The position numbers and the translations under genes are program-made. 64,000 nucleotides of DNA from Candidatus Ruminimicrobiellum ovillum (GTDB lineage Bacteria > Elusimicrobiota > Endomicrobiia > Endomicrobiales > Endomicrobiaceae): assembly GCA_002448285.1 (NCBI GenBank), contig DJWX01000011.1:185907-249906 (forward strand). Reading direction: 5' to 3'. Shown piece by piece: positions 1 through 64,000 of this stretch; positions within the stretch are counted from its first letter, which is position 1, and every line of letters starts with the position of its first letter. Under the pieces are notes generated by a model. That model had not been told where the DNA came from and made no database searches. It saw only the letters and a list, made by a program, of their open reading frames with translations.

Positions 1-201
1 GACAGGGTGATACAGTTTATACTGATATGAAGAAAAAATGTGTTTTATATTATTGAAAGATAAACTTTTAATATCCTGATTTTCCACAACCATAACGGGA
101 TCGTCAAGATTTATGAAACCCGTTGTAAGTATCGGATAGAAAGACAGCACGACAACATACGATAATAATATTAAAAATAATATTTGATATTTTCTTGTCA
201 T
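1..201 (-). CDS. N-terminal fragment (67 codons, runs off the window) of a membrane protein, possibly a TMTC/PMT-like glycosyltransferase-TPR family protein
   Basis: ATG at 201. Translation is MTRKYQILFLILLSYVVVLSFYPILTTGFINLDDPVMVVENQDIK...YKLYHPV, with a hydrophobic N-terminus and an NLDD...YHP pattern. Not in the ORF track because it is truncated. Confidence 0.3.
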   Translation of the reverse strand, partial: MTRKYQILFLILLSYVVVLSFYPILTTGFINLDDPVMVVENQDIKSLSFNNIKHIFSSYQYKLYHPV

Positions 202-242
202 AGCTTAATATTATATTTTACTACTTTTATGTCTGTTCTTGC

Positions 243-279
243 AAAAAAAAAGACACATTTTATACATATAAAATGTGTC
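243..279 (-). terminator. Rho-independent terminator after lpxI
   Basis: Perfect 11-bp inverted repeat gacacatttta/taaaatgtgtc (252-262 / 269-279), followed on the minus strand by a T9 run (243-251). Confidence 0.7.
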
Positions 280-303
280 AAATTAAAATAGTATAAAAAT
301 AAG

Positions 304-1122
304 CTACATTGCAATAATGGTAACACCTGCTTGTTTTGCTTTTGCCATAACTAAATCTTTATCCAATATTAGAGTAGAATCCGCCTCTATTATCATTGCT
401 CGGATTTTATTGCTTTCCAAAGTATCTACGGTTCTTGTTCCTATTACGGGAACATCAAATCTAAAATCCTGGTTCGGTTTTGCAACTTTTACAACTATTG
501 CGTTTTCTCCGCCCAAAGAATATGCTCTTTTTATGCACTCGTCTGTTCCTTCTATTGACTCTACAGCCAAAACCGATTTATCTTTAACGACTACCGTTTG
601 ACCGATATCAAGTCCGGCAATACTTTTTGCCATTTTAAAGCCAAACTGTGCATCTTTGTCTTCATCGGAATTTAATTTCTTACCGACAATAAGACCTTTC
701 GGCGCAAGTAAATGTTTCAAGTATATGTGTGAGGGCAAAAATTTTATTCCGTCTTTTTCAAATTCTCTGACTACGGCACCTAAAATCGTATCTGTTTTTT
801 TATTCACTAAAGATGTCATTATTTTAAGTGCTCTTAAATCCATTGTGATTGCAGAATAAATTTTTGCATGTTTAACTTGACCTACCATTATGGCAGTATC
901 AATATTTCTGTCTTTAAAAGTATCTATAATTTTTTGAATTTTGCCGACGGACAGCCACACCGTTTCATCACAAAAATTTTCAATGTCTTTATCGGCTTCT
1001 TCTTTTAGTGCAACGGTAACGACTTTGTCGCCCTGTTTTTTTATTTCTTGAGCAACAAGAAAAGGGAACCTTCCGTTACCTGCTATCATTCCTATGGTTT
1101 TCATAACTATTTTGGTCTGCAA
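304..1122 (-). CDS. lpxI: UDP-2,3-diacylglucosamine pyrophosphatase LpxI (DUF1009 family)
   Basis: IGMIAGNGRFPFLVAQE N-terminus. C-terminal DIGQTVVVKD..LAVESIEGTDECIKRA...VVKVAKPNQDFRFDVPVIG matches the LpxI signature. Sits next to lpxA. Confidence 0.75.
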   Translation of the reverse strand: MQTKIVMKTIGMIAGNGRFPFLVAQEIKKQGDKVVTVALKEEADKDIENFCDETVWLSVGKIQKIIDTFKDRNIDTAIMVGQVKHAKIYSAITMDLRALKIMTSLVNKKTDTILGAVVREFEKDGIKFLPSHIYLKHLLAPKGLIVGKKLNSDEDKDAQFGFKMAKSIAGLDIGQTVVVKDKSVLAVESIEGTDECIKRAYSLGGENAIVVKVAKPNQDFRFDVPVIGTRTVDTLESNKIRAMIIEADSTLILDKDLVMAKAKQAGVTIIAM

Positions 1123-1877
1123 ATTCCTCTTTGAGATTTTTTTATGAAAACAATTATATCTTTGACATAAACAGATGAAGATAATTCTTCTTCTATTTTT
1201 GCTACGGCATCATTTAATGTTAAGTGCGAAGCAAACAAAATTTTATAAGCATGTTTTATATTTTCTATCTCGGCAATAGGAACTCTTTTTCTTTTAAGTC
1301 CTACCAAATTCAAACCGAATAAATTCGCTCTGTCACCTTGTGCCTGCATATACGGAATTATATCCATACTTACCATAGAACCGCCGCCGGTAACAACATT
1401 TTTACCGATTTTAACAAACTGATGAACAGCGGTAAGTCCGCCCATAACAACTCCGTCACCGACTTCAACATGACCGGCAATTGCACAACAGTTTGCAATT
1501 ATACAATTATCTCCCAAAATACAATCATGAGCAACATGTGCACATGTCATAATAAGACAATTTTTTCCTACAACGGTTTGACCGCTTGCACTGGTACCTC
1601 TGTTAATTGTCGCAAATTCTCTAACCGTCGTGCCGTCTCCTATTATTGCAATTGTTTTTTCTCCGGCATACTTTAAATCTTGAGGCGGAGCACCTATTGA
1701 TGCATGAGAAAATATTTTACAATTTTGACCTATTCTTGCACATTCTATCGTTGCATGCGCTCCGATAAAGGTTCCATCTCCTATTGTAACATCTTCACCT
1801 ATTACAGCATAAGGTCCGATTTCTACATTTTGTCCGATTACTGCAGATTTATCTATTATTGCCGTACTATGTATCAT
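1107..1877 (-). CDS. lpxA: Acyl-ACP--UDP-N-acetylglucosamine O-acyltransferase
   Basis: MIHSTAIIDKSAVIGQNVEIGPYAVIG hexapeptide repeats, LpxA length, and lipid A gene context. Confidence 0.9.
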   Translation of the reverse strand: MIHSTAIIDKSAVIGQNVEIGPYAVIGEDVTIGDGTFIGAHATIECARIGQNCKIFSHASIGAPPQDLKYAGEKTIAIIGDGTTVREFATINRGTSASGQTVVGKNCLIMTCAHVAHDCILGDNCIIANCCAIAGHVEVGDGVVMGGLTAVHQFVKIGKNVVTGGGSMVSMDIIPYMQAQGDRANLFGLNLVGLKRKRVPIAEIENIKHAYKILFASHLTLNDAVAKIEEELSSSVYVKDIIVFIKKSQRGICRPK

Positions 1878-1878
1878 A

Positions 1879-3228
1879 TTATTTCTCCCTGTCTACTATA
1901 ATAAACATAAATTCGGCTTCTGCCGCCAACTTACCATCAACAAAAGCTTCTCCTCTTACTTTACCTTTTCTTCCGCTGTCTCTTATAACTTCAACCTTTA
2001 ATTCCAACATATCTCCGGGAATAACTGTTTTTCTGAATTTAACTTTATCTATTCCCATAAAATATGCCAAACAATTTCTTAATGCAGGTCTTGATAAAAA
2101 CATAACACAAGATGTCTGTGCCATAGCTTCAACAATCAAAACTCCCGGCATTATAGGCTGTCCCGGAAAATGTCCTTGAAAGAAAGGCTCATTTCCGCTT
2201 ACACATTTATATCCGACAGCTTTTTTATCTCCCGCTCCGATCAATTTAACTCTGTCTATCATAAGAATAGGATATCTGTGAGGAATAATTCTTTGAATTT
2301 CAGCACTGTTAAATACCGTTACTTTTTCATCGGAAACAACTTGTTCTTCTTGTTTTTTTGGAACATCCACTTTTGGTTCTCCTTTATCTATAACAGCTTT
2401 AGAAACAAATTCTTTTATAAAACTTACATTACTTTTATGTCCCGGTTTTTCGGCAACCAATCTTGCTTTTATCGGTTTACCCGCCAAAGAAATATCGCCG
2501 ATTAAGTCCAATATTTTATGTCTTACAAACTCGTTATCAAATCTTAACGGTTCTTTATTATATATACCATTAGGTCCTATAACTATTGCATTATCCAAAC
2601 TTCCGCCTTTTGCAAGACCGTTTGATTGTAATGCTTCAATTTCATAATCAAAACAAAAAGTTCTTGCGGGAGCAATATCGTTAACATAAGATTCCTTTGT
2701 TATTTCAAATTTTGCCTGTTGATGAGATAAAAAAGGATGATCGTATCCTATAGTACAATCTATTTCCAATTTATCACTCGGATAAGCAACGATTTTCGTG
2801 TTCCCGGATGTAAAAGTAACAGGTTCTTTTATTGTATAAAAGTCTTTATCAGCATCTAATTCTTTTATGCCGGACTCAAAAATTTTCTGCGCTATTATTT
2901 TTGCACTGCCGTCCATAATTGGCGGTTCATTATTATTTATCTCTATTATTAAATTATCTATCTCCAATGCAAAACAAGCAGATAATATATGTTCTATCGT
3001 ATGAATTTGAACATCTCCGGATTGAATAGTCGTTCCTCTTATCGCCGCCTCCGCAGATAAACTGTTCCAATCCGCTTTTATGTCGGGCTTGTTAGGTAAA
3101 TCGACTCTAATAAAATGTATGCCCGTATTTTTTTCGGCAGGTTTGAATACCATCTTACTTTTATTACCTGTATGTAAACCTATACCTTCAATACTGAACT
3201 CTTTTTCAATTGTTGTCTGTTTTGCCAT
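1879..3228 (-). CDS. lpxC/fabZ: Bifunctional UDP-3-O-acyl-GlcNAc deacetylase / 3-hydroxyacyl-ACP dehydratase (LpxC-FabZ fusion)
   Basis: The N-terminal ~280 aa are LpxC-like ([24 protein letters not shown]). The C-terminal ~150 aa are FabZ-like ([36 protein letters not shown]). Confidence 0.9.
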
Positions 3229-3230
3229 AA

Positions 3231-4253
3231 TTATTCCTCTATATTTAACTTTTTTATTACTTTCTTAACTTGTGAAAACAACTCCGGTAATTTTTTTATT
3301 AAAACCTGAGATTCCAAATGTTTTCTGTATGGTTGTAACGGATGACCGGAAACAATCTGATTATCTTTTACATTACCGCTTATACCGCTTTTTGCTCCGA
3401 CCATTACATTATTACCTACAGTTATATGACCGACAATTCCCACTTGCCCGCCAAGTGTTACTTTGTTGCCTATTTTTGTCGAACCGGCAATACCTACTTG
3501 AGAAACGATTATAGTACTTTCACCAACCTGAACATTATGTGCTATCATAACCAAATTATCTATTTTTGTGTTATTTCCTATTGATGTTTTCCCTATTGCG
3601 GCTCTATCGATTGTAGTGTTAGCACCTATTTCAACATTATTTCCGATTTCAACATGTCCGATTTGCGGAATTTTTTCCCCTGTTGCGGCAAAGCCAAAAC
3701 CGTCTCCGCCGATAACAACTCCGGGATGAATTATGCAATTATCACCGATTATTGTTCTTTCTCTTATCGTAACATTCGGATAAATCAAACAATTCTTACC
3801 TATAACGACATCGCTTCCTATAAAAGTATTAGCTAATATTTTTGTATTATCTCCTACTATCGTATTATCTTCAATAACAACATTGTGTCCTATTGTAATA
3901 TTTTTACCTAAAATAACCGTTTGTTCTATTGTTGCTTTCGGGCTTACGCCGGGTTTTATTTTATCCAATCTTTGTTTATCTATCAAAACTAACATCTTCG
4001 CAAAAGCAAGTTGCGGATCTTTCACTACTATAAGATTTTTACCCTTATATTCTTCAACGTTTATATCTTCTCCTACGAATATTGCACTGGCCTTTGTATC
4101 TTTTAAATAGTGTGTATATTTTTTGTTTCCTAAAAAAGATATATGCCCTACCATAGCATCTTGAATAGCACCGACACCTACAATGACACAATCTTCCTGC
4201 CCTATAATTTTTCCGTTAACAATACCGGCAATTTCTTTTAAAGTTAATTTCAT
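3231..4253 (-). CDS. lpxD: UDP-3-O-acylglucosamine N-acyltransferase
   Basis: [13 protein letters not shown]-terminus, a long run of left-handed beta-helix hexapeptide repeats, and a C-terminal helical tail. Confidence 0.9.
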
Positions 4254-4267
4254 TTTTACCTCTTATA

Positions 4268-7200
4268 TTAGAAAACATTTCCTATTGTAAAGTAGAATTG
4301 CTGTAAATCCTCGCCTCTCTTATGATTTAATCCGTATCCCCAATCAAGTCTTAACGGGAATACCGGTGTCGCAAATCTTATACCGAAACCGAAACCTGAT
4401 TTCAAATAATAAGAATTTGTTTCATCATTATCTGTTCCGAAGGCAAATTTGATATGATTTATATCCTTCCATGTTCCGCCGATATCATAGAAGAAAGCTC
4501 CTTGTAATATAGTTCTTTTATTTTCTTGAACTATAGGGAATTTATATTCAACATTTGCCACAGCCATTACTTTACCGCCGTTATAAGGTCCGACTTCAGT
4601 TCTGTATTTATAACCTCTTATCGTATCGGCTCCGCCGACATAATATTTTTCATACAAAGGAACATCGGAAGAAGAGCCGTAACTTTCTATCCAACCGGTA
4701 TTAATATTAACCGAAAGCACAAATTTCCAGAATGTAGGGAAGAACCATGTTCCTCTTACCGAATTTCTAACATAATTAACATTTCCGCCCAAAGGTCCTC
4801 CAGCAACACTTATACCATAAGAATATCTTGCACCTTTTGATGCATCATAAATATAATCTCTCGTATCATAAACAATTTGAGCTCTCACACTGGATGTTCT
4901 GTCTTTTGCCAAATCGGGATCATTCATAATTTCTTCTTTAAGTTCATCATCATCTATATCGAAAATTCTTACATGTTCGTAAGTGTAACCGAATAACAAA
5001 GCTATCTTGTCGTCAACTCTCGGACTTATAGAAACGGAACCTCCAAGTCTTCCTTCTCTGTAAGCATCGCTTGTATTATGATAATCTCTCAATCTTTCTA
5101 TGTTATATAAAGACAACCCCAAACTCATGGCTTTTCCCAAAAACCAAGGTTCGGTCCAATCTATTTCGTAATTTTGTCTTCTTGCACCGAATTCCCATAA
5201 CAAATTCAATTTTTGTGCTCTGCCGAATAAATTCATATGTTGCAACTGAATAGAACCGACAAATTTATCAACGGAAGAATAACCCGCACCGGCAGTTATC
5301 ATACCCGGTTTACCTTCCGTTATCGAAAAAGCCAAATTCATAATATCAGGTTGACCGGTAGGAGCAATGTTAGGTTCTGCTCCGTCGATAAAACCTAAAT
5401 TATAAATTTTCTCCATACTTCTTCTTACTTTACCGGAAGAGAAAACATCTCCCGGCATAAGTAAAATTTCTCTTCTTATCGTATTATCTTTCGTATTTGT
5501 TAAGCCATCCACATAAATATCGCCAACATAAACTATATTATTTTCCTGTATATTAAAATCCACATTTACAACATTTTCTATTATTTTTTTTCTTTCAAAC
5601 TTAGCTATTTTATTTTCTATTTTAGTTTTTTTCTTTTGAAGTTTCTTTAATTTTTTATCGGCAAAATCATTCTTACCGGCTTCATTACCGTTTATATCTA
5701 TTACAAGATTATCCTCTATATCAAGATGCTCTCTTTTTTCTTTTATTTGTTCGTTGATTGCATCTAATTGTTCCTGTAACTTTTCCTCTTTTTTATTCTG
5801 CTTTTCCAATTTCTTTTCTTGTTTCTCAAGTTTTTTCTTTTCTTTTGCTATTAACTTTTCTTTTTCTTTTTCGGCTTTTACCAGTTGTTTTTCTAATTTA
5901 ACTTTTTTCTTTTCTAACTTTTTTTCCTGCTTTGCGGTAAGAACAAAATCAGCACCGCTTTCAGCTCTTTGATTAACTTCATCGATATCACTCTGTATCA
6001 ATTGCTCTTTATTTTTTTGTTTCAAAACTTTACTTTCTCTCTTTTCCAATTCTTTATGAGCTTTCAACAATTTCTTTTCCAATTTAGCTTTTTTCTTCTC
6101 TAATTTTTCTCTTTGTTTTGCCGTAAAATCACTATATTCTATATACTCCAAAGATTGATCAATATCGGCTATTTTATCCTTTATATCCTGTTCTTTGCTG
6201 TTTTGATTTAAAACCTCGCTTTCTCTGTTTCTCGTTTTATATTTAGTTCTCTCTAATTTTCTATTTAATTTTTTTAATTTTTTATCAACCGATTTTTGGT
6301 TTATTTTAGTATCCAATTGATAGTCTATACCGTCTATATCTTCCTGTATCAAAACTTCTTTTTCCGTTTTTTTGGAACTAAGTCCTTCCTGCATTAAATT
6401 ATCGTTACTTTTTGAAAAGTCGGGAGCAATGTAAGAGTGCAGATATCCTCTATTGGAATAATCATCGTAAACTTTATTTAATAGCTCTAATATTTTTTCC
6501 TGATTAAATATTTCGTTTTTCTTTATTGTGGAATGTTTAGACAAATCTTTGGAAGATATAACATAGTTACCTTCAAAATCTATATCTCCCATCTTATATC
6601 TTGCACCTTCATTAACTCTTAAAGTAATAAACATTTTCGTTCTTGCATCATCGTATGCTATTTCCGGTTCGTCTATCGAAAAATCCATAAAACCGCGATT
6701 TAAATAAAACTTCTTTATCGATGCCATATCATTTTTTAAAGTTTCTTCTTTAAATACTTTTTTCTTCTTGGTTTTTGCCAACTTCTTAATTTTTTTATTT
6801 TTAAAACTTCTTACACCTTCCACATACAAATCACCTACCAAAACTTTATTATTTTCGGTTATAAGAAAAGTTATTGTCATTGTATTTGTATCTTCGTCGG
6901 TAGTGGGATATACTTCCATTTGACAATCGGCATATCCTTTATCTTTATATAGTGTAAGTATTTTTCTTTTAGACTCTTCCAATTCAACGAAATTATAAAA
7001 ATCTTTTTCTTTTAAAGTAATTTCGCCTTTTAATTTTCCCACGGAAAATTGTTTATTTCCTTTAAAAACGATTTTCTTTATATACGGTTTTTCATCCAAT
7101 TTAAACTTAACTATTTTGTTCTCTTTATCAACGGACAAAGAAGCATCTTCGAAATAGCCCAAGCCTAAAATCGTTCTTAAATCATCCCTTGCGACAGATG

Positions 7201-7372
7201 CCGCATAAACTTTACCTTTTTTCAACTGAATCTCGGAACGAACCGTTTTCGGTTTTACATTTTGCAACCCGTCAAAAACAACATCTTTTATTCTGAAAAT
7301 AGTATCATCATCCGCAAATAAAGCGGGAACACTTATAAAAATGAACAATATTGCAAGAAAAAATTTTTTCAT
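4268..7372 (-). CDS. bamA: Outer membrane protein assembly factor BamA with a large coiled-coil insertion
   Basis: Signal peptide MKKFFLAILFIFISVPALFA, POTRA-like repeats, and a C-terminal Omp85 barrel ending ...LQQFYFTIGNVF. The protein is 1034 aa because of a K/E-rich insert at about aa 321-599. Confidence 0.85.
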   Translation of the reverse strand: MKKFFLAILFIFISVPALFADDDTIFRIKDVVFDGLQNVKPKTVRSEIQLKKGKVYAASVARDDLRTILGLGYFEDASLSVDKENKIVKFKLDEKPYIKKIVFKGNKQFSVGKLKGEITLKEKDFYNFVELEESKRKILTLYKDKGYADCQMEVYPTTDEDTNTMTITFLITENNKVLVGDLYVEGVRSFKNKKIKKLAKTKKKKVFKEETLKNDMASIKKFYLNRGFMDFSIDEPEIAYDDARTKMFITLRVNEGARYKMGDIDFEGNYVISSKDLSKHSTIKKNEIFNQEKILELLNKVYDDYSNRGYLHSYIAPDFSKSNDNLMQEGLSSKKTEKEVLIQEDIDGIDYQLDTKINQKSVDKKLKKLNRKLERTKYKTRNRESEVLNQNSKEQDIKDKIADIDQSLEYIEYSDFTAKQREKLEKKKAKLEKKLLKAHKELEKRESKVLKQKNKEQLIQSDIDEVNQRAESGADFVLTAKQEKKLEKKKVKLEKQLVKAEKEKEKLIAKEKKKLEKQEKKLEKQNKKEEKLQEQLDAINEQIKEKREHLDIEDNLVIDINGNEAGKNDFADKKLKKLQKKKTKIENKIAKFERKKIIENVVNVDFNIQENNIVYVGDIYVDGLTNTKDNTIRREILLMPGDVFSSGKVRRSMEKIYNLGFIDGAEPNIAPTGQPDIMNLAFSITEGKPGMITAGAGYSSVDKFVGSIQLQHMNLFGRAQKLNLLWEFGARRQNYEIDWTEPWFLGKAMSLGLSLYNIERLRDYHNTSDAYREGRLGGSVSISPRVDDKIALLFGYTYEHVRIFDIDDDELKEEIMNDPDLAKDRTSSVRAQIVYDTRDYIYDASKGARYSYGISVAGGPLGGNVNYVRNSVRGTWFFPTFWKFVLSVNINTGWIESYGSSSDVPLYEKYYVGGADTIRGYKYRTEVGPYNGGKVMAVANVEYKFPIVQENKRTILQGAFFYDIGGTWKDINHIKFAFGTDNDETNSYYLKSGFGFGIRFATPVFPLRLDWGYGLNHKRGEDLQQFYFTIGNVF

Positions 7373-7493
7373 AATAATAAACCCTTAAAAAACTAATAAA
7401 TATTCTATTAATTTTATTAAAAAACGACTAAATAATCAACAATTTTCATATTAAATATTAGACAATATATACAAAAAAAAAGTTTCGACAGCA

Positions 7494-7528
7494 AACAAAA
7501 AGGGAGATAGTTGTTTAAACTATCTCCC
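7494..7528 (-). terminator. Rho-independent terminator after rpoD
   Basis: Stem gggagatagtt/aactatctccc (7502-7512 / 7518-7528), followed on the minus strand by TTTTTGTTTG. Confidence 0.7.
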
Positions 7529-7548
7529 AAAATTATGAAATAAACAAA

Positions 7549-9291
7549 TTAACTTAAGTATTCTTTTAACGATTTACACTTGCTGGGATGTCTTAATTTT
7601 CTTATGGCTTTTGCTTCGATTTGTCTTACTCTTTCTCTTGTAACGCCAAACTTTTTACCTACTTCTTCAAGTGTGGAAGGATAACCTATTCCTATACCGT
7701 ATCTTAATCTTATAATTTCGGATTCTCTCGGAGTTAAAGTATTTAACACTTTTTCAAGCTCCAATTGTAATCTGTATTGATAAGTTTTAGTTACGGGATT
7801 CGGACTGTTTTGATCTTCTATAAAATCTTCCAACTTGGAATCTTCTTCCTCTCCTACCGGTGTAGCAAGAGAAACTGGCTCTTGCATCATCTTTAATATT
7901 TTTCTTACTCTGTCGGTAGACATTTTTAAGAATTTACTGTATTCTTCTATTAACGGCTCTCTGCCCTGTTCTTGTTGAAATTTTTTCTTTAATTTCGTTA
8001 ATTTAGAAATCAATTCTTTCATATGAACGGGAATTCTTATAGTTCTTGCCTGATCGGCAATTGCTCTGTTAATAGACTGTCTTATCCACCATGTGGCATA
8101 AGTCGAAAATTTAAATCCTCTTTTCCACTCAAATTTTTCAACAGCCTTTGATAATCCCAAATTCCCTTCTTGTATCAAATCGGACAATTCCAAATTACTT
8201 ATTCCGACATGTTTTTTTGCGATAGAAACAACCAATCTGAAATTAGCTTCTATTAATTTCATTTTATCTCTGTGAATTAACTCTTCCAAATCTCTTATTT
8301 TTCTGTCGGTTTCTATCAACTCTTTAGGAGTTATGGAAATACCTTCCTTAATATGAGTTTGTTTTGAAATTAAATTTTGAATATGTTCAATATTTTCCGC
8401 TATATTGACCGCAACCAACCCGCCGGACATTTTTTTGAAATTCGCAGCTGTTATTTTTCCCGAAACAAATTGTTTGTATAAATTTTGCAATTTAGAAACA
8501 GGCATCTTATATTTTCTTTCTATTCTTTCAAGTTCGGAATTTATTTCATTAAGTTTATTTGCCGTAGTTTTTATTTTATTTATAAGTCTTTTTATTTTAT
8601 CTTGGTTAAGATTTAAACCTACTATCAAGGAAATTATTTCGGCTCTTATTGCTTGCCTTTTAGCATCAAGTTTTGCTTTTTCTTTTTGAGACAAACCTTT
8701 TTGTTTTGCTTTTAAATCAACTTTTGCAATATTTTTTTCGAGTTGACCTATTCTTTGAACGGTCTGTTTAACTTTTATTCTCATATTTCTAAGCTGCGTG
8801 GTTGATTTTCGTCCTCTCGGCATGAGCTCTTTCGGAGTCATTTCTTCTTGTTCTATTAAAGTATCCCAACTTTTTATTTCTTTAATTATTAAAGGTGATT
8901 CCAAAACTATATGTGTAAGTTTTTTTTCGTTTTCTTTTACATTTTTGGCAAGTTCAACTTCAACATTTCTTTCAAGTAAAGGAACTTTTGCCATTTCCGT
9001 AAGATACATTCTTACGGGATTGATTTCTTCATCTTCGTTGCTTTTAACGACAATATCGGCAGTTTCAGGAGCATTTTTTTCTTTTTTCGATGATGTTTTT
9101 GACGAAACGGAAACAGTAGAACTTTTATCTGCTATTTTAATTCCCAATTCCGCAAGCCTTATATAAAAATTATCAAGTTTATCCGCACTTACATCTTTTT
9201 CCGATAATTTTTCATTTATCTGATCATAAGTAAGATATCCCTGTTTTTTACCGATTGATACCAAATCTTTAAACATTTCTTTCTTAGCCAT
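7549..9291 (-). CDS. rpoD: RNA polymerase primary sigma factor (sigma-70)
   Basis: Regions 2-4 are recognisable: [69 protein letters not shown]-like. Confidence 0.95.
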
Positions 9292-11078
9292 TACTTTTTC
9301 CCCGAACCCTTAATTTGAGCTGTTAACCGAAGGTATCTGTTTATTTTATCCTTATCGGATGCAATTTTTCCTTCAGTCATTAACAACACTTCTTTTTCAA
9401 GAATTTTTCTTTCTTTTTCCAGCCTTTCCAATCCTATATCTCTACACAAAATATTAAATATTTCGTATAGTTCTACGGATTTTTCTTCATTACCGTCAAG
9501 GCTGTATCCGTCTTTCAACTGATCGTTTACAATTGCTATATTAGAAAACCACTGTTCTTGTTTTTTATCATTTATTTTAGACAAGATTTGTGCTATTGAA
9601 ATATTTTCGTTTTCTAAGAGCATATTGTATATGGTAACACAATTACCATCTCTAAAAAAATTTTTTTCCAATTTTTTTATATATTGTCTGTTATTAATAT
9701 CCAATAAAAATTTTAATAATTTTTCTTCTAAAGATGTTTTCGATTTATTTTTTGTTTTATCAACAAAATTTTCTTCATTAACACCTGTTTTAAAAACGGT
9801 CTTCCTCTTAAATTCCTGCCAAACAACATCTTCTTCAATATCTAATTTTTGTGCAATAAATTTTATATATTCTCTTTGCACAATTATATTTTTATTTTTG
9901 TCAACAAAATCCAACAACATTGAAACGGCTTTTGCTTTATCTTGCGCTGTTTTTATATTTATTTGCGACAAAATTCTTTCGGTGACAAATTCTATTGCAT
10001 TTTTTGAATTTTTATTTAACAAGTTATAAAAATCGTCCCTGCCGTTTTCCAATAAATATTCATCCGGATCAACTCCCTCCGGTAAACTTGACGTTTTAAC
10101 GGACATATTATTTTCCGCACAAATTTCCAAAGCTCGTTGTGTTGCCGTTCTTCCGGCATCATCCGGATCGAACAACAATGTAACTTCTTCCGCATATCTG
10201 TTTATCAATTTCGCCTGTTGAGACGTAAAAGCAGTTCCCAACGGAGCAACCGCTCCCGATACTCCGTATTGTTGAGAAAGAACAACATCCATATATCCTT
10301 CAACTACAATTATCGACTTGTTTTTTCTTAATTCGGGCAAAGTCTGATAAAGTCCGTACAAATTAGACGACTTTGAATACACAATTGTTTCAGGTGTATT
10401 CAAATATTTTGCTTTGCTGTCTGCCAATGTTCTGCCTCCGAAAGCAACAACCCTGCCTTGTATATCCAATATCGGAAATACAAGCCTTTCGGACATATAT
10501 TCAAAAATACTTCCAAAATCCGTTTTTGTAAAAAGCCCGGCTTTTGAAAGTATGTCATAAGCATAGCCTTTTTTTCGTGCGGATTCAAGTAGTTTTCCTT
10601 TCGGGGCATAACCTATCATAAACTTTTTAATTGTATCGTCGGTCATACCTCTTTGTTTAACGTATTCTCTTGCAAAAGAAGCGGCTTTTGTTTCCAAAAG
10701 GCACCTGTTATAAAATTTTGCCGTCATTTCCAAAAGTTCAAATATCTTTGTTTTTTCCGAAACGGAATACTTTTCATTAAAATTTTCTTTTATGGCTATT
10801 CCGTTTTTTTCGGCAAGTTTTTTTACACTCTCTATCCACGAAATATTTTCAATGAGCATTACAAACTTAAAAACATCGCCGGCCACGCCGCAACCGAAAC
10901 ATCTGAAAATTCCCTTTTCGGGGCTAATGATAAACGAAGGTGTCTTTTCCGTATGGAAAGGACAACAACATTTAAAATTTCTTCCGGCTTTTTTTAAATC
11001 CGGAACATAATCTCCGATTACGGATACAATGTCGGAAGCCGTTCTTATTTGTTCTATTACTTGATCCGGTATAGACAT
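9291..11078 (-). CDS. dnaG: DNA primase
   Basis: Zinc ribbon [28 protein letters not shown] and TOPRIM motif EGYMDV...DPDDAGR. Its stop overlaps the rpoD ATG (TAATG). Confidence 0.95.
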
Positions 11079-12034
11079 TATCTTCTAAATCTTCTAAATC
11101 CTGAACATTCAATAAATTCCAGTTGTCCGTATTTCTTTTCTAACCCATCGAGCATTAAATTTATCCCGAGATTATCCGAAGAAATATGTCCCGCAACAAC
11201 GGCATTTATTTTATATTTTCCCATCTCTTTATAATGTTTCTCGCTAAAATGCATACCTACAATCGTTCCCACACCGGCATTGGCAAGCTTTTCTATCATT
11301 TCTACAGGACCTTCAGTTCCGCCTGTCATATCAACAAAAATTTTACCGCATTTGGAATTTTTACTTCCGCACAATATGGTAGGTCCGTTACCGAATGTTT
11401 TTGCATATTTATATTCGGGTATATCTTTTAAGAAATCCATTATATCTTTTAAATATCGCGGTTTTAATGCATCCAACCTGCTTTGCAAATATTTTACAAC
11501 ATGGTTATCCGCAACAGTATGTGCCGTCATCATGGGAATATTTAAAAGTTTTGCCGCATCATAAACTCTTTGATGATTGCTTCCGGCAACACTTCTTTCC
11601 ACTTCATCCGCTCTTGAGCCTATAAGTTTTTCGGAAACATTTATAGGAACACCCTGGACTTCATTTATTTCCGCCTGCATTCCTATAACCTGATAAAAAG
11701 TCGAAAAAGCTTTTCCTTTCGGATGATGACCTAAAACCACATCTATTTTTTTACCGGAAAGTCTTAATTGGTTTGCAATCAAAAGTTCCGGTGCTTCGAT
11801 ATCTATACCAACCATAACGGTTTTTATATCTTCGTCTCCGGTTCCGAAAATTATTCTTGAATCGGCATAAGGATTTGTTAATAAATCAATATCGAAATCC
11901 TCTTTTGCCTGTTTATCTAATTTATTATATTTTTCGTTTATTTCTTTTAATCTTGTATTAACTTCATCTTTGCCACGAGGGTCATTTTCTATTCCTGCCT
12001 GTACGAAAAAATCGTACATTTGTTTCAATTTCAT
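11078..12034 (-). CDS. NIF3 (YqfO/YbgI) family dinuclear-metal-centre protein
   Basis: GHHP, AHTVADNH and AGHISSDNLG motifs in the spacing typical of NIF3 proteins. Located between rpsU and dnaG. Confidence 0.6.
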   Translation of the reverse strand: MKLKQMYDFFVQAGIENDPRGKDEVNTRLKEINEKYNKLDKQAKEDFDIDLLTNPYADSRIIFGTGDEDIKTVMVGIDIEAPELLIANQLRLSGKKIDVVLGHHPKGKAFSTFYQVIGMQAEINEVQGVPINVSEKLIGSRADEVERSVAGSNHQRVYDAAKLLNIPMMTAHTVADNHVVKYLQSRLDALKPRYLKDIMDFLKDIPEYKYAKTFGNGPTILCGSKNSKCGKIFVDMTGGTEGPVEMIEKLANAGVGTIVGMHFSEKHYKEMGKYKINAVVAGHISSDNLGINLMLDGLEKKYGQLEFIECSGFRRFRR

Positions 12035-12054
12035 ATAAACCTCCCTTTAACAAA

Positions 12055-12105
12055 AATGCAAACAAAGGGGACATTCTCAATACTTCCGAATATCCCCCTT
12101 TGTTT
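12055..12105 (-). terminator. Intercistronic hairpin (possible attenuator/terminator) between rpsU and the NIF3-dnaG-rpoD genes
   Basis: aaacaaagggg (12060-12070) pairs with cccctttgttt (~12095-12105) around a ~24-nt loop. On the minus strand it is followed by GCATTTTTG. Confidence 0.45.
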
Positions 12106-12135
12106 AATAATTTTTCAACAAATTTATCAACTAGA

Positions 12136-12342
12136 TTATCTTGACCAATTGTTGTCTTTCATCATTTTGCGACGAATTTTTCTTTTAGCTTCAGCAAGTT
12201 TTTCTTTTTTTATAACACTAGGAGATTTATAAAATTCCCTCTTTTTAATCTCTTGCATTATTCCGTTTCTTTCGCATTCTCTTTTAAATCTTCTGATAGC
12301 TTCTTCTATTGATTCGCCATCTCTTACCTTAACACTAACCAT
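12136..12342 (-). CDS. rpsU: 30S ribosomal protein S21
   Basis: MVSVKVRDGESIEEAIRRFKRECERNGIMQEIKKREFYKSPS... is a near-consensus S21 sequence. Confidence 0.9.
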   Translation of the reverse strand: MVSVKVRDGESIEEAIRRFKRECERNGIMQEIKKREFYKSPSVIKKEKLAEAKRKIRRKMMKDNNWSR

Positions 12343-12381
12343 TTAAATTTACACCACCTTTTTTTGTGACTTAAATCTATT

Positions 12382-12723
12382 CTAACCCGGAGGCCAACCG
12401 AAAGTTCTGCCACCAAGCAAATGATAATGAATATGAGCAACCGTCTGCCCGCCGTCAACTCCGCAATTATTTACAAGTCTGTATCCGTCATTCAAATTAT
12501 TTTCTTTTGCCAACTTACTTGCAACAAGCTGTATATGTCCTAACAATTCAACATCTTCATTAGAAACATCTTCAAGACTTTTAATATGCTTTTTCGGAAT
12601 AATCAAAATATGCACGGGAGCTTGAGGATTTATATCCCCGAAAGCCAACACTTTATCGTCTTCATAAACTTTGTTAGTAGGTATTTCTCCAGCCACAATT
12701 TTACAAAAAAGACAATCTGCCAT
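12382..12723 (-). CDS. HIT family (HinT-like) nucleotide phosphoramidase
   Basis: MADCLFCKIVAGEIP N-terminus and histidine triad HIHYHLLGG. I moved the start to Met7 of the track ORF (ATG at 12723). Confidence 0.85.
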   Translation of the reverse strand: MADCLFCKIVAGEIPTNKVYEDDKVLAFGDINPQAPVHILIIPKKHIKSLEDVSNEDVELLGHIQLVASKLAKENNLNDGYRLVNNCGVDGGQTVAHIHYHLLGGRTFGWPPG

Positions 12724-12762
12724 AAAAACCCCAAAAAGCATATATTAACAACTAACTGAGTA

Positions 12763-12791
12763 ATTATATATTTTTTTTATTAAAAACTCAA
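12763..12791 (-). promoter_or_regulatory. Candidate sigma-70 promoter for hit-rpsU
   Basis: Minus strand reads TTGAGT-17 nt-TATAAT (-35 at 12786-12791, -10 at 12763-12768), about 40 nt upstream of the hit ATG. Confidence 0.5.
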
Positions 12792-12806
12792 TATTTTTAT
12801 ACATAT

Positions 12807-12840
12807 AAAAAAAAGAAACAATTTATAAAAAATGTTTCTT
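12807..12840 (-). terminator. Terminator after tRNA-Gln
   Basis: Stem aagaaaca/tgtttctt (12813-12820 / 12833-12840), followed on the minus strand by a T8 run. Confidence 0.6.
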
Positions 12841-12856
12841 TTTAATTTATACCAAA

Positions 12857-12927
12857 CTCCGAGACCAGGATTCGAACCTAGACGAAGGGATCCAAATTCC
12901 CTTGTGCTACCATTACACTATCTCGGA
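12857..12927 (-). tRNA. tRNA-Gln (anticodon UUG), CCA not encoded
   Basis: Minus strand reads TCCGAGA-TA-GTGTAATGGTAGCAC-A-AGGGA-ATTTGGA-TCCCT-...-GGTTCGAATCC-...-TCTCGGA-G. The cloverleaf can be drawn by hand and the anticodon loop is A-U-UUG-G-A. Confidence 0.85.
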
Positions 12928-12933
12928 ATTAAA

Positions 12934-13218
12934 TTATATTGTCTGAGTATCGGTTGCCGGTGCTTCAGCTAACTTTTTTTCGTAAGCGTCCAAAACAACT
13001 TTTTCCAATTCACTTCTAAACTCATTTGTTATAGGATGAGCTATATCTTTGAAAGTTCCGTCATTCTTTTTTCTTGAAGGCATACAAACCATCAAACCTT
13101 TCTCACCTTTAACAATTCTTAAATTATGAACAACAAATACACTATCGAATGTAATTGCCGCATAGGCTTTTAATTTTTCTTCTTCTTTTGGGAAAATTCT
13201 AACCTCAGTTATTTTCAT
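12934..13218 (-). CDS. spoVG: Septation/regulatory protein SpoVG
   Basis: MKITEVRIFPKEEEKLKAYAAITFDSVFVVHNLRIVKGEKGLMVCMPSRK is near-consensus SpoVG. Start moved to Met23, with a GGAGGAG RBS upstream. Confidence 0.9.
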   Translation of the reverse strand: MKITEVRIFPKEEEKLKAYAAITFDSVFVVHNLRIVKGEKGLMVCMPSRKKNDGTFKDIAHPITNEFRSELEKVVLDAYEKKLAEAPATDTQTI

Positions 13219-13235
13219 AACTCCTCCGTTCAGCT

Positions 13236-14093
13236 CTATTTGCTGACTTCGAATGAGCTCGCAACCCAAACATTCCAGCCACATTTTTTTAATTCATTTA
13301 AGATAAAATCTAAATTTTCTTTATCATGAACTAAACCAAAAACAGTAGCTCCGGAACCCGACATCAAACTCGCACACCCTAAATCTTCAAGAACTTCCCT
13401 TATTTGTTTTATTTCTTGATACTCTTCAAAGATAAAATCTTCAAACCTATTAAAAAAAAGATCCTTTGCACTTTCAAAATCAAACACACCTTTTTCAAGG
13501 CTTCTGATAATTTTACTAATTTTACGGGGATTTGTCAATGGAAATTTTACTTTGGAATAAGCATGCGGAGTAGATACTCCGAAATTTGGTTTTACCAAAA
13601 CAAAATCCAACGATAATTTTGTGTTTATTTTTTCAACAATATCGCCTATGCCCGAAATTTTTGCCGTTCCGCCCGTCATAAAAAAAGGAACATCTGCACC
13701 CAATTCGGCTCCTGACTGTTCCAAATTTTTTATGTCGTCATTTATGTCCCATATTTTATTTAAAGCAAGAATTGTCGCAGCAGCATCGGAAGAACCTCCG
13801 CCCAAACCGGCACCCATAGGAATATTTTTTGTAAGCTTTATTTTTACACCGCTATTTATGTTATATTTTTCTTTAACTTTTTCGGCGGCTTTATAAACAA
13901 GATTTTTTTTGGTATCAAATAAATCCGCATTATCGCAAACAAGTTCTATTTTGTTATCTTTAATTTTTGTAAACTCTAAAATATCAAACAAAGAAACGGT
14001 ATGCATAACGGATTCTATGTTATGATATCCGTCCGGTCTTTTGTTTATGATTTCCAAATATAAATTAATCTTGGCCGGTGCTTTTACTATCAT
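13236..14093 (-). CDS. ispE: 4-diphosphocytidyl-2-C-methyl-D-erythritol kinase
   Basis: MIVKAPAKINLYLEIINKRPDGYHNIESVM and the GHMP kinase motif PMGAGLGGGSSDAAA. Start moved to Met16. Confidence 0.9.
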   Translation of the reverse strand: MIVKAPAKINLYLEIINKRPDGYHNIESVMHTVSLFDILEFTKIKDNKIELVCDNADLFDTKKNLVYKAAEKVKEKYNINSGVKIKLTKNIPMGAGLGGGSSDAAATILALNKIWDINDDIKNLEQSGAELGADVPFFMTGGTAKISGIGDIVEKINTKLSLDFVLVKPNFGVSTPHAYSKVKFPLTNPRKISKIIRSLEKGVFDFESAKDLFFNRFEDFIFEEYQEIKQIREVLEDLGCASLMSGSGATVFGLVHDKENLDFILNELKKCGWNVWVASSFEVSK

Positions 14094-16251
14094 CGTTTGT
14101 CTGCCCGATAAATTTTTGTAAATCCGGAAGTGATACATTTGACGATTTTGTCAAATCGCATACACACTTAAAACCGTTTTTTTCAGCTATAAAAGTTGCC
14201 TTTGACGGAAATTTTGAAATGTTATTAAAAGTCTTATACGAATTAAATTTCAAGTCAAATGAATTTGTTTTTATAAACTCCTTAAACATTCCGCTAGCGG
14301 AATCTATCTTTATTGTGTATTCGTTATTTTGATAAATAATTTCTTTCCCTTTTTGTTTCATATCCGAAGAGAACAATAAAGTTATAAAATCTTTTGATAA
14401 TATAAGTTTTGCAAAGTCAAACATGGATGTAAAATCTTCGGGAATATTTTCTTCCATTGCTTGCGGATAAAACTCAATATTATCGTTTATATAAACACTT
14501 CCGCCCTGAAAAGATAGTTTCGGAGGAAATTCAAAAAGCATTCCGTATTTTCTTGCAAACAGAACGGACATGTAAGAAGACACTGATACGCCCTTCATTT
14601 TTATGTTAATTTTATAACCGGACTTTAAAGATGCGATTCTGTGAAAATTCAATATTGCTCTTTCGGCAACAACTTTATATTTTTCTTGTTGCAAATCTTT
14701 TTCCTGTGCAAATTTTTTATCCAACAAATTCAATTTTTTCTTTGCGGTTTTGGAACCCAAATCGTAAGCAACGGCATATGCTAACCACGATTGAGATAAT
14801 TTTTTAAGTTCTATACTTATATCCCCCAAATGCTCGTAGATATCTCTATCAAAAACTTTGGGTTGTGTGTTTGCCGCAGCGAAAATATATTTTTCTGCCA
14901 ACTCATAATTTCTTTTTTTGTAATATAACCAACCCAACGAATCCAAGTATGCCGGAACATTCGGTTGCAACTTCACGACTTTTATAAGCATTTGTTCGGC
15001 TTCGTCCAAATGTATCGTCTTTTCCGTATAACTGTAAGCCAAATAATTTAGAGCTTTAACATTATCCGGTTCAACTGCTATTATTTCCTTTAAGAGCTGT
15101 TCTGCTTTATTAAAATTTTTAAGTTTATCGTATGAAAGAGCCAAATAAAATTTAGCTTCGTTAAAATCCGGTTTTAAATATAAAGATTCTTCTAAAACCT
15201 TTTTAGCTTTTTCATATTTTTTTGAATCTATATAATTTAAACCTGCCAAATATAATATTTCGGAATTTAACGGTTCTTTTTCCAATGCATTGTCAAGATA
15301 TTTTTCCGCGGATTTATAATCCTGTTTTAATGCATAATAATAACCTAACCTTGTATAATTTGCCGCCGTAGGTTCCAATTTTACTATATGTTCAAAAACA
15401 TCTATCGCATCATCAATTTTATCTTGTTTTTCATATATCATTCCCAATAAATAATTTAAAATAACATTGTTCGGTGCGGTTTCTTTTGCTTTTAAAACTA
15501 TTTCTTCGGCTTCGTCATATTTTTTTTCTTCGAAATAACATTTGCCGAGATATGTTAATATTGCAACATTTCCCGAAAAAAGTTTTGCATATTCTTTATA
15601 TTCCTGTATTGCAAGTTTATATTCTTTTTTGTTTTCATAAATTCTGGCTCTTGCCAAATAACCTTCCTGTGCTTCGGATTTTATTTCATTAACTTTTTTA
15701 TATGATTGCAGAGCTTCATCGAGCATACCGAGTTTTTCCTGCGTTAAACCCAGTTGAAAATATCCTTCTGCGGATTCAGGTTGTTGTTCCAAAAATTTTG
15801 TCCAATAATCAATTGATTCTTTTAGTTTGTTGTCGGAATAGTAATATGCGGCCAAATATACGGTTGCCATTTCGTTTTCGGGTTCAAGTTCCAAAACTCT
15901 TTCCCAACATTGTTTTGCCGAAAGCATTTCATTTATTGAAAGATAAAAAGAACCTAAAAACATTTGTGTTTTAACATTATCGTTTTCAAGTTCTTGAAGT
16001 TTTTTTGCACTCTCCAATGCTTTTGTAACATCTCCCTGCTGCAAATAAACAAGTGCTAAATCTTTATAAACGGTTGTAGCGTCCGTATCGTAAGATAAAG
16101 TTCTTTCATATTCGGAAACAGCAACATCCGATTTTCCTTTTTTTAATGCAAGTAATCCCTTTATATAGGATTTATATCCGCTGTAACTTGCATAAGAAAA
16201 GCTTTCAAAACAGAATATCAATGCAACCGTTAAACTTAATATTTTTTTCAT
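14065..16251 (-). CDS. Secreted TPR-repeat protein with a ~206-aa non-TPR C-terminal domain (possibly LolB/DUF4292-like)
   Basis: N-terminal signal sequence and at least 10 TPR-like 34-aa repeats (AxxxYxxAL..P patterns). The C-terminal beta-rich domain starts at about aa 523. Confidence 0.6.
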   Translation of the reverse strand: MKKILSLTVALIFCFESFSYASYSGYKSYIKGLLALKKGKSDVAVSEYERTLSYDTDATTVYKDLALVYLQQGDVTKALESAKKLQELENDNVKTQMFLGSFYLSINEMLSAKQCWERVLELEPENEMATVYLAAYYYSDNKLKESIDYWTKFLEQQPESAEGYFQLGLTQEKLGMLDEALQSYKKVNEIKSEAQEGYLARARIYENKKEYKLAIQEYKEYAKLFSGNVAILTYLGKCYFEEKKYDEAEEIVLKAKETAPNNVILNYLLGMIYEKQDKIDDAIDVFEHIVKLEPTAANYTRLGYYYALKQDYKSAEKYLDNALEKEPLNSEILYLAGLNYIDSKKYEKAKKVLEESLYLKPDFNEAKFYLALSYDKLKNFNKAEQLLKEIIAVEPDNVKALNYLAYSYTEKTIHLDEAEQMLIKVVKLQPNVPAYLDSLGWLYYKKRNYELAEKYIFAAANTQPKVFDRDIYEHLGDISIELKKLSQSWLAYAVAYDLGSKTAKKKLNLLDKKFAQEKDLQQEKYKVVAERAILNFHRIASLKSGYKINIKMKGVSVSSYMSVLFARKYGMLFEFPPKLSFQGGSVYINDNIEFYPQAMEENIPEDFTSMFDFAKLILSKDFITLLFSSDMKQKGKEIIYQNNEYTIKIDSASGMFKEFIKTNSFDLKFNSYKTFNNISKFPSKATFIAEKNGFKCVCDLTKSSNVSLPDLQKFIGQTNDDSKSTGQD

Positions 16252-16306
16252 TATTTTCTCTTTATAAGTTTTTAATTATTTTATCATTTTGTACAACAAA
16301 ATACTA

Positions 16307-17437
16307 TTAACTGAAAAACTTTTTAAAGAAACTGTCGTTTTTCTGAACGGCATCTTTCGGAACTTCACCCATGGTTTTTGCAAATTCAAACAATGCTTTT
16401 TTCTGTTCCGAATTTAAACTTTTCGGAACATTTATATTAACTTTAACATATAAATCTCCCCTTATTCCTCTTCTGCCGAGTTTAGGGAAACCTTGATCTC
16501 TAACTCTTAATATCGTTCCGGGTTGTGTTCCCGGGGCAATTTTAACTTTAACTTTTCCGTCTAAGACAGGCACATCATATTCCATTCCCAAAGATGCTTG
16601 TGCGAATGTAAGTCTTATTTCGGTATGTAAATCGTCTCCTTCTCTTACAAAACCGGGCTGTTTTTTCAAATGTATAACAACATACAAATCTCCCGGCTGA
16701 GCACCTTTCGGACCTGCATCTCCCGCGCCGGAAACTCTTAATGTACTGCCGCCGTTAACACCTTGAGGTATTCTTACTTTTATTGTTTTATTTGTTCTTA
16801 TTGTTCCCGTTCCTCTGCAAGTAGGACAAGGATTATCTATAATTTGTCCCTCGCCATGACATTTGGGACATGTTTGAGTGAAAGAGAAAAAGCCTTGACT
16901 AACCCTAACCTGTCCCCTTCCTTTACATTGAGGACATGTTTTCGGAGTTGTTCCCGCTTTTGCTCCTGTTCCTCCGCAAGTTTGACAAGTATCTCTTTTA
17001 GTAACATCCAAAGATACTTCTTTACCTGTCATTGCATCAAGCATAGATATATCCAAATCGTATCTTAAATCTGCACCTTTTCTGTATTGTCTTTGAGCCC
17101 CGCCCGACGATCTTCCCGCTCTGCCGCCGCCGAATATGTCGCCGAATATGTCGCCGAATATGTCGCCCATATCTCCCATATTACCGAAACCGCCCGCACC
17201 GGCTCCGCCCATACCGTTCATACCTTCGTGACCGAATGCATCATATTGCTGTTTCTTTTGCGGATTAGACAAAACGTCGTAAGCTTCATTTATCTCTTTA
17301 AACTTTTCTTCGGCTTCTTTATTTCCCGGGTTTCTGTCGGGATGATATTTTATTGCCAAGTGTCTGTATGCTTTTTTTATTTCGTCGGCCGATGCTCCTT
17401 TTTGAACACCGAGCACTTCATAAAAATCTTTTTTCAT
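16307..17437 (-). CDS. dnaJ: Chaperone DnaJ (Hsp40)
   Basis: J-domain DFYEVLGV...HPDRN, G/F-rich linker, and four CxxCxGxG zinc motifs. Confidence 0.95.
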
Positions 17438-17475
17438 TTTTTCCCTCTTATATTTGAGCGAAGCGACTTCATCTT
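17429..17475 (-). repeat. Direct repeat copy 1 (dnaJ leader and start codon)
   Basis: A 33-nt block (17443-17475) is identical to 18778-18810. The similarity continues through a T-run (T5 vs T3), the ATG and AAAAAA. Confidence 0.9.
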
Positions 17476-17493
17476 AAAATTGCTTCGCAAATT

Positions 17494-18774
17494 TTATTTA
17501 AACTTCTTTGAAGCTATTTTTTTCTCAACTTCACTTAAAGAAAAATTTAACGGTATAACCAACTGACCGTTATAATTATATGCTCCGTATTTGTTTGCAA
17601 CTTTACTTACTATATAATACGGAAATTTTTCGTTTGCCGTATAATATTCTTTTATAAACGTATATTGGTTAGGAACAATTAACGAATTGTTACCGATTTC
17701 CGCAATACCGTAAAAGTTATTTTGTAAAATTTTAAATCTCGGAAAATTTTGACTTATACCGAGTGCATTTTTTTCTATATTATCATATTCGGGAACAACC
17801 GTTTGCTCCAAAACAGGATCAAATACGGAATATTTATTTTGATTTCTTACAATTAATAATAATCTTTTTTCATATCCGTTGTTTGTTATAACATTTCTTA
17901 AAGTTGTTTCTATAGGATAAATACTTTTAACTATAAACCGACCAAACGGATCAAATATTTTATACTCATAAGGATTAAATAATGATCTGCCGTAAAAATA
18001 ATGCTGATTTGCATATTCAATAGTATCTAACTGCGAATACTTAAATACCCTTATATTATTTTGTTCTTCTTCCGATTTGATAAAAAACATATTCCATGTT
18101 TGTGTTCCGTCAAGTTCTGTTTTTCCATAAGCCGTAACAGCTCCAGGAATACGAAATGTTAATTTTTTATCAAATTCTTTATCCAACATAATAAAATTAC
18201 CGTTAGTAATTTTTTCCGTAACGGGTAAATTTATTTGAGGAACAGTTGTCGGATATTTTCCTAAAACAGGTATTTCCGGATGAGTAACCGTAACATTATT
18301 ATTTTCATCCATAGGTTTATGATCTTTCAATTTTGTAGATATTTTGTCATATTGTTTTGTTAAATTATCAATATTTTTAACATAAATTTTAACATTACTT
18401 AATGCTGCTTCTTTTTGTTTTGGTGTATTTGCCTCGTAATATTGGTCTATTCGTTGCTGCAACAACATCCATTGTATACCGATATAACATCCGTCTTTGT
18501 GACTACCGTTCTTATATCCGCATTCAGGACAAGTTGCTAATTTTTTTGGTATTAATTCATTCAACTGAGCATCATAATTGCTAAAATCATAATCATTTGA
18601 TACTGTTTCTTTTCTGTATGAAGGGCACCAAGTTTCATGTCCGTTTTCTTTTTCGCAATATCCGCAAACAGCTTTACTTACCCCAGGAGCACTCCAAGCA
18701 AAAACCATATTTTGAACCGATGTTGCTAAAAACATCATCGTTAACAAAATAATTCCTAATTTTATTTTTTTCAT
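17494..18774 (-). CDS. Secreted WG-repeat protein with two N-terminal CxxC-x8/9-C motifs (function unknown)
   Basis: Signal peptide MKKIKLGIILLTMMFLATSVQNMVFA. Motifs CGYCEKENGHETWC and CPECGYKNGSHKDGC. C-terminal WG/KWG-like repeats (KYGAYNYNGQLVIPLNF, FYGIAEIGNNSLIVPNQY). I placed the start at the second Met (18774), which has a GAGGG RBS. Confidence 0.6.
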   Translation of the reverse strand: MKKIKLGIILLTMMFLATSVQNMVFAWSAPGVSKAVCGYCEKENGHETWCPSYRKETVSNDYDFSNYDAQLNELIPKKLATCPECGYKNGSHKDGCYIGIQWMLLQQRIDQYYEANTPKQKEAALSNVKIYVKNIDNLTKQYDKISTKLKDHKPMDENNNVTVTHPEIPVLGKYPTTVPQINLPVTEKITNGNFIMLDKEFDKKLTFRIPGAVTAYGKTELDGTQTWNMFFIKSEEEQNNIRVFKYSQLDTIEYANQHYFYGRSLFNPYEYKIFDPFGRFIVKSIYPIETTLRNVITNNGYEKRLLLIVRNQNKYSVFDPVLEQTVVPEYDNIEKNALGISQNFPRFKILQNNFYGIAEIGNNSLIVPNQYTFIKEYYTANEKFPYYIVSKVANKYGAYNYNGQLVIPLNFSLSEVEKKIASKKFK

Positions 18775-18810
18775 TTTCCCTCTTATATTTGAGCGAAGCG
18801 ACTTCATCTT
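18765..18810 (-). repeat. Direct repeat copy 2 (leader and start codon of the WG-repeat gene)
   Basis: See copy 1. Together the two copies bracket exactly the 1.3-kb WG-repeat gene. Confidence 0.9.
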
Positions 18811-19017
18811 TTTAATTTTAACTTTGTATTTGCCTCAATCGAGTACCAACCGCTACCGCTTTCTTTTTGTACACTTCATTCGGTAAATACTTCGTTAAAA
18901 TTTAAAATCTAAGAAGTCTTACAAAGCAACAAACAATGTATTTTGCTTCGCAATTTTTCAAATAAAATCATTAAAAAATATCTTTTAATACTCTTTAAAA
19001 ATTTTATCTTTTAACTA

Positions 19018-19046
19018 CGAGATACCGCATCAAGTGCGGTATGACA
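19018..19046. repeat. Hairpin repeat B1 (CGAGAT-stem-TCAAG-stem-GACA)
   Basis: cgag-ataccgca-tcaag-tgcggtat-gaca: an 8-bp stem with the same flanks as B3. Confidence 0.8.
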
Positions 19047-19172
19047 ATATACTTCTTTTTAAACTTGCGAAACTATCAACAGGCTAAAACGACAATTTAT
19101 AATTTACAATGTATAATGTACAATTAACAACAAACACAAATGACTAAACAAATTTTTCTTTTTAAACTCGGA

Positions 19173-19205
19173 AACTACCAACAGGCTTTTTGCCTGTTGA
19201 TAGTT
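19173..19205 (+). terminator. 14-bp stem hairpin (terminator-like on the plus strand)
   Basis: aactaccaacaggc-ttttt-gcctgttgatagtt, followed by ctaattttt. The right arm is the exact reverse complement of 19071-19084. Confidence 0.4.
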
Positions 19206-19218
19206 CTAATTTTTAATA

Positions 19219-19245
19219 GATTCCGTGTCGTAGCACGGAATGACA
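19219..19245. repeat. Hairpin repeat B2
   Basis: g-attccgtg-tcgtag-cacggaat-gaca: an 8-bp stem with compensatory changes relative to B1 and B3. Confidence 0.75.
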
Positions 19246-19249
19246 ACAA

Positions 19250-19278
19250 CGAGATCCCGTATCAAGTACGGGATGACA
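19250..19278. repeat. Hairpin repeat B3
   Basis: cgag-atcccgta-tcaag-tacgggat-gaca: an 8-bp stem with the same loop and flanks as B1 but a different, still complementary, stem sequence. Confidence 0.8.
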
Positions 19279-19320
19279 TCGTCTTTTGAATAACTAAAGA
19301 TTTTGAACTTTAGGCTAGGC

Positions 19321-19365
19321 ACACCGCACCGAAGTTTACATTGAAAAGTAAATGAGGTGCGGTGT
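19321..19365 (-). other. Long GC-rich hairpin 27 nt downstream of the dnaK stop
   Basis: acaccgcacc (19321-19330) pairs with ggtgcggtgt (19356-19365). There is an inner tttac/gtaaa stem. No T-run follows on either strand. Confidence 0.6.
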
Positions 19366-19391
19366 AACGAAGCATAAATTCAAAAGATTAG

Positions 19392-21272
19392 TTATTTTTT
19401 ATCGTCTACAACTTCAGCATCAACTACATTATCGTCATTATTTCCACCGGCATTATTATTTGCCTGTGCTCCTGCATTTGCACCTGCAGCTCCGGCTTGA
19501 GCATTAGCCTGTTGCTGTTGTTGTGCAGCTTTATAAACTTCTTCAGCTAATTTATGTGAAGCATCGGAAAGTTTATCTTTAGCTTCTTTAATCTTTGCTA
19601 TATCGCCGCCTTTAATTGCTTCTTTTGTGTCGTTGATAGCTTGTTCGATTTTCAATCTTTCATCTTGAGAAATTTTGTCACCATGTTCTTTCAAACTCTT
19701 TTCTGTTGCATAAACTAAATTGTCGGCTTCGTTTTTAGCTTCGATTTCTTCTTTTTTCTTTTTATCGTCTGCAGCATATTGCTCTGCTTCTTTAACATAT
19801 TTGTCTATATCTTCTTTCGAAAGTTTTGTTGAAGAAGTAATCTTAATTGACTGCTCTTTACCTGTTCCCAAATCTTTTGCGGATACATGCAAAATACCGC
19901 TTGCATCGATATCGAATGTAACTTCAATTTGAGGAACTCCTCTCGGCGCAGGTGGTATTCCGTCAAGAGTAAATCTTCCCAACGAAACATTATCTTTTGC
20001 CATAGGTCTTTCACCTTGCAAAATGTGTATTTCCACTCCCGGCTGATTATCTTGTGCGGTAGAAAATACTTGAGATTTCTTTACAGGAATTGTTGTATTT
20101 CTATCTATGATAGGAGTTCTGACATTTCCTAAAGTTTCAAGACCTAATGTTAAAGGTGTAACATCAAGTAAAAGAATATCTTTTACATCACCTGTTAAAA
20201 CGGCTGCTTGAACTGCTGCACCGTTTGAAACACATTCCATCGGGTCAATTCCTCTTTCAACAATTTTGCCTACATAGTTTTCAACAAATTTTTGAACTAT
20301 AGGCATTCTTGTAGGACCGCCGACGAGAATAACTTTTGTTAAATCCGCGCTTGTAAGTTTTGCATCGCTTATTGCCTGGTCGATAGATGCTTTACATCTT
20401 TGAACTATAGGATCTACCAAGTTTTCAAGTGTTGCTCTTGTAAGTTTCATTGCCAAATGTTTCGGGCCTGTAGCATCTGCTGTAATAAACGGTAAATTGA
20501 TATCTGTTTCAAGAATGTTGGAAAGCTCGATTTTTGCTTTTTCTGCAGCTTCCTGCAATCTTTGAACAGCCATTTTATCGTTTCTCAAATCTATACCGTT
20601 TTCTTTCTTAAATGTTTCAGCGATGTAATCTATAATTGCTTTATCCATATCGGTTCCGCCGAGTTTTGTATCTCCGGATGTAGACAATACTTCAAATGTT
20701 CCCTCAGAACCCATTTCCATTATTGTACAATCCAAAGTTCCGCCACCGAGATCGAATACCAATATTTTCTGTTCTTTACCTACTTTATCTATACCGTAAG
20801 CAAGAGCTGCTGCCGTAGGTTCGTTAACAAGTCTTACCACTTCCAAACCTGCAATTGCACCTGCATCTTTTGTTGCTTGTCTTTGGTGATCGTTAAAGTA
20901 TGCAGGAACCGTAATAACAGCTTTATCTACAGTTGTTCCCAAATATGCTTCCGCATCTTTTTTAATTTTCTGTAAAATAAAACCTGAAAGTTGTTGAGGA
21001 GTAAATTCTTTACCGTTAATTTTGTATTTGTAGTCTTCTCCCATTCTTCTTTTAAATGCGGAAACTGTTCCTTCAGGATTTGTTACTGCCTGTCTTCTTG
21101 CAGGTTCTCCAACCAACAATTGTCCGTCTTTTGTAAATGCTACATAAGAAGGAAAAGCTTTTCCTCCCAAAGTTGTTCCTTCCGCTGAAGGGATAAGTGT
21201 TACTTTACCGCCTTCCATAACTGCCGCTGCCGAGTTCGATGTACCCAAATCAATTCCAATAATCTTAGACAT
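19392..21272 (-). CDS. dnaK: Chaperone DnaK (Hsp70)
   Basis: [30 protein letters not shown], and a C-terminal Q/A/N-rich tail. Confidence 0.97.
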
Positions 21273-21305
21273 TTTCTTGTCCTCCTAATTTATATTTTTT
21301 ACTTT

Positions 21306-21959
21306 TTATTTTTCTTCGGAAATTTCTTCTTCTGTTACTTTTTCTTCTTCTTTCTTCTTTGCCACTTTTACCCTTGCAGGTCTCATAAGTTTCCCGTTTA
21401 GTTTATATCCGTTTTGATAAACCGCAAGTACTGTTCCTTCTTCCGCTTCATCCGTTTCAACCTGATCCAACGCTTCGCATACATTGTGGTCGAACGGTTT
21501 ATTCAAACATTCTATTTTTTCTACACCTTCTTCCTTCAACATTTTGCTGAATTCGTTGTATATCATTTCAAGACCGACTTTAATACTTTTTAAATCTTGC
21601 CCTGCTCTGACACTTATCATTGCCTGTTCGAAAACATCGTATATACTTATATTTCTTTCCAATATTTTTGCTTTACCGAAATTTATATATTCACCTTTTT
21701 CTTTTTCCGTTCTGTTTCTTAATGTTTGATATTCGGCAACACTTCTTAAATATTCCGCTTTATATTCATCTGCCTGTTTTTGTTTTTCTTCCAAAGACTG
21801 TTTCAAAATATCAAGTTCCGATAATTTTACTTCTCTTGCTATATCTTCAACTTTTTCAGCTACTTTTTCTTCGGCTTTTTCGATTTTTTCTTCTGCAATC
21901 TTTTCTGCTTTCGCTTCTATTTTTTGTTCTTCTTTTTCTTTATTCTTCATCTTGCTCAT
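21306..21959 (-). CDS. grpE: Nucleotide exchange factor GrpE
   Basis: K/E-rich N-terminus, a YLRSVAEYQTLRNRTEKEK helix, and a C-terminal beta domain ...GYKLNGKLMRPARVKV. Confidence 0.9.
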   Translation of the reverse strand: MSKMKNKEKEEQKIEAKAEKIAEEKIEKAEEKVAEKVEDIAREVKLSELDILKQSLEEKQKQADEYKAEYLRSVAEYQTLRNRTEKEKGEYINFGKAKILERNISIYDVFEQAMISVRAGQDLKSIKVGLEMIYNEFSKMLKEEGVEKIECLNKPFDHNVCEALDQVETDEAEEGTVLAVYQNGYKLNGKLMRPARVKVAKKKEEEKVTEEEISEEK

Positions 21960-22992
21960 CTCCCATTTTTAATAAGAATCCGTTAACTATATTTGAAACA
22001 GAATTTACCAAAGCCATCATTTTATCGTAATCCATTCTTTTAGGACCTATTATTCCCAATACTCCGACTATTTTATCGCCATACGAATAAGAAGTCTTTA
22101 CTACACTTAAATTCTTCAATTCACTTAAATCCTGTCCGCCTATTTTTACATTTACGGTTGCTTCATCCAAATCTTTACCTATTATTTCTATAAGTCTGTC
22201 TTTATCTTCGTTCAGTTTCATTAAACTTTTTGCAGATTCGAAATCCGTAAAATCCGGAACAGACAAAACATTTGATGTTCCGTCGACATAAATATCTTCC
22301 TGAATACTATCTATAACGCTGCATATTTGTTCTGCAAGTTGTAACATATCGTTTTGTTTATCTTGATACTTCTCTACTTCAACAATTAATCTTTTTGATG
22401 CTTCTTCTATGGTTAAACCTCTTAACTTATTATTTAAGAATTTTTTCAATTCGTATAATTCTTCGCTGTCAACACTTAAATTTATCATTTTATGTTTAAC
22501 AATACCCGTTTTAGTTAAAAGTATAACCATAACCTGACTTTTTGAAACTTGCATCAATTCTATGTTTCTTATCTCGTTAACTTTTGTTTTCGGAGCTGTA
22601 ATAAATCCCGTATAATTAGAAAGTCCGGACAATATTTTAGATGTTTGAGATAAAAGACTTTCTATTTCTTTTGTCTTTTTTTCGTATTCCTGTTTAATTC
22701 TTTCTTCTTCTTCAACCGCCAATCTTTGTAATTCAACCAACGAATTAACATAAGCTTTATAACCTGCATCCGTAGGTATTCTGCCGGCAGATGTATGTGG
22801 ATGAGTTAAATATCCGTCCTTTTCAAGTTCTGCCATCAAATTTCTTAATGTAGCAGGTGACAAATTAAATTTATATTTTTGTTCCAAAACACTTGAACCG
22901 ACAGGCTTCCCTGTTTTTATATACTCGTGAATAACGGCATATAAAACTCTGGCTTTTCTTTCCTGTAAAATACTTTCAGATATTTGTCTCAT
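21940..22992 (-). CDS. hrcA: Heat-inducible transcription repressor HrcA
   Basis: N-terminal winged helix: ERKARVLYAVIHEYIKTGKPVGSSVL...SPATLRNLMAELEKDGYLTHPHTSAGRIPT. A CIRCE operator lies upstream. Confidence 0.92.
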   Translation of the reverse strand: MRQISESILQERKARVLYAVIHEYIKTGKPVGSSVLEQKYKFNLSPATLRNLMAELEKDGYLTHPHTSAGRIPTDAGYKAYVNSLVELQRLAVEEEERIKQEYEKKTKEIESLLSQTSKILSGLSNYTGFITAPKTKVNEIRNIELMQVSKSQVMVILLTKTGIVKHKMINLSVDSEELYELKKFLNNKLRGLTIEEASKRLIVEVEKYQDKQNDMLQLAEQICSVIDSIQEDIYVDGTSNVLSVPDFTDFESAKSLMKLNEDKDRLIEIIGKDLDEATVNVKIGGQDLSELKNLSVVKTSYSYGDKIVGVLGIIGPKRMDYDKMMALVNSVSNIVNGFLLKMGDEQDEE

Positions 22993-23002
22993 ACAAACCT
23001 CT

Positions 23003-23023
23003 AAAAATTACTTCGTAATTTTT
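23003..23023 (-). other. Perfect 9-bp AT-rich hairpin with a GAA triloop, abutting the hrcA Shine-Dalgarno sequence
   Basis: Plus strand aaaaattac-ttc-gtaattttt. On the mRNA strand the 3' arm is followed immediately by AGAGGTTTGTATG. Confidence 0.6.
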
Positions 23024-23068
23024 GAAGATTGGAGAATTTGAGATTTGGAAGATTGGAAATTTAAATGT

Positions 23069-23089
23069 AAAATTTGCTTCGCAAATTTT
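23069..23089 (-). other. Perfect 9-bp AT-rich hairpin with a GAA triloop in the hrcA leader
   Basis: Plus strand aaaatttgc-ttc-gcaaatttt. Confidence 0.6.
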
Positions 23090-23154
23090 GTTATTGGTTA
23101 TTCTTCCTCTTTTCCTCTAATCTTCTATTTTTCTAATTTAGCACTCTAACATTA

Positions 23155-23181
23155 TTAGCACTTAAATCTTACAAGTGCTAA
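23155..23181 (-). promoter_or_regulatory. CIRCE operator (HrcA binding site)
   Basis: TTAGCACTT-N9-AAGTGCTAA, compared with the consensus TTAGCACTC-N9-GAGTGCTAA. An extra consensus half-site TTAGCACTC lies at 23138-23146. Confidence 0.9.
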
Positions 23182-23209
23182 TTATAACACAGTGTTTAAA
23201 AATTGTCAA
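23181..23209 (-). promoter_or_regulatory. Consensus sigma-70 promoter of the hrcA-grpE-dnaK operon
   Basis: Minus strand reads TTGACA-17 nt-TATAAT (-35 at 23204-23209, -10 at 23181-23186). The -10 overlaps CIRCE by 1 nt. Confidence 0.8.
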
Positions 23210-23242
23210 GTTTTTATTTTTTATCGACGAGAAGAACAAAAC

Positions 23243-23283
23243 AAAAAAAATCTGCATCGGTCAAATATAATAACCGGTGCAGA
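23243..23283 (-). terminator. Rho-independent terminator ending the pilus operon
   Basis: tctgcaccgg / ccgatgcaga stem with 1 mismatch, followed on the minus strand by a T8 run. Confidence 0.65.
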
Positions 23284-23337
23284 TAATATAGCTAAGTTAT
23301 GAAAAAGATATTAATAATCAGTTCAAATATTAAACAA

Positions 23338-24114
23338 TTACAATATTTCCATATTAATTTGATCTAACAAAACTCTGATTCTTATATCGTTAGGCTGCAA
23401 ACTATATGCCAATTCAGCCAAATTTCTCGCTTCTCCCAATTTTGTTGCCTTAAAACATTTTACGGCATCATCATAAAACTTTTTAACTCTTTTGCTTGTT
23501 GTTTCCTGTAAAACATAACATCTGTTTAATCCTACATAATCGACAAATTTAGGATATTTTTGATATAGTTTATATATATAATCCGATGATTTTTTAAACT
23601 TTTCTTTAACAAAGAAATCAAGAGAATCTATAAAAAGATTTTTGTCTCCGGTATCTTCTATAGCATACAAAACCAACTCTTTTTCATTTTCCAATCTTGT
23701 TTTAAATGCTTCTATCGGTTCATTCGGTGAAAGATCTTGTATTCTTTTTATAAATAAAAAACCTTCATAACAATTTCCTTCTTTAACAGCTCTTCTAAGT
23801 TCTATCACCAAATCATTAACCAAAGTTTTTTTATAGTAAGATTCTTTTTCTTTTAATAACAAAATTTTATTTCTCATTTCGTTAGCTTTTTCGTTGTCAA
23901 TAGAAACCTCAAAAATTTTATTAAGATATTTCTCGGCTCCGTCAAAATCACCTTCGCAATAACAATTTTTGGCTCTTTGTAATTCTTTATAATAGGCATT
24001 CTTTTCTATTTTTCTATTCTCATTACTGTTTGAAGTATTTCTTGTTATTGCAGTACACAAAGACGACAAAAAGACAATTAAAGAAAAACTGATTAATAAT
24101 TTTTTCATTATCAT
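23338..24114 (-). CDS. Secreted helical-repeat (TPR-like) protein, last gene of the pilus operon
   Basis: Signal sequence MIMKKLLISFSLIVFLSSLCTA. TPR-like helices at both ends (AEKYLNKIFEVSIDNEKA, ARNLAELAYSLQPNDIRI). No motif that diagnoses a family. Confidence 0.4.
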   Translation of the reverse strand: MIMKKLLISFSLIVFLSSLCTAITRNTSNSNENRKIEKNAYYKELQRAKNCYCEGDFDGAEKYLNKIFEVSIDNEKANEMRNKILLLKEKESYYKKTLVNDLVIELRRAVKEGNCYEGFLFIKRIQDLSPNEPIEAFKTRLENEKELVLYAIEDTGDKNLFIDSLDFFVKEKFKKSSDYIYKLYQKYPKFVDYVGLNRCYVLQETTSKRVKKFYDDAVKCFKATKLGEARNLAELAYSLQPNDIRIRVLLDQINMEIL

Positions 24115-24115
24115 T

Positions 24116-25030
24116 TTATGATCCCCAATAAAAATTTTTAACTGCTAATATAAATTTTTTTACTTTTTTACCGAAACTTACTTTTGTCTCTTCACTAACC
24201 AACATATCCGGATTAGGTGTAGTTATTATAGAAACATGTTCATCTCCGGAAGATGCGGTATATGTTATTCCCTGTTTAGATTGCAAATCAACTAATTTTT
24301 TCCTGCTGGAAACAGCAGTTTCTTTATCTTGTATCATCGTAGAAATTGTTTTAATTAAGTTCGGTATATTCAAAGGTTTTGTCATATAATCGTAAGCACC
24401 CATTTTAAGAGACTCAACGGCAATTTCTACCGAACTATGTGCCGTAACAACCAAAGGCATAAGTTCCGGAATGGATATTTTTAATTTTTTTATTAAATTA
24501 AGACCGTCGGTATCAGGTAATCTGTAATCAACTATCGCAATATCGAACATAGAAATACGAACAAGATTTTCGGCTTCAAAACCGTTTTCAACAGCTTCGA
24601 CAACAATAGATTCGGTTTCCAATGCAGCTCTCAAAGAAGTTCTTTCTGCCTCATTATCCTCAATAATCAACACTTTATGAACATGAGGACCATCATCTAA
24701 TCCTTGTTGGTCTTTGTTTTCTTCTTGTTCACTGTTTTTCTCATCAGCCTGTTTATTAACTACATTTGCAAAAACATTTGCAATAGAACTTTTACCCGAA
24801 CCTGCAGTTTCATTCTCTTGTGTGCCGTTATTACTTATATCGGTATCGGCACTTTCACTACCGGCATTATTATCACCTGCATTAACGGCATTATTTCCAT
24901 TGTCCGAACCCGAAGAAACCGGATTTTCGGAAACATCCGTACTTGTACCGAAATTCGGTTCGGAAGCAGAAACATTTGAATTATTGTTATCTATATTATT
25001 ATCGTCCATATTTAAATTTTCATTTTCCAT
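24116..25030 (-). CDS. Single-domain response regulator with an N/D/S-rich, predicted-disordered N-terminal extension
   Basis: Receiver residues are present: IIEDN, IAIVDYRLPDTDG (phospho-Asp), VVTAH, MTKP. The first ~115 aa are low complexity. Confidence 0.8.
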   Translation of the reverse strand: MENENLNMDDNNIDNNNSNVSASEPNFGTSTDVSENPVSSGSDNGNNAVNAGDNNAGSESADTDISNNGTQENETAGSGKSSIANVFANVVNKQADEKNSEQEENKDQQGLDDGPHVHKVLIIEDNEAERTSLRAALETESIVVEAVENGFEAENLVRISMFDIAIVDYRLPDTDGLNLIKKLKISIPELMPLVVTAHSSVEIAVESLKMGAYDYMTKPLNIPNLIKTISTMIQDKETAVSSRKKLVDLQSKQGITYTASSGDEHVSIITTPNPDMLVSEETKVSFGKKVKKFILAVKNFYWGS

Positions 25031-25054
25031 AGTTTTTATAATCCTTGATAAATA

Positions 25055-26335
25055 TTAGTTAACAATTTTTGCCGTTATGAATATAGTAAGTTCATATCTC
25101 GATTTGTTTTTCGTTTCACTCTTAAATAAGTATCCCAATATAGGAATATCACCCAATAACGGAACTTTGTTTACTGTCGTATCTTCCGTTTCTCTTATTA
25201 AACCGCCTATAGCCGCAGTTTCTCCGCTTCTTAACATTAAAGTAGTTGTTGATTTACTTGTATTAATAACAGGTGTATTTTCTTCTCCGATTGTTTCACC
25301 TGTTCTATAACTTTGTTCCGGAGATATCGATAATACTATCGAACCGTCTCTGTTTATTTGAGGTTTTACTTTTAATTTTATACCGGCTTCTTTAAATGCC
25401 ATTGTTCCCGTTGTATTTCCTTCGGTAGAAGTTGTTTTACTTTCCAAATAAGGAATTTCTTCAACAATATCTATCGATGCTTCCTGATTGTTCAAAACAA
25501 GAAGTTTAGGATTCGATAATACTTTAGCATCTTTATCTTCAACACCGGCTTCAAATGTTCCGTTTATACTCCAATCATCACCTTCAAGAATAGAAACTCC
25601 TACTCTTGCAAAAGATTTTGTTAAACCTAATCCCATAACCGAACCTATAGGAGTATCATAAACAAAATTTTTGTTGTTCATTTTTGAAGGATCAACGGTA
25701 GGATTAAGTAATCCGTCTCTATAAGTTTCGTTCCATCTTGTTCCTATTGCCGTTCCGTGAGACAAGTTAATATCTACGATTTTAGCTTCAAGTAAAACCT
25801 GTTGTGTAGGAACATCCAAAGATCTTATAAGACCTTCCATTTTATCTATACTATCGGCCAAATCCGTAATAATTAAAGAGTTTGTTCTTGTATCGGAAAC
25901 GATTTTACCGCCTTTTGATAATCTTGTTGACAAAATTTTCTCTAAATCGGAAGCCTTTGCATAGTTACAAAAAATAACTCTGGAAACCGTAATGTGGCTT
26001 CCGTCCGCTTTACTCTTAATAACATATATGTTTGCATCACCCTGTTTAACATAATACAAATCATAAGTATCAAGCAAAGCATTAAGAGCTTCTTCCGCAG
26101 TAACATCCTGCAAAGATAACATTATCTTCTTTTGATATAAATCCGTGGAAGAAATCAACTTCATACCTGTCTTCATACTTAAAACGTTTAAAACAGTGTA
26201 TAGTGAAGTTCCTTGAAAATCGATAGAAATTAAGTTTGTGGAATGTAAACCTCCGCCACTCTCTTTTTCCGGCGCAGAATAAGAAGTAGTAAATAGTAAA
26301 GAAACAGCTAATACCGTCAACAAAAGTTTTTTCAT
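25055..26335 (-). CDS. Secretin (PilQ/GspD family, short form)
   Basis: Signal peptide, N0/N1-like domains, and the secretin C-domain motif VPLLGDIPILGYLFKSETKNKSRYELTIFITAKIV. Confidence 0.9.
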   Translation of the reverse strand: MKKLLLTVLAVSLLFTTSYSAPEKESGGGLHSTNLISIDFQGTSLYTVLNVLSMKTGMKLISSTDLYQKKIMLSLQDVTAEEALNALLDTYDLYYVKQGDANIYVIKSKADGSHITVSRVIFCNYAKASDLEKILSTRLSKGGKIVSDTRTNSLIITDLADSIDKMEGLIRSLDVPTQQVLLEAKIVDINLSHGTAIGTRWNETYRDGLLNPTVDPSKMNNKNFVYDTPIGSVMGLGLTKSFARVGVSILEGDDWSINGTFEAGVEDKDAKVLSNPKLLVLNNQEASIDIVEEIPYLESKTTSTEGNTTGTMAFKEAGIKLKVKPQINRDGSIVLSISPEQSYRTGETIGEENTPVINTSKSTTTLMLRSGETAAIGGLIRETEDTTVNKVPLLGDIPILGYLFKSETKNKSRYELTIFITAKIVN

Positions 26336-26349
26336 TTTCTCTCCTTTTT

Positions 26350-27261
26350 TTAATTCTCCATTTTTATTGTAAATACTGAACCATACTTACTGACTTTTAT
26401 GTTGTTTCCGTTAATTTGCGTTATTTTAAACCCATTATAAACGTCTCCAACATAATAAAATTTACCGCCTATTATAGCCATAGGATGTTGCTTTTCATAC
26501 ATTATACCGTCTATAACTATATTAGGTTTTTCAACTTTTACAGCACCTCCGCCACCGCTTTTAACCGTTTTCTCAGGAACATAAAAATAAAAAGGTGTCT
26601 TTGGAATCGGTTCGAAATCTCTCCATGTTTGAATATAACCAACATCTTTTGCTTTTTCTATTTTATCGGATATTTCTTTAAAATACCCGGCTTTACGAAT
26701 ATCATCTTCTATAAAATCAATCGTATTTCTTCCGCTGAAACAATCGTTTACTTCCGAAGAAAAAAGAATAGGAACGGTTTTTATCTCCACATTTCCTTTG
26801 TAATCCATAACAAGAGACAAAACTTTAGAATACCTTTCCAATTCAAATAAAAATTTACAAATTTGTTTGTATGTCGCTTTTATCTTTAGAGTTATTTCTA
26901 TACTGTTATCTTTTTTTTCTTGAACTATGGAATCATCTTTTCCCATATGAATATCGGTTTCTTTTAACAACTCCAAAATTCTCACTTTATATGCATTTAT
27001 ATTTTGTTCGTTCGAATAAAAAGTGTCTTTATAAATAGAAAAGACTTCCGCTAAAGATTCATCCAACTCATCCATCTTTGTTTGTATGCTGTTAAAATCA
27101 TCCAACTGTGAATTTATATTTGAAAATCTTTCGTATACACTTTTTCTTTCTTTAAATTCTTTATCATAGCTGCCGTAAATATAGTTGTATACCAAGTATG
27201 CTATAAACAAAGAAAACATCAAATTCAATATAAAAATTAAAACTCTTTTACTTTGATTCAT
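26350..27261 (-). CDS. PilO-like protein fused to a PilP/GspC-HR-like C-terminal beta domain
   Basis: One N-terminal TM helix, a coiled coil, a PilO-like core (ITLKIKATYKQICKFLFELERYSKVLSL), and a C-terminal segment IVIDGIMYEKQHPMAIIGGKFYYVGDVYNGFKITQINGNNIKV. Confidence 0.5.
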   Translation of the reverse strand: MNQSKRVLIFILNLMFSLFIAYLVYNYIYGSYDKEFKERKSVYERFSNINSQLDDFNSIQTKMDELDESLAEVFSIYKDTFYSNEQNINAYKVRILELLKETDIHMGKDDSIVQEKKDNSIEITLKIKATYKQICKFLFELERYSKVLSLVMDYKGNVEIKTVPILFSSEVNDCFSGRNTIDFIEDDIRKAGYFKEISDKIEKAKDVGYIQTWRDFEPIPKTPFYFYVPEKTVKSGGGGAVKVEKPNIVIDGIMYEKQHPMAIIGGKFYYVGDVYNGFKITQINGNNIKVSKYGSVFTIKMEN

Positions 27262-27279
27262 AAATTATATCCCCAATAC

Positions 27280-27858
27280 TTAATTTGCTTTTTTTAACCC
27301 TATCTTCAATTTTAGAGCATTAACTTCTCTTTTATAAATATTCTGTTTTTCCATGGTTTCTATTACCATATCATTTTTAATACACTCGCTTTTCTCAAAA
27401 GCAGAATTTAAAATTGGAGCATAATCATAGAAACTGGTTAATTTTTTTACTTTTTCTTTGCTTATAAACCAATCTGAAGTTGCGGCTTCTCCCGCCATAG
27501 AAAGATTTATAATAGAATCTCCCTCGGGCAGGAATGTTCCGAAATCCTTTAAAATAGAGCCGTAATTCGTGCTTCCTTTTATTTGTTCTTTTACAGCCAA
27601 TATTTTATAGTAATAAGTTTCCCACTCTTTTTCTATTTCTATAATACTGTTCTGTGTTCTTTTTTGTTCGATTTTATTCTTTGTATCAATTATTTTTTTG
27701 TTGTAATTTACGGTTTCGAAATGTCTAAAAACCGTAAATAAAAATATCAATATTATTCCTATGTGAACAAAGAAATTTAAAAGTTTTAAAAATCTTACAA
27801 GAGTACTTCCGTATTTTTCTTTTGTAATAACACCTTCTATATAATTAAAGCTATACAT
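27280..27858 (-). CDS. PilN-like bitopic inner-membrane pilus alignment protein
   Basis: Short cytoplasmic N-terminus, a single TM (FFVHIGIILIFLFTVF), a periplasmic coiled coil, and a position between pilM and the pilO-like gene. Confidence 0.5.
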   Translation of the reverse strand: MYSFNYIEGVITKEKYGSTLVRFLKLLNFFVHIGIILIFLFTVFRHFETVNYNKKIIDTKNKIEQKRTQNSIIEIEKEWETYYYKILAVKEQIKGSTNYGSILKDFGTFLPEGDSIINLSMAGEAATSDWFISKEKVKKLTSFYDYAPILNSAFEKSECIKNDMVIETMEKQNIYKREVNALKLKIGLKKAN

Positions 27859-28873
27859 TTGCTTTTTTCTCCTTTTCGAGTGCCAAACCTAAAGCAACAG
27901 GCAAATAAAAACCTTGCGGTTTATTTACATATCCCACAAACTTGTTATTATCCAACGGATTCCATTTTTCGGTAGGAATACCTAAAGTATCCTGAATAAA
28001 ATTATCTATTCCTTCCGTCATAGCTCCTCCGCCGGTAAGCACTATTCTGTCAACGGAAACTATAAATTGTCTTGTTATACAATGTTCTATAGTTCTAAAC
28101 AAAGTTTCTATTAAAGTTGCAACATCTTTTTTCAAAATATTTTTCATGTTAAAATTTATTGTTTGTCTTAAATCTTCTCTTCTCTTTAACTCTTCGGATA
28201 ATTTTTCGGGAATCGAATAAAAGTTTGAAATATCTCTCGTTATATCTTGACCTCCGAAATCTATATCTTTAATAAAAACCAACTCTTTACCGTTCATTGC
28301 AATAACATTTGAAACATTGTAACCGATGTTTATTAAAATAATATTTTCGGAATTCTTATAGTTCGGCCCGAACTCAACAAAAGCATTTGCTAAAGCAAAA
28401 TCTTCCAAAGTAACACTTGAAACGGAAAGTGTATCAATTGTATTTATAAAAGAAAACTTTGCATTAACTTTTTCCATAGGAGCTGCGGAAAAAATAATGC
28501 TGTATTCTTTGTCGGAATTATTTTTTATAACAGAAAAAGAAGAATAAGTTTTACCTAAATCTTCGGAAATTGTGTTAACAACCTCGTTATTAACCTGATC
28601 TTTCAGGTTAATCAACTTATTTCTTTTTAACACAAAATCTCTATTAATTATATCTTTACCGCCAACAGCCAAACATACGGTATCTTCCAAGCAACCTAAT
28701 TTTTTCAAAACGGATGTCAATTTTTCCGTCTTTTCCGTTCCGGAATAGTTTGAAATATCCACTACAGCCGAAACTATCGAATATTCTTTCTTTTTCTTTT
28801 CAGTATTCGTAATTTTACAGATCTTTACAAACTTGCTGCCCAAATCAATGCCTATCAAGATTGTTTCCTCCAA
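27851..28873 (-). CDS. pilM: PilM (actin-like ATPase-fold pilus assembly protein)
   Basis: IGIDLGSKFVKI, NIGYNVSNVI, and IVLTGGGAMTEGIDNFIQDTLGIP motifs. Confidence 0.8.
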   Translation of the reverse strand: MEETILIGIDLGSKFVKICKITNTEKKKKEYSIVSAVVDISNYSGTEKTEKLTSVLKKLGCLEDTVCLAVGGKDIINRDFVLKRNKLINLKDQVNNEVVNTISEDLGKTYSSFSVIKNNSDKEYSIIFSAAPMEKVNAKFSFINTIDTLSVSSVTLEDFALANAFVEFGPNYKNSENIILINIGYNVSNVIAMNGKELVFIKDIDFGGQDITRDISNFYSIPEKLSEELKRREDLRQTINFNMKNILKKDVATLIETLFRTIEHCITRQFIVSVDRIVLTGGGAMTEGIDNFIQDTLGIPTEKWNPLDNNKFVGYVNKPQGFYLPVALGLALEKEKKANV

Positions 28874-29547
28874 CCTAACATTCTTATATCATTTCTAAGT
28901 CTTGTATTACCACCTGCAGTTGGGGCATCCTTAAATTGTGTTGTTTCAAAATAATATATCACTGTTGACTCTATTCTACTTCCGTTTGCAACACTAACAT
29001 CCGCCCAAGCAGTACCAACAATTTTATATGTTTGTCGAGGATTGGTTTCCGTTGGATTATAAGTATGAGCAATAATACCATTTTCAGTTGAAGGAGGAGG
29101 ATTCAAAAATTCACAATAAACTGAAGCATGTATATGCGGATACATACTACTATCAATAACTTCGGGAACTCCACCACCATAAGCAATTGAAAAAAGAGAA
29201 CCATCATTAAAAAGAGACCATTGCCCACCAACAGTATTGGCCACCGCAGAAAACAAATATCCCTGTCCTCTAAATGGTAAAACACCTAAATCACCGAAAT
29301 TACCATCTGGATCATGAGCTGTTTCCGGAAACTGTGCCATATTTCTCTCCACAACAAAATCAATATAACCTCTTGCTCTTTCTACTATTGCCTCTGCAGC
29401 ATAATCCACTCTTATTTTCGTCTGATCATATGTATCCATAACACCTTGAGAAGAAACCATTTGCAAGGTTATATAGCCTATGATGGTCAATATCATCATA
29501 GACACAATTGTTATTAAAAGAATAGCTCCTTTATTATTTTTTATCAT
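28855..29547 (-). CDS. PilX-N / GspK-like pseudopilin (no Glu5)
   Basis: MIKNNKG-AILLITIVSMMILTIIGYITLQ hydrophobic N-terminus without the FTLxE signature, as seen in PilX_N/GspK proteins. Confidence 0.5.
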   Translation of the reverse strand: MIKNNKGAILLITIVSMMILTIIGYITLQMVSSQGVMDTYDQTKIRVDYAAEAIVERARGYIDFVVERNMAQFPETAHDPDGNFGDLGVLPFRGQGYLFSAVANTVGGQWSLFNDGSLFSIAYGGGVPEVIDSSMYPHIHASVYCEFLNPPPSTENGIIAHTYNPTETNPRQTYKIVGTAWADVSVANGSRIESTVIYYFETTQFKDAPTAGGNTRLRNDIRMLGWRKQS

Positions 29548-30182
29548 AATTCAACAGGACTCCCATTTTTTAAAATAATTCCATCCTGATTCCTCATCGT
29601 AAAACAAAAAGTTCTGTTTTGTCTTTTTGTAACACCGGGAACAACAGAATCTTCATAAACAATTCCTATCATTATATTTCCTAAATGATTACCTGCCCCC
29701 ATTTTATTCGGTCTATAAAAAAAAGCTCTCACATTATTCAGCACTAATATATCCGGTGATGATGATTCTGAAGTCCCCTCAGGCACACTTCTTAGATGCA
29801 ACTCTCTAGGAGCAAACATATTACTATTTCCGATATTAGAAGGATACGCATCAAAATGAGAACCATATTGTTCTATAAACTTGGCATCAGACGCAGGGCT
29901 AAAAGTATAAGTATCGATAACCTGTCTATTAAGATGTGTATCGTATCTTTCACATGTAATTTTGCCCTCTTCTATATTAATTCTATTTGATTCCGTTATA
30001 GATTTTTTTAATATCTCTTCAAAAAATTGTACATTGTTAAAATTTTTAGCCGTCTTACTTGTTTTAGAAAACATCTTATATGCGGATATTGTCATTGTAT
30101 ACGAAAAAAAGATAACAATAGCCGATAACAAAATAGCTACCATCATTTCAACTAAAGTAAAACCTTTTTTTATAAAAAACAT
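29544..30182 (-). CDS. Minor (pseudo)pilin with a prepilin-type N-terminal methylation motif
   Basis: MFFIKKG|FTLVEMMVAILLSAIVIFF. Confidence 0.75.
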   Translation of the reverse strand: MFFIKKGFTLVEMMVAILLSAIVIFFSYTMTISAYKMFSKTSKTAKNFNNVQFFEEILKKSITESNRINIEEGKITCERYDTHLNRQVIDTYTFSPASDAKFIEQYGSHFDAYPSNIGNSNMFAPRELHLRSVPEGTSESSSPDILVLNNVRAFFYRPNKMGAGNHLGNIMIGIVYEDSVVPGVTKRQNRTFCFTMRNQDGIILKNGSPVEL

Positions 30183-30195
30183 TAAAAAACCTCGC

Positions 30196-30705
30196 TTATT
30201 CCCATCTCTGAGAAATATACGTTACCAAAATTATTCTGTTTTTCTCAGCTAGCAATGCATTTGGAAAAGATGTTTCTCCATTATTCCACGGCCACGATGC
30301 TTCACATACAATTTGAGTACCCACATGATGTGTGATACCATCGGATGTTGTTCTATTATCCGGATGCACATGACAAGTATAATGAACTTTACAATCATCC
30401 CTAAGTATTTTATCAACTTTAAAATCATAAGTTGTTCGATCGGTAGTTCCTTGATTGATTGTAGATTTTGCAGTAGGATAAAAATTATTATCCTCTACCG
30501 TAGGATAATCACCGCCACCCTTAACCATTTCCATTTTTCTTACCAAATCGTGTAAAACGAAACTATAATCTTTGCTATCTTGTGCATGTTTATATGCAGA
30601 AGAAAAAAAAGATAAGCCATACACACTCACAATACCGATAATTATAACCGCTACCAAAACTTCTACTATGGTTGTTCCTTTTTGTTTTTTTAAATTAGAC
30701 ACCAT
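30196..30705 (-). CDS. Minor (pseudo)pilin with a prepilin-type N-terminal motif, Cys/His-rich globular domain
   Basis: MVSNLKKQKG|TTIVEVLVAVIIIGIV. Start moved to Met15, which has a GAGGA RBS 7 nt upstream. Confidence 0.7.
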   Translation of the reverse strand: MVSNLKKQKGTTIVEVLVAVIIIGIVSVYGLSFFSSAYKHAQDSKDYSFVLHDLVRKMEMVKGGGDYPTVEDNNFYPTAKSTINQGTTDRTTYDFKVDKILRDDCKVHYTCHVHPDNRTTSDGITHHVGTQIVCEASWPWNNGETSFPNALLAEKNRIILVTYISQRWE

Positions 30706-30715
30706 ATTTAATTCC

Positions 30716-31153
30716 TCAACCCAAATTTTCTTCATACACAATATCATCGGAACTTAATTTATAAGTGCCGACAATAGTAACCCCTCTTAAATCAACATCT
30801 CCATCCACAGGATAAACCGTTACAACAACGCCCTCTCTATTTGTTGCTCCGGACGAATTTTTGATCCTAGCTATATTAAATCTCTTAAAGTACTTATTTT
30901 GTCTGGCATCAATTTTTAATTCTTGAGAAAACTCAAGTTTTTTACCGGAAGCAGTTATAAAAAAGTCTGAATTTTGAACTCTATAAATTTTTTCCTGTGC
31001 AACTATTTTATCAATTAAAGCTCTTCCCTCATTAGCCATTGCTACTTTCATATGTCCCTTACCTGTAAAAAACCATGCGGAAGCCAAAATACCAATGATA
31101 ACCACAACAATCATAACTTCAATAAAAGTAAAACCTTTTACATTCGATTTCAT
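30716..31153 (-). CDS. Major pilin / GspG-like pseudopilin (no cysteines)
   Basis: MKSNVKG|FTFIEVMIVVVIIGILASA. It is the first pilin gene after the platform gene. The start could instead be at 31177. Confidence 0.75.
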   Translation of the reverse strand: MKSNVKGFTFIEVMIVVVIIGILASAWFFTGKGHMKVAMANEGRALIDKIVAQEKIYRVQNSDFFITASGKKLEFSQELKIDARQNKYFKRFNIARIKNSSGATNREGVVVTVYPVDGDVDLRGVTIVGTYKLSSDDIVYEENLG

Positions 31154-31169
31154 AAAATTTTTACCCTTT

Positions 31170-32411
31170 TTAAACATTTTGGTTTACCATAGCATTTGCC
31201 ATATTAAATATAGGTAAATACAATGCTATAACACATATACCCACCATAAAACCCAAACCAACAATCAATACAGGTTCTATAATGGCACTTATACTTGCAA
31301 CAGCAGCATCAACTTCATCTTGGTAGTAATCCGTAATCTTCAAAAACATTTCTTCCATTTGACCGGTTTTTTCACCTACGGCAGTCATTCTAACGACCAT
31401 TTTAGGAAACAAAATATGCTTATCCATTTCAGCCGAGAAGAAATTTCCGCCGACTATTGCGGTTCTTATATCTTCCAATATAGACCTTAAGTATGTATTA
31501 TTTACCGTATTTGCCGCAATTTGTATTGAAGAAACAATATCGACACCGCTCTTTATAAGCGTAGACAAAGTTTGAAAGAAATTCGCAAAAACCATTTTTG
31601 TATATATCGGAGAAAATTTTGGAATTTTGAAAAACAATTTATGCCACTGTTTCAATCCTTCCGGATTTTTAGTCCATATTCTAAATGCTATATAAGCCAA
31701 TACGCCGAGTGCCACAATGTATAAAATTCTATCCACCACGAAATGACTTACATCAATAACAACTTGAGTTGCCCAAGGCAATTCCGCTCCAAAAGAAGCA
31801 AACATTTCTTCGAATTTCGGTATTAAAACAAAAACTATACCGCAAAAAACTATAAGGAAAAAGCTGCCTACAAACATAGGATACGATGCGGCAGATTTAA
31901 TTTTTCTTCTTAATTTAACTGAATTTTCAATATGTGTAGCCAAATCGGATAAAACTTTAGCCAATTTACCTGATTTTTCACCTACGGCAACCATTGAAAC
32001 GAAAGTGTTATCGAATATTTTAGGATATTTTGCAAGAGCATCAGAGAAATTGCTTCCGCCTCTTACATCTTCGGATATTTTTAATAAAACGCTGCTGAAA
32101 TATGCGTTTTGAACCATAACGGCAACATCGGACACGGCTTCCAACACATTAACACCGGCATTAACCAATGTAGACAACTGTCTGGCAACAACCGCCAATT
32201 CCGACAAAGAAACTTTTGTACTTGAGGTACTCTTTTTTAACTTTGCATCCAAGTCTGCAAGGAAACCGCCGAAAGCACTTTGCGACAAAGATATTTGAGA
32301 AAAGCCTTTCATTCTCAACTCGGAAAGAGCCGCATTTTCCGAGGATGCGACAACGGACCCCGAAACTTTTAACCCCAAAGAATTATTAGCTTTATATTTA
32401 AATTTAGGCAT
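31170..32411 (-). CDS. pilC: PilC/GspF platform protein
   Basis: Two T2SSF repeats (...VAVGEKSGKLAKVLSDLA... and ...TAVGEKTGQMEEMFLKI...) and three TM segments. Confidence 0.9.
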   Translation of the reverse strand: MPKFKYKANNSLGLKVSGSVVASSENAALSELRMKGFSQISLSQSAFGGFLADLDAKLKKSTSSTKVSLSELAVVARQLSTLVNAGVNVLEAVSDVAVMVQNAYFSSVLLKISEDVRGGSNFSDALAKYPKIFDNTFVSMVAVGEKSGKLAKVLSDLATHIENSVKLRRKIKSAASYPMFVGSFFLIVFCGIVFVLIPKFEEMFASFGAELPWATQVVIDVSHFVVDRILYIVALGVLAYIAFRIWTKNPEGLKQWHKLFFKIPKFSPIYTKMVFANFFQTLSTLIKSGVDIVSSIQIAANTVNNTYLRSILEDIRTAIVGGNFFSAEMDKHILFPKMVVRMTAVGEKTGQMEEMFLKITDYYQDEVDAAVASISAIIEPVLIVGLGFMVGICVIALYLPIFNMANAMVNQNV

Positions 32412-32430
32412 TTACAAAACACCTCACAAA

Positions 32431-34116
32431 TTATTTTTCTGCCATACTCACATTAAATACTTCTTCTACCGTTGTTCTTCCTTCCAATAATTTAGCAATA
32501 GCGGCTTTTCTTAAAGAAATAATTCCCTGCTTTGCAGCTAAATCTCTTAATTCAACATCGGTAGCACCTCTGGCAATAGCATCTTTCAAATCTTTTGTAA
32601 TTCTTAACATTTCAAATATTGCCGTTCTTCCTTTGTAACCGGTATTGTCACAGAACTTACAACCTTGTCCTTCATAAACTTTACAAGACTTATCAAGTTC
32701 CAACTTTTGATATATCTCATCCGGAAGAGTTACCTCTTTTTTACAATTAGGGCAAATTGTTCTAACCAATCTTTGCGCTATAATCAAATTCAAAGCATCC
32801 GCCATCAGGTAAGATTCAACACCCATAAAAGCCATTCTCGAAATTGTACTTACCGTATCGTTGGTATGCAAAGTTGAAAATACAAGATGTCCCGTCAATG
32901 CGGCCTGAATTGCTATTTGTGCCGTTTCGGTATCTCTGATTTCTCCTACGAGTATAACATCAGGGTCTTGTCTCATAAAGGTTCTTAAAATTCTTGCAAA
33001 GTCCAAACCTATATCCGCTCTGACATGGCACTGATTAATTCCCTTCAACTCATATTCCACAGGATCTTCCGCAGTCATAATGTTAATATCTGCCGTATTT
33101 ATATGCCCTAAAGCGGAATAAAGAGTTGTAGTTTTACCGCTTGATGTAGGACCGGTAACAAGTATCATTCCGTATGGAGCCGTGATTGCTTCTTTAAAGA
33201 ACGCTAATTCCTGAGGGCTAAACCCTACTCTTTCTATGTCCAAACCAAACACGTTTTTAGCAAGGACTCTCAGTACTATCTTTTCACCCCATATAGTCGG
33301 TATTATCGAGACTCTTATATCTATCTTCTGATCTGAAATTTTTATTCTGCATTTACCGTCTTGCGGCAATCTTCTTTCGGCTATATCGAGATCCGACATA
33401 ATTTTTATTCTGGAAACAATAGCCGGATAATATTTTTTAGAAGGAGCAGGCATCTGTTGCAAGATACCGTCTATTCTCATTCTCAAATAAATTTCTTTTT
33501 CGAACGGTTCCAAATGAATATCACTGGCTTTCTTGGTTATCGCATCAAAGAAAATCGAATTCACATACTTAATAACCGGAGCCGAATCCGACTCTTCAAT
33601 ATCATCGGTTAATTCTTCTTCCTCTTCAGCCTCTTGTATTTCATTTTCGCCGATTTCTTTACTTAAAGAACTTCTTACATAAAATCTTTCTATGAAAGAT
33701 AAAATATCTTTTTCGGATGCCAAGATTACCGAAAGTTTCTTATTGGTAATTCTTGCAAGCTCATCCTTATAAACAACATTCGCGGGATCAGCCATCGCAA
33801 CTACAAGCATATCTCCGTTAAGTTCCAAAGGAACAGCACAATATTTTCTTGCTATTTTTTCTTGAATTAAATCAAGAACTCTTTGTTCTACATCAACTTC
33901 CGACAACTCGCGATATTCAACACCTAAGGCTACCGCCAAACATTCCAATAATTGCGGTTCGGAAATATATTGTTTTTCTAAAAGAATACTTCCGATTTTC
34001 TTCTTTTTTTCTAAGGACTCTTTCAAACACTCCGACAACTGCTCTTTTGTGACATACTGCTTACTTAAAAGGACTTCTCCAAGATACTTTTTTCGTAAAA
34101 CTTCTAATACCATCAA
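32431..34116 (-). CDS. pilB: PilB/GspE assembly ATPase
   Basis: Walker A GPTSSGKTT, Asp/His boxes, and a tetracysteine motif CPNCKKE...CKFCDNTGYKGR. The N-terminus is a T2SSE_N/MshEN-like domain. Confidence 0.92.
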   Translation of the reverse strand: MMVLEVLRKKYLGEVLLSKQYVTKEQLSECLKESLEKKKKIGSILLEKQYISEPQLLECLAVALGVEYRELSEVDVEQRVLDLIQEKIARKYCAVPLELNGDMLVVAMADPANVVYKDELARITNKKLSVILASEKDILSFIERFYVRSSLSKEIGENEIQEAEEEEELTDDIEESDSAPVIKYVNSIFFDAITKKASDIHLEPFEKEIYLRMRIDGILQQMPAPSKKYYPAIVSRIKIMSDLDIAERRLPQDGKCRIKISDQKIDIRVSIIPTIWGEKIVLRVLAKNVFGLDIERVGFSPQELAFFKEAITAPYGMILVTGPTSSGKTTTLYSALGHINTADINIMTAEDPVEYELKGINQCHVRADIGLDFARILRTFMRQDPDVILVGEIRDTETAQIAIQAALTGHLVFSTLHTNDTVSTISRMAFMGVESYLMADALNLIIAQRLVRTICPNCKKEVTLPDEIYQKLELDKSCKVYEGQGCKFCDNTGYKGRTAIFEMLRITKDLKDAIARGATDVELRDLAAKQGIISLRKAAIAKLLEGRTTVEEVFNVSMAEK

Positions 34117-34175
34117 AAACTCCTTTTATATACACATATGAAAAGTTGATTTTCACAACTTTTTCACACTTTAAA

Positions 34176-34204
34176 ATTATAGAAGAATATATCAATTTTG
34201 TCAA
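34176..34204 (-). promoter_or_regulatory. Consensus sigma-70 promoter of the pilB operon
   Basis: Minus strand reads TTGACA-17 nt-TATAAT (-35 at 34199-34204, -10 at 34176-34181). A 9-bp leader hairpin gaaaagttg/caacttttc follows. Confidence 0.75.
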
Positions 34205-34226
34205 TGATTTTCATTCAAATAACAAC

Positions 34227-35411
34227 TTAATCCCTAAAAAACAAATCTCTTGTATAAACTTTATTTTTTACATCTTCAAGCTCACTATTGTAACGATTTG
34301 CTATTATAACATCGGAAACTTGTTTAAATGTATTTATATTCTTAACAACTACCGAATTTAAAAATATCTTTTCCCTGATTGTAGGTTCATATACCACAAT
34401 ATCAATGTTTTTTGCTTTTAATCTTTTGATTATACCCTGAATCGAACTTTGTCTGAAATTATCGGAACCTGTTTTCATGGTTAAGCGATAAATCCCGACG
34501 GTTTTTGGCTTTTTAGAAGCAATCTGTTCGGCAATGAAATCTTTCCTTGTCTTATTGGAATCTACTATAGCGGAAATTATATTTTGCGGAACATTTTTGT
34601 AATTTGCAAGCAATTGTTTTGTATCTTTCGGTAAACAGTATCCGCCATATCCAAACGACGGATTATTGTAGTGGCTGCCTATCCTCGGATCTAAACATAT
34701 ACCGTCAATAATGGCTTTTGAATTAAGACCTTTAAGTTCGGCATAAGTATCAAGTTCATTAAAGAAACTTACTCTTAACGCCAAATACGTATTGGCAAAC
34801 AACTTCACGGATTCAGCCTCCGTAGCAGACATAAATTGTACATTGATATTTTCTTTAATTGCCGCCTGTTTTAATAAATTTACGAACTGTTCCGCTTTAC
34901 TTAGAATATTTTTGTTATTTAAATCGGTTCCTATCACTATACGGCTCGGATACAAATTATCGTAAAGAGCTTTACCCTCTCTTAAAAATTCGGGACTGAA
35001 CAAAATATTATCGGTAGCAAAATTTTCTTTTGCTTTTTGTGTAAAACCTATAGGTATTGTGGATTTTATAACTATAACGGCATTCGGATTAATGTCCGTT
35101 ACTTGCTTTATTACTTTTTCTACCGACGATGTATCAAAAAAGTTTTTTTTCTCATCATAATTTGTTGGCGTGGCAACAACGACAAAATCGGCATTTTTAT
35201 ATGCTGTTCGAGCATCGGTAGTTGCAACTAAATTTAACTCTTTGTTTGTCAAAAAATCTTCTATTTCTTTATCTTTAATGGGAGATTTTTTATTATTTAT
35301 ATCGTTTACTCTTTCATCAAGAATATCAACAGCAATAACTTCGTTTTTTTGAGCCAACAATACAGCAAGCGATAAACCCACATATCCTATTCCGGCAACA
35401 GTAATTTTCAT
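34227..35411 (-). CDS. ugd: UDP-glucose 6-dehydrogenase
   Basis: [14 protein letters not shown] Rossmann N-terminus and catalytic [10 protein letters not shown]. Start moved to Met5, with a GGAG RBS. Confidence 0.9.
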
Positions 35412-35442
35412 TGATTTCTCCAAAATGTGTATAATTGGCGAT

Positions 35443-35471
35443 ATTATACATTAAATTTACCGATATAACAA
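35443..35471 (-). promoter_or_regulatory. Candidate promoter for ugd
   Basis: Minus strand reads TTGTTA-17 nt-TATAAT. Confidence 0.4.
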
Positions 35472-35496
35472 GAATACAAGCAGTAAGAAATATCAA

Positions 35497-36378
35497 TTAA
35501 AATAATGAGCCTGATTTAAAAAAAGATATAACAAACGGAGCAAAAAGAAGAATGAATATTGTGGGCAATATTAAAATTGTCATAGGTAACAACATTTTTA
35601 CCGGAGCTTCATGTGCTTTTTTTTCGGCTATTGCGACATTGTCATCGGACACTTGCCGAGCTATTTTATTCAAGCTGTCGGTAAGACCTGTTCCGGTATC
35701 CAAAGACATTGTTATCGCTTTTACAAAAGTATCTATTTGAACAATATTATATTTTTCAGACAACTCTTTAAAAGCCTGTTTTGTGTCTATTCCCAAAGAC
35801 ATTTTTTTAATAATATCTTTTAACTCGTTTATAAAATGTCCTTCCAAAATCGTTACTATTTTATTGATTGCTCCGTTAAAATCTATTCCGGAATAAACCA
35901 TTATTGCCAATAAATTTGAAACATCCGGTATTTGTTTCACTATTTCATTAATTTTTTTATTATACTGTTCATATATCTTCAGATACGGCAATATCAAGAA
36001 CAATAATCCGAAACATATCATAAATAACATATCGAAGCCGAAAACTATCACCGATATAAAACAACCTGCCAGCATTGATATAAGTTGTATAAAAACAAAA
36101 TTGTATGAATTTATTTTCATATCATTAAAATCAAACACTTTTAACATACTGTCAAGTTTCGCAATATAGTCGACAAACAGTTTTATTTTAATGAGTTTTA
36201 ATATCGGCTGCAACATGTTTGACATTTTCAAAATATATATTAAAAAAATATTTTTATTATCCGCACTTCCATAAAAATTTTGTTTTGCATAAAAACCCGA
36301 TACAAACATACTTATTGCAAAATAAAGAATATAAAACAAACCAGTCAAAGTAATAAATGTTAATATTAAATACATCAT
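35497..36378 (-). CDS. tadC: TadC-like platform protein (T2SSF family)
   Basis: T2SSF domain with TM helices at both ends. Start moved to Met21, which forms an ATGA overlap with the tadB stop. Confidence 0.7.
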   Translation of the reverse strand: MMYLILTFITLTGLFYILYFAISMFVSGFYAKQNFYGSADNKNIFLIYILKMSNMLQPILKLIKIKLFVDYIAKLDSMLKVFDFNDMKINSYNFVFIQLISMLAGCFISVIVFGFDMLFMICFGLLFLILPYLKIYEQYNKKINEIVKQIPDVSNLLAIMVYSGIDFNGAINKIVTILEGHFINELKDIIKKMSLGIDTKQAFKELSEKYNIVQIDTFVKAITMSLDTGTGLTDSLNKIARQVSDDNVAIAEKKAHEAPVKMLLPMTILILPTIFILLFAPFVISFFKSGSLF

Positions 36379-37175
36379 AATTTTATGTCCGCAATTTTTT
36401 TCATCATAAAAGAACCGGATAAAATCATAATAACACAAACAAGCAATATGATATTACCTAAAACGGAAGAGAACAAGATCGATACCATTTCCGGTTCGAT
36501 AAAATAAATTATAAAAATTATAAAAAACGGAATCGTGCTTATAACCATTCCTGAAAAACGCACCTGAGAAGTAAGAACATCAACTTTGTTCGCTAAATAA
36601 AGTTTTTTAGAAACGGATTGTTCTATTTTTGAAAGTATATCGGAAATTTTTATACCGGTAGAATGAGATATCTTTAAAGAATCCATAAAAAATTTATATT
36701 GTTCATTTTGAATTTTATCCGTAGAATCTTTTAAAGCTTTATCCAAACCGATACCTAACTCGACTTTCTTCAATATTTCTTTAAATTCCGATGATAACGG
36801 ATCTTTTATTTGGCAAGAAACAGATTCTATTGCTTGAATTATATTCTCTCCGGACGAAACCGAATTTCTAAATAGTCTTATTGTTTCCAATATCTGTTTA
36901 TCTATTTCCTTTTTATATTTTTGTTTTTTATTTTCGGTAAAAAGCCAAAAACAATAAACTCCCGCAACGGTTATTATTATTGCATATATTACATTAAGCA
37001 AAACAGATATCAAAACAAAACAAATAATAAGCAACAAAATTCTTTTTTTGCTTTGTTTTTTGTTCTTATTTTTTACAAGTGCAGTGTCTTTTGATTTTAA
37101 CGATAAAGCTGAATAAAAAACCAATAAACAAAAAGATATTAAAAAAAGTAATAGATATACAATGTTTAAACTCAT
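36375..37175 (-). CDS. tadB: TadB-like platform protein (T2SSF family)
   Basis: N-terminal TMs, a T2SSF core (...GENIIQAIESV...LGIGLDKAL...), and C-terminal TMs. Confidence 0.7.
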   Translation of the reverse strand: MSLNIVYLLLFLISFCLLVFYSALSLKSKDTALVKNKNKKQSKKRILLLIICFVLISVLLNVIYAIIITVAGVYCFWLFTENKKQKYKKEIDKQILETIRLFRNSVSSGENIIQAIESVSCQIKDPLSSEFKEILKKVELGIGLDKALKDSTDKIQNEQYKFFMDSLKISHSTGIKISDILSKIEQSVSKKLYLANKVDVLTSQVRFSGMVISTIPFFIIFIIYFIEPEMVSILFSSVLGNIILLVCVIMILSGSFMMKKIADIKL

Positions 37176-39064
37176 AAGTGTTTTATGAAAATATTTTTAT
37201 GATTATCATAGGTAAAAACCGGAACCAATTTATATTCGCCGTTTTCCGTTTTTTCCAACAAGGAAATTTCAGATATTTTTCTTGAACCGTCAGGATATCT
37301 TTTTATTTGAACAATAATATCCAATGCCGACACTATCATGGAAATTATAGATTTTTCCGGTAAGTCAAAACCCGCCATTAAAGACATAACAACAAGTCTG
37401 GATATCGCATCCGAACAAGAATTGGAATGAACAGTTGTCATTGAACCGCTGTGACCGGTATTCATCGCCTGTAACATATCCAATGTTTCGGCAGCTCTAC
37501 ACTCACCGACAATAATTCTGTCCGGCCTCATTCTTAAAGAATTTATAACAAGTTGTCTTATCGTTATTTCCGATGTTCCCTCTAAAGATTTCGGCCTTGA
37601 CTCAAGTCTTACAACATGTTCCTGCTGCAATTGAAGTTCGGCGGAATCTTCAATTGTTATTATTCGTTCTTTTGAATCTATAAAAGAAGACAATATATTC
37701 AATAAGGTGGTTTTACCGGAACCTGTTCCGCCCGAGATTAAAATGTTTTTTTTATCATTAACGGCAGTTTTTAAAAAATTCAACATTTCTTCGTTTAACG
37801 AGCCGAAACTTATAAGTTCTTGTCCCGATAATTTATGCTTTGAAAATTTTCTTATTGTTAATACCGGCCCATATAAAGATATCGGGGATATAACAACATT
37901 TACTCTCGAACCGTCTTTGAGTCTTGCATCGACTATCGGAGAAGATTCATCAACATGTCTGCCGATCGGCGCAACAATTCTGCTGATAACATTTTTTAGT
38001 TTTTCAACATTCTCAAATTTAATATTCGTTTTTTCTATCTTACCTTTTTTTTCAACATATATATTATCACAACCGTTTACCATTATTTCGGTAATATTTT
38101 CATCCGCCAACAAATCTTCCAAAATTCCGAATCCCGCTATATCATTAATCAATTCTTTTATAATTTTTTCTTCGGTTTCATTATTAAGTTTTATTCCGTA
38201 TTTCAAAACAAGTTCTCTAACATTTACCATGATTATGTTCGATAAAACTTTTTTATCGCTTTCATCAGAATAATCTTTCATTTTTTCAATTAAATCTTTA
38301 TGTAGTTTTTCTCTTAAAAGATTATATTTATTCGAACCTGCGGCTATATCAATTATATTATTACCTTCGGTGGTGCATTGTGATATTTTCCCCATAATTT
38401 TCTTTATGCCGTCAACGAAAGCATTTTTTCCGTCATTAAACATAAAGTTTTTATCGATAACTTCTTTTTCCGTATCGGAATCAAAGTTAATAAATATTGA
38501 GTTTTGTGGAATAAAATTTTCTTCTTTTTCATCAATATTAAAATCAATATCGGTTTTTAATATTACCGGGAAAACGTTTATATCTTTGATTTTATTTATA
38601 ACTATATCGGAATATATTTTTTGGTAATTTGACAGAGAAACAGGCTCTTTTTCAAGCAAACATAAAACAATATCACTCAAAGATAAGAAATCATGAAAAC
38701 CTTCGCTGTTATCATAAACAACAAAAATATTATCATATATTTTCGATAAAGATTTTATTATAAAGTCCAAATTACCGTTGAGTAATGTTGTTATATTTTT
38801 CACACAAACAATATCGTTATTCGTATCGAAATATGATTTTAACATAGACACATTAAGATTCAAAGCAACATTCAATATATCATCCAAAAATTTTATATTT
38901 TTTTTACCGTAATAAGCCCAAATTATGTTGCTGTGTCGTCTTACATCAACAACAATATTTTTTTTATTATCGTAAGTATTTACGGCAGACAGTCCTCTTG
39001 CCAAAGAAGTTGCATAAACGGACTTGTTTGTTTGTAGAATGGATATTATTTTTGATTTATTCAT
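37172..39064 (-). CDS. cpaF: CpaF/TadA secretion ATPase with a ~235-aa N-terminal degenerate ParA/TadZ-like domain
   Basis: Core motifs ITEIMVNG, SGGTGSGKTTLLN (Walker A), IITIEDSAEL, PDRIIVGECR. The N-terminal extension is discussed in the findings. Confidence 0.88.
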   Translation of the reverse strand: MNKSKIISILQTNKSVYATSLARGLSAVNTYDNKKNIVVDVRRHSNIIWAYYGKKNIKFLDDILNVALNLNVSMLKSYFDTNNDIVCVKNITTLLNGNLDFIIKSLSKIYDNIFVVYDNSEGFHDFLSLSDIVLCLLEKEPVSLSNYQKIYSDIVINKIKDINVFPVILKTDIDFNIDEKEENFIPQNSIFINFDSDTEKEVIDKNFMFNDGKNAFVDGIKKIMGKISQCTTEGNNIIDIAAGSNKYNLLREKLHKDLIEKMKDYSDESDKKVLSNIIMVNVRELVLKYGIKLNNETEEKIIKELINDIAGFGILEDLLADENITEIMVNGCDNIYVEKKGKIEKTNIKFENVEKLKNVISRIVAPIGRHVDESSPIVDARLKDGSRVNVVISPISLYGPVLTIRKFSKHKLSGQELISFGSLNEEMLNFLKTAVNDKKNILISGGTGSGKTTLLNILSSFIDSKERIITIEDSAELQLQQEHVVRLESRPKSLEGTSEITIRQLVINSLRMRPDRIIVGECRAAETLDMLQAMNTGHSGSMTTVHSNSCSDAISRLVVMSLMAGFDLPEKSIISMIVSALDIIVQIKRYPDGSRKISEISLLEKTENGEYKLVPVFTYDNHKNIFIKHL

Positions 39065-39897
39065 TATTTTTGAGAATATTTATTTATTATTTCGTTTAAC
39101 TCTTTTTGTCTTTTTTGCATTTCGGTATTCTGCTGTCTTACGGATTGTATTTTTATATTTGCCGTGGCATTCTCACAAATATCATTTATCTTAACTGTTT
39201 TATTTTGTTGAATTTTATCGTCGGAAGAAGCTCTTAAAACAACTTTCAATATTCCTTTTTCCTGTGCCAAAACTATTTTTTGTGCTTCTTCCATAGAAAC
39301 AGCCATCGTTACCGGAATATTTACGGAAACGGTTACTTCTTCCGCAGATTTTTTTGCAGAACCTATAATATCGTTACCGACTGCCAACACCAAAAGATTT
39401 TGAGCAACCACACACGCGGCTTCTTCAAGTCTTTGATTTTTATTTTCATATTCTATAATCGATATTAAATCAACTTTACTTCCGGAAGTAATTATTCCGT
39501 TTATTTCCTGATTATTAAAAAGTATCGTTATTGCTTTTTTGTTATCGGGTATGGTGTTTGCCAAGCCGAATCCCGATATTAACGACGATATTTTAGATGA
39601 TGTTATTTGTTCCCCTTCTTCAAAAGGAACTATGGATATATATGCAGGTTTTCCGTCAACATAAAATTCTTTTATTTCCGATATATATTTAGGTTGAACA
39701 TATTGTTTGGGAACAATCTTTTCCTTTATCATCGAATCCGTTATAATTTGTCCCTGTTCTATTCTTTGATTGGCAACAACAACTTTAATTTCTTCGGACA
39801 TACTTTTGTTTTGCTGTCCCGTGTCGTACAAGTATAAAGTTGCAAACAATGCCGAAAACAGTGCCAATACGGCTATAAGTATAACATTTCTTTTCAT
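39064..39897 (-). CDS. cpaB: CpaB/RcpC Flp pilus assembly protein
   Basis: N-terminal TM, an SAF-like domain (VVVANQRIEQGQIITDSMI), and a beta-clip C-domain. Confidence 0.8.
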   Translation of the reverse strand: MKRNVILIAVLALFSALFATLYLYDTGQQNKSMSEEIKVVVANQRIEQGQIITDSMIKEKIVPKQYVQPKYISEIKEFYVDGKPAYISIVPFEEGEQITSSKISSLISGFGLANTIPDNKKAITILFNNQEINGIITSGSKVDLISIIEYENKNQRLEEAACVVAQNLLVLAVGNDIIGSAKKSAEEVTVSVNIPVTMAVSMEEAQKIVLAQEKGILKVVLRASSDDKIQQNKTVKINDICENATANIKIQSVRQQNTEMQKRQKELNEIINKYSQK

Positions 39898-39899
39898 AT

Positions 39900-40061
39900 T
39901 TATTTTACATTAGCTTCGGTAGATATTTTCTGTGTTGAATCTTGAAACATACTGTTTACTTTACCGCCGAACATTTTTACACCTGCAATTACAACAATAA
40001 CAACCAAAACGATTATGAGAATATATTCCACCATTCCTTGTCCTTTGTTATTTCTTAACAT
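39900..40061 (-). CDS. flp: Flp-family pilin (53 aa, absent from the ORF track)
   Basis: My manual translation is MLRNNKGQG|MVEYILIIVLVVIVVIAGVKMFGGKVNSMFQDSTQKISTEANVK. It carries the Flp G/xxxxEY motif and has a GGGGGAAAATATG RBS. Confidence 0.85.
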   Translation of the reverse strand: MLRNNKGQGMVEYILIIVLVVIVVIAGVKMFGGKVNSMFQDSTQKISTEANVK

Positions 40062-40078
40062 ATTTTCCCCCGTGAAAA

Positions 40079-40582
40079 TTATTTTCTTTTATGTATTTTA
40101 TTTTTACAACCGCTGCCCGCAAGAACAGACAGTTTTGTTTTTATAATAAATTCATCCATACCTGCAATATTCATTATTTTGGGCAAATTATAAGAATAAG
40201 ATATTGATACGGTTGATAACTCGTTTGACGGAACAAACAGACCTTGAACAATGTTCGAAATATTCGATAAATCCGTTATATTGTTGTAATCGATAGCATT
40301 ATAATTTTTAATATCTACGGTTATATCTTTTATTTTATCCGTATCCAACCTTCTGCCTTCTATCATTTTGTTGGTCAAATAGTTTTTAATATCTTTTTTT
40401 ATATCTTCACCGGACAAAGTCGTATTTGCTATCATATCCGTTCCGTATCTTGTTGCGGAAACGAGTTGTTGCCATGTTAAAAGAACTCTCGCAAACCAAA
40501 CAACAGAAAATATCAAGACTATTATTACAGGAAAAATAAAAACAGCCTCTGTAAATGCCTGCCCTTTTTTGTTTTTAAGCAT
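40079..40582 (-). CDS. tadE: TadE-like pseudopilin
   Basis: MLKNKKGQAFTEAVFIFPVIIVLIFSVVW is a TadE N-terminal motif. Confidence 0.75.
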   Translation of the reverse strand: MLKNKKGQAFTEAVFIFPVIIVLIFSVVWFARVLLTWQQLVSATRYGTDMIANTTLSGEDIKKDIKNYLTNKMIEGRRLDTDKIKDITVDIKNYNAIDYNNITDLSNISNIVQGLFVPSNELSTVSISYSYNLPKIMNIAGMDEFIIKTKLSVLAGSGCKNKIHKRK

Positions 40583-40585
40583 AAA

Positions 40586-41863
40586 TTATTTTTTAGGTTT
40601 TATAATATCAAAACCGGTATACTTTCTTAAAACTTCGGGAATTATGACCGAACCGTCTTCTTGTTGATAGTTTTCCAAAATTGTTGCAAAAGTTCTGCCG
40701 ACCGCAACTCCCGAACCGTTTAATGTATGAACAAATTCTCTCTTTTTTGTTGCAGTATTTTTATATTTGCAATTCATTCTTCTTGCCTGAAAATCTTTAA
40801 AATTAGAGCAGGAAGAGATTTCTCTGTACATACCTTCACCGCTCATCCAAGCTTCCAAATCATAAGTTTTTGTTGAGCTGAAACCTATATCTCCGCTGCA
40901 CAAAGCCATTACTCTATACGGAATACCCAACAACTGCAAAACTTTTTCGGCATCGTTAGTCAAAAGCTCCAACTCTTTTGCGGAATCTTCAGGTTTAACA
41001 AATTTTACCAATTCCACCTTATTGAATTGATGATTTCTTATTAAACCTTTTGTATCTTTACCATACGAACCGGCTTCTCTTCTAAAACATGCGGAATAAG
41101 AAGCATATTTTACAGGAAGTTGCTTTTCATCCAAAACTTCATCTCTGTGTAAATTTGTAACGGAAACTTCCGCGGTAGGTATCAAATATAATTCATCGTC
41201 AGGACATCTGAACAAATCTTCTTCAAATTTCGGCAACTGTCCAGTTCCTCTCATTGAAGCTCTGTTTACCAAATAGGGAGTCATAATTTCCTGATAACCG
41301 TTTTGTTTGTGAGTATCAAGAAAAAAACTGATAATTGCTCTTTCCAAAGCACATCCTTCATTTTTCAACAACGAAAATCTCGAACCTGAAATTTTTGAAG
41401 CTCTTTCAAAGTCCAATATTCCGAGTTTTTCACCTATTTCCCAATGATGTTTCGGCTTAAAAGAAAACTTCGGAGGTTCCCCTACCACTCTTACGACAAC
41501 ATTATCTTTATCACTCTTTCCGACAGGAGTAGTTTCATCGGGAATATTCGGAATTCTCATTAAAAAATCTTCTATTTGATTTTCTATATTAAGTAAAAAT
41601 TTTTCTTTTTCTTGTATTCTTGCTCTTAATTGTTCCAACTCTTCCAACAATTCTTTTTCGGGTTCTTTTCCTTCTCTTTTTAACTTTCCCACCGTTTCGG
41701 AATCGGTATTTCTTTTTAATCTGAACTGTTCTATCTCCGTAATTATAGATCTTCTCGTATTATCCCAATCCATCAGTTGATCTAAATTGATATCCTGATT
41801 TCTTTTTTTTAATCCTTCTTTTACAACATCAATGTTTTCTCTGAATAGTTTAATATCTAACAT
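40586..41863 (-). CDS. serS: Seryl-tRNA synthetase
   Basis: [13 protein letters not shown]-terminal coiled coil and class II motifs (FRREAGS..., GSGVAVGRT). Start moved to Met36, because the upstream part of the track ORF overlaps tRNA-Glu. Confidence 0.93.
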
Positions 41864-41886
41864 TTTTTCCTCTGTAAAAATTAAAC

Positions 41887-41960
41887 CGCTGCCAACGAGA
41901 TTCGAACTCGTGATCCCCGCCTTGAGAGGGCGATGTCCTAAACCGCTAGACGATGGCAGC
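41887..41960 (-). tRNA. tRNA-Glu (anticodon CUC), CCA not encoded
   Basis: Minus strand reads GCTGCCA-TC-GTCTAGCGGTTTAGGAC-A-TCGCC-CTCTCAA-GGCGG-...-GGTTCGAATCTCGT-TGGCAGC-G. The anticodon loop is C-U-CUC-A-A. Confidence 0.8.
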
Positions 41961-42029
41961 AGTTCCATTAAGTATACTTTATAATACCTGTCGGTTATTA
42001 TACAAAAAAGTTAATTAAAAATCTATGAA

Positions 42030-43565
42030 TTATTGCTTAGACAAATATTTAAAAAATATTTTTTCTTCCGGAAATTCCGCAACAAAATTTCCGCTTCTTA
42101 TGTTTCCGTACGAATCATAACTTATAATATTTTCCAAACTTTTCAACTGATCCGCACTTTCAAATACGGTTTTGTTTTCGGAAACGATTATAAATCCTCT
42201 TGAAAATTCAAATATCGGTGTCACACTGCCTAAAACCAAGCATAAACATAAAAACAAATATCTTATCTTATATTTTTTGAAGTTATACGTTCTAAACAAA
42301 AATCTCATAACGAACAACGATAATATCACAAACATCGGAATCGGTGTCCTCATACAAAAATCAACTTTTTTACCGGACATCAATATGGGACACAATAACA
42401 AAAAAATAAAAACGACATAATACATAATTGTTCCTTTATATTGTTTATACATCGGTAAAAGATAAACCATTGCTTCCAATAATATAAAATATATAAACAT
42501 ACATACTATCATCCAAAAAGCCCAAGGTGTATGATGATGTCCCAAACCTCCGGAAATCGTTGCCTTTGCGGTAAGATTGGAAATAAAATATAAAAATATT
42601 ATCGGTGTTATAAATATTACAGCTACTGTATTTTGAACGGAAAAAGTTCTTTTTAAATAATTTAAAATTTTATTTTTTCTGTATTCCGTAAACAAATTTT
42701 TTATAAAGTATGATATCAATAATACGGAAAGACCGATAAACGGTAACGGAGCACAAAAAAAACATAACAAAGCGAGTATTCCGTAATTTTCGATATTTTT
42801 TCTATTATTATAAAACATTAGTGTTATAAGCCAAGCAGGTATCCCCTGGTTAAAAACCCAAAACAGAACCGTGGTATTTGAACTATATTGTCCTATATAA
42901 GACCACCATTCCAAATGTAAATCCTTAAAAGAAAAAGAAGTATCATAAAATACGGGTGTTAATACCCCAACTATATCCATTCCCGAAAAAAGAATAAATA
43001 TAAATATTCCAAGGAAAACTTTACTGTATTTTTTTGTTTTTAAAGCAAACAATATATTAACAAAAATTAAAAAAAGTCCTATTGTACCGTAGATAAACAA
43101 TAATTCGTTTCCTATAAAAAAAGATAAGTATTTGGAAAGAGGTTGAAAGAAAGATATTATTTTTATTATAAGTGCCGCCGGTAACCAAAAACCTATATAA
43201 TAAACAAGTGCAACATTGATATTGTTGTAATAGACCGGCCAATTATGATTTATTAAATCTCTGAAAATTGCATTTCTCCAATGATGATCGTTACTTTGAT
43301 ACCAAAATCCGCCTATTCCCGAAAAATAGCACCACAGTAAAGCCGTTACGAGTACAATTATAAATACTTTTTTATTGTTTAATAAATTTTTACAATTAAA
43401 CTCTTTATTTTTAAAATATCCGCAATACAAGGCATATATAAACAAAACAAATGCCACTGTCGCGATATAAGGTTTTAACCAAGTAGCCAAAAATATCAAT
43501 AAAGGTAAAGAAACATAAATTATGCTTAATTGATTTAAAGTTTGTAAGTTTATTTTCAAATTCAT
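42030..43565 (-). CDS. Polytopic membrane protein (12 or more TM segments), possibly a GT-C/GtrC-type glycosyltransferase or polymerase
   Basis: Very hydrophobic, aromatic-rich sequence with no soluble domain. It is transcribed divergently from a GtrB/ArnC-like gene. Confidence 0.35.
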   Translation of the reverse strand: MNLKINLQTLNQLSIIYVSLPLLIFLATWLKPYIATVAFVLFIYALYCGYFKNKEFNCKNLLNNKKVFIIVLVTALLWCYFSGIGGFWYQSNDHHWRNAIFRDLINHNWPVYYNNINVALVYYIGFWLPAALIIKIISFFQPLSKYLSFFIGNELLFIYGTIGLFLIFVNILFALKTKKYSKVFLGIFIFILFSGMDIVGVLTPVFYDTSFSFKDLHLEWWSYIGQYSSNTTVLFWVFNQGIPAWLITLMFYNNRKNIENYGILALLCFFCAPLPFIGLSVLLISYFIKNLFTEYRKNKILNYLKRTFSVQNTVAVIFITPIIFLYFISNLTAKATISGGLGHHHTPWAFWMIVCMFIYFILLEAMVYLLPMYKQYKGTIMYYVVFIFLLLCPILMSGKKVDFCMRTPIPMFVILSLFVMRFLFRTYNFKKYKIRYLFLCLCLVLGSVTPIFEFSRGFIIVSENKTVFESADQLKSLENIISYDSYGNIRSGNFVAEFPEEKIFFKYLSKQ

Positions 43566-43647
43566 TTTAATTTTTCATCTGTCAGAGATATTATCTTAAT
43601 TTTCGTTGATTATACCATTTTAAAACATAATATAAAACATAAAAAAG

Positions 43648-43676
43648 TTGAAGTCGTAAGATTTTAATGATAAAAT
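43648..43676 (+). promoter_or_regulatory. Candidate promoter for the plus-strand glycosyltransferase pair
   Basis: TTGAAG-17 nt-TAAAAT, followed by a GGAGAAAATAATG RBS and start. Confidence 0.45.
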
Positions 43677-43704
43677 ATCAAAAGTATTCTTTGCGGAGAA
43701 AATA

Positions 43705-44646
43705 ATGAAAAAATTAATATCCGTAGTTTCAAGTGCCTTCAATGAACAAGACAATATTGAAGAGCTCTGTAACCAAATAAAACAAGCATGCGAAACTCTT
43801 AAAGACAATTATGATTACGAACAAATCATACTCGATAACGGCTCAACAGATAATACCGTTAATAAACTAAGAGAACTTGCGGCAAAAGATAAACATATAA
43901 AAGTTATAATAAACACAAGAAATTTCGGTCATATTCGTTCACCATACTACGGTATGTTGCAATCACACGGAGATATTGTTATATCTATAGCATCCGATTT
44001 ACAGGAACCTCCGTCAATGATAATTGATTTTATAAAAAAATGGGAACAAGGTTACAAAGTGGTTTTAGGACAAAAATCCGCAAGCAAAGAAAATAAAATA
44101 ATGTATGTAATAAGAACATGGTATTACAAATTATTAAATTTGTTCAACGATTCAGGCACAAAACTATTGGAACATTGCACGGGTTTCGGGTTATACGATA
44201 AAGAAGTTATCAATAAATTAAAATCCTTAAATGAACCTTATCCTTATCTCAGAGGACTTGTTTGCGAATTGGGATATGAATTAGTATGTATTCAGTTCTG
44301 TCAAAATAAAAGAGAAAAAGGAAAAACAAAAAACACTTTCTATACACTTTATGATATGGCAATGTTGGCGTTTACCAATTATTCGAAAGTTCCGTTAAGG
44401 ATAGCTACAATGTGCGGTTTTCTATTATCGATTTTAAGCTTTTGTTTAGCGATATTTTATTTAATTTTTAAATTATTGTTTTGGTATCATTTGCCAGCAG
44501 GTATAGCACCTATTCTAATATCCGTATTTTTCTTCTTTTCCGTTCAATTGTTCTTTATAGGTATTTTAGGAGAATATCTGCATGCAATACTCACTCAAAT
44601 ACAAAACAGACCTCTCGTTATTGAAAAGGAAAGAATAAATTTTTAA
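43705..44646 (+). CDS. Polyprenyl-phosphate glycosyltransferase (GT2, GtrB/ArnC/DPM1-like)
   Basis: ISVVSSAFNEQDNI...LDNGSTDNT...ASDLQEPP catalytic domain plus two C-terminal TM helices. Confidence 0.8.
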   Translation: MKKLISVVSSAFNEQDNIEELCNQIKQACETLKDNYDYEQIILDNGSTDNTVNKLRELAAKDKHIKVIINTRNFGHIRSPYYGMLQSHGDIVISIASDLQEPPSMIIDFIKKWEQGYKVVLGQKSASKENKIMYVIRTWYYKLLNLFNDSGTKLLEHCTGFGLYDKEVINKLKSLNEPYPYLRGLVCELGYELVCIQFCQNKREKGKTKNTFYTLYDMAMLAFTNYSKVPLRIATMCGFLLSILSFCLAIFYLIFKLLFWYHLPAGIAPILISVFFFFSVQLFFIGILGEYLHAILTQIQNRPLVIEKERINF

Positions 44647-44658
44647 GAGAAATTTCAT

Positions 44659-45654
44659 ATGGCTCAAGTATCAATAATCATTCCGGTATATAATGTAGAA
44701 AAATATCTTAGACAATGTCTTGATAGTGTAATTAATCAAACATTTAAAGATATCGAAATAATACTGGTTAACGATTGTTCTCCGGACAATTCTTTGCAGA
44801 TTATTAAAGAATATCAACAAAGAGATTCCAGAATTATTTTATTAAATATGCCTGCAAATCAAGGAATAAGCAAAGCGAGAAACGAAGGAATGAGAATAGC
44901 AACAGGCAAGTATATTGTTTTTGCGGATTCCGACGATTGGGTAAGAGATGACTATATAGAAGTTTTATTTAACGGCATAGAAAAAAACGACTGTGATGTT
45001 TTTGCCGAAGGTTTTGTATCATATCATAATAAAACTTCAAAATATATTCCTCAAAGATATTCTTTCCTTACAACAAAATGTAAAAACAATAAAGCTTTAA
45101 TTCTTTTTCCAAGCATAAATTGCGGACCTTGGAGTAAAATATACAAAAAAGACTTCCTGACAAAAAACAACTTATTTTTTACTTTAAAAAGTTGTGAGGA
45201 TTGTTTATTTTTTTATAAGCTCATGCTTTTAAATCCTAAAATAATATTCAATGAAGAACCTATATATTTTTACAGAATCGGAAGAGATGAATCTTTAACG
45301 GCTTCTTTATATTTCAGGACTTATTACATAATTAAGTTGATAAAAGAAATTTATAAAACTTTAATAGAAAAAAATATTTATGAAGAATATTGTACGGTAT
45401 TTCTAATATATGCTTTTACATATGTTGCTTACTGCTTAACATTCAGTTCTTTACCGATGAAAAAGATGTCATATGCATTATTTTCCGTAAAAAAATTTTT
45501 ATTTTCAAAAAAGAATCACAATGTTAACATATTAAATAAATTCATAATATTAATTTTCAAATTTTTCTTAAATCATCCTCGGTTATATAAGGCAACCGCA
45601 TTTGTTTTAAAAGCAATCCGAAGATTTTTTGCAAAACTTTTGTATTCTTTTTAA
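44659..45654 (+). CDS. Family 2 glycosyltransferase
   Basis: VSIIIPVYNVEKYLRQCLDSVINQTFKDIEIILVNDCSPDNS...FADSDDW. Confidence 0.85.
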   Translation: MAQVSIIIPVYNVEKYLRQCLDSVINQTFKDIEIILVNDCSPDNSLQIIKEYQQRDSRIILLNMPANQGISKARNEGMRIATGKYIVFADSDDWVRDDYIEVLFNGIEKNDCDVFAEGFVSYHNKTSKYIPQRYSFLTTKCKNNKALILFPSINCGPWSKIYKKDFLTKNNLFFTLKSCEDCLFFYKLMLLNPKIIFNEEPIYFYRIGRDESLTASLYFRTYYIIKLIKEIYKTLIEKNIYEEYCTVFLIYAFTYVAYCLTFSSLPMKKMSYALFSVKKFLFSKKNHNVNILNKFIILIFKFFLNHPRLYKATAFVLKAIRRFFAKLLYSF

Positions 45655-45657
45655 ATT

Positions 45658-46374
45658 TTATCCTATAATTTTATTCTTTATTTTCGCTATTTTTTTCGTA
45701 ATCTTTTTTCCGAACACTTTTAATAAAAAGTTTTGTATTCTTACCTTAGGCGTATTCCAAGAACCGTAACAATGATGTATAGAATATGTATTTTCGGTTA
45801 TTTTTGTTTTTTGTGTTCTAAAACTCTTGGCATAAAAATATTCCGAAGGAAAAATTGATAATTCGTTTATTTGTTGAAAAGAATTATTGTTAATAAATCC
45901 ATACTTATTACAAAATTTTTGAAACCTGACATTAACAATAGTAATATCTTTTTTACCGTCTTGTTTTATAAAGTGTATGTTATTGTAAGAAGATAAAAAT
46001 TCTTTAAATATTTCCGTATTTTTTTTACATCCCAAAATACCGAAACCTATATCTTGTTCCGTCGCAAACCCGCAAAAAGCTTCATAATGTAAAAAAGAAT
46101 CTATAGGTTTTAGTATTTCATGATCTATATCCATATAGATTCCGCCGTACTCTATTAAAGCATATAATCTGGCAACATCGGACACAAAAGCATACTCTTT
46201 TGCTTTGTGAGCTTCTTTTGTATAATTACAACAATTAATATCAAAGTTGTTTTCGTTCCATTCTGTTATTTCGTAGTCGGGACAATACTTTTTCCAACTT
46301 GCAATACATTTTTTTGCAATATTCGGTAACGGTTTTTTGCCAAACCAACAATAATGAATTTTTTTAGGTATCAT
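45658..46374 (-). CDS. GT32-like glycosyltransferase (Gly_transf_sug/DXD)
   Basis: MIPKKIHYCWFGKKPLP N-terminus and GGIYMDIDHE (DxD). Confidence 0.75.
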   Translation of the reverse strand: MIPKKIHYCWFGKKPLPNIAKKCIASWKKYCPDYEITEWNENNFDINCCNYTKEAHKAKEYAFVSDVARLYALIEYGGIYMDIDHEILKPIDSFLHYEAFCGFATEQDIGFGILGCKKNTEIFKEFLSSYNNIHFIKQDGKKDITIVNVRFQKFCNKYGFINNNSFQQINELSIFPSEYFYAKSFRTQKTKITENTYSIHHCYGSWNTPKVRIQNFLLKVFGKKITKKIAKIKNKIIG

Positions 46375-46439
46375 ATTAATATTCCGTTTCTCGGAAGGAA
46401 AGAAATCTTTTTTTGTATTTTTGTCGTTTTATAACAAAA

Positions 46440-48194
46440 TCATTTAACCTTAACTATTGTTCCTTTATCTATTTTATAAATTTCATCACATTTTTCTATG
46501 GTTGTAAGTCTATGTGCTATTACCAACATAGTAATTTTTCCGTACAGATGCTCTATAGCCTGCATAACGGCTTTTTCCGTATCGTTATCCAAAGCGGAAG
46601 TAGCTTCGTCTAAAACCAAAAGTTCCGGTTTTTTATATAAAGCTCTTGCTATACCTATTCTTTGTCTTTGTCCGCCGGACAACCTTATACCTCTTTCTCC
46701 CACCACAGTATCAAGGCCTTTAGGTAAAGAATCTATAAAATCTCTTAATTGTGCTTGTTCTATAACCGTATTTAATTGCTCTTCATTGACATTTTCATCG
46801 TCATAAAACAATATATTGTTTTTTATTGTATCATCCGTAAGATATATAAATTGCGGCACATACCCTATCTTAGAAAACCAACTTTTTTTATTTCTATGAA
46901 TGTTTTTATTATCTATCAGTATAGAACCTTCGGTAGGTTCCAACAAACCTAAAATAACATCCACGATTGTTGTTTTACCTGCTCCCGTAGGACCTTCAAA
47001 ACCGATAGATTTACCTTTTTTTATAACGAAAGAAATATCTTTAAAAATATATTTTTCCGTATTCGGATATTTATAAGAAATACCGTTAATATAAATATCT
47101 TTTTCCATGTTTAAATCTTTATTTTCATCTTCTTTCAAATATCCCGTAACTCTTGTATTCTTCAAATCTCTATAAACTACATTTATTGACGGCATAAAAT
47201 ACATTATGGCATTCAATGCAACTTGCATTCTGTTCATTGAAGGCATCAACCTGAATGCTGCCATAGCAAAAACCGCCATTTGAATTATTATCGTCGAAGC
47301 GTCAATTCCTCCGTATAACAAATATATTATAACCGAAAGAATTACGGAAACAACAAAAGATTCTATCAATAATCTTGGAAATTGTTCCAAAAAACGATAA
47401 TGTTTTTGTGCGGAACAATACTTTATTGAACTATCATAATATTTATCTACAAAAAATTGTTCTTTTTGCAAAATTTTTATATCTTTAATTGCACCCAAAG
47501 ATTGTTGTATCCATTTTATCATTCCGCCATGATATTTCTGATTGTTTTTGGCAAAAACTTTTAATCTCGGTTTTAAAACAACAAATATACAGAAAAACAG
47601 AAAGACAAATAAAATAACCAAAACTATCGTAACAATTTTATTAATATAGAAAAGAAAACTTGTAACCAACAACAAAACAATAAATTCCGACAATAAAAAG
47701 AATACATTTGCCAAAAAATCCGAACAACGGGTCGTATCGTTTGTAACAATTCTGACCATCTCGGAAGTATTTATATTTAAATGATAAGAATAAGGCTGAT
47801 TTATATAAAATTTTATCAATTGTAAAGAAATATCTTTTTGGGCATTGTATAGTATTTTGTATTGAAAATAATAGACAATCAACATATATAAATTTTTTAA
47901 TATATATACCAAAATTAAAACAAATGCCAAAAAAATTAAAAAATTTGTAGTGTCGCTTATATGAAACAAATTGTAAACAAAAGATAAATATTTATTTGTG
48001 ACTATTATTTCGGGATTAATAACAACATTTATAAACGGTAAAATTAAAGATATTCCTATAAGTTCTAAAAATCCGGAAATAACTATCAAAACAAATAAAA
48101 AAGCAAAATTTATCTGCTGTTTCTTATTATAAATTGTTTTTAATTTTATCAGTATTTCTTTTATTTCTTTCATAACACCTTTATTTTCTGCCAC
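46440..48194 (-). CDS. ABC exporter, fused permease-ATPase (MsbA-like)
   Basis: Six N-terminal TM segments, Walker A GPTGAGKTT, signature LSGGQRQRIGIARAL, and Walker B LLVLDEATSALD. Confidence 0.88.
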   Translation of the reverse strand: MAENKGVMKEIKEILIKLKTIYNKKQQINFAFLFVLIVISGFLELIGISLILPFINVVINPEIIVTNKYLSFVYNLFHISDTTNFLIFLAFVLILVYILKNLYMLIVYYFQYKILYNAQKDISLQLIKFYINQPYSYHLNINTSEMVRIVTNDTTRCSDFLANVFFLLSEFIVLLLVTSFLFYINKIVTIVLVILFVFLFFCIFVVLKPRLKVFAKNNQKYHGGMIKWIQQSLGAIKDIKILQKEQFFVDKYYDSSIKYCSAQKHYRFLEQFPRLLIESFVVSVILSVIIYLLYGGIDASTIIIQMAVFAMAAFRLMPSMNRMQVALNAIMYFMPSINVVYRDLKNTRVTGYLKEDENKDLNMEKDIYINGISYKYPNTEKYIFKDISFVIKKGKSIGFEGPTGAGKTTIVDVILGLLEPTEGSILIDNKNIHRNKKSWFSKIGYVPQFIYLTDDTIKNNILFYDDENVNEEQLNTVIEQAQLRDFIDSLPKGLDTVVGERGIRLSGGQRQRIGIARALYKKPELLVLDEATSALDNDTEKAVMQAIEHLYGKITMLVIAHRLTTIEKCDEIYKIDKGTIVKVK

Positions 48195-48756
48195 GTTTTT
48201 TTAAGGGAATCCAATAATACAATCCCGACATTGAATTTTTTGGAACAAAATTTCCATCGTCGTCTAAAGACAAATTTATTTTATCTGCCGGCAGGAAATT
48301 TATAATTTCTTGATTATATTGTTTAGGTAATTCTATACTTCGCGATAATTCACAATTTTCATCAATTGCTTCCGCAGCTAACAGTTTTTGAACAAAGTTC
48401 CTTGCCTGTTCTAAAGCATCCGCTGAAATTGCAGATACTATTTGAATACCGTATTCGCCAAAAAGTTCTTTATTTTTATTATATTCTTCCTCTAAAACAT
48501 TTCCTATAGTCAAAATATACGGGCTTACGGCTATCCATTTTTCGGGAGCTTGAAACTCAACGGGAAAAATCATTGCCTCTTTTGAAAAAGTATCATAAAC
48601 TACTGCCGGTTTTATGACTTTTTCACAAACAAAACAAGACTTTTGAACAGCTTCTTCAACTTCTATCGGCAAATCTTCCGTATTAAGAAGTTTTCTTATA
48701 ATTCTTGATATTTCCCTTGTTCGTATACTGATTTTAAAATTCTTTATCTTTCTCAT
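48181..48756 (-). CDS. Hypothetical protein, weakly resembling the MetH activation-domain (PF02965-like) family
   Basis: No strong motif. The patterns VIKPAVVYDTF...ILTIGNVLEE...VPKNSMSGLYYW resemble that family. The gene overlaps the ABC gene start by 14 nt. Confidence 0.3.
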   Translation of the reverse strand: MRKIKNFKISIRTREISRIIRKLLNTEDLPIEVEEAVQKSCFVCEKVIKPAVVYDTFSKEAMIFPVEFQAPEKWIAVSPYILTIGNVLEEEYNKNKELFGEYGIQIVSAISADALEQARNFVQKLLAAEAIDENCELSRSIELPKQYNQEIINFLPADKINLSLDDDGNFVPKNSMSGLYYWIPLKKRGRK

Positions 48757-48874
48757 GATGAAAAACCTTATTATAATTCCATAAAAATTTTAGCTGAGAA
48801 ATTTTCGGTATTATATTGAATATTTTTAACCTAAAACCCCTCAGCTAATATTATTTTAAACTATACATCAAAAC

Positions 48875-49792
48875 TTATTTCTTCCCCATATTCTTTTTAA
48901 ATCTGTCTCTCTTTCTTTTTTCCCATTCATAAGTTAAAGGACCGCATACAAACACACTGGAGAAAAATCCTATTATGTTTCCTATAAATAATGCTAAACC
49001 GAAATCACTTATAACTTCTCCGCCCATAAACAATATAATTATGGATACAAATGCAACAGTTAACGATGTAATAACACTTCTGCCTAAAACACCGTTGATA
49101 CTTATATTTATTGTTGTTGCAAAAGTTTCTTTTGCTATGAGTCTTAAATTTTCTCTGATTCTGTCAAACACAACGATTGTATTGTTTATAGAGTAACCGA
49201 CGATAGTCAAAAGTGCGGCAACTAATGTTAAATCTATTTGTTTATCCATAGCTACCATTAAACCGAATGTGATAAATGTATCGTGAATCAAAGCAAGAAC
49301 TCCGACAACCCCCCACAATGCGGATTTAAATCTGAAAGCAACATAAACGATAATACCTATAAATACAAAGCTGAAAGCGTACATTGCCTGTTTTGTTAAA
49401 TGTTTACCTACAGCCGGGCCTACATATTCAACTCTGTCTGTTGTTATTTGAGAATCCGAATATTTGGATTGCAATACGGATAATATGTTTTTTGCCATTT
49501 CATCTTGAGATTGATTTGTTTTTTTAACCCTTATTATTACTCCGTTTTTACCTGTTGATTGCAACTCAAAGTTTAACCCTTCCTGTGAAGCCAAACCTTG
49601 TCTTATAACATCCATTTGAATTTCTTTATCAAATGAAAATTGCATCAAAATACCGCCACTGAAATCTATACCATAGTTAGGTCCTTTAATTGCTACGGCA
49701 CAAATACCAACAAGTATTAATATTATCGATATCGTAAATGCTACATATCTTTTACCTATAAAATCTATCTTAGGTGTCTTAAAAAATTGCAC
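48875..49792 (-). CDS. secF: Protein translocase subunit SecF
   Basis: GIDFSGG, YSINNTIVVFDRIREN, and six TM segments. Confidence 0.92.
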   Translation of the reverse strand: MQFFKTPKIDFIGKRYVAFTISIILILVGICAVAIKGPNYGIDFSGGILMQFSFDKEIQMDVIRQGLASQEGLNFELQSTGKNGVIIRVKKTNQSQDEMAKNILSVLQSKYSDSQITTDRVEYVGPAVGKHLTKQAMYAFSFVFIGIIVYVAFRFKSALWGVVGVLALIHDTFITFGLMVAMDKQIDLTLVAALLTIVGYSINNTIVVFDRIRENLRLIAKETFATTINISINGVLGRSVITSLTVAFVSIIILFMGGEVISDFGLALFIGNIIGFFSSVFVCGPLTYEWEKRKRDRFKKNMGKK

Positions 49793-49808
49793 GGTATGCC
49801 TCCAATTA

Positions 49809-51233
49809 TTATAATTTTATTTTATTTATAAAACTTTCTTTAAACAAGAAATCATATATCAATTTTGTAACAACAATAGCCGTAAACATACTGATGCACA
49901 AACCTATCGTTAATGTAACGGCAAAACCTTTTATAGGTCCCGTTCCGAATTGGAACAAGAATACTGCAGCTATTAATGTAGTTACGTTTGAATCGAATAT
50001 CGTAACAAAAGCTTTATCGTATCCGGCATCAACCGCAACTCGTGCCGTTTTACCGATATTCAACTCTTCTCTTATTCTTTCCAATATAAGAACATTAGCA
50101 TCAACCGCCATAGCAAGTGTCAAAGCAATACCTGCAATACCCGGCAATGTTAATGTGAATTGGAAATAAGACATTATTCCCATAAGAATAAAGAAATTTA
50201 ATAATAAAGCTATATCTGCAATTAAGCCTGAAAAACCGTAATATATAAGCATAAATAAAAGAACAATTCCAACACCAATCAAAGCAGATGAAAAACCTTT
50301 CTTAATAGAATCATCTCCAAGGCTTGGCCCAACAGTTCTTTCTTCTATTATTTTAACGGGAGCAGGTAAAGCACCGGCTCTTAAAACGGTAGCCAATAAT
50401 TTTGCATCATCGGCATTGAAGTTTCCTTCAATTATAGCTCTTCCGTCCGGAATTCTTGACCTTATAACAGGAGCGGACTGAACTATACCGTCAAGCACGA
50501 TAGCTAAATTTCTGTCTATATTTGCACCGGTAACATCTGCAAATATTTTTCCGCCGTCTTTGTTAAACTCTAATGATACGTGAGGATAACCGAATCCGCC
50601 CGTAGCAAGTTCAACTTTTGCATTAACCAAATATGCACCGGTAAGAGATGCTTCTTTCAATAAATACACTCTGCTGTCTTCTTTGCTGTCTGCAATGAAG
50701 TATCCTTCCGGAATTAAAGCTTTTATTTCTTCATCGTTTAAAGCTTCTTCAGCTTTAGACAAATCTTTTTCTCTCATTTTATCTTGAATTTTATTTAATG
50801 CATCGTTATCGGTACTAACCAAACAAAATTCCAACAATGCCGTTTTACCGATAAGTTCTTTTGCTCTTGCCGGATCTTTTATACCCGGAAGCTGAACTAC
50901 TATCCATCTGTCACCTTGTTTTGCAATTAAAGGTTCCGCAACACCGAACTGGTCTATTCTGTTTCTTATAACTTCCACTGCTCTGTCAACCGCATCTTTT
51001 ACACTGACCGTTTCATCCAACTTAGAAGCATCCACTTCCAATAAAAGATGTGTACCGCCTCTCAAATCAAGACCTAAATTTAATGTCTTGCCGATAATAG
51101 GATCTTTTGATTTTTCTGCTTGTGCTTTTTCATCGTCACTCATTCTGTACCATTCAAAGGTAGGAAATAAAAAATACCCTGAAAGAATGATTAACAACGC
51201 TGTAACTACTGTTCTGAAACCAAGTTTGTTCAT
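49809..51233 (-). CDS. secD: Protein translocase subunit SecD
   Basis: LGLDLRGGTHLLLEVD, GPSLG, AVDANVLILERIREE. Confidence 0.92.
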   Translation of the reverse strand: MNKLGFRTVVTALLIILSGYFLFPTFEWYRMSDDEKAQAEKSKDPIIGKTLNLGLDLRGGTHLLLEVDASKLDETVSVKDAVDRAVEVIRNRIDQFGVAEPLIAKQGDRWIVVQLPGIKDPARAKELIGKTALLEFCLVSTDNDALNKIQDKMREKDLSKAEEALNDEEIKALIPEGYFIADSKEDSRVYLLKEASLTGAYLVNAKVELATGGFGYPHVSLEFNKDGGKIFADVTGANIDRNLAIVLDGIVQSAPVIRSRIPDGRAIIEGNFNADDAKLLATVLRAGALPAPVKIIEERTVGPSLGDDSIKKGFSSALIGVGIVLLFMLIYYGFSGLIADIALLLNFFILMGIMSYFQFTLTLPGIAGIALTLAMAVDANVLILERIREELNIGKTARVAVDAGYDKAFVTIFDSNVTTLIAAVFLFQFGTGPIKGFAVTLTIGLCISMFTAIVVTKLIYDFLFKESFINKIKL

Positions 51234-51919
51234 TAAAGTAATTTCCTCTCATTTATTATTAATTCAAACTTACAATCCAAAAATTTTGCAGCTCTTCTAC
51301 ACATATCCATTCTGGACATAAATATTTCAAAGTACTCAATAACCTGAGCAACTTTTGTATCTATATTCAAATTTAAAGATATTATTTTTTTTTCTTTATT
51401 TACTTTTAAAAAAGATCTGTCAACGGCAAAATTTACTCTGTCGTGTATATCAGCCGCAATAATATTTTTGTTTCTTACTCTTGTTTTGTGAACATCCGAT
51501 TTATCCGCAATTATAAGTGCCGCCGCTACCGGATTTACGGGATCTCCGATTTCTTCTTCATGATTCCCGACAGCCGAAACTATCAAAGAAACTTCATCCG
51601 GAGTACATCCCATTTGTTTTAATATATGCATTGCCATTAATGCGGCAGACTGACCATGATCTTGTCTGTTAATAACATTACCTATATCATGAACATATCC
51701 TGCAATTGCGGCAAGTTCCTGTAATCTTTTCGGATAATCCAACGACGCCAAAATACTTTCCGCAACCGAAGATACCAAACTTACATGCCTGTAACCATGC
51801 TCGGTATAGCCAATTGCTCCCAAATAATCATTTGCTGCTTGAATAAAACTGTTTACGGTTTCATTAGCCTTAACATCTTCAAGCATTACATTTGAAAATT
51901 TAAGTTCTGTCGTATTCAT
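51233..51919 (-). CDS. HD-domain metal-dependent phosphohydrolase (paralog A)
   Basis: H...HDIGN...H...D pattern (GYRHVS, AGYVHDIGN, GNHEEE, IADKSD). Alignable along its full length with the 53468-54142 product. Confidence 0.7.
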   Translation of the reverse strand: MNTTELKFSNVMLEDVKANETVNSFIQAANDYLGAIGYTEHGYRHVSLVSSVAESILASLDYPKRLQELAAIAGYVHDIGNVINRQDHGQSAALMAMHILKQMGCTPDEVSLIVSAVGNHEEEIGDPVNPVAAALIIADKSDVHKTRVRNKNIIAADIHDRVNFAVDRSFLKVNKEKKIISLNLNIDTKVAQVIEYFEIFMSRMDMCRRAAKFLDCKFELIINERKLL

Positions 51920-52306
51920 TTACTTTTTAACAACTTCCGGTGTAACCGGTTTATTATTATCTAAAACACTTACTATTGCAGATTTAGCAATTTTTACTCT
52001 AACGCCATGAGAAATTTCAGCTTCAACATCTTGTTCTTTTACAGCAATAACTCTTGCATATATTCCGCCGGAAGTAAGTATTGTATCGTCTTTTTTTATT
52101 GCATTTATTTGTCTTTCAAGTTCTTTTCTTTGTTTTTGTTGAGGTCTTATTAAAAACAAATAGAAAAAAACAAAAATTATTAATAACGGCATCAAACCGC
52201 CGAAAGCACCGCCGGGTGTTGCCGCAGGTGCCGCTGCCGCACCATCAGCATAAATATTTTGAGATAAAAATAAAACAGATAACAACAAAAATTTAATTTT
52301 TGACAT
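51920..52306 (-). CDS. yajC: Preprotein translocase subunit YajC
   Basis: LIIFVFFYLFLIRPQQKQRKE...GGIYARVIAV core with a signal-like N-terminal extension. Confidence 0.85.
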   Translation of the reverse strand: MSKIKFLLLSVLFLSQNIYADGAAAAPAATPGGAFGGLMPLLIIFVFFYLFLIRPQQKQRKELERQINAIKKDDTILTSGGIYARVIAVKEQDVEAEISHGVRVKIAKSAIVSVLDNNKPVTPEVVKK

Positions 52307-52325
52307 CTTAATATACTCCGTATTT

Positions 52326-54142
<1,817 letters not shown>

Positions 54143-54160
54143 TTTTATATTATAGCAAAT

Positions 54161-55180
54161 TTATTTTGCATAAATAACAGTATCCGTAAAACCTAAAGTA
54201 TAATTAGCAAAATAAAATTTATACCCTAAATTTAATTCATTTAAAAATTTCGGTATTTCGTAATAATCTTCGTATTTATGGTATGCCGCTATTGCAAGTT
54301 TCGGTTTATACTTTTTTAATGTATTTACCGCACCTTGCAAGGCTTTCAGTTCACAACCTTCTATATCCATTTTAATAAAATCTGTTTTTTCTATCTTTTT
54401 ACCTTCAACAAAATCATCAATACATATTGTTTTATATTGTTGCAAATTATTTTTGTTTTCCGTTAATGTTGTAATATCGGCACAAGCATGATTTAAATAT
54501 AAAATTTTGTTTGATTTGTTATATACAGGTTGTTCGGTTAAAATAATGTTGTCGGCAAGTTTTTTATTATGAGAAAAATTTTCTTTAAGTATATTCAAAT
54601 TATCATCAAAAAATTCAAATGTAAAAATTTTCCCCTCATTACCGGCAATCGACGAAAATATTAATGAAGTATCCCCCCAACAAGCGCCGGCATCTATAAC
54701 AAAATCTCCATTTTCAACTTTACAATCTTTATAAGAATATTGTTTATGGATTATAAGTTTATCGAGCAAAGCTCTTGCCCCGTAAACTTTTATATCGTAT
54801 CCGAGTTTTGACAAATTATAAAATTTTAATTTTCTTGTAACGGATTGTAATTGTCTGATAGAATTATCTGCCAATAAACTATCAAAAATATCTCGTGAAT
54901 GAATATATTTTTCTTTTTCTTGTTCGGTTACATATACGGGTCCCAAAAGTTTTGAAACTATCATCTTTAAGTATAATTGTTTTTCTGTTTCATCTTCCAA
55001 CAAGTTATAAAAATATTCCAAACTGTTGTAATTATTTTTGAACCACCCGTAATAATCTATACATTTTTCTTTTACAAATTCGTCGGTTATTTTCTTTTGA
55101 AAATTTTGTATATCTTCAAAAGAAAAAACTTGTTGTTTGTTTAGTTCAATAAAAAGTTTATCGGCAAAATTTTTATTCAT
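54161..55180 (-). CDS. FkbM-family SAM-dependent methyltransferase
   Basis: VIDAGACWGDTSLIF...DFIKMDIEGCELKALQGA. Confidence 0.8.
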   Translation of the reverse strand: MNKNFADKLFIELNKQQVFSFEDIQNFQKKITDEFVKEKCIDYYGWFKNNYNSLEYFYNLLEDETEKQLYLKMIVSKLLGPVYVTEQEKEKYIHSRDIFDSLLADNSIRQLQSVTRKLKFYNLSKLGYDIKVYGARALLDKLIIHKQYSYKDCKVENGDFVIDAGACWGDTSLIFSSIAGNEGKIFTFEFFDDNLNILKENFSHNKKLADNIILTEQPVYNKSNKILYLNHACADITTLTENKNNLQQYKTICIDDFVEGKKIEKTDFIKMDIEGCELKALQGAVNTLKKYKPKLAIAAYHKYEDYYEIPKFLNELNLGYKFYFANYTLGFTDTVIYAK

Positions 55181-55182
55181 TG

Positions 55183-56970
55183 TTATATTTTATGATTTAT
55201 AATATTTTCTTCAAATTCTTTTCTGTCCAAGAAAGGAAACATATCTTCAAGTGTGGGTGATACCATTGTTCCGTCGGGAAGTTTTTTTGATGAAAGTTTC
55301 GGTAAGAAAGAATACTCTTTTTCTACCATAACCTCACATAAAACAGGACCATTAAATTTTAAAACTTCTTTTATTTCTTTTTCCATTGTTTTGGGATTTT
55401 TTATTCTTTTTGTTTTTAGTCCGAAGGCTTTCCCTATTTTTGTAAAATCGGGAACACTTACTCCGCTATCTGTACCGGAACCTGTCATTTTACCGTTAAA
55501 AAAGTTTCTCTGAGTTTGTCTTATTGAAGAATATCCGCTGTTATTTATAACAAATATTTTTATCGGTAACTTATTATATTTTATGGTTTCAAGTTCCTGT
55601 ATATTCATCATTATCGAACCGTCACCTTCCAAACAAATAACATTTCGTCCTTTTGAAGATAAACTTGCGCCTATACTTGCAGGTAATGCATAACCCATGG
55701 ATGCATTTCCTCCATTCAAGATAAATCTCTGATTTTTTTTAATTACTGCCGTTTGAAAACCGCATACGCAAGCAGAACCGTTTGCCATAACAAAAATATC
55801 TCTTTCTTTTAAACATTTTGTTAATGTATAAACAAAACGGTAAGGTTCTATTATATTCGGTTTTTGCTTCTGTTCTTTATAATTTTCAAAGCAATATTTG
55901 TTTTTTAAGTTTTTGCAAAAACTTAACCACTTCAAATACTTTGAAGAATTAATATTTTTTGTTTTTGCCAAAAGCTGCGGCATAAAAAATTTTAAGTCGG
56001 TATTTATTGCTAAATTCGGTTTTACAAAAGGCTTTCTTAATTCGTCTTTATCAATATCAACAACTATTTTAAAAGCATTTTTAGCAAAATTTTCCCAATT
56101 GTAACTTACTTGTCTGATATTATTTCTTGTCCCTAAAAATAAAATCGTATCGGCATTTTGTAATGCAAAATTTCCGGCTCTTTGCCCCACAGTACCTATT
56201 CTCCCGATATAATATTTATTTTTTGTTTCCAACAAATCAAAGCCGTTAAATGTTGTAACAACGGGAATTTTTAATTTTTCAATTAACTTATAAAATTCTT
56301 TTTGTGTATCCGACAATCTTATACCGTGACCTGCGACAATAAGAGGTCTTTCGGATTTTTTTATTTTTTCAATTATTTTATCTATATTTATTTTTTCGTT
56401 TTTTATTTTAGGTTCTTTAAATTCTTTTAAAATTTTTTCATCTATCATAGCAGATTGGACATTCATAGGGATATCAAGCCACACAGGTCCGAATCTTCCG
56501 TGAGTCGCTTCGTAAATTGCTTTATCCAAATGGTATTTTATTTCGTCGGGATTGGTAACCATAACGGCATATTTTGTTAACGGTTTAACAACACTTATAA
56601 TATCAACTTCCTGGTCGCCGAGCTGTCTTAATTTTATATTAGGGCAACTTGCCGTCGTTGTTGAATATTTAACTTGCCCGGAAACATATAAAACGGGAAC
56701 AGAGTCTGTCCATTGTCCGAATACTCCGTTCAAACAATTAAGTCCCCCAGGACCTGTTGTAACATTTACAACCGCAAGTTCTCTGTTTACTCTTGCATAC
56801 CCTTCCGCAGAAATCGCACATGCCTGTTCGTGGTGATTACAAACATAATGAATATATTTACCGAAACTGTTATTTAAGTGCATGGCACCGCCGCCGGAAA
56901 CCATAAAAACAGTTTTTACTTTATAAACTTCTTTTAATCGTTTAGCTACATAATCGGACAATTTAATCAT
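55183..56970 (-). CDS. Thiamine-diphosphate enzyme of the acetolactate synthase family (YerE-like candidate)
   Basis: It has the three-domain ALS architecture. The C-terminal ThDP motif is LEGDGSIMMNIQELETI...VINNSGY. Confidence 0.8.
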   Translation of the reverse strand: MIKLSDYVAKRLKEVYKVKTVFMVSGGGAMHLNNSFGKYIHYVCNHHEQACAISAEGYARVNRELAVVNVTTGPGGLNCLNGVFGQWTDSVPVLYVSGQVKYSTTTASCPNIKLRQLGDQEVDIISVVKPLTKYAVMVTNPDEIKYHLDKAIYEATHGRFGPVWLDIPMNVQSAMIDEKILKEFKEPKIKNEKINIDKIIEKIKKSERPLIVAGHGIRLSDTQKEFYKLIEKLKIPVVTTFNGFDLLETKNKYYIGRIGTVGQRAGNFALQNADTILFLGTRNNIRQVSYNWENFAKNAFKIVVDIDKDELRKPFVKPNLAINTDLKFFMPQLLAKTKNINSSKYLKWLSFCKNLKNKYCFENYKEQKQKPNIIEPYRFVYTLTKCLKERDIFVMANGSACVCGFQTAVIKKNQRFILNGGNASMGYALPASIGASLSSKGRNVICLEGDGSIMMNIQELETIKYNKLPIKIFVINNSGYSSIRQTQRNFFNGKMTGSGTDSGVSVPDFTKIGKAFGLKTKRIKNPKTMEKEIKEVLKFNGPVLCEVMVEKEYSFLPKLSSKKLPDGTMVSPTLEDMFPFLDRKEFEENIINHKI

Positions 56971-57613
56971 TTGTTATCTTCTCTAAACAAAAATCAGCTT
57001 TATCTTTCAATGCTTTTTTATCTGCTCCGTATCCCCACAAAGCAACAAGCGATAAAACTCCTGCTTTCTTTGCAGCCTCAATATCGCTTAAACAATCGCC
57101 AACCATTATAGTTTTTTCTTTTGGCAGATTATATTTTGAAACTATCTCTTCTATCATTTGTTGCTTTGTCAATTTTTTATCGTCGTATTTATCTACCATA
57201 TAAACATCGTCGAAAAAATCTATATTTAAACTTTTTACTAATCGCAATGTAGGAATCTTCGGTTTGTTTGTGGCAATAAATATTTTTTTGTTATTTTGTT
57301 TCAAATATAACAGACAATCCCTAATACCGTCATATAATTTCGTTATATCTTTTTCATCATAATCATAAATTTTTCTGTATTCCGAAACTATGTTGTTTAC
57401 AATATTTTCATCCGTTAAATCGGGCTTTACTATTTTTGCTATTTCCGCTAAAGACGGTCCCATAACGGACGGATTTAATCTCTCTTTATCAAAAGAAACA
57501 TTGCATTTGTTAAAAGCTTTTTCTATACAAGATAAAACTTCATCTGCGGTATCTGCCAAAGTTCCGTCAAAATCGAAAATAAAATTGTCGTACTCATTAA
57601 ATCGCTTCAACAT
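56963..57613 (-). CDS. HAD-superfamily hydrolase (phosphoglycolate phosphatase-like)
   Basis: FIFDFDGTLADT (motif I), IATNK (motif II), and MVGDCLSDIEAAKKAG (motifs III/IV). Confidence 0.8.
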   Translation of the reverse strand: MLKRFNEYDNFIFDFDGTLADTADEVLSCIEKAFNKCNVSFDKERLNPSVMGPSLAEIAKIVKPDLTDENIVNNIVSEYRKIYDYDEKDITKLYDGIRDCLLYLKQNNKKIFIATNKPKIPTLRLVKSLNIDFFDDVYMVDKYDDKKLTKQQMIEEIVSKYNLPKEKTIMVGDCLSDIEAAKKAGVLSLVALWGYGADKKALKDKADFCLEKITND

Positions 57614-58421
57614 TTACTCCGGTTTCTTCTATCAACTTTTTATATCTGTCTTCAAGCATAACAATTCTCTTTTCATCTTCTTTATATATCATTTCGTAGA
57701 ATTTTCTTTTATTCTTAAGCCACATCAACTCAAAACCTACAGCTTTTAAAATTCCTTTATCTATGTTTTTATCTTCAAATGCTTTCTGTGCATCGAAAAC
57801 TATTTTTCTTGTTTCAAATTTATATAAAGAATTTTTAGGTAATCTTTTGAAAAACGGCATTGAATGGAAAGACACCCCGCCGCCGATAATAAACTTTTTA
57901 TTATATTTTTGGCACAATGCAGCCATCTTGTTTGCAATTTCAAATATTTCTTCACAATTGATATCTTCTCTGGTTAATCCCATGGAACCGGTCATATCTA
58001 CTCTACCCAAAACTATACCGCTTATATCACCGGAATTTTTCGATTTTAATATATCTTCCAAATTATTAAAACCGGTTATTGTTTCTATGTTCATATAGAA
58101 AGATATGTCTTGCCTTTCTTCTTCCGGAAAAACAAATTTTGTTGCTTGAACATATTTTTTTGCAGCATAAGCGGTTTCTATCATCGGAGCAACTATCGTG
58201 TTCACACCTATAGTTCTTGCATCATACATATCTTTTATAGCTTCACATCCGCCTGTTTTTATTGTTAATTCAAGGCCCGCTTTTGTTACAACTTCTTTTA
58301 ACCTTAAAGCTTCTTCCATTCTTGTGCCTTCAGCCTCAAATTCCGCTTTAACACCGATAACATTGTGTTCTTGCCTTAAATTTTCTAACGTGTGAACCAT
58401 TCTCTTTTCTAAATTATTCAT
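57597..58421 (-). CDS. HpcH/HpaI aldolase / citrate-lyase-beta-like TIM-barrel protein
   Basis: EFEAEG...VAPMIETAYAAKK...NIETITG...VLGRVDM pattern. The family assignment is tentative. Confidence 0.45.
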   Translation of the reverse strand: MNNLEKRMVHTLENLRQEHNVIGVKAEFEAEGTRMEEALRLKEVVTKAGLELTIKTGGCEAIKDMYDARTIGVNTIVAPMIETAYAAKKYVQATKFVFPEEERQDISFYMNIETITGFNNLEDILKSKNSGDISGIVLGRVDMTGSMGLTREDINCEEIFEIANKMAALCQKYNKKFIIGGGVSFHSMPFFKRLPKNSLYKFETRKIVFDAQKAFEDKNIDKGILKAVGFELMWLKNKRKFYEMIYKEDEKRIVMLEDRYKKLIEETGVNVEAI

Positions 58422-58435
58422 TTTTATATCCTATT

Positions 58436-59278
58436 CTATTTTATTTGTTTATAATAATTATATAATTTTTTTAAACCTTGTTTAATGTCGGTAAATTTTA
58501 AATTTTGTATTTCCGATAATAAAACAGAATTATCACCGGTATATTCATTATTCATAATTTTGTTTTTTATAGTTATATTTACTTTATTATTTTCAAAAGC
58601 ATTAACTATTTCGGCTATTTCCAAAAGACTTATACTTTGCGATGGTGTTATGTTTATTATATTGTTTTTAGCATCGTTTTCTATAAAGTAATAAACAATT
58701 TTTTCCATATCTTCAACCCAAAGATAATCGAAAACAACATTTTGATTTATTTCTATATTTTTACCGTCAATAACACTTTTAATTGCATAGGTAGGAAATC
58801 TGGTTTCTTTTTCTCCGTATCCGTAACAAGCGAAAATGTTTAACATTAAAAAATCTCTTCTTTCCTTAATTTTTTCAGCAATCAACATTTTCGATCTACC
58901 ATACAAATCTTCAGGTATAACTTTACCTATTTCTTCTTCTTTAACTTTGTGTAAATTTCTTGATTTATCGTACATTGCACCGGAACCGAACAAAATAACT
59001 CGAGTATCATCGGATTTATATTTTAAAATGTTATCAATCATTGCAAGATTATCTTCAATGGTTGTATTTTTATCTTGAACATCTCTTACACCGCCGACCG
59101 ATGCACAATGAATTATAAAATCGATTTTATTTTCTTCAAAATATTTTTTAACTTCGTTCGAATTTGTTAAATTAAGTTCAAAGCTGCGAGGAGTTAAAAG
59201 ATTATATTTATATTTTAAATATTCTTTTAAATTCTTGCCTATGAATCCGCCTGAACCGGTTAATAATATTGTTTTCAT
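58436..59278 (-). CDS. NAD(P)-dependent sugar epimerase/reductase (extended SDR, about the length of RfbS/YerF)
   Basis: ILLTGSGGFIGKNL Rossmann motif and catalytic YGRSK. Confidence 0.75.
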   Translation of the reverse strand: MKTILLTGSGGFIGKNLKEYLKYKYNLLTPRSFELNLTNSNEVKKYFEENKIDFIIHCASVGGVRDVQDKNTTIEDNLAMIDNILKYKSDDTRVILFGSGAMYDKSRNLHKVKEEEIGKVIPEDLYGRSKMLIAEKIKERRDFLMLNIFACYGYGEKETRFPTYAIKSVIDGKNIEINQNVVFDYLWVEDMEKIVYYFIENDAKNNIINITPSQSISLLEIAEIVNAFENNKVNITIKNKIMNNEYTGDNSVLLSEIQNLKFTDIKQGLKKLYNYYKQIK

Positions 59279-60255
59279 TTTTTCCTTTTAATTTTAAAAA
59301 ATAAAATTTTAACTTTCCTATAATCATTTTCATATTTTATTGTTCTTATATCTAAAATAAATCTAATAAAATTTTTTAAATAATAGAAACAACAACACAC
59401 AGTGCTTATAAAATAATCATTAATAAATTTTAAACTCCAAACCTTATCAATTCTTAAATAGTCAAAATAAAGCCAATCTTTGGTTCGTGGCATCGACATA
59501 GTATTCCATGGCTTTTTCTTATAAGTATAATGGATAATAGCCGGAAATTTAGCTGCTTGAATAATTTTTTTACGATTAGGATTATATCTTCTTTCGGGAG
59601 TTGAGCGATAAAAACTATCTTGGACATTCCATTTATAATCAAGTTCTTTTATTTTCCCACTACAAACAGCATTTATCACATCCTGATCACCGATTTTAAT
59701 TTTATCTCCATCTTTAATTGTAAATTCCATCAGTTTGTTATATAGTTTATCTTGTCTCCAGCGTTTAAGATTTATTAAAAGAACTCCGGCATTAATATAA
59801 AAACTACTCTTATATATAAATTCGGGATTATATTGTCTTAAATAATAATATCCTATATCTTCTACCCCGGCTAAATAATAATCTTTTATATCTGTTTCAA
59901 AAAGTTCTGCAAGAGATTGTTTTATGATAACGTCACAGTCAAGATATATTATTTTTGAAATATCACGGCATAACTCAGATATTTTATAACGAAAATATGT
60001 TGTATTTGAAATATGTTTTCCACCAGCAGGAAAAGAAATAAAATCTTTTATATCAACATCTAAAAATTCAACTCCAAAGTCTTTGAATTTTTTTAATGAA
60101 TTAATATATTGTTTTGAATTATTAGAAACTTTATCACATAGAATATAAAAATGTAATTCATCATCTTTATTTGCTGTTTGTAATATGGAAACCATTGCTG
60201 TCGCCATATATTTCAAATAATTTTCATCGGTAGCAAAACAAATATTTATTTGCAT
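59275..60255 (-). CDS. Family 8 glycosyltransferase (LPS alpha-1,3-Gal/Glc transferase-like)
   Basis: INICFATDENYLKYMATAMVSIL, YLDCDVII (DxD), NAGVLLINLKRWR, DQDVINAV. Confidence 0.8.
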   Translation of the reverse strand: MQINICFATDENYLKYMATAMVSILQTANKDDELHFYILCDKVSNNSKQYINSLKKFKDFGVEFLDVDIKDFISFPAGGKHISNTTYFRYKISELCRDISKIIYLDCDVIIKQSLAELFETDIKDYYLAGVEDIGYYYLRQYNPEFIYKSSFYINAGVLLINLKRWRQDKLYNKLMEFTIKDGDKIKIGDQDVINAVCSGKIKELDYKWNVQDSFYRSTPERRYNPNRKKIIQAAKFPAIIHYTYKKKPWNTMSMPRTKDWLYFDYLRIDKVWSLKFINDYFISTVCCCFYYLKNFIRFILDIRTIKYENDYRKVKILFFKIKRKK

Positions 60256-60317
60256 AAGTATATCCTAAATTTTTCTGCTTACATACAAGACTATGCATAT
60301 ATAATAAATACATTTAC

Positions 60318-61325
60318 TTACTTTATTCTCCAAAAATTATATTTTTTCTTACCATTGAACATACTTATTATCTTAAGAGGCAAATATAGAAAAATAAAAC
60401 TTACTAAAACAAACAGAATAATTTCAAGTCTCATTATAAAACTTGAACAAAAGCAAAAATAACTCATAATATTCTGTAATAAAAAGCCATTCTCCTTTAT
60501 AATTCCACGTGCAATTTCACGAAAAACAACGTTTACTATAGGATCGGTATGTTTATGTTTTACACCCTGAGATTTATCTGAATCTTCTGTCAACCAACTC
60601 TTAACAATATTAAGTCTCAATTTATCATCTTTAATTAATAACATACAATTAAAAATCGCAGCAAAAAAGGATTTTACAGGGTATAATTCGCTTGGAATAT
60701 TTCCTCTTGTATAAGAGGAATCAACTCCAGCATCCCAACCTCCATAAATTGCAACAGGATTTCCTTTTAGATAATAGAACGATTTATTTTTATCATTTAT
60801 TACCTTGCAAAAAAGTGGTGCATGCGGGCAATAACTACTTATTGAATCATATACATTTCTCATAACTTCACTATTTATAATTGATGTTTTATAAATACAA
60901 CCAGATAAGAAAACGCATTGTTTTATTCTATCTTCGAATGTTGGATTGACAAATATTTGAGCAATGACTATACAATCATGATCTTCAATCATGGCATCTT
61001 CAACTTCTTTCCAATTTTGCCAATCATAGTAATCATCATCACCTAATATCCAAAAATATTTTTTATTTGCAAATTCAATGGCTTTGGCAATATTAGCATT
61101 TCCACCCACATTATATTTATTTTTAATAACTGAAACATTTTTGTATCTACTACTAAATTCATTACAAATATCTTGTGTGCTATCCGTAGAGTTGTTATTT
61201 AATATTGTTATTTTACAATCTTTTACAGGACAACTATTAGATAAAATTTCCTTAAGTGTTTTTTTTAAACTTTCAGCCCTATTATATGTAATAATTATCA
61301 ACTCTAAATCATCTTTTATACTCAT
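60318..61325 (-). CDS. Family 2 glycosyltransferase with a C-terminal membrane anchor
   Basis: LELIIITYNRAESLKKTL...ILNNNSTDST...LGDDDY. The C-terminal segment is hydrophobic. Confidence 0.7.
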   Translation of the reverse strand: MSIKDDLELIIITYNRAESLKKTLKEILSNSCPVKDCKITILNNNSTDSTQDICNEFSSRYKNVSVIKNKYNVGGNANIAKAIEFANKKYFWILGDDDYYDWQNWKEVEDAMIEDHDCIVIAQIFVNPTFEDRIKQCVFLSGCIYKTSIINSEVMRNVYDSISSYCPHAPLFCKVINDKNKSFYYLKGNPVAIYGGWDAGVDSSYTRGNIPSELYPVKSFFAAIFNCMLLIKDDKLRLNIVKSWLTEDSDKSQGVKHKHTDPIVNVVFREIARGIIKENGFLLQNIMSYFCFCSSFIMRLEIILFVLVSFIFLYLPLKIISMFNGKKKYNFWRIK

Positions 61326-61373
61326 TTTAACTCTCTAAAAACACTTTTTTTATATACTTTTAAATATTTTTTA

Positions 61374-62744
61374 TTAATTTCCTTCTCTTACAAACTTGTG
61401 TATCAATTCCGAAATTTTATCCATTTCTTTTTTACCGAGTTCGGGAAATACACCTACCCAAAAAGTGTTGTTCATTATGTATTCCGTATTGGGTAACTTT
61501 TTGTATTCTTTTTCTGTTAATTTGTTTGACATCAACAAAGGAGATTTGCCTATCTTTAAAGGAACATTATTTTCCGTCATCATCGGTTGTCTCAAAATAT
61601 TCCCTGCAAAAAGATGCCTTGTTCCTACTCCGTTTTGTTCCAAATATTCAACAAGTTGTTGTTTCGTAAATTTATTATTTTGTTTTACGGTTAGCAAAAG
61701 CCCAAACCAAGACGGTTCTGTTCCTTTTTCAATTTTCGGAAATATAAAATAATTTTTCAAATCTTTTAATTTTTGCATTAAATATTTTGCATTTTGTGTT
61801 CTTTTCTGTAAGAATTTAGGAAATTTTTTTAATTGACTTAAACCTACCGCTGCCTGAAAATCCGTTATTTTTAAGTTGTAACCTATATGAGAATATGTAT
61901 ATTTATGGTCGTACCCGAAAGGAAGTTTCCCGCATTGCATAGAAAATCTTTTTCCGCAACTGTTATCTTTCCCAGGTTTACACCAACAATCTCTTCCCCA
62001 ATCTCTGAAAGACATTATTATTCTATACAACAGAGAATCGTTAGTTACAACAGCTCCGCCTTCACCCATAGTTATATGATGTGCAGGATAAAAGCTGAAA
62101 GTTCCTATATGACCTACAGTCCCGACTTTTTGTTTTTTATACAATGCTCCCAAAGCATCGCAACTGTCCTCTATAAGCCACAAATTATATTTTTTACATA
62201 ATTTTAAAATTTTATCTAAATTAAAAGGATTACCCAACGTGTGAGCAACAAATATTGCTTTTGTTTTTTTTGTTATTGCTTCTTCGATTTTATTTTCATC
62301 AATATTACAAGTTTCCAATTTGCAATCTACAAACACAGGAACAAGTCCCAACTGAATTATCGGATTTATTGTAGTAGGAAAACCGGAAGCGACTGTTATA
62401 ACTTCATCCCCTTTTTTTATTTGTTTTTTCCCAAGTTTATAAGATGTTAATGCCGATAGTGCCAAAAGATTTGCACTTGAACCGGAATTTGTTGTAAGTG
62501 CATACTTTACACCTAAAAACTTTGCAAAACTTTTTTCGAATTCATCGTTAAATCTGCCGGTGGTAAGCCACATATCGAGAGAAGCATCTATTAAATTGCA
62601 TAAGTCTTTCTCATCCAAAACTTTACCGGAAACGGGAATATATTTTTTCAAATCTCTTTTTGGTTTATTAAATTTAAAATAACAACCTGCTGCTTTTTTT
62701 ACCGAATTTCTTAATGTATCGTTTTTATTCATATTTTTTTCCAA
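61374..62744 (-). CDS. rfbH: CDP-6-deoxy-L-threo-D-glycero-4-hexulose-3-dehydrase (E1, RfbH/DdhC)
   Basis: MWLTTGRFNDEFEKSFAKFLGV, TTNSGSSANLLALSALTS, FYPAHHITMGEGG, and the Fe-S motif DWGRDCWCKPGKDNSCGKRF. These match Salmonella RfbH closely, as I recall its sequence. Confidence 0.88.
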   Translation of the reverse strand: MEKNMNKNDTLRNSVKKAAGCYFKFNKPKRDLKKYIPVSGKVLDEKDLCNLIDASLDMWLTTGRFNDEFEKSFAKFLGVKYALTTNSGSSANLLALSALTSYKLGKKQIKKGDEVITVASGFPTTINPIIQLGLVPVFVDCKLETCNIDENKIEEAITKKTKAIFVAHTLGNPFNLDKILKLCKKYNLWLIEDSCDALGALYKKQKVGTVGHIGTFSFYPAHHITMGEGGAVVTNDSLLYRIIMSFRDWGRDCWCKPGKDNSCGKRFSMQCGKLPFGYDHKYTYSHIGYNLKITDFQAAVGLSQLKKFPKFLQKRTQNAKYLMQKLKDLKNYFIFPKIEKGTEPSWFGLLLTVKQNNKFTKQQLVEYLEQNGVGTRHLFAGNILRQPMMTENNVPLKIGKSPLLMSNKLTEKEYKKLPNTEYIMNNTFWVGVFPELGKKEMDKISELIHKFVREGN

Positions 62745-62750
62745 AAATTT

Positions 62751-63827
62751 TCAACATTTTTTTGTTTTGCAAAATTCTTTTATTTGTTCAACACAAACTT
62801 TTTTCATGTCTTTTTTTTGTTGATATGATTTTGTCCAATCTACAATTTTGTTTAGAGTAGTATTTATGTTCCATCTCGGAACCCATTTCAACTCTTTTTT
62901 TGCTTTTGATATATCCAATTTTAAATAATGTGCTTCGTGAGGTTGTTTGGTTTTGGTTACAGTATATTTAGCACCGGGAAAAATTTTGCATAAAATTCTA
63001 ACTATCTGTTCCACGTTTTTTGTATCTTTCTTTTCGGGTCCGAAATTCCAAGCGGTTGCAAACTGTTTTTTACCATTTAATAAATTCGCCCCTAACATCA
63101 AATAACCGCTAATAGGCTCTAAAACATGCTGCCATGGTCTTATTGCCTGCGGACTTCTTATTTCCAGTTTTTTAGCGAAAAGCACGGCTTTAATAAAGTC
63201 AGGTATTAATCTGTCTTTTGCAAAATCTCCGCCACCGATAACATTTCCTGCTCTTGCCGAAGCTATTAGTGTTTTATGTGTTTTGCCGTAATCTTTTATA
63301 TTGAAAAAAGAATCTCTGTAGGAAGAAATTATTATTTCACAAGCTGCTTTCGATGCACTGTAAGGATCGTAACCGCCTAAAGAATCTGTTTCTTTAAATG
63401 CTTTTCCTGTTTCGTTGTTAAGATATACTTTATCGGTTGTAATCGCAACTACGGCTTTAATGAATTTATTTTCTTTTACTGCTTCTAAAACATTTGCTGT
63501 TCCTATGACATTTGTGTTAAAAGTATTTAGAGTTTCTTCGTAAGATAATCTTACCAACGGTTGTGCTGCCAAATGAAATATTATTTCCGGTTTATATTTT
63601 TTTATTACGGATTTTAATTTTTTAAAATCATTTATGTCTGCTCTGATATCAACACATTTCGGTTTTGTTAATTCAAATAATGAAGGTTTGGTAGGAATAT
63701 CAATTGAATAACCTATGACTTTTGCACCTAACATTTCCAACCACAAACAAAGCCAAGTGCCTTTAAAACCGGTATGACCTGTAACTAAAACTTTTTTATT
63801 TTTATATATATTATTAAACATCGTCAT
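62751..63827 (-). CDS. rfbG: CDP-glucose 4,6-dehydratase
   Basis: KKVLVTGHTGFKGTWLCLWLEMLGAKVIGYS and YSASKAACE (YxxxK). Confidence 0.88.
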   Translation of the reverse strand: MTMFNNIYKNKKVLVTGHTGFKGTWLCLWLEMLGAKVIGYSIDIPTKPSLFELTKPKCVDIRADINDFKKLKSVIKKYKPEIIFHLAAQPLVRLSYEETLNTFNTNVIGTANVLEAVKENKFIKAVVAITTDKVYLNNETGKAFKETDSLGGYDPYSASKAACEIIISSYRDSFFNIKDYGKTHKTLIASARAGNVIGGGDFAKDRLIPDFIKAVLFAKKLEIRSPQAIRPWQHVLEPISGYLMLGANLLNGKKQFATAWNFGPEKKDTKNVEQIVRILCKIFPGAKYTVTKTKQPHEAHYLKLDISKAKKELKWVPRWNINTTLNKIVDWTKSYQQKKDMKKVCVEQIKEFCKTKKC

Positions 63828-64000
63828 TTTTTGTTAAGCCAAACCGACCAAGGAGCTTTTCCTTTTTGCCACATATCGGTTAATTCTTCTTTTTCTCTTA
63901 ACGTATCCATAGGTTTCCAAAAACCAAAATGCTTAAAAGCATTTAATTGATTATCTTTTGCTAAATTTTCAAGAGGAGCTCTTTCAAAAATTATATTATC
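63824..64000 (-). CDS. rfbF: Glucose-1-phosphate cytidylyltransferase, C-terminal 58 codons (runs off the window)
   Basis: My manual translation is ...PLENLAKDNQLNAFKHFGFWKPMDTLREKEELTDMWQKGKAPWSVWLNKK*. The stop forms an ATGA overlap with rfbG. Confidence 0.8.
   Translation of the reverse strand, partial: DNIIFERAPLENLAKDNQLNAFKHFGFWKPMDTLREKEELTDMWQKGKAPWSVWLNKK

Follow-up and report, generated by a model that had tools for sequence, protein, structure and literature searches.

A serS-linked tad locus as the probable half of a two-locus Tad system in a rumen Endomicrobiaceae genome

The tad genes that follow serS in the window, a 64,000-nucleotide stretch of the Candidatus Ruminimicrobiellum ovillum genome, most probably constitute one half, that of the inner membrane and the major pilin, of a two-locus Tad (type IVc, Flp) system that is typical of Endomicrobiales. 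The genome is that of a rumen Endomicrobiaceae member (Ca. Ruminimicrobiellum-like; 1.83 Mb, 32% GC) and is 100% complete. The proposed other half lies on a second contig, C10.

The tad locus behind serS

The minus strand carries, in this order, tRNA-Glu, serS, tadE, flp, cpaB, cpaF, tadB and tadC. The tRNA-Glu gene (41886-41961; anticodon CUC; ARAGORN, Rfam tRNA 61 bits) lies 22 nt upstream of serS (40586-41863), the seryl-tRNA synthetase gene (Pfam Seryl_tRNA_N and tRNA-synt_2b), which is single-copy in the genome by tblastn. Only 3 nt (TAA TTT ATG) separate serS from tadE (40079-40582), whose product is a minor (pseudo)pilin with the leader MLKNKKG/QAFTE (PF07811, E 8.6e-9). After 17 nt comes flp (39900-40061), encoding a 53-residue Flp-type major pilin whose leader, MLRNNKG/QGMVEY, contains the Flp processing site G/XXXXEY (KG/QGMVEY); its match to Flp_Fap (E 1.6e-7) scores 31.4 bits, slightly below the gathering cut-off of 32.2. 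Another 2 nt lead to cpaB/rcpC (39064-39897), for a periplasmic alignment-ring protein (Pfam RcpC PF16976, E 1.2e-16; 116 bits against NCBIfam TIGR03177 CpaB, cut-off 71), which overlaps cpaF at TAATG. ATGA overlaps join cpaF to tadB and tadB to tadC, the latter if the ATG at 36378 is taken as the tadC start, which is backed by orthologue alignments that begin there. The inner-membrane platform protein TadB (36375-37175; Pfam E 3.4e-13) and the second platform protein TadC (35497-36378; Pfam E 3.1e-11) are encoded by adjacent genes, have one T2SSF domain (PF00482) apiece and are 31% identical to each other.

This order and these spacings are exactly those given by an earlier, sequence-only reading of the stretch. 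The locus thus holds the Tad features TadA/CpaF ATPase, TadB plus TadC, Flp, TadE and RcpC/CpaB. The interval 35497-41863 encodes neither a secretin nor an A24 peptidase, and neither TadD nor a free-standing TadZ; at the level of the locus that part of the earlier reading is also correct.

The 630-residue CpaF (37172-39064) comprises a TadZ/CpaE-like (MinD/ParA-fold) domain at residues 1-226 (38387-39064), followed by a three-helix bundle and the TadA/CpaF secretion ATPase (37172-38386). The Pfam T2SSE match (E 3.9e-62) spans residues 311-586 only, and the best NCBIfam model is of the TadA family, at 310 bits, under its equivalog cut-off of 373. Helices of the bundle (approximately residues 245-309) are predicted at pLDDT 82-91 (AF2). 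As judged by profile alignment, the N-terminal domain is homologous to TadZ: hhalign comparison of 19 Endomicrobiales CpaF N-termini with free-standing TadZ from tad loci of Firmicutes (11 proteins) gave a probability of 98.8% (E 1.4e-16) over 222 columns, against 0.1% for the reversed alignment and 84% for the genome's own ParA. HMMER alone found no match to the domain in the PDB; of 1.84 billion representatives, only 15 proved to be close relatives. The AF2 model of the domain was poor (pLDDT 56) and was left out of the evidence. TadZ, which had been counted as missing, indeed has no free-standing copy at the locus but is present as the N-terminal domain of CpaF.

In this domain the residues QTNKSVYAT occupy the position of the Walker A motif KGGxGKT, and since the ATP-binding loop is lost, the domain probably acts purely as an adaptor or localisation module. 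TadZ itself has a Walker A motif that is atypical, and its ATPase activity is low (PMC6668835). In comparison with the free-standing polar hub protein TadZ/CpaE of the MinD/ParA family, with which the ~226 N-terminal CpaF residues align, the domain here has no P-loop at all, lacks the receiver-like N-terminal domain and forms one polypeptide with the motor ATPase.

Linkage to serS and transcription

The tad half-locus is likely co-transcribed with tRNA-Glu and serS from a promoter-like -10 box, TGTATAAT (41997..42004, minus strand), read in the 68-nt spacer between an upstream membrane-protein gene and tRNA-Glu. The TATAAT of this box is conserved in loci L006, L007 and L008. A motif scan found the same box, TGTATAAT, upstream of ugd (35443..35450, minus strand), where the promoter scan gave TTGTTA-17-TATAAT with 10/12 matches. 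TG-extended -10 motifs are enriched 5.7-fold in intergenic DNA genome-wide, and on the minus strand between 35400 and 42100 they occur only upstream of tRNA-Glu and at 35450, ahead of ugd. The former would likely mark the start of a tRNA-Glu-serS-tad transcription unit and the latter its downstream limit. A sequence scan of the serS-tadE junction revealed no terminator-like site. Within the unit, sequences resembling a Shine-Dalgarno (SD) element were seen only at serS (AGAGGA) and flp (a strong GGGGGA); one was looked for at tadE and none was seen. Because the unit contains 12 plain TATAAT hexamers, an internal promoter may exist, for example at the 3′ end of tadE ahead of flp.

Such a promoter is the core of an alternative that we regard as unlikely but worth weighing, namely that the tad genes are transcriptionally independent of serS, that flp-tadC is driven from within the 3′-terminal part of serS or tadE, and that the 3-nt gap is a product of compaction. 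A weak promoter-like site does lie inside serS (40630-40602; TTAAGA-17-TATTAT, 9/12 matches), the final 32 nt of tadE are identical across four species, flp has a strong SD of its own, and in genome G013 serS and tadE are set apart by a 9-bp hairpin with a U-run. However, promoter-like matches are not in excess (57 versus 52.6 ± 7.1 in shuffled sequence), synonymous-site conservation in the last 25 serS codons is ordinary (0.77 versus a mean of 0.81), and the unit is free of internal TG-extended -10 boxes. tadE itself follows without a spacer and lacks an SD.

Co-transcription from the box upstream of tRNA-Glu, the reading that we prefer, needs no special design. In the window genome, ∼30% of same-strand gene pairs are ≤3 nt apart, 82% of neighbours are co-directional and the median same-strand gap is ∼21 nt. 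Across the genus, the serS-tadE spacer measures 3, 5, 16 or 50 nt, the 50-nt version containing a hairpin, and two congeners, as well as other Endomicrobiaceae genera, lack the junction. The tRNA-Glu gene is kept upstream of serS in L006-L008 and L105 and is absent in G013 (L104). The serS-tad junction is recent and ordinary; these numbers do not support a special regulatory design, or the earlier idea that coupling to serS is unusual.

A second module and its contiguous counterparts

On contig C10, gcvT is followed by a 243-residue secretin (C10:16219-16950; PF00263, E 4.9e-45), flp2, tadE2 and a TadG-like gene. The genome-wide search for secretins that the sequence-only reading had proposed thus turned up an additional one; the genome has two, the other being in the T4aP/T2SS-like cluster that neighbours the tad locus. 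The ORFs after the short secretin have Flp-/TadE-type leaders (KSG/QAAVEY, NKG/QSFLE and, in the 381-residue TadG-like ORF, RKG/QVLPY). Their products have no Pfam or NCBIfam match, and the names flp2, tadE2 and TadG-like are based on leader motifs, position, and orthology or cross-hits. The short secretin itself is present in 31/31 genomes of the order, and its homologues are called CpaC by some sources. The PDB matches of its AF2 model (pLDDT 66) are all secretins, including RcpA (8odn). It amounts to a bare pore core: the VirB9-like N-domain (residues 28-112) and the TadD-binding S-domain of P. aeruginosa RcpA (PMC10499894) are both missing from the 243-residue protein. No TadD-type pilotin was identified, and a small lipoprotein encoded ahead of the secretin in sister families has no homologue in the window genome. 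The gcvT-secretin-flp2-tadE2-tadG module is conserved across the genus and, beyond it, in other Endomicrobiaceae genera.

The link between the two modules comes from synteny, a comparison that the earlier reading had also recommended. In G024, G021, G027 and G030, from sister families, one contig carries secretin, (short ATPase), flp2, tadE2, tadG, tadE, flp, cpaB, long cpaF, tadB and tadC. Orthologues of all ten genes are found in the same relative order, contiguous there and split in the window genome. Some of these clusters add a CpaF-like ATPase without the N-domain, a small lipoprotein and a nearby TadV-type peptidase, all three of which are absent from the window genome. Because the modules are contiguous in sister families, we interpret them as halves of one system, in which the window Tad machine would use the short secretin. 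The locus had been called minimal, which it ceases to be once the half behind gcvT is counted. As had been argued, it would be an incomplete machine for a diderm cell unless parts were supplied in trans; those missing from the locus are encoded on other contigs, the secretin, flp2, tadE2 and TadG-like genes on C10 and a PilD-type A24 peptidase on C21. Likewise, a single TadE and a single Flp describe the locus correctly but not the genome, which has second Flp-like and TadE-like genes on C10.

The Tad platform might instead pair with the 426-residue secretin of the T4aP/T2SS-like cluster (window 25055-26335, 9 kb downstream of the tad locus), leaving the C10 secretin to serve something else. 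The two systems do stand back to back with only ugd between them, but the 426-residue secretin stands last in a PilM-containing cluster of its own, after two ORFs that lack a Pfam assignment, and in at least five sister genomes it is the short secretin that lies physically within the tad cluster, with Flp-/TadE-type genes after it. We consider this pairing very unlikely.

Purifying selection acts on the tad genes. Their dN/dS lies at 0-0.19 in every one of the six (0.02-0.03 for serS), and three related species have Flp at 98-100% identity with a dS of ∼0.55-0.62 and, for flp, dN = 0; these values also reject the suggestion of a decaying remnant made in the sequence-only reading. A decaying or non-functional Tad remnant, or a secretin-less monoderm-type cassette from rumen Firmicutes, is hardly credible as a reading of the locus: the locus is without secretin, peptidase and pilotin, and many of the best matches of the CpaF ATPase domain outside Elusimicrobiota are Firmicutes and Mollicutes (a pattern-based scan, no phylogeny), but none of the six genes is disrupted in any complete congener, and in sister families within Endomicrobiales they form one contiguous cluster with a secretin.

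Prepilin processing and a model of the split system

A genome-wide search for A24 peptidases, likewise suggested earlier, found a single gene in the window genome, the PilD-type one on contig C21, with an A24_N_bact domain and a GGGD motif. No dedicated short TadV/CpaA (no methyltransferase domain) was found in this complete genome. The Endomicrobiaceae genomes searched have at most one A24 gene each, and one 84%-complete assembly has none; six genomes of other families have an additional TadV-type gene for a protein of 171-199 residues, which lies beside the tad cluster in two. The dedicated short TadV of several sister families has been lost in the window genome. The prepilins share a KG/Q..xE leader and, given this loss, would presumably be cleaved by the lone PilD-type enzyme. 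Against this, Flp-type leaders of P. aeruginosa are cleaved by the dedicated FppA, and PilD is not known to cleave them. MSH pili and other type IV filament systems borrow their prepilin peptidase (Denise et al.), and the same logic may apply here with the PilD-type enzyme. Unlike MSH-type borrowers, Tad systems normally own a short TadV/CpaA/FppA, which sister families of the order have kept.

The closest known systems are those of Aggregatibacter actinomycetemcomitans (flp-rcp-tad), Caulobacter crescentus (cpa) and Pseudomonas aeruginosa (flp-rcp-tad). Shared with all three are the Flp G/XXXXEY site, TadE-type minor pilins, RcpC/CpaB, the TadA/CpaF ATPase, paired single-domain TadB and TadC, a secretin and a MinD-like TadZ module. 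In contrast to them, the window system is spread over two loci, its TadZ is fused to CpaF and has no Walker A, a dedicated TadV is lacking, and TadD/RcpB is not among the genes identified. Tad systems split over loci have been described as 'very rare' (Denise et al. 2019, PMC6668835).

In the scenario that we propose, an ancestral single cluster would have been broken between tadG and tadE within the family. The tadE-to-tadC half would then have been placed behind serS in part of the genus, where the spacer was later compacted to 3 nt. This half would be transcribed with tRNA-Glu and serS from the promoter upstream of the tRNA. Translation of tadE, cpaB, cpaF, tadB and tadC would probably be coupled, and flp would use its own strong ribosome-binding site. 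The window half would supply Flp, one TadE, the CpaB/RcpC ring, the TadB/TadC platform and the TadZ-fused motor ATPase; the C10 half would contribute the pore-core secretin and the second Flp-like, second TadE-like and TadG-like proteins. The locus represents a streamlined Tad variant in split form, neither broken nor very unusual, and the pilus that it helps to build would presumably function in adhesion.

A six-gene tad block behind serS

The locus is encoded on the minus strand, where tRNA-Glu(CUC) (41886-41961) is followed by serS (40586-41863), tadE (40079-40582), flp (39900-40061), cpaB (39064-39897), cpaF (37172-39064), tadB (36375-37175) and tadC (35497-36378). serS was identified with Pfam, and tadE, cpaB, cpaF, tadB and tadC with Pfam/NCBIfam profiles. 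The Flp_Fap score of flp is slightly under the cut-off (31.4 versus 32.2 bits), and its KG|QGMVEY processing site is textbook. Three nucleotides separate serS from tadE (TAA TTT ATG), 17 separate tadE from flp, and two separate flp from cpaB; cpaB and cpaF overlap in TAATG, and ATGA overlaps join cpaF to tadB and tadB to tadC. This layout, spacings included, matches exactly that of an earlier sequence-only reading, which also stands in its observation that a secretin, an A24 prepilin peptidase, a free-standing TadZ and TadD are absent from the locus interval. The host genome (Elusimicrobiota; Endomicrobiales; Endomicrobiaceae), in which the window occupies C2:185907-249906, comprises 1.83 Mb at 32% GC in 27 contigs and is rated 100% complete with 0.08% contamination. 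The nearest CpaF loci belong to rumen MAGs labelled Endomicrobiaceae, Elusimicrobia and Candidatus Ruminimicrobiellum bubulum, the last from the same genus.

Across the genome, TGTATAAT and TGnTATAAT are enriched 5.7-fold in intergenic DNA. Only two copies of the TG-extended -10 motif are present on the minus strand of 35400-42100: one at 42004, ahead of tRNA-Glu and conserved in three relatives, the other at 35450, ahead of ugd. A consensus scan saw no terminator-like site between serS and tadC, with promoter and terminator matches no commoner than in shuffled sequence, so that by itself the scan says little, and an Rfam scan of 34000-43800 for regulatory RNAs returned the tRNA only. tRNA-Glu, serS and the tad genes are likely to form one transcription unit, within which an internal promoter may lie; the 3′ end of serS, where one could be embedded, shows no excess of synonymous conservation across six species. 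Shine-Dalgarno-like sequences were seen for serS and flp only, and the starts of tadE, cpaB, cpaF, tadB and tadC lie 0-4 nt from the preceding stop, which suggests that these five genes are translationally coupled.

To the 3′ side of tadC lie ugd and then a T4aP/T2SS-like cluster encoding PilB, PilC, three N-methyl pseudopilins, PilM, two ORFs without Pfam assignment and a 426-aa secretin. The ugd ORF as listed begins at TTG (35411-35423, minus strand); the ATG four codons downstream, preceded by GGAG, is more likely the true start. Upstream of pilB is a perfect sigma-70 consensus promoter (TTGACA, 17 nt, TATAAT; 12/12) at 34176-34204 of the minus strand. Every gene-like ORF of at least 110 aa between 304 and 43565 (∼43 kb) is on the minus strand, probably the longest co-directional run in this genome (43 genes by crude calling).

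All six tad genes are under purifying selection. In comparisons of the window genes with three congeners (dS 0.5-1.3), dN/dS was 0.07-0.11 for tadE, 0-0.015 for flp, 0.11-0.16 for cpaB, 0.11-0.14 for cpaF, 0.15-0.19 for tadB and 0.11-0.16 for tadC, values on which the reading of a decaying remnant was rejected. Across 35497-40582, tadE, flp and cpaB are closest to two congeneric loci (L007 and L008; 88-91% identity), and cpaF, tadB and tadC to a third (L006; 81-84%), a mosaic that suggests between-species recombination inside the tad locus.

The second half of the system

Genome-wide profile searches, which the sequence-only reading had proposed, recovered a single A24 peptidase and, besides the 426-aa secretin of the window, a second secretin of 243 aa on contig C10 (C10:16219-16950). 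The 243-aa secretin gene begins right after the stop codon of gcvT, and three overlapping ORFs then follow: a 59-aa Flp-like protein (flp2; leader KSG|QAAVEY), a 164-aa TadE-like protein (tadE2; NKG|QSFLE) and a 381-aa TadG-like protein (RKG|QVLPY). None of the three has a match in Pfam or NCBIfam; their assignment combines the shared leader, position, orthology and tblastn, in which Flp occasionally hit the flp2 position.

The relationship between the two loci emerges from gene order in relatives. The short secretin is present in 31/31 Endomicrobiales genomes. In four genomes from other families (G024, G021, G027 and G030), a single contig carries the secretin, in some cases a short CpaF-like ATPase, flp2, tadE2, tadG, tadE, flp, cpaB, a long cpaF, tadB and tadC. 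In every searched genome of the window's own family, the secretin and cpaF are on separate contigs, and the gcvT-secretin-flp2-tadE2-tadG module is kept throughout the genus and in two other genera. The break in an ancestral cluster thus fell between tadG and tadE in the Endomicrobiaceae, and synteny indicates that the two loci are halves of one Tad system. Given the contiguity of the tad genes with a secretin in sister families, horizontal acquisition from monoderms was also rejected as the reason for the absent secretin. The locus alone does lack parts, and the sequence-only reading called it an incomplete machine unless these come in trans. That conclusion is largely explained away: a secretin, Flp2, TadE2 and a TadG-like protein are encoded on C10, and a TadZ-like domain lies within CpaF. 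Multi-locus Tad systems are allowed in the model of Denise et al. 2019 but were called very rare (PMC6668835).

The breakpoint differs in one genome (G022), where tadG to tadC stay together and a separate contig carries the secretin, flp2 and tadE2. In G020, from another family, serS interrupts the tad cluster between tadE and flp (L095:10012-11283), an arrangement from which the serS-tad neighbourhood would appear either to have arisen more than once or to predate the genus. Sister-family clusters also encode a ∼135-aa lipoprotein upstream of the secretin and, directly beside it, a second CpaF-like ATPase of 349-365 aa without the N-terminal domain (L091:4518-5567, L092:12096-13193, L096:5505-6563). 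The second ATPase is absent from the window genome, and no homologue of the small lipoprotein, a pilotin candidate, was found there. Another relative, G014, has four tandem paralogous lipoprotein genes upstream of tadE (L099:135-3258); their signal peptides contain (Cys-Ile)n repeats of varying length, and the coding tract may be slippage-prone.

A fused TadZ, a core-only secretin and a presumably shared peptidase

The T2SSE domain of the 630-aa CpaF begins at residue 311. Every long CpaF of the order carries an N-terminal extension of 300-366 residues; those of Firmicutes homologues span 60-140. Among the methods tried, only profile-profile comparison detected what this extension is: hhalign matched 19 Endomicrobiales CpaF N-termini to 11 free-standing TadZ/CpaE proteins, taken from directly upstream of cpaF in Firmicutes and Mollicutes loci, with 98.8% probability (E 1.4e-16, 222 columns), against 0.1% for the reversed target and 84% for the genome's own ParA. 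The Walker A motif KGGxGKT has become QTNKSVYAT and, on visual inspection, looked just as degenerate in the N-termini read from three distant members (G020, G024 and G027). TadZ is thus fused to CpaF rather than missing. The sequence-only reading was correct that the locus has no free-standing copy.

Other searches with the CpaF N-terminus were less informative. It had no match in Pfam, and a HMMER profile had none in the PDB and recovered no TadZ among all ORFs of the Firmicutes loci. Against 1.84 billion representatives the profile found 15 close relatives, none assignable to a free-standing TadZ; the strong matches were N-terminal fragments or ∼640-666-aa proteins matched at their N-terminus. 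An AF2 model of the region was poor (pLDDT 56) and was not used, although a three-helix bundle at residues 245-309 was confident. Precomputed Pfam assignments place PF27713 in CpaF homologues; this family probably covers the three-helix bundle ahead of the ATPase domain.

In the 243-aa secretin, a signal peptide and some 65 further residues precede a complete PF00263 domain, which runs to the C-terminus. The protein is shorter than every PDB secretin chain matched by sequence (387-901 aa, aligned only in their C-terminal part). The AF2 model of a 96%-identical orthologue (pLDDT 66) gave 40 significant Foldseek matches, all secretins, with RcpA (8odn; resolved core 244 residues) third. The VirB9-like N-domain and the TadD-binding S-domain of P. 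aeruginosa RcpA (PMC10499894) are both absent from the short secretin. Databases hold 345 homologues of 240-270 aa, some named CpaC. Proteins of this core-only family (C10:16219-16950; L071-L090) have a signal peptide and core, with no N0-N3/VirB9-like N-domain and no S-domain.

The sole A24 peptidase of the window genome (C21:134166-134999) is of PilD type, with A24_N_bact and Peptidase_A24 domains and a GGGD motif. Its gene adjoins those of a pilT-like ATPase and a 145-aa ORF that has a pilin-like hydrophobic N-terminus and no Pfam match. Searched Endomicrobiaceae genomes have at most one A24 gene each, whereas six genomes of other families carry a second, 171-199 aa and of TadV type, which lies within 2 kb of the tad secretin in G030 and G022. 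The dedicated TadV was therefore lost in the Endomicrobiaceae. A KG|Q…E(+5) leader is common to Flp, TadE, Flp2 and TadE2; in the TadG-like protein the KG|Q site is present and Glu at +5 is not. By analogy with reported peptidase exchange between filament systems (PMC6668835), the PilD-type enzyme would cleave the Flp-type prepilins.

The serS junction and the biology of a split Tad pilus

The sequence-only reading had regarded coupling to an aminoacyl-tRNA synthetase as unusual, and this is largely explained away. serS, which is single-copy in the window genome, precedes tadE in six genomes of the genus, with spacers of 3 nt in the window, L006 and L008, 5 in L007, 16 in G003 and 50 in G013, where a 9-bp hairpin is followed by U residues. 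In two congeners (G005, locus L009; G011, locus L010), what precedes this six-gene block is a divergent gene or an opposite-strand tRNA-Met, and other Endomicrobiaceae genera place it elsewhere. By crude ORF calling, 82% of neighbouring genes in the window genome are co-directional and ∼30% of same-strand gaps are at most 3 nt (median ∼21 nt); the C10 half abuts gcvT likewise. Ordinary compaction following a rearrangement therefore accounts for the joining to serS, which is no designed regulatory link and in itself matters little.

Apart from the absence of a dedicated TadV, the system qualifies on every core criterion as a Tad (type IVc) pilus. The variant is specific to the lineage: it is bipartite, with a TadZ-CpaF fusion without a P-loop, a core-only secretin and a borrowed peptidase presumed to cleave its prepilins. 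Literature searches did not find these features described. A seemingly incomplete diderm Tad locus can thus be half of a bipartite system, which single-locus annotation or models would score as incomplete. The P-loop-less fusion provides a natural experiment on whether TadZ must bind nucleotide, and the lineage offers further natural minimal Tad parts in its core-only secretin and a system apparently running on a PilD-type peptidase.

Mies et al. 2024 (PMC11257099) note that Endomicrobiaceae encode no appendages other than pili and that Ruminimicrobiellum may live in association with ciliates of the rumen. Among encoded appendages, therefore, only pili could mediate this proposed association. 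A fuller picture can be offered only tentatively, and we consider it rather doubtful as a whole. Rumen and other Endomicrobiales would possess a stripped-down Tad machine in which a catalytically dead TadZ sits in cis on the motor, and a ∼220-residue secretin core, without periplasmic N-domains or a pilotin-binding S-domain, leaves the CpaB/RcpC ring alone to bridge the periplasm. In Endomicrobiaceae, the other filament system would supply its PilD in place of the dedicated TadV. With both halves on housekeeping transcripts (serS and gcvT), piliation would be constitutive, possibly for attachment to rumen ciliates.

What the first reader, a model, noticed from the sequence alone, without database searches (positions are those of the whole stretch)
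54161..64000. CDP-3,6-dideoxyhexose genes combine with an ALS/YerE-like ThDP enzyme, an aldolase-like protein, a HAD phosphatase and an FkbM methyltransferase: a candidate branched-chain (yersiniose-like) sugar pathway
**Core dideoxyhexose genes**
- rfbF (Glc-1-P cytidylyltransferase, partial), rfbG (CDP-glucose 4,6-dehydratase) and rfbH (the PMP/Fe-S E1 3-dehydrase, with AHH and CWC...C motifs) are unambiguous.
- Together they define CDP-3,6-dideoxy-4-keto-hexose formation.

**Downstream genes on the same strand**
- Two glycosyltransferases.
- A 280-aa SDR, the size of CDP-paratose synthase or YerF-type reductases.
- A 595-aa three-domain ThDP enzyme.

**Link to yersiniose**
- In Yersinia pseudotuberculosis the ThDP flavoenzyme YerE adds a two-carbon branch from pyruvate to exactly this intermediate, and YerF then reduces it to give yersiniose A.

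**What is extra here**
- An HpcH/HpaI-like aldolase, a HAD hydrolase and an FkbM methyltransferase are not part of the known yersiniose route.
- They suggest a modified or new branched, methylated sugar.

**Prediction**
- The E3 reductase (ddhD/ascD) is not in the window.
- In known clusters it lies just upstream of the cytidylyltransferase, so I predict it lies beyond 64000.
Basis: partly seen in the sequence, partly recalled or inferred. Interest (0 to 1): 0.62.

Follow-up and report, generated by a model that had tools for sequence, protein, structure and literature searches.

The report
Long-branched dideoxy-sugar operon, rumen Elusimicrobia
This operon in an uncultured rumen bacterium very probably builds a rare cell-surface sugar with a long carbon side branch; the type of pathway was published in 2022 and the gene cassette is common in gut bacteria, so only its phosphatase step, its missing reductase partner and the exact sugar are new.

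Summary
On the minus strand they run ddhA(rfbF)-ddhB-ddhC(E1)-GT2-GT8-SDR-HpcH-like aldolase-HAD phosphatase-ThDP enzyme-FkbM methyltransferase.

**What holds up**
- The ThDP enzyme is YerE-like. It is sister to JanthE and lies apart from true acetolactate synthases. The genome has its own ilvBN-ilvC-ilvD elsewhere.

**What does not hold up**
- The E3 prediction fails. A divergent GT2 lies upstream of ddhA, and the complete genome has no DdhD/AscD-type reductase.
- This does not kill the pathway. The related Fe-S 3-dehydrase SpnQ works with general ferredoxin or flavodoxin reductases.
- The "extra" aldolase and methyltransferase are not new to the field. Steitz et al. 2022 showed that an aldolase makes a long 2-keto acid, and a YerE-like enzyme then attaches it (erwiniose, caryophyllose, gastriose).

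**Wider picture**
- The core ddhABC-SDR-[donor module]-ThDP recurs in 80 species-level genomes of gut Elusimicrobia, Melainabacteria, Opitutales and others.
- The donor modules are interchangeable.
- 45 of 56 HpcH-bearing cassettes carry an adjacent phosphate-removing enzyme, drawn from three unrelated families.

**Inference**
- HpcH condenses pyruvate with a phosphorylated aldose.
- HAD frees the resulting 3-deoxy-2-ulosonic acid.
- The ThDP enzyme grafts it onto C4 of the CDP-keto sugar.

**Verdict:** new variant of a known kind, of moderate interest.

The parts
63824..64000 (-). ddhA/rfbF, glucose-1-phosphate cytidylyltransferase. This is the 3' end only; the full 262-aa gene runs to 64612, beyond the window edge.
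   Evidence: TIGR02623, E 1.9e-19. Full ORF read from the contig. It overlaps ddhB by 4 nt. A promoter-like TTAACA-17-TATAAT lies at 64675-64647.
62751..63827 (-). ddhB/rfbG, CDP-glucose 4,6-dehydratase
   Evidence: TIGR02622, 492 bits against a cut-off of 278.
61374..62744 (-). ddhC/rfbH, the E1 enzyme: a PMP- and [2Fe-2S]-dependent CDP-4-keto-6-deoxyglucose 3-dehydrase
   Evidence: NF011936, 680 bits. 502 bits to Yersinia E1 structure 3bcx. The catalytic His motif and the four Fe-S cysteines are conserved.
60318..61325 (-). GT2 glycosyltransferase. It is part of a variable insert between ddhC and the SDR.
   Evidence: PF00535, 85 bits. In 80 related loci the SDR usually follows ddhC directly, and close relatives L006 and L007 carry other genes here. 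GC is 0.26.
59275..60255 (-). GT8 glycosyltransferase (LPS alpha-1,3-galactosyltransferase-like). It is part of the same variable insert.
   Evidence: PF01501, 176 bits. NF011718, 100 bits, below its cut-off.
58436..59278 (-). Extended SDR, the predicted YerF-type reductase of the branch ketone. An alternative role as a C4 ketoreductase is not excluded.
   Evidence: PF01370, 97 bits. TGSGGFIG and YGRSK motifs are visible in the sequence. It sits immediately after ddhC in most related cassettes. Its nearest solved relatives are NDP-sugar 4-reductases.
57597..58421 (-). HpcH/HpaI-like class II (metal-dependent) pyruvate aldolase. It belongs to a distinct, compact subfamily and is the predicted maker of the 2-keto-3-deoxy acid donor.
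   Evidence: PF03328, 43 bits. AF2 model with pLDDT 94.7. Best fold matches are HpaI, YfaU and HpcH at TM 0.55-0.63. E113 and D142 align with the HpaI metal ligands. It is 63-82% identical across phyla. The family has 288 clusters at 50% identity with E<=1e-30.
56963..57613 (-). HAD-IA phosphatase, predicted to dephosphorylate the aldolase product
   Evidence: PF13419, 115 bits. No NCBIfam equivalog is reached. DFDGT and GDCLSD motifs are present. It lies between HpcH and ThDP in 22 other loci, and a non-orthologous HAD-IIA takes the same position in 13 loci.
55183..56970 (-). YerE-like ThDP-dependent carboligase, the branching enzyme
   Evidence: PF02776, PF00205 and PF02775 all match. Every acetolactate synthase equivalog scores below its cut-off. 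Scores are JanthE 8rph 378 bits, PpYerE 248 bits and E. coli acetolactate synthase 214 bits. In the tree it is sister to JanthE with 100 SH-aLRT support, with acetolactate synthases as outgroup.
54161..55180 (-). FkbM-family SAM methyltransferase with a roughly 150-aa N-terminal extension of unknown family. It is the predicted O-methylase of the sugar or its side chain.
   Evidence: TIGR01444, 75 bits, and PF05050, 60 bits. It is conserved next to ThDP only in the nearest relatives L006 and L007 (83-87% identity). Distant FkbM genes sit next to ThDP in L018, L023 and L047.

Best explanation
This is a surface-glycan operon that makes a CDP-activated 3,6-dideoxyhexose carrying a long, hydroxylated alkyl branch at C4. 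The product is of the caryophyllose/erwiniose type rather than the yersiniose type.

**Proposed steps**
1. DdhA, DdhB and DdhC convert glucose-1-phosphate into CDP-4-keto-3,6-dideoxy-D-glucose. The enzyme identities are shown by sequence; the chemistry is known from Yersinia.
2. DdhC is a genuine Fe-S E1 enzyme, but no E3 partner exists. Its two electrons are therefore inferred to come from the cell's general ferredoxin or flavodoxin systems, as for SpnQ.
3. In parallel, the HpcH-like class II aldolase condenses pyruvate with a phosphorylated aldose. Erythrose-4-P and glyceraldehyde-3-P are the leading guesses. The product is an omega-phospho-3-deoxy-2-ulosonic acid (inferred).
4. The HAD phosphatase removes the phosphate (inferred). 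The logic is the same as KdsA/KdsC for KDO or NANS/NANP for sialic acid.
5. The YerE-like ThDP enzyme decarboxylates this 2-keto acid and adds the acyl anion to the C4 ketone of the CDP-sugar. This is inferred from homology and from the published unifying scheme.
6. The SDR reduces the new side-chain ketone.
7. FkbM adds an O-methyl group.
8. One of the neighbouring glycosyltransferases passes the sugar to the growing glycan.

The order of dephosphorylation and branching is not known.
For: **Core genes**
- Gene identities and catalytic motifs are confirmed.
- The operon is tight.

**ThDP enzyme**
- It groups with YerE-like enzymes and away from acetolactate synthases.
- The genome has a separate ilvB-ilvN-ilvC-ilvD set.

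**Published precedent**
- Aldolase plus YerE-like enzyme plus reductase, next to the genes that make the keto sugar, yields long-branched sugars. MMAR_2331 is an aldolase/citrate-lyase-family gene required for caryophyllose (PMC9306805; PMC5706390).

**Synteny**
- ddhA-ddhB-ddhC-SDR-[module]-ThDP recurs in 80 species-level genomes.
- The slot before ThDP holds either an HpcH aldolase or a NeuB-like PEP synthase. Both make 3-deoxy-2-ulosonic acids.

**Phosphorylated intermediate**
- 45 of 56 HpcH cassettes have an adjacent phosphate-removing enzyme from three unrelated families: HAD-IA, HAD-IIA and the AroB-like sugar phosphate phospholyase TIGR04425.
- HpcH stays 63-82% identical whichever partner it has.
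- On the HpcH tree the partner type changes at least 14 times.

**Aldolase fold**
- The HpcH fold and metal ligands match class II pyruvate aldolases.

**Expression**
- Near-identical fragments of ddhB through ThDP occur in four gut metatranscriptome runs from two studies.
Against: - No enzyme of this clade has been assayed. JanthE, the nearest solved relative, also accepts pyruvate, so a C2 branch is not excluded.
- The ThDP tree does not follow the donor-module type. The ThDP enzyme may be promiscuous, or the modules may not define the donor.
- The aldolase's acceptor aldehyde is unknown, and the phosphorylated intermediate is inferred only from gene neighbourhood.
- 11 HpcH cassettes have no adjacent phosphatase.
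- The position of HpaI's catalytic Arg70 appears to hold an invariant Lys55, so the chemistry may differ from HpaI.
- No E3 exists in the genome, so step 2 is an assumption.
- I could not obtain YpYerE, ErwE, MMAR_2332 or MMAR_2331, so they could not be placed in the trees.
- The metatranscriptome contigs have low depth, carry no strand information and may include DNA.
Confidence: 0.6

Rival explanations
1. Plain yersiniose-type pathway. The ThDP enzyme uses pyruvate to add a C2 acetyl branch and the SDR reduces it. HpcH and HAD serve another purpose in the glycan locus, such as making a separate ulosonic-acid-like residue or substituent.
For: - YerE/YerF is the founding precedent.
- JanthE accepts pyruvate.
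- Minimal cassettes ddhABC-SDR-ThDP with no donor module exist (L038, L041, L053, L055, L063, L065).
- Their ThDP enzymes sit inside the same clade.
Against: - HpcH with or without a phosphatase lies strictly between the SDR and ThDP in 56 loci across several phyla.
- No CMP- or NDP-activating enzyme for a free ulosonic acid is present in the operon.
- ErwE, which has an adjacent aldolase, rejects pyruvate.
Confidence: 0.15
2. Branch first, extend later. The ThDP enzyme installs a short acyl or phosphorylated acyl branch on the CDP-sugar. The HpcH aldolase, the HAD phosphatase, or both then act on the nucleotide-sugar-bound side chain.
For: - Steitz et al. raised this order as a formal possibility.
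- Gene order says nothing about reaction order.
- The ThDP tree does not track module type.
- An earlier AI note proposed late action for the AroB-like enzyme (e1-1424551).
Against: - For ErwE the alternative order was ruled out experimentally.
- Class II pyruvate aldolases use pyruvate or 2-keto acids as the nucleophile, not methyl ketones on nucleotide sugars. This rests on established knowledge of the HpcH/HpaI family.
Confidence: 0.12
3. Unbranched 3,6-dideoxyhexose. The SDR is a paratose/abequose-synthase-type C4 reductase, and the HpcH-HAD-ThDP-FkbM genes make an unrelated small molecule or non-sugar substituent.
For: - At 280 aa the SDR is the size of CDP-paratose synthase.
- Its solved relatives are NDP-sugar 4-reductases.
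Against: - The SDR and ThDP co-occur with ddhABC as one cassette in nearly every locus, including the minimal ones.
- The ThDP enzyme belongs to the ketone-accepting YerE-like clade.
Confidence: 0.06
4. The ThDP enzyme is an ordinary acetolactate/acetohydroxyacid synthase that happens to lie next to sugar genes.
For: The best NCBIfam matches are acetolactate synthase large-subunit models.
Against: - Every acetolactate synthase model scores far below its cut-off, for example 351 against 538 bits.
- No small subunit lies next to it.
- The genome has a true ilvB-ilvN-ilvC-ilvD locus with only 29% identity.
- The tree places it with JanthE and PpYerE at 100 SH-aLRT.
Confidence: 0.01

Closest known systems
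Caryophyllose module of the Mycobacterium marinum lipooligosaccharide locus (MMAR_2331 aldolase/citrate-lyase family, MMAR_2332 ThDP carboligase, MMAR_2333 glycosyltransferase), with the related Rhodopseudomonas palustris CGA009 cluster
   Same: - Both combine CDP-3,6-dideoxy-4-keto-hexose genes, an aldolase/citrate-lyase-family (HpcH-type) aldolase, a YerE-like ThDP enzyme and a reductase.
- The R. palustris cluster also has a SAM methyltransferase (PMC9306805).
- The product is a C4 long-branched 3,6-dideoxyhexose (PMC5706390).
   Different: - The published scheme describes no HAD phosphatase.
- The window's side chain is therefore predicted to come from a phosphorylated aldose and to keep a terminal OH, whereas the caryophyllose branch ends in CH3.
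- Orthology of the aldolases and ThDP enzymes could not be tested because the sequences were not obtainable.
- The host is a rumen Elusimicrobia bacterium with no E3.
Erwiniose cluster of Pectobacterium atrosepticum SCRI1043 (ErwE, ErwF, ErwI, ErwJ)
   Same: - An aldolase makes a 4-hydroxy-2-keto acid.
- A YerE-like ThDP enzyme adds it to the 4-keto sugar, and a reductase finishes the branch.
[quoted passage not shown]
   Different: - ErwI is a BphI/DmpG-type aldolase paired with an acetaldehyde dehydrogenase.
- Here the aldolase is HpcH-like and is paired with a phosphatase.
Yersiniose A pathway of Yersinia pseudotuberculosis O:VI (DdhABCD, YerE, YerF)
   Same: - Both have the DdhA/B/C core; DdhC scores 502 bits to the Yersinia E1 structure.
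- Both have a ThDP branching enzyme and a reductase.
   Different: - No DdhD (E3) is present anywhere in the genome.
- An aldolase and a phosphatase are present, which points to a longer donor than pyruvate.
- An FkbM methyltransferase is also present.
JanthE of Janthinobacterium sp. HH01 (PDB 8RPH)
   Same: - It is the closest solved relative of the ThDP enzyme: 378 bits, aligned over residues 2-591, and sister in the tree.
- It accepts long and hydroxylated 2-keto acids and ketone acceptors.
   Different: - JanthE has an unusual CDG ThDP motif, whereas the window enzyme has the canonical GDG.
- JanthE's physiological substrates are unknown.
KDO, KDN and sialic acid logic (KdsA+KdsC; KDN-9-P synthase + phosphatase; NANS+NANP)
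   Same: A synthase makes an omega-phospho-3-deoxy-2-ulosonic acid and a dedicated HAD phosphatase frees it. This is established knowledge. NeuB-like synthases occupy the same slot in 11 related cassettes.
   Different: - Here the condensing enzyme is a pyruvate-aldolase-fold protein, not a PEP synthase.
- The acid is predicted to be decarboxylated onto another sugar rather than CMP-activated.

Membership tests
CDP-3,6-dideoxyhexose core pathway (Ddh/Asc: DdhA, DdhB, DdhC/E1, DdhD/E3) | Cytidylyltransferase, CDP-glucose 4,6-dehydratase and E1 3-dehydrase encoded together | tested here: met
   TIGR02623, TIGR02622 (492 bits) and NF011936 (680 bits) match contiguous genes.
CDP-3,6-dideoxyhexose core pathway (Ddh/Asc: DdhA, DdhB, DdhC/E1, DdhD/E3) | E1 has His in place of the aminotransferase Lys, and has the [2Fe-2S] cysteine motif | tested here: met
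   Alignment to 3bcx keeps SFYPAHHITMGEGG and C...CxC-x7-C.
CDP-3,6-dideoxyhexose core pathway (Ddh/Asc: DdhA, DdhB, DdhC/E1, DdhD/E3) | A dedicated E3 reductase (Fer2 + FNR-like DdhD/AscD) | tested here: not met
   - A divergent GT2 lies upstream of ddhA.
- The only two FNR-like proteins in the 100%-complete genome are PyrK and a sulfide/DHOD-like protein.
- None is found in the 80 related loci.
- 15 other cassette genomes have 0-2 small FNR-like hits.
YerE-like ThDP carboligases (sugar-branching enzymes) | Three-domain ThDP fold with a GDG-X(24-27)-NN motif and a catalytic Glu | tested here: met
   PF02776, PF00205 and PF02775 match. HHEQ and GDGS...NNSGY are visible in the sequence.
YerE-like ThDP carboligases (sugar-branching enzymes) | Groups with characterised YerE-like enzymes rather than with acetohydroxyacid synthases | tested here: met
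   The tree gives (window clade, JanthE) at 100 SH-aLRT, then PpYerE, with E. coli ALS I and the genome's own IlvB as outgroup. YpYerE, ErwE, MMAR_2332 and MyGE could not be included.
YerE-like ThDP carboligases (sugar-branching enzymes) | Encoded with the genes that make the 4-keto-3,6-dideoxy acceptor, and with a reductase | tested here: met
   This holds in the window and in most of the 80 related loci.
YerE-like ThDP carboligases (sugar-branching enzymes) | Catalyses addition of a decarboxylated 2-keto acid to a ketone acceptor | not testable with these tools
   This needs an enzyme assay.
Long acyl-branched sugar clusters (unifying scheme, Steitz et al. 2022) | An aldolase next to the ThDP enzyme that can supply a functionalised 2-keto acid | tested here: met
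   - PF03328 scores 43 bits, above its cut-off.
- The fold matches HpaI and YfaU.
- The metal ligands are conserved.
- The gene is adjacent to ThDP in 56 loci.
Long acyl-branched sugar clusters (unifying scheme, Steitz et al. 2022) | Orthology of the aldolase and ThDP enzyme to MMAR_2331/MMAR_2332 or ErwI/ErwE | not testable with these tools
   The reference sequences could not be fetched. NCBI gives a distant family member (35% identical to the window protein) the same name, 'aldolase/citrate lyase family protein', but that is only a name.
Class II (metal-dependent) pyruvate aldolases HpcH/HpaI/YfaU | Glu and Asp metal ligands on the barrel | tested here: met
   E113 and D142 are invariant in 35 homologues and align with the HpaI ligands.
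Class II (metal-dependent) pyruvate aldolases HpcH/HpaI/YfaU | Catalytic Arg (HpaI R70) | tested here: inconclusive
   By spacing in the profile alignment this position falls at the invariant K55 in TIKTGG. This was not verified on coordinates. Identity to the solved aldolases is only 12-16%.
Biosynthetic acetolactate synthase (IlvB/AHAS) | Reaches the equivalog score and is paired with a small regulatory subunit in an ilv context | tested here: not met
   The best acetolactate synthase model scores 351 bits against a cut-off of 538. The true ilvB-ilvN-ilvC-ilvD locus lies at C26:108-114 kb.
HAD-superfamily phosphatases | DxDxT nucleophile motif, Ser/Thr motif II and GDxxxD motif IV | tested here: met
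   FDFDGTLADT, ATNK and GDCLSD are present. PF13419 scores 115 bits. No equivalog is reached, so the substrate is unknown.

The most novel reading that the evidence does not exclude
**A phosphate handle as a switch point**
- The compact HpcH-like family would be a pyruvate aldolase specialised for phosphorylated aldoses.
- In this operon a HAD phosphatase hydrolyses the phosphate, giving an omega-hydroxy polyol branch. The product would be a hydroxylated analogue of caryophyllose that has not been described.
- In sister cassettes an AroB-like phospholyase plus a FabG-like reductase eliminates the phosphate instead, giving the omega-deoxy (caryophyllose-type) end.
- NeuB-like PEP synthases would form a third entry route.

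**E3-independent dehydrase**
- The E1 3-dehydrase of these gut anaerobes would run without any E3, on ferredoxin or flavodoxin.

**Consequence**
- Gut Elusimicrobia, Melainabacteria and Opitutales would carry a combinatorial toolkit for higher-carbon branched surface sugars that nobody has yet seen chemically.
Probability: 0.3. Interest if true: 0.6.

Novelty: new variant of a known kind. Interest (0 to 1): 0.4.

Why it matters
Acyl-branched 3,6-dideoxy sugars such as yersiniose, erwiniose and caryophyllose are rare, strongly antigenic parts of bacterial envelopes. Their chemistry is hard to determine directly.

This window and its 80 relatives show that the cassette is widespread in uncultured gut and rumen bacteria. 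The part that makes the side-chain donor is swapped like a module.

If the phosphatase reading is right, several things follow:
- It predicts an undescribed C11-C12 sugar.
- It gives biocatalysis a new pair of enzymes for functionalised chiral tertiary alcohols: an aldolase for phosphorylated aldoses, and a YerE-like enzyme for polyhydroxy 2-keto acids.
- It extends the known E3-independent mode of C3 deoxygenation from an actinomycete antibiotic pathway to CDP-sugar pathways of anaerobes.

The general scheme was published in 2022, so the advance is incremental rather than conceptual.

Tried and rejected
1. **E3 just beyond the window.** I read the remaining 1.8 kb of the contig and found a divergent GT2, not a reductase.
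2. **E3 elsewhere in the genome.** PF00175 and PF00970 scans found two proteins, identified as PyrK and a sulfide/DHOD-like protein.
3. **E3 in related cassettes.** There were no FNR-like or Fer2+FNR-motif ORFs in the 80 loci. Candidate ORFs of about 305 aa between ddhA and ddhB turned out to be unrelated proteins or SDRs.
4. **ThDP enzyme as acetolactate synthase, or as phosphonopyruvate/sulfopyruvate decarboxylase.** Rejected on its three-domain 595-aa architecture, the model scores and the tree.
5. **HpcH-like protein as PEP mutase, citrate lyase beta subunit or pyruvate kinase.** Fold search ranks class II pyruvate aldolases first and pyruvate kinase barrels close behind, with no PEP mutase among the best 50 matches. 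In the sequence-profile search malyl-CoA lyase scores only 12.6 bits, E 0.53.
6. **Direct comparison with YpYerE, ErwE, MMAR_2331 and MMAR_2332.** The paper's supplement is not held. The one genome-contig scan returned only close relatives. Cluster look-ups gave no mycobacterial member.
7. **Literature link between the M. marinum LOS locus and a dehydroquinate-synthase-like gene.** Nothing was found.
8. **Using the ThDP tree to read donor specificity from module type.** The labels are clustered but swap repeatedly, so specificity cannot be inferred.

Full report
**Observation**

The window comes from contig C2 of a 1.83-Mb, roughly 32% GC genome that is rated 100% complete. The nearest public records are rumen Elusimicrobia/Endomicrobiaceae MAGs such as 'Candidatus Ruminimicrobiellum bubulum'.

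From 64612 down to 54161 the minus strand carries ten tightly packed genes:
- ddhA/rfbF. Only its last 58 codons lie in the window; the full gene is 262 aa.
- ddhB, 62751-63827.
- ddhC/rfbH, 61374-62744.
- A GT2, 60318-61325.
- A GT8, 59275-60255.
- An extended SDR, 58436-59278.
- An HpcH/HpaI-like protein, 57597-58421.
- A HAD-IA hydrolase, 56963-57613.
- A three-domain ThDP enzyme, 55183-56970.
- An FkbM methyltransferase, 54161-55180.

Family assignments are strong. DdhB scores 492 bits on the CDP-glucose 4,6-dehydratase equivalog, and DdhC scores 680 bits on the RfbH equivalog. DdhC scores 502 bits to the Yersinia E1 crystal structure. It keeps the histidine that replaces the aminotransferase lysine, and all four cysteines of the unusual [2Fe-2S] motif. 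The HAD protein has all its catalytic motifs, and the SDR has GxxGxxG and YxxxK.

Gene junctions are overlaps of 4-17 nt or gaps of 2-62 nt. The best promoter-like site lies in the 87-bp divergent spacer upstream of ddhA, and no terminator-like site separates the genes. Short, near-identical contigs from four gut metatranscriptome runs of two studies cover ddhB through the ThDP gene at low depth. That is weak evidence that the operon is expressed in vivo.

**The E3 prediction fails**

- The contig continues for 1.8 kb. After ddhA it holds only an 87-bp spacer and a divergently transcribed GT2.
- Whole-genome scans with the two FNR-type Pfam domains found two proteins.
  - One sits in the pyrimidine operon and is the dihydroorotate dehydrogenase electron-transfer subunit.
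  - The other is a sulfide/dihydroorotate-dehydrogenase-like subunit next to a glutamate-synthase-type partner.
  - Neither has the N-terminal plant-type ferredoxin domain of E3.
- None of the 80 related loci, each with up to 10 kb of flank on either side where the contig allows, encodes an FNR-like protein.
- Fifteen other cassette-bearing genomes have zero to two FNR-domain hits each, in open frames of 255-316 aa, the size range of this genome's PyrK-like and sulfide/DHOD-like frames (267 and 346 aa); I did not check where these hits lie relative to the cassettes.

I think that criterion is too strict. The related Fe-S 3-dehydrase SpnQ has no dedicated partner and works with ferredoxin/ferredoxin reductase or flavodoxin/flavodoxin reductase pairs (PMC8987622). 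An intact Fe-S E1 without E3 appears to be the normal state of this cassette in gut anaerobes.

**The ThDP enzyme is YerE-like**
- Against solved structures it scores 378 bits with JanthE (8RPH, a YerE-like enzyme), 248 bits with the Pseudomonas protegens YerE homologue (5AHK), and 214 bits or less with acetolactate synthases.
- Every NCBIfam acetolactate synthase model is far below its cut-off.
- The genome has its own ilvB-ilvN-ilvC-ilvD locus on another contig, only 29% identical.
- A maximum-likelihood tree of 86 sequences places the window enzyme and its 80 relatives as sister to JanthE (100 SH-aLRT). PpYerE comes next, and E. coli ALS I plus the genome's own IlvB form the outgroup.
- The reference set is small. 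I could not obtain YpYerE, ErwE or MMAR_2332.

**What the 'extra' genes are**

Steitz et al. 2022 (PMC9306805) showed otherwise.
- Long-branched sugars arise when an aldolase first builds a functionalised 2-keto acid. A YerE-like enzyme then adds it to CDP-4-keto-3,6-dideoxyglucose, and a reductase finishes the branch.
- They showed this for erwiniose, caryophyllose and gastriose.
- In Mycobacterium marinum the aldolase/citrate-lyase-family gene MMAR_2331 is required for caryophyllose (PMC5706390).
- The Rhodopseudomonas palustris cluster also contains a SAM methyltransferase.

The window's HpcH-like protein fits this role.
- It passes the Pfam HpcH_HpaI threshold.
- Its AlphaFold model (pLDDT 94.7) matches the class II pyruvate aldolases HpaI, YfaU and HpcH best (TM 0.55-0.63). 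Identity is only 12-16%.
- Its invariant E113 and D142 align with the HpaI metal ligands.
- The position of HpaI's catalytic arginine seems to hold an invariant lysine. I could not verify this on coordinates.
- The family is compact: 288 clusters at 50% identity with E<=1e-30 among 1.84 billion representatives.

**Comparative genomics**

A scan of species-representative genomes with the ThDP enzyme returned 80 loci at 57-93% identity. They come from gut and rumen Elusimicrobia, Gastranaerophilales/Melainabacteria, Opitutales and Alphaproteobacteria, plus a Campylobacter and a Bacteroidaceae MAG.

Mapping the window's proteins onto them shows one core, ddhA-ddhB-ddhC-SDR-[variable module]-ThDP. 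The variable module takes these forms:

| Module before ThDP | Loci |
|---|---|
| HpcH + HAD-IA (the window's type) | 22 |
| HpcH + a non-orthologous HAD-IIA phosphatase | 13 |
| HpcH + both HADs | 1 |
| HpcH + FabG-like SDR + AroB-related 'sugar phosphate phospholyase' (TIGR04425, 382 bits) | 9 |
| HpcH alone | 11 |
| NeuB-like PEP-dependent synthase, sometimes with HAD-IA, FkbM or an FGGY kinase | 11 |
| Nothing (some are truncated contigs; six are true minimal cassettes) | 12 |

Two conclusions follow.
1. The slot before the ThDP gene is filled by enzymes whose known chemistry makes 3-deoxy-2-ulosonic acids, either pyruvate aldolases or PEP synthases. That is what a donor-supplying module should look like.
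2. 45 of 56 HpcH-bearing cassettes carry an adjacent phosphate-removing enzyme from three unrelated families. HpcH itself stays 63-82% identical whatever its partner. On the HpcH tree the partner type changes at least 14 times.

The simplest reading is that HpcH always makes the same kind of phosphorylated product, and that product is then hydrolysed or eliminated. This mirrors the synthase-plus-HAD logic of KDO, KDN and sialic acid biosynthesis, which is established knowledge.

**Mechanism proposed, and how sure each step is**

- Shown by sequence and known chemistry: DdhA, DdhB and DdhC make CDP-4-keto-3,6-dideoxyglucose.
- Inferred: the reductant is a general ferredoxin or flavodoxin system.
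- Inferred from neighbourhood and fold:
  - HpcH condenses pyruvate with a phosphorylated aldose. The AroB-like alternative hints at a DAHP-like C7 acid from erythrose-4-P, and glyceraldehyde-3-P is the other obvious candidate.
  - HAD removes the phosphate.
- Inferred from homology and the published scheme:
  - The ThDP enzyme decarboxylates the acid and adds it to C4.
  - The SDR reduces the new ketone.
- Weakly inferred:
  - FkbM O-methylates the product. It is conserved at this position only in the two nearest relatives.
  - The GT2, the GT8 or the divergent upstream GT2 transfers the sugar.

Caryophyllose is 3,6-dideoxy-4-C-(D-altro-1,3,4,5-tetrahydroxyhexyl)-D-xylo-hexose. If the aldose is erythrose-4-P, the window's product would be its omega-hydroxylated analogue. 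The phospholyase-plus-SDR variants would then give the omega-deoxy end seen in caryophyllose. This is a hypothesis, not a result.

**Caveats**
- No member of this clade has been assayed.
- JanthE also takes pyruvate, and minimal cassettes without any donor module sit inside the same ThDP clade.
- The ThDP tree does not follow module type.
- A C2 branch, or a branch-then-extend order, therefore remains possible.
- Orthology to the genetically validated mycobacterial genes could not be tested.

**Distribution and novelty**
- Orthologues of the ThDP gene occur in 16 of 41 related genomes. Within the genus they occur in 7 of 14 genomes. Such a patchy pattern is typical of variable surface-glycan loci.
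- In the window, the GT2-GT8 pair is inserted between ddhC and the SDR. Close relatives carry different genes there.
- Earlier notes of this scan list 52 similar findings in at least 50 genomes. One on another Endomicrobiaceae genome reached the same reading. These are leads, not independent support.

The pathway type is known, and the cassette is common though chemically unexplored. The phosphatase step, the absence of E3 and the modular donor slot are the new elements. I rate it a new variant of a known kind, with interest 0.4.

Noticed in passing
window 59275-61325: The GT2 and GT8 genes sit between ddhC and the SDR. In most related cassettes those two genes are adjacent. GC drops to 0.26 here, and the nearest relatives L006 and L007 carry different genes in this slot. 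It looks like a hypervariable insert of the glycan locus.
   Followed up: partly
window 53468-54160: The sugar operon runs into the HD-tgt-yajC-HD-secD-secF operon on the same strand. The gap after FkbM is only 18 nt and has no terminator-like site. The same FkbM-HD-tgt junction is kept in L006 and L007.
   Followed up: partly
The contig ends about 100 nt later, so more of the glycan locus may lie on another contig. C11:34-49 kb holds several GT2 and GT8 genes and SDR paralogues.
   Followed up: partly
L022:7714-9970 and L021:5087-6900: One Gastranaerophilales locus has two full-length tandem HpcH-like paralogues plus a shorter third HpcH-like open frame before the ThDP gene. Another has a second, divergent ThDP enzyme (39% identity) that groups with PpYerE rather than with the main clade.
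   Followed up: no
G021:C58:64441-66225 and G039:C8:135223-137022: Two related genomes have the ThDP orthologue interrupted by a single in-frame stop (TAA and TGA). These may be pseudogenes, phase-off alleles or assembly errors.
   Followed up: no
L046:7566-8876 and L061: NeuB-type cassettes in Elusimicrobium carry an FGGY-family sugar kinase next to the NeuB-like synthase. This is another hint that phosphorylated sugars feed the donor module.
   Followed up: no
L026:8692-10005: A polysaccharide pyruvyl transferase (PF04230) is inserted between HAD and ThDP in one HpcH+HAD-IA cassette.
   Followed up: no
window 57597-58421 (residues 176-184): The HpcH-like family has a nearly invariant IGGGVS loop at the end of beta-strand 7, followed by a helix. 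It resembles the standard phosphate-binding motif of TIM barrels. This would fit a phosphorylated substrate, but I did not check it on coordinates.
   Followed up: no
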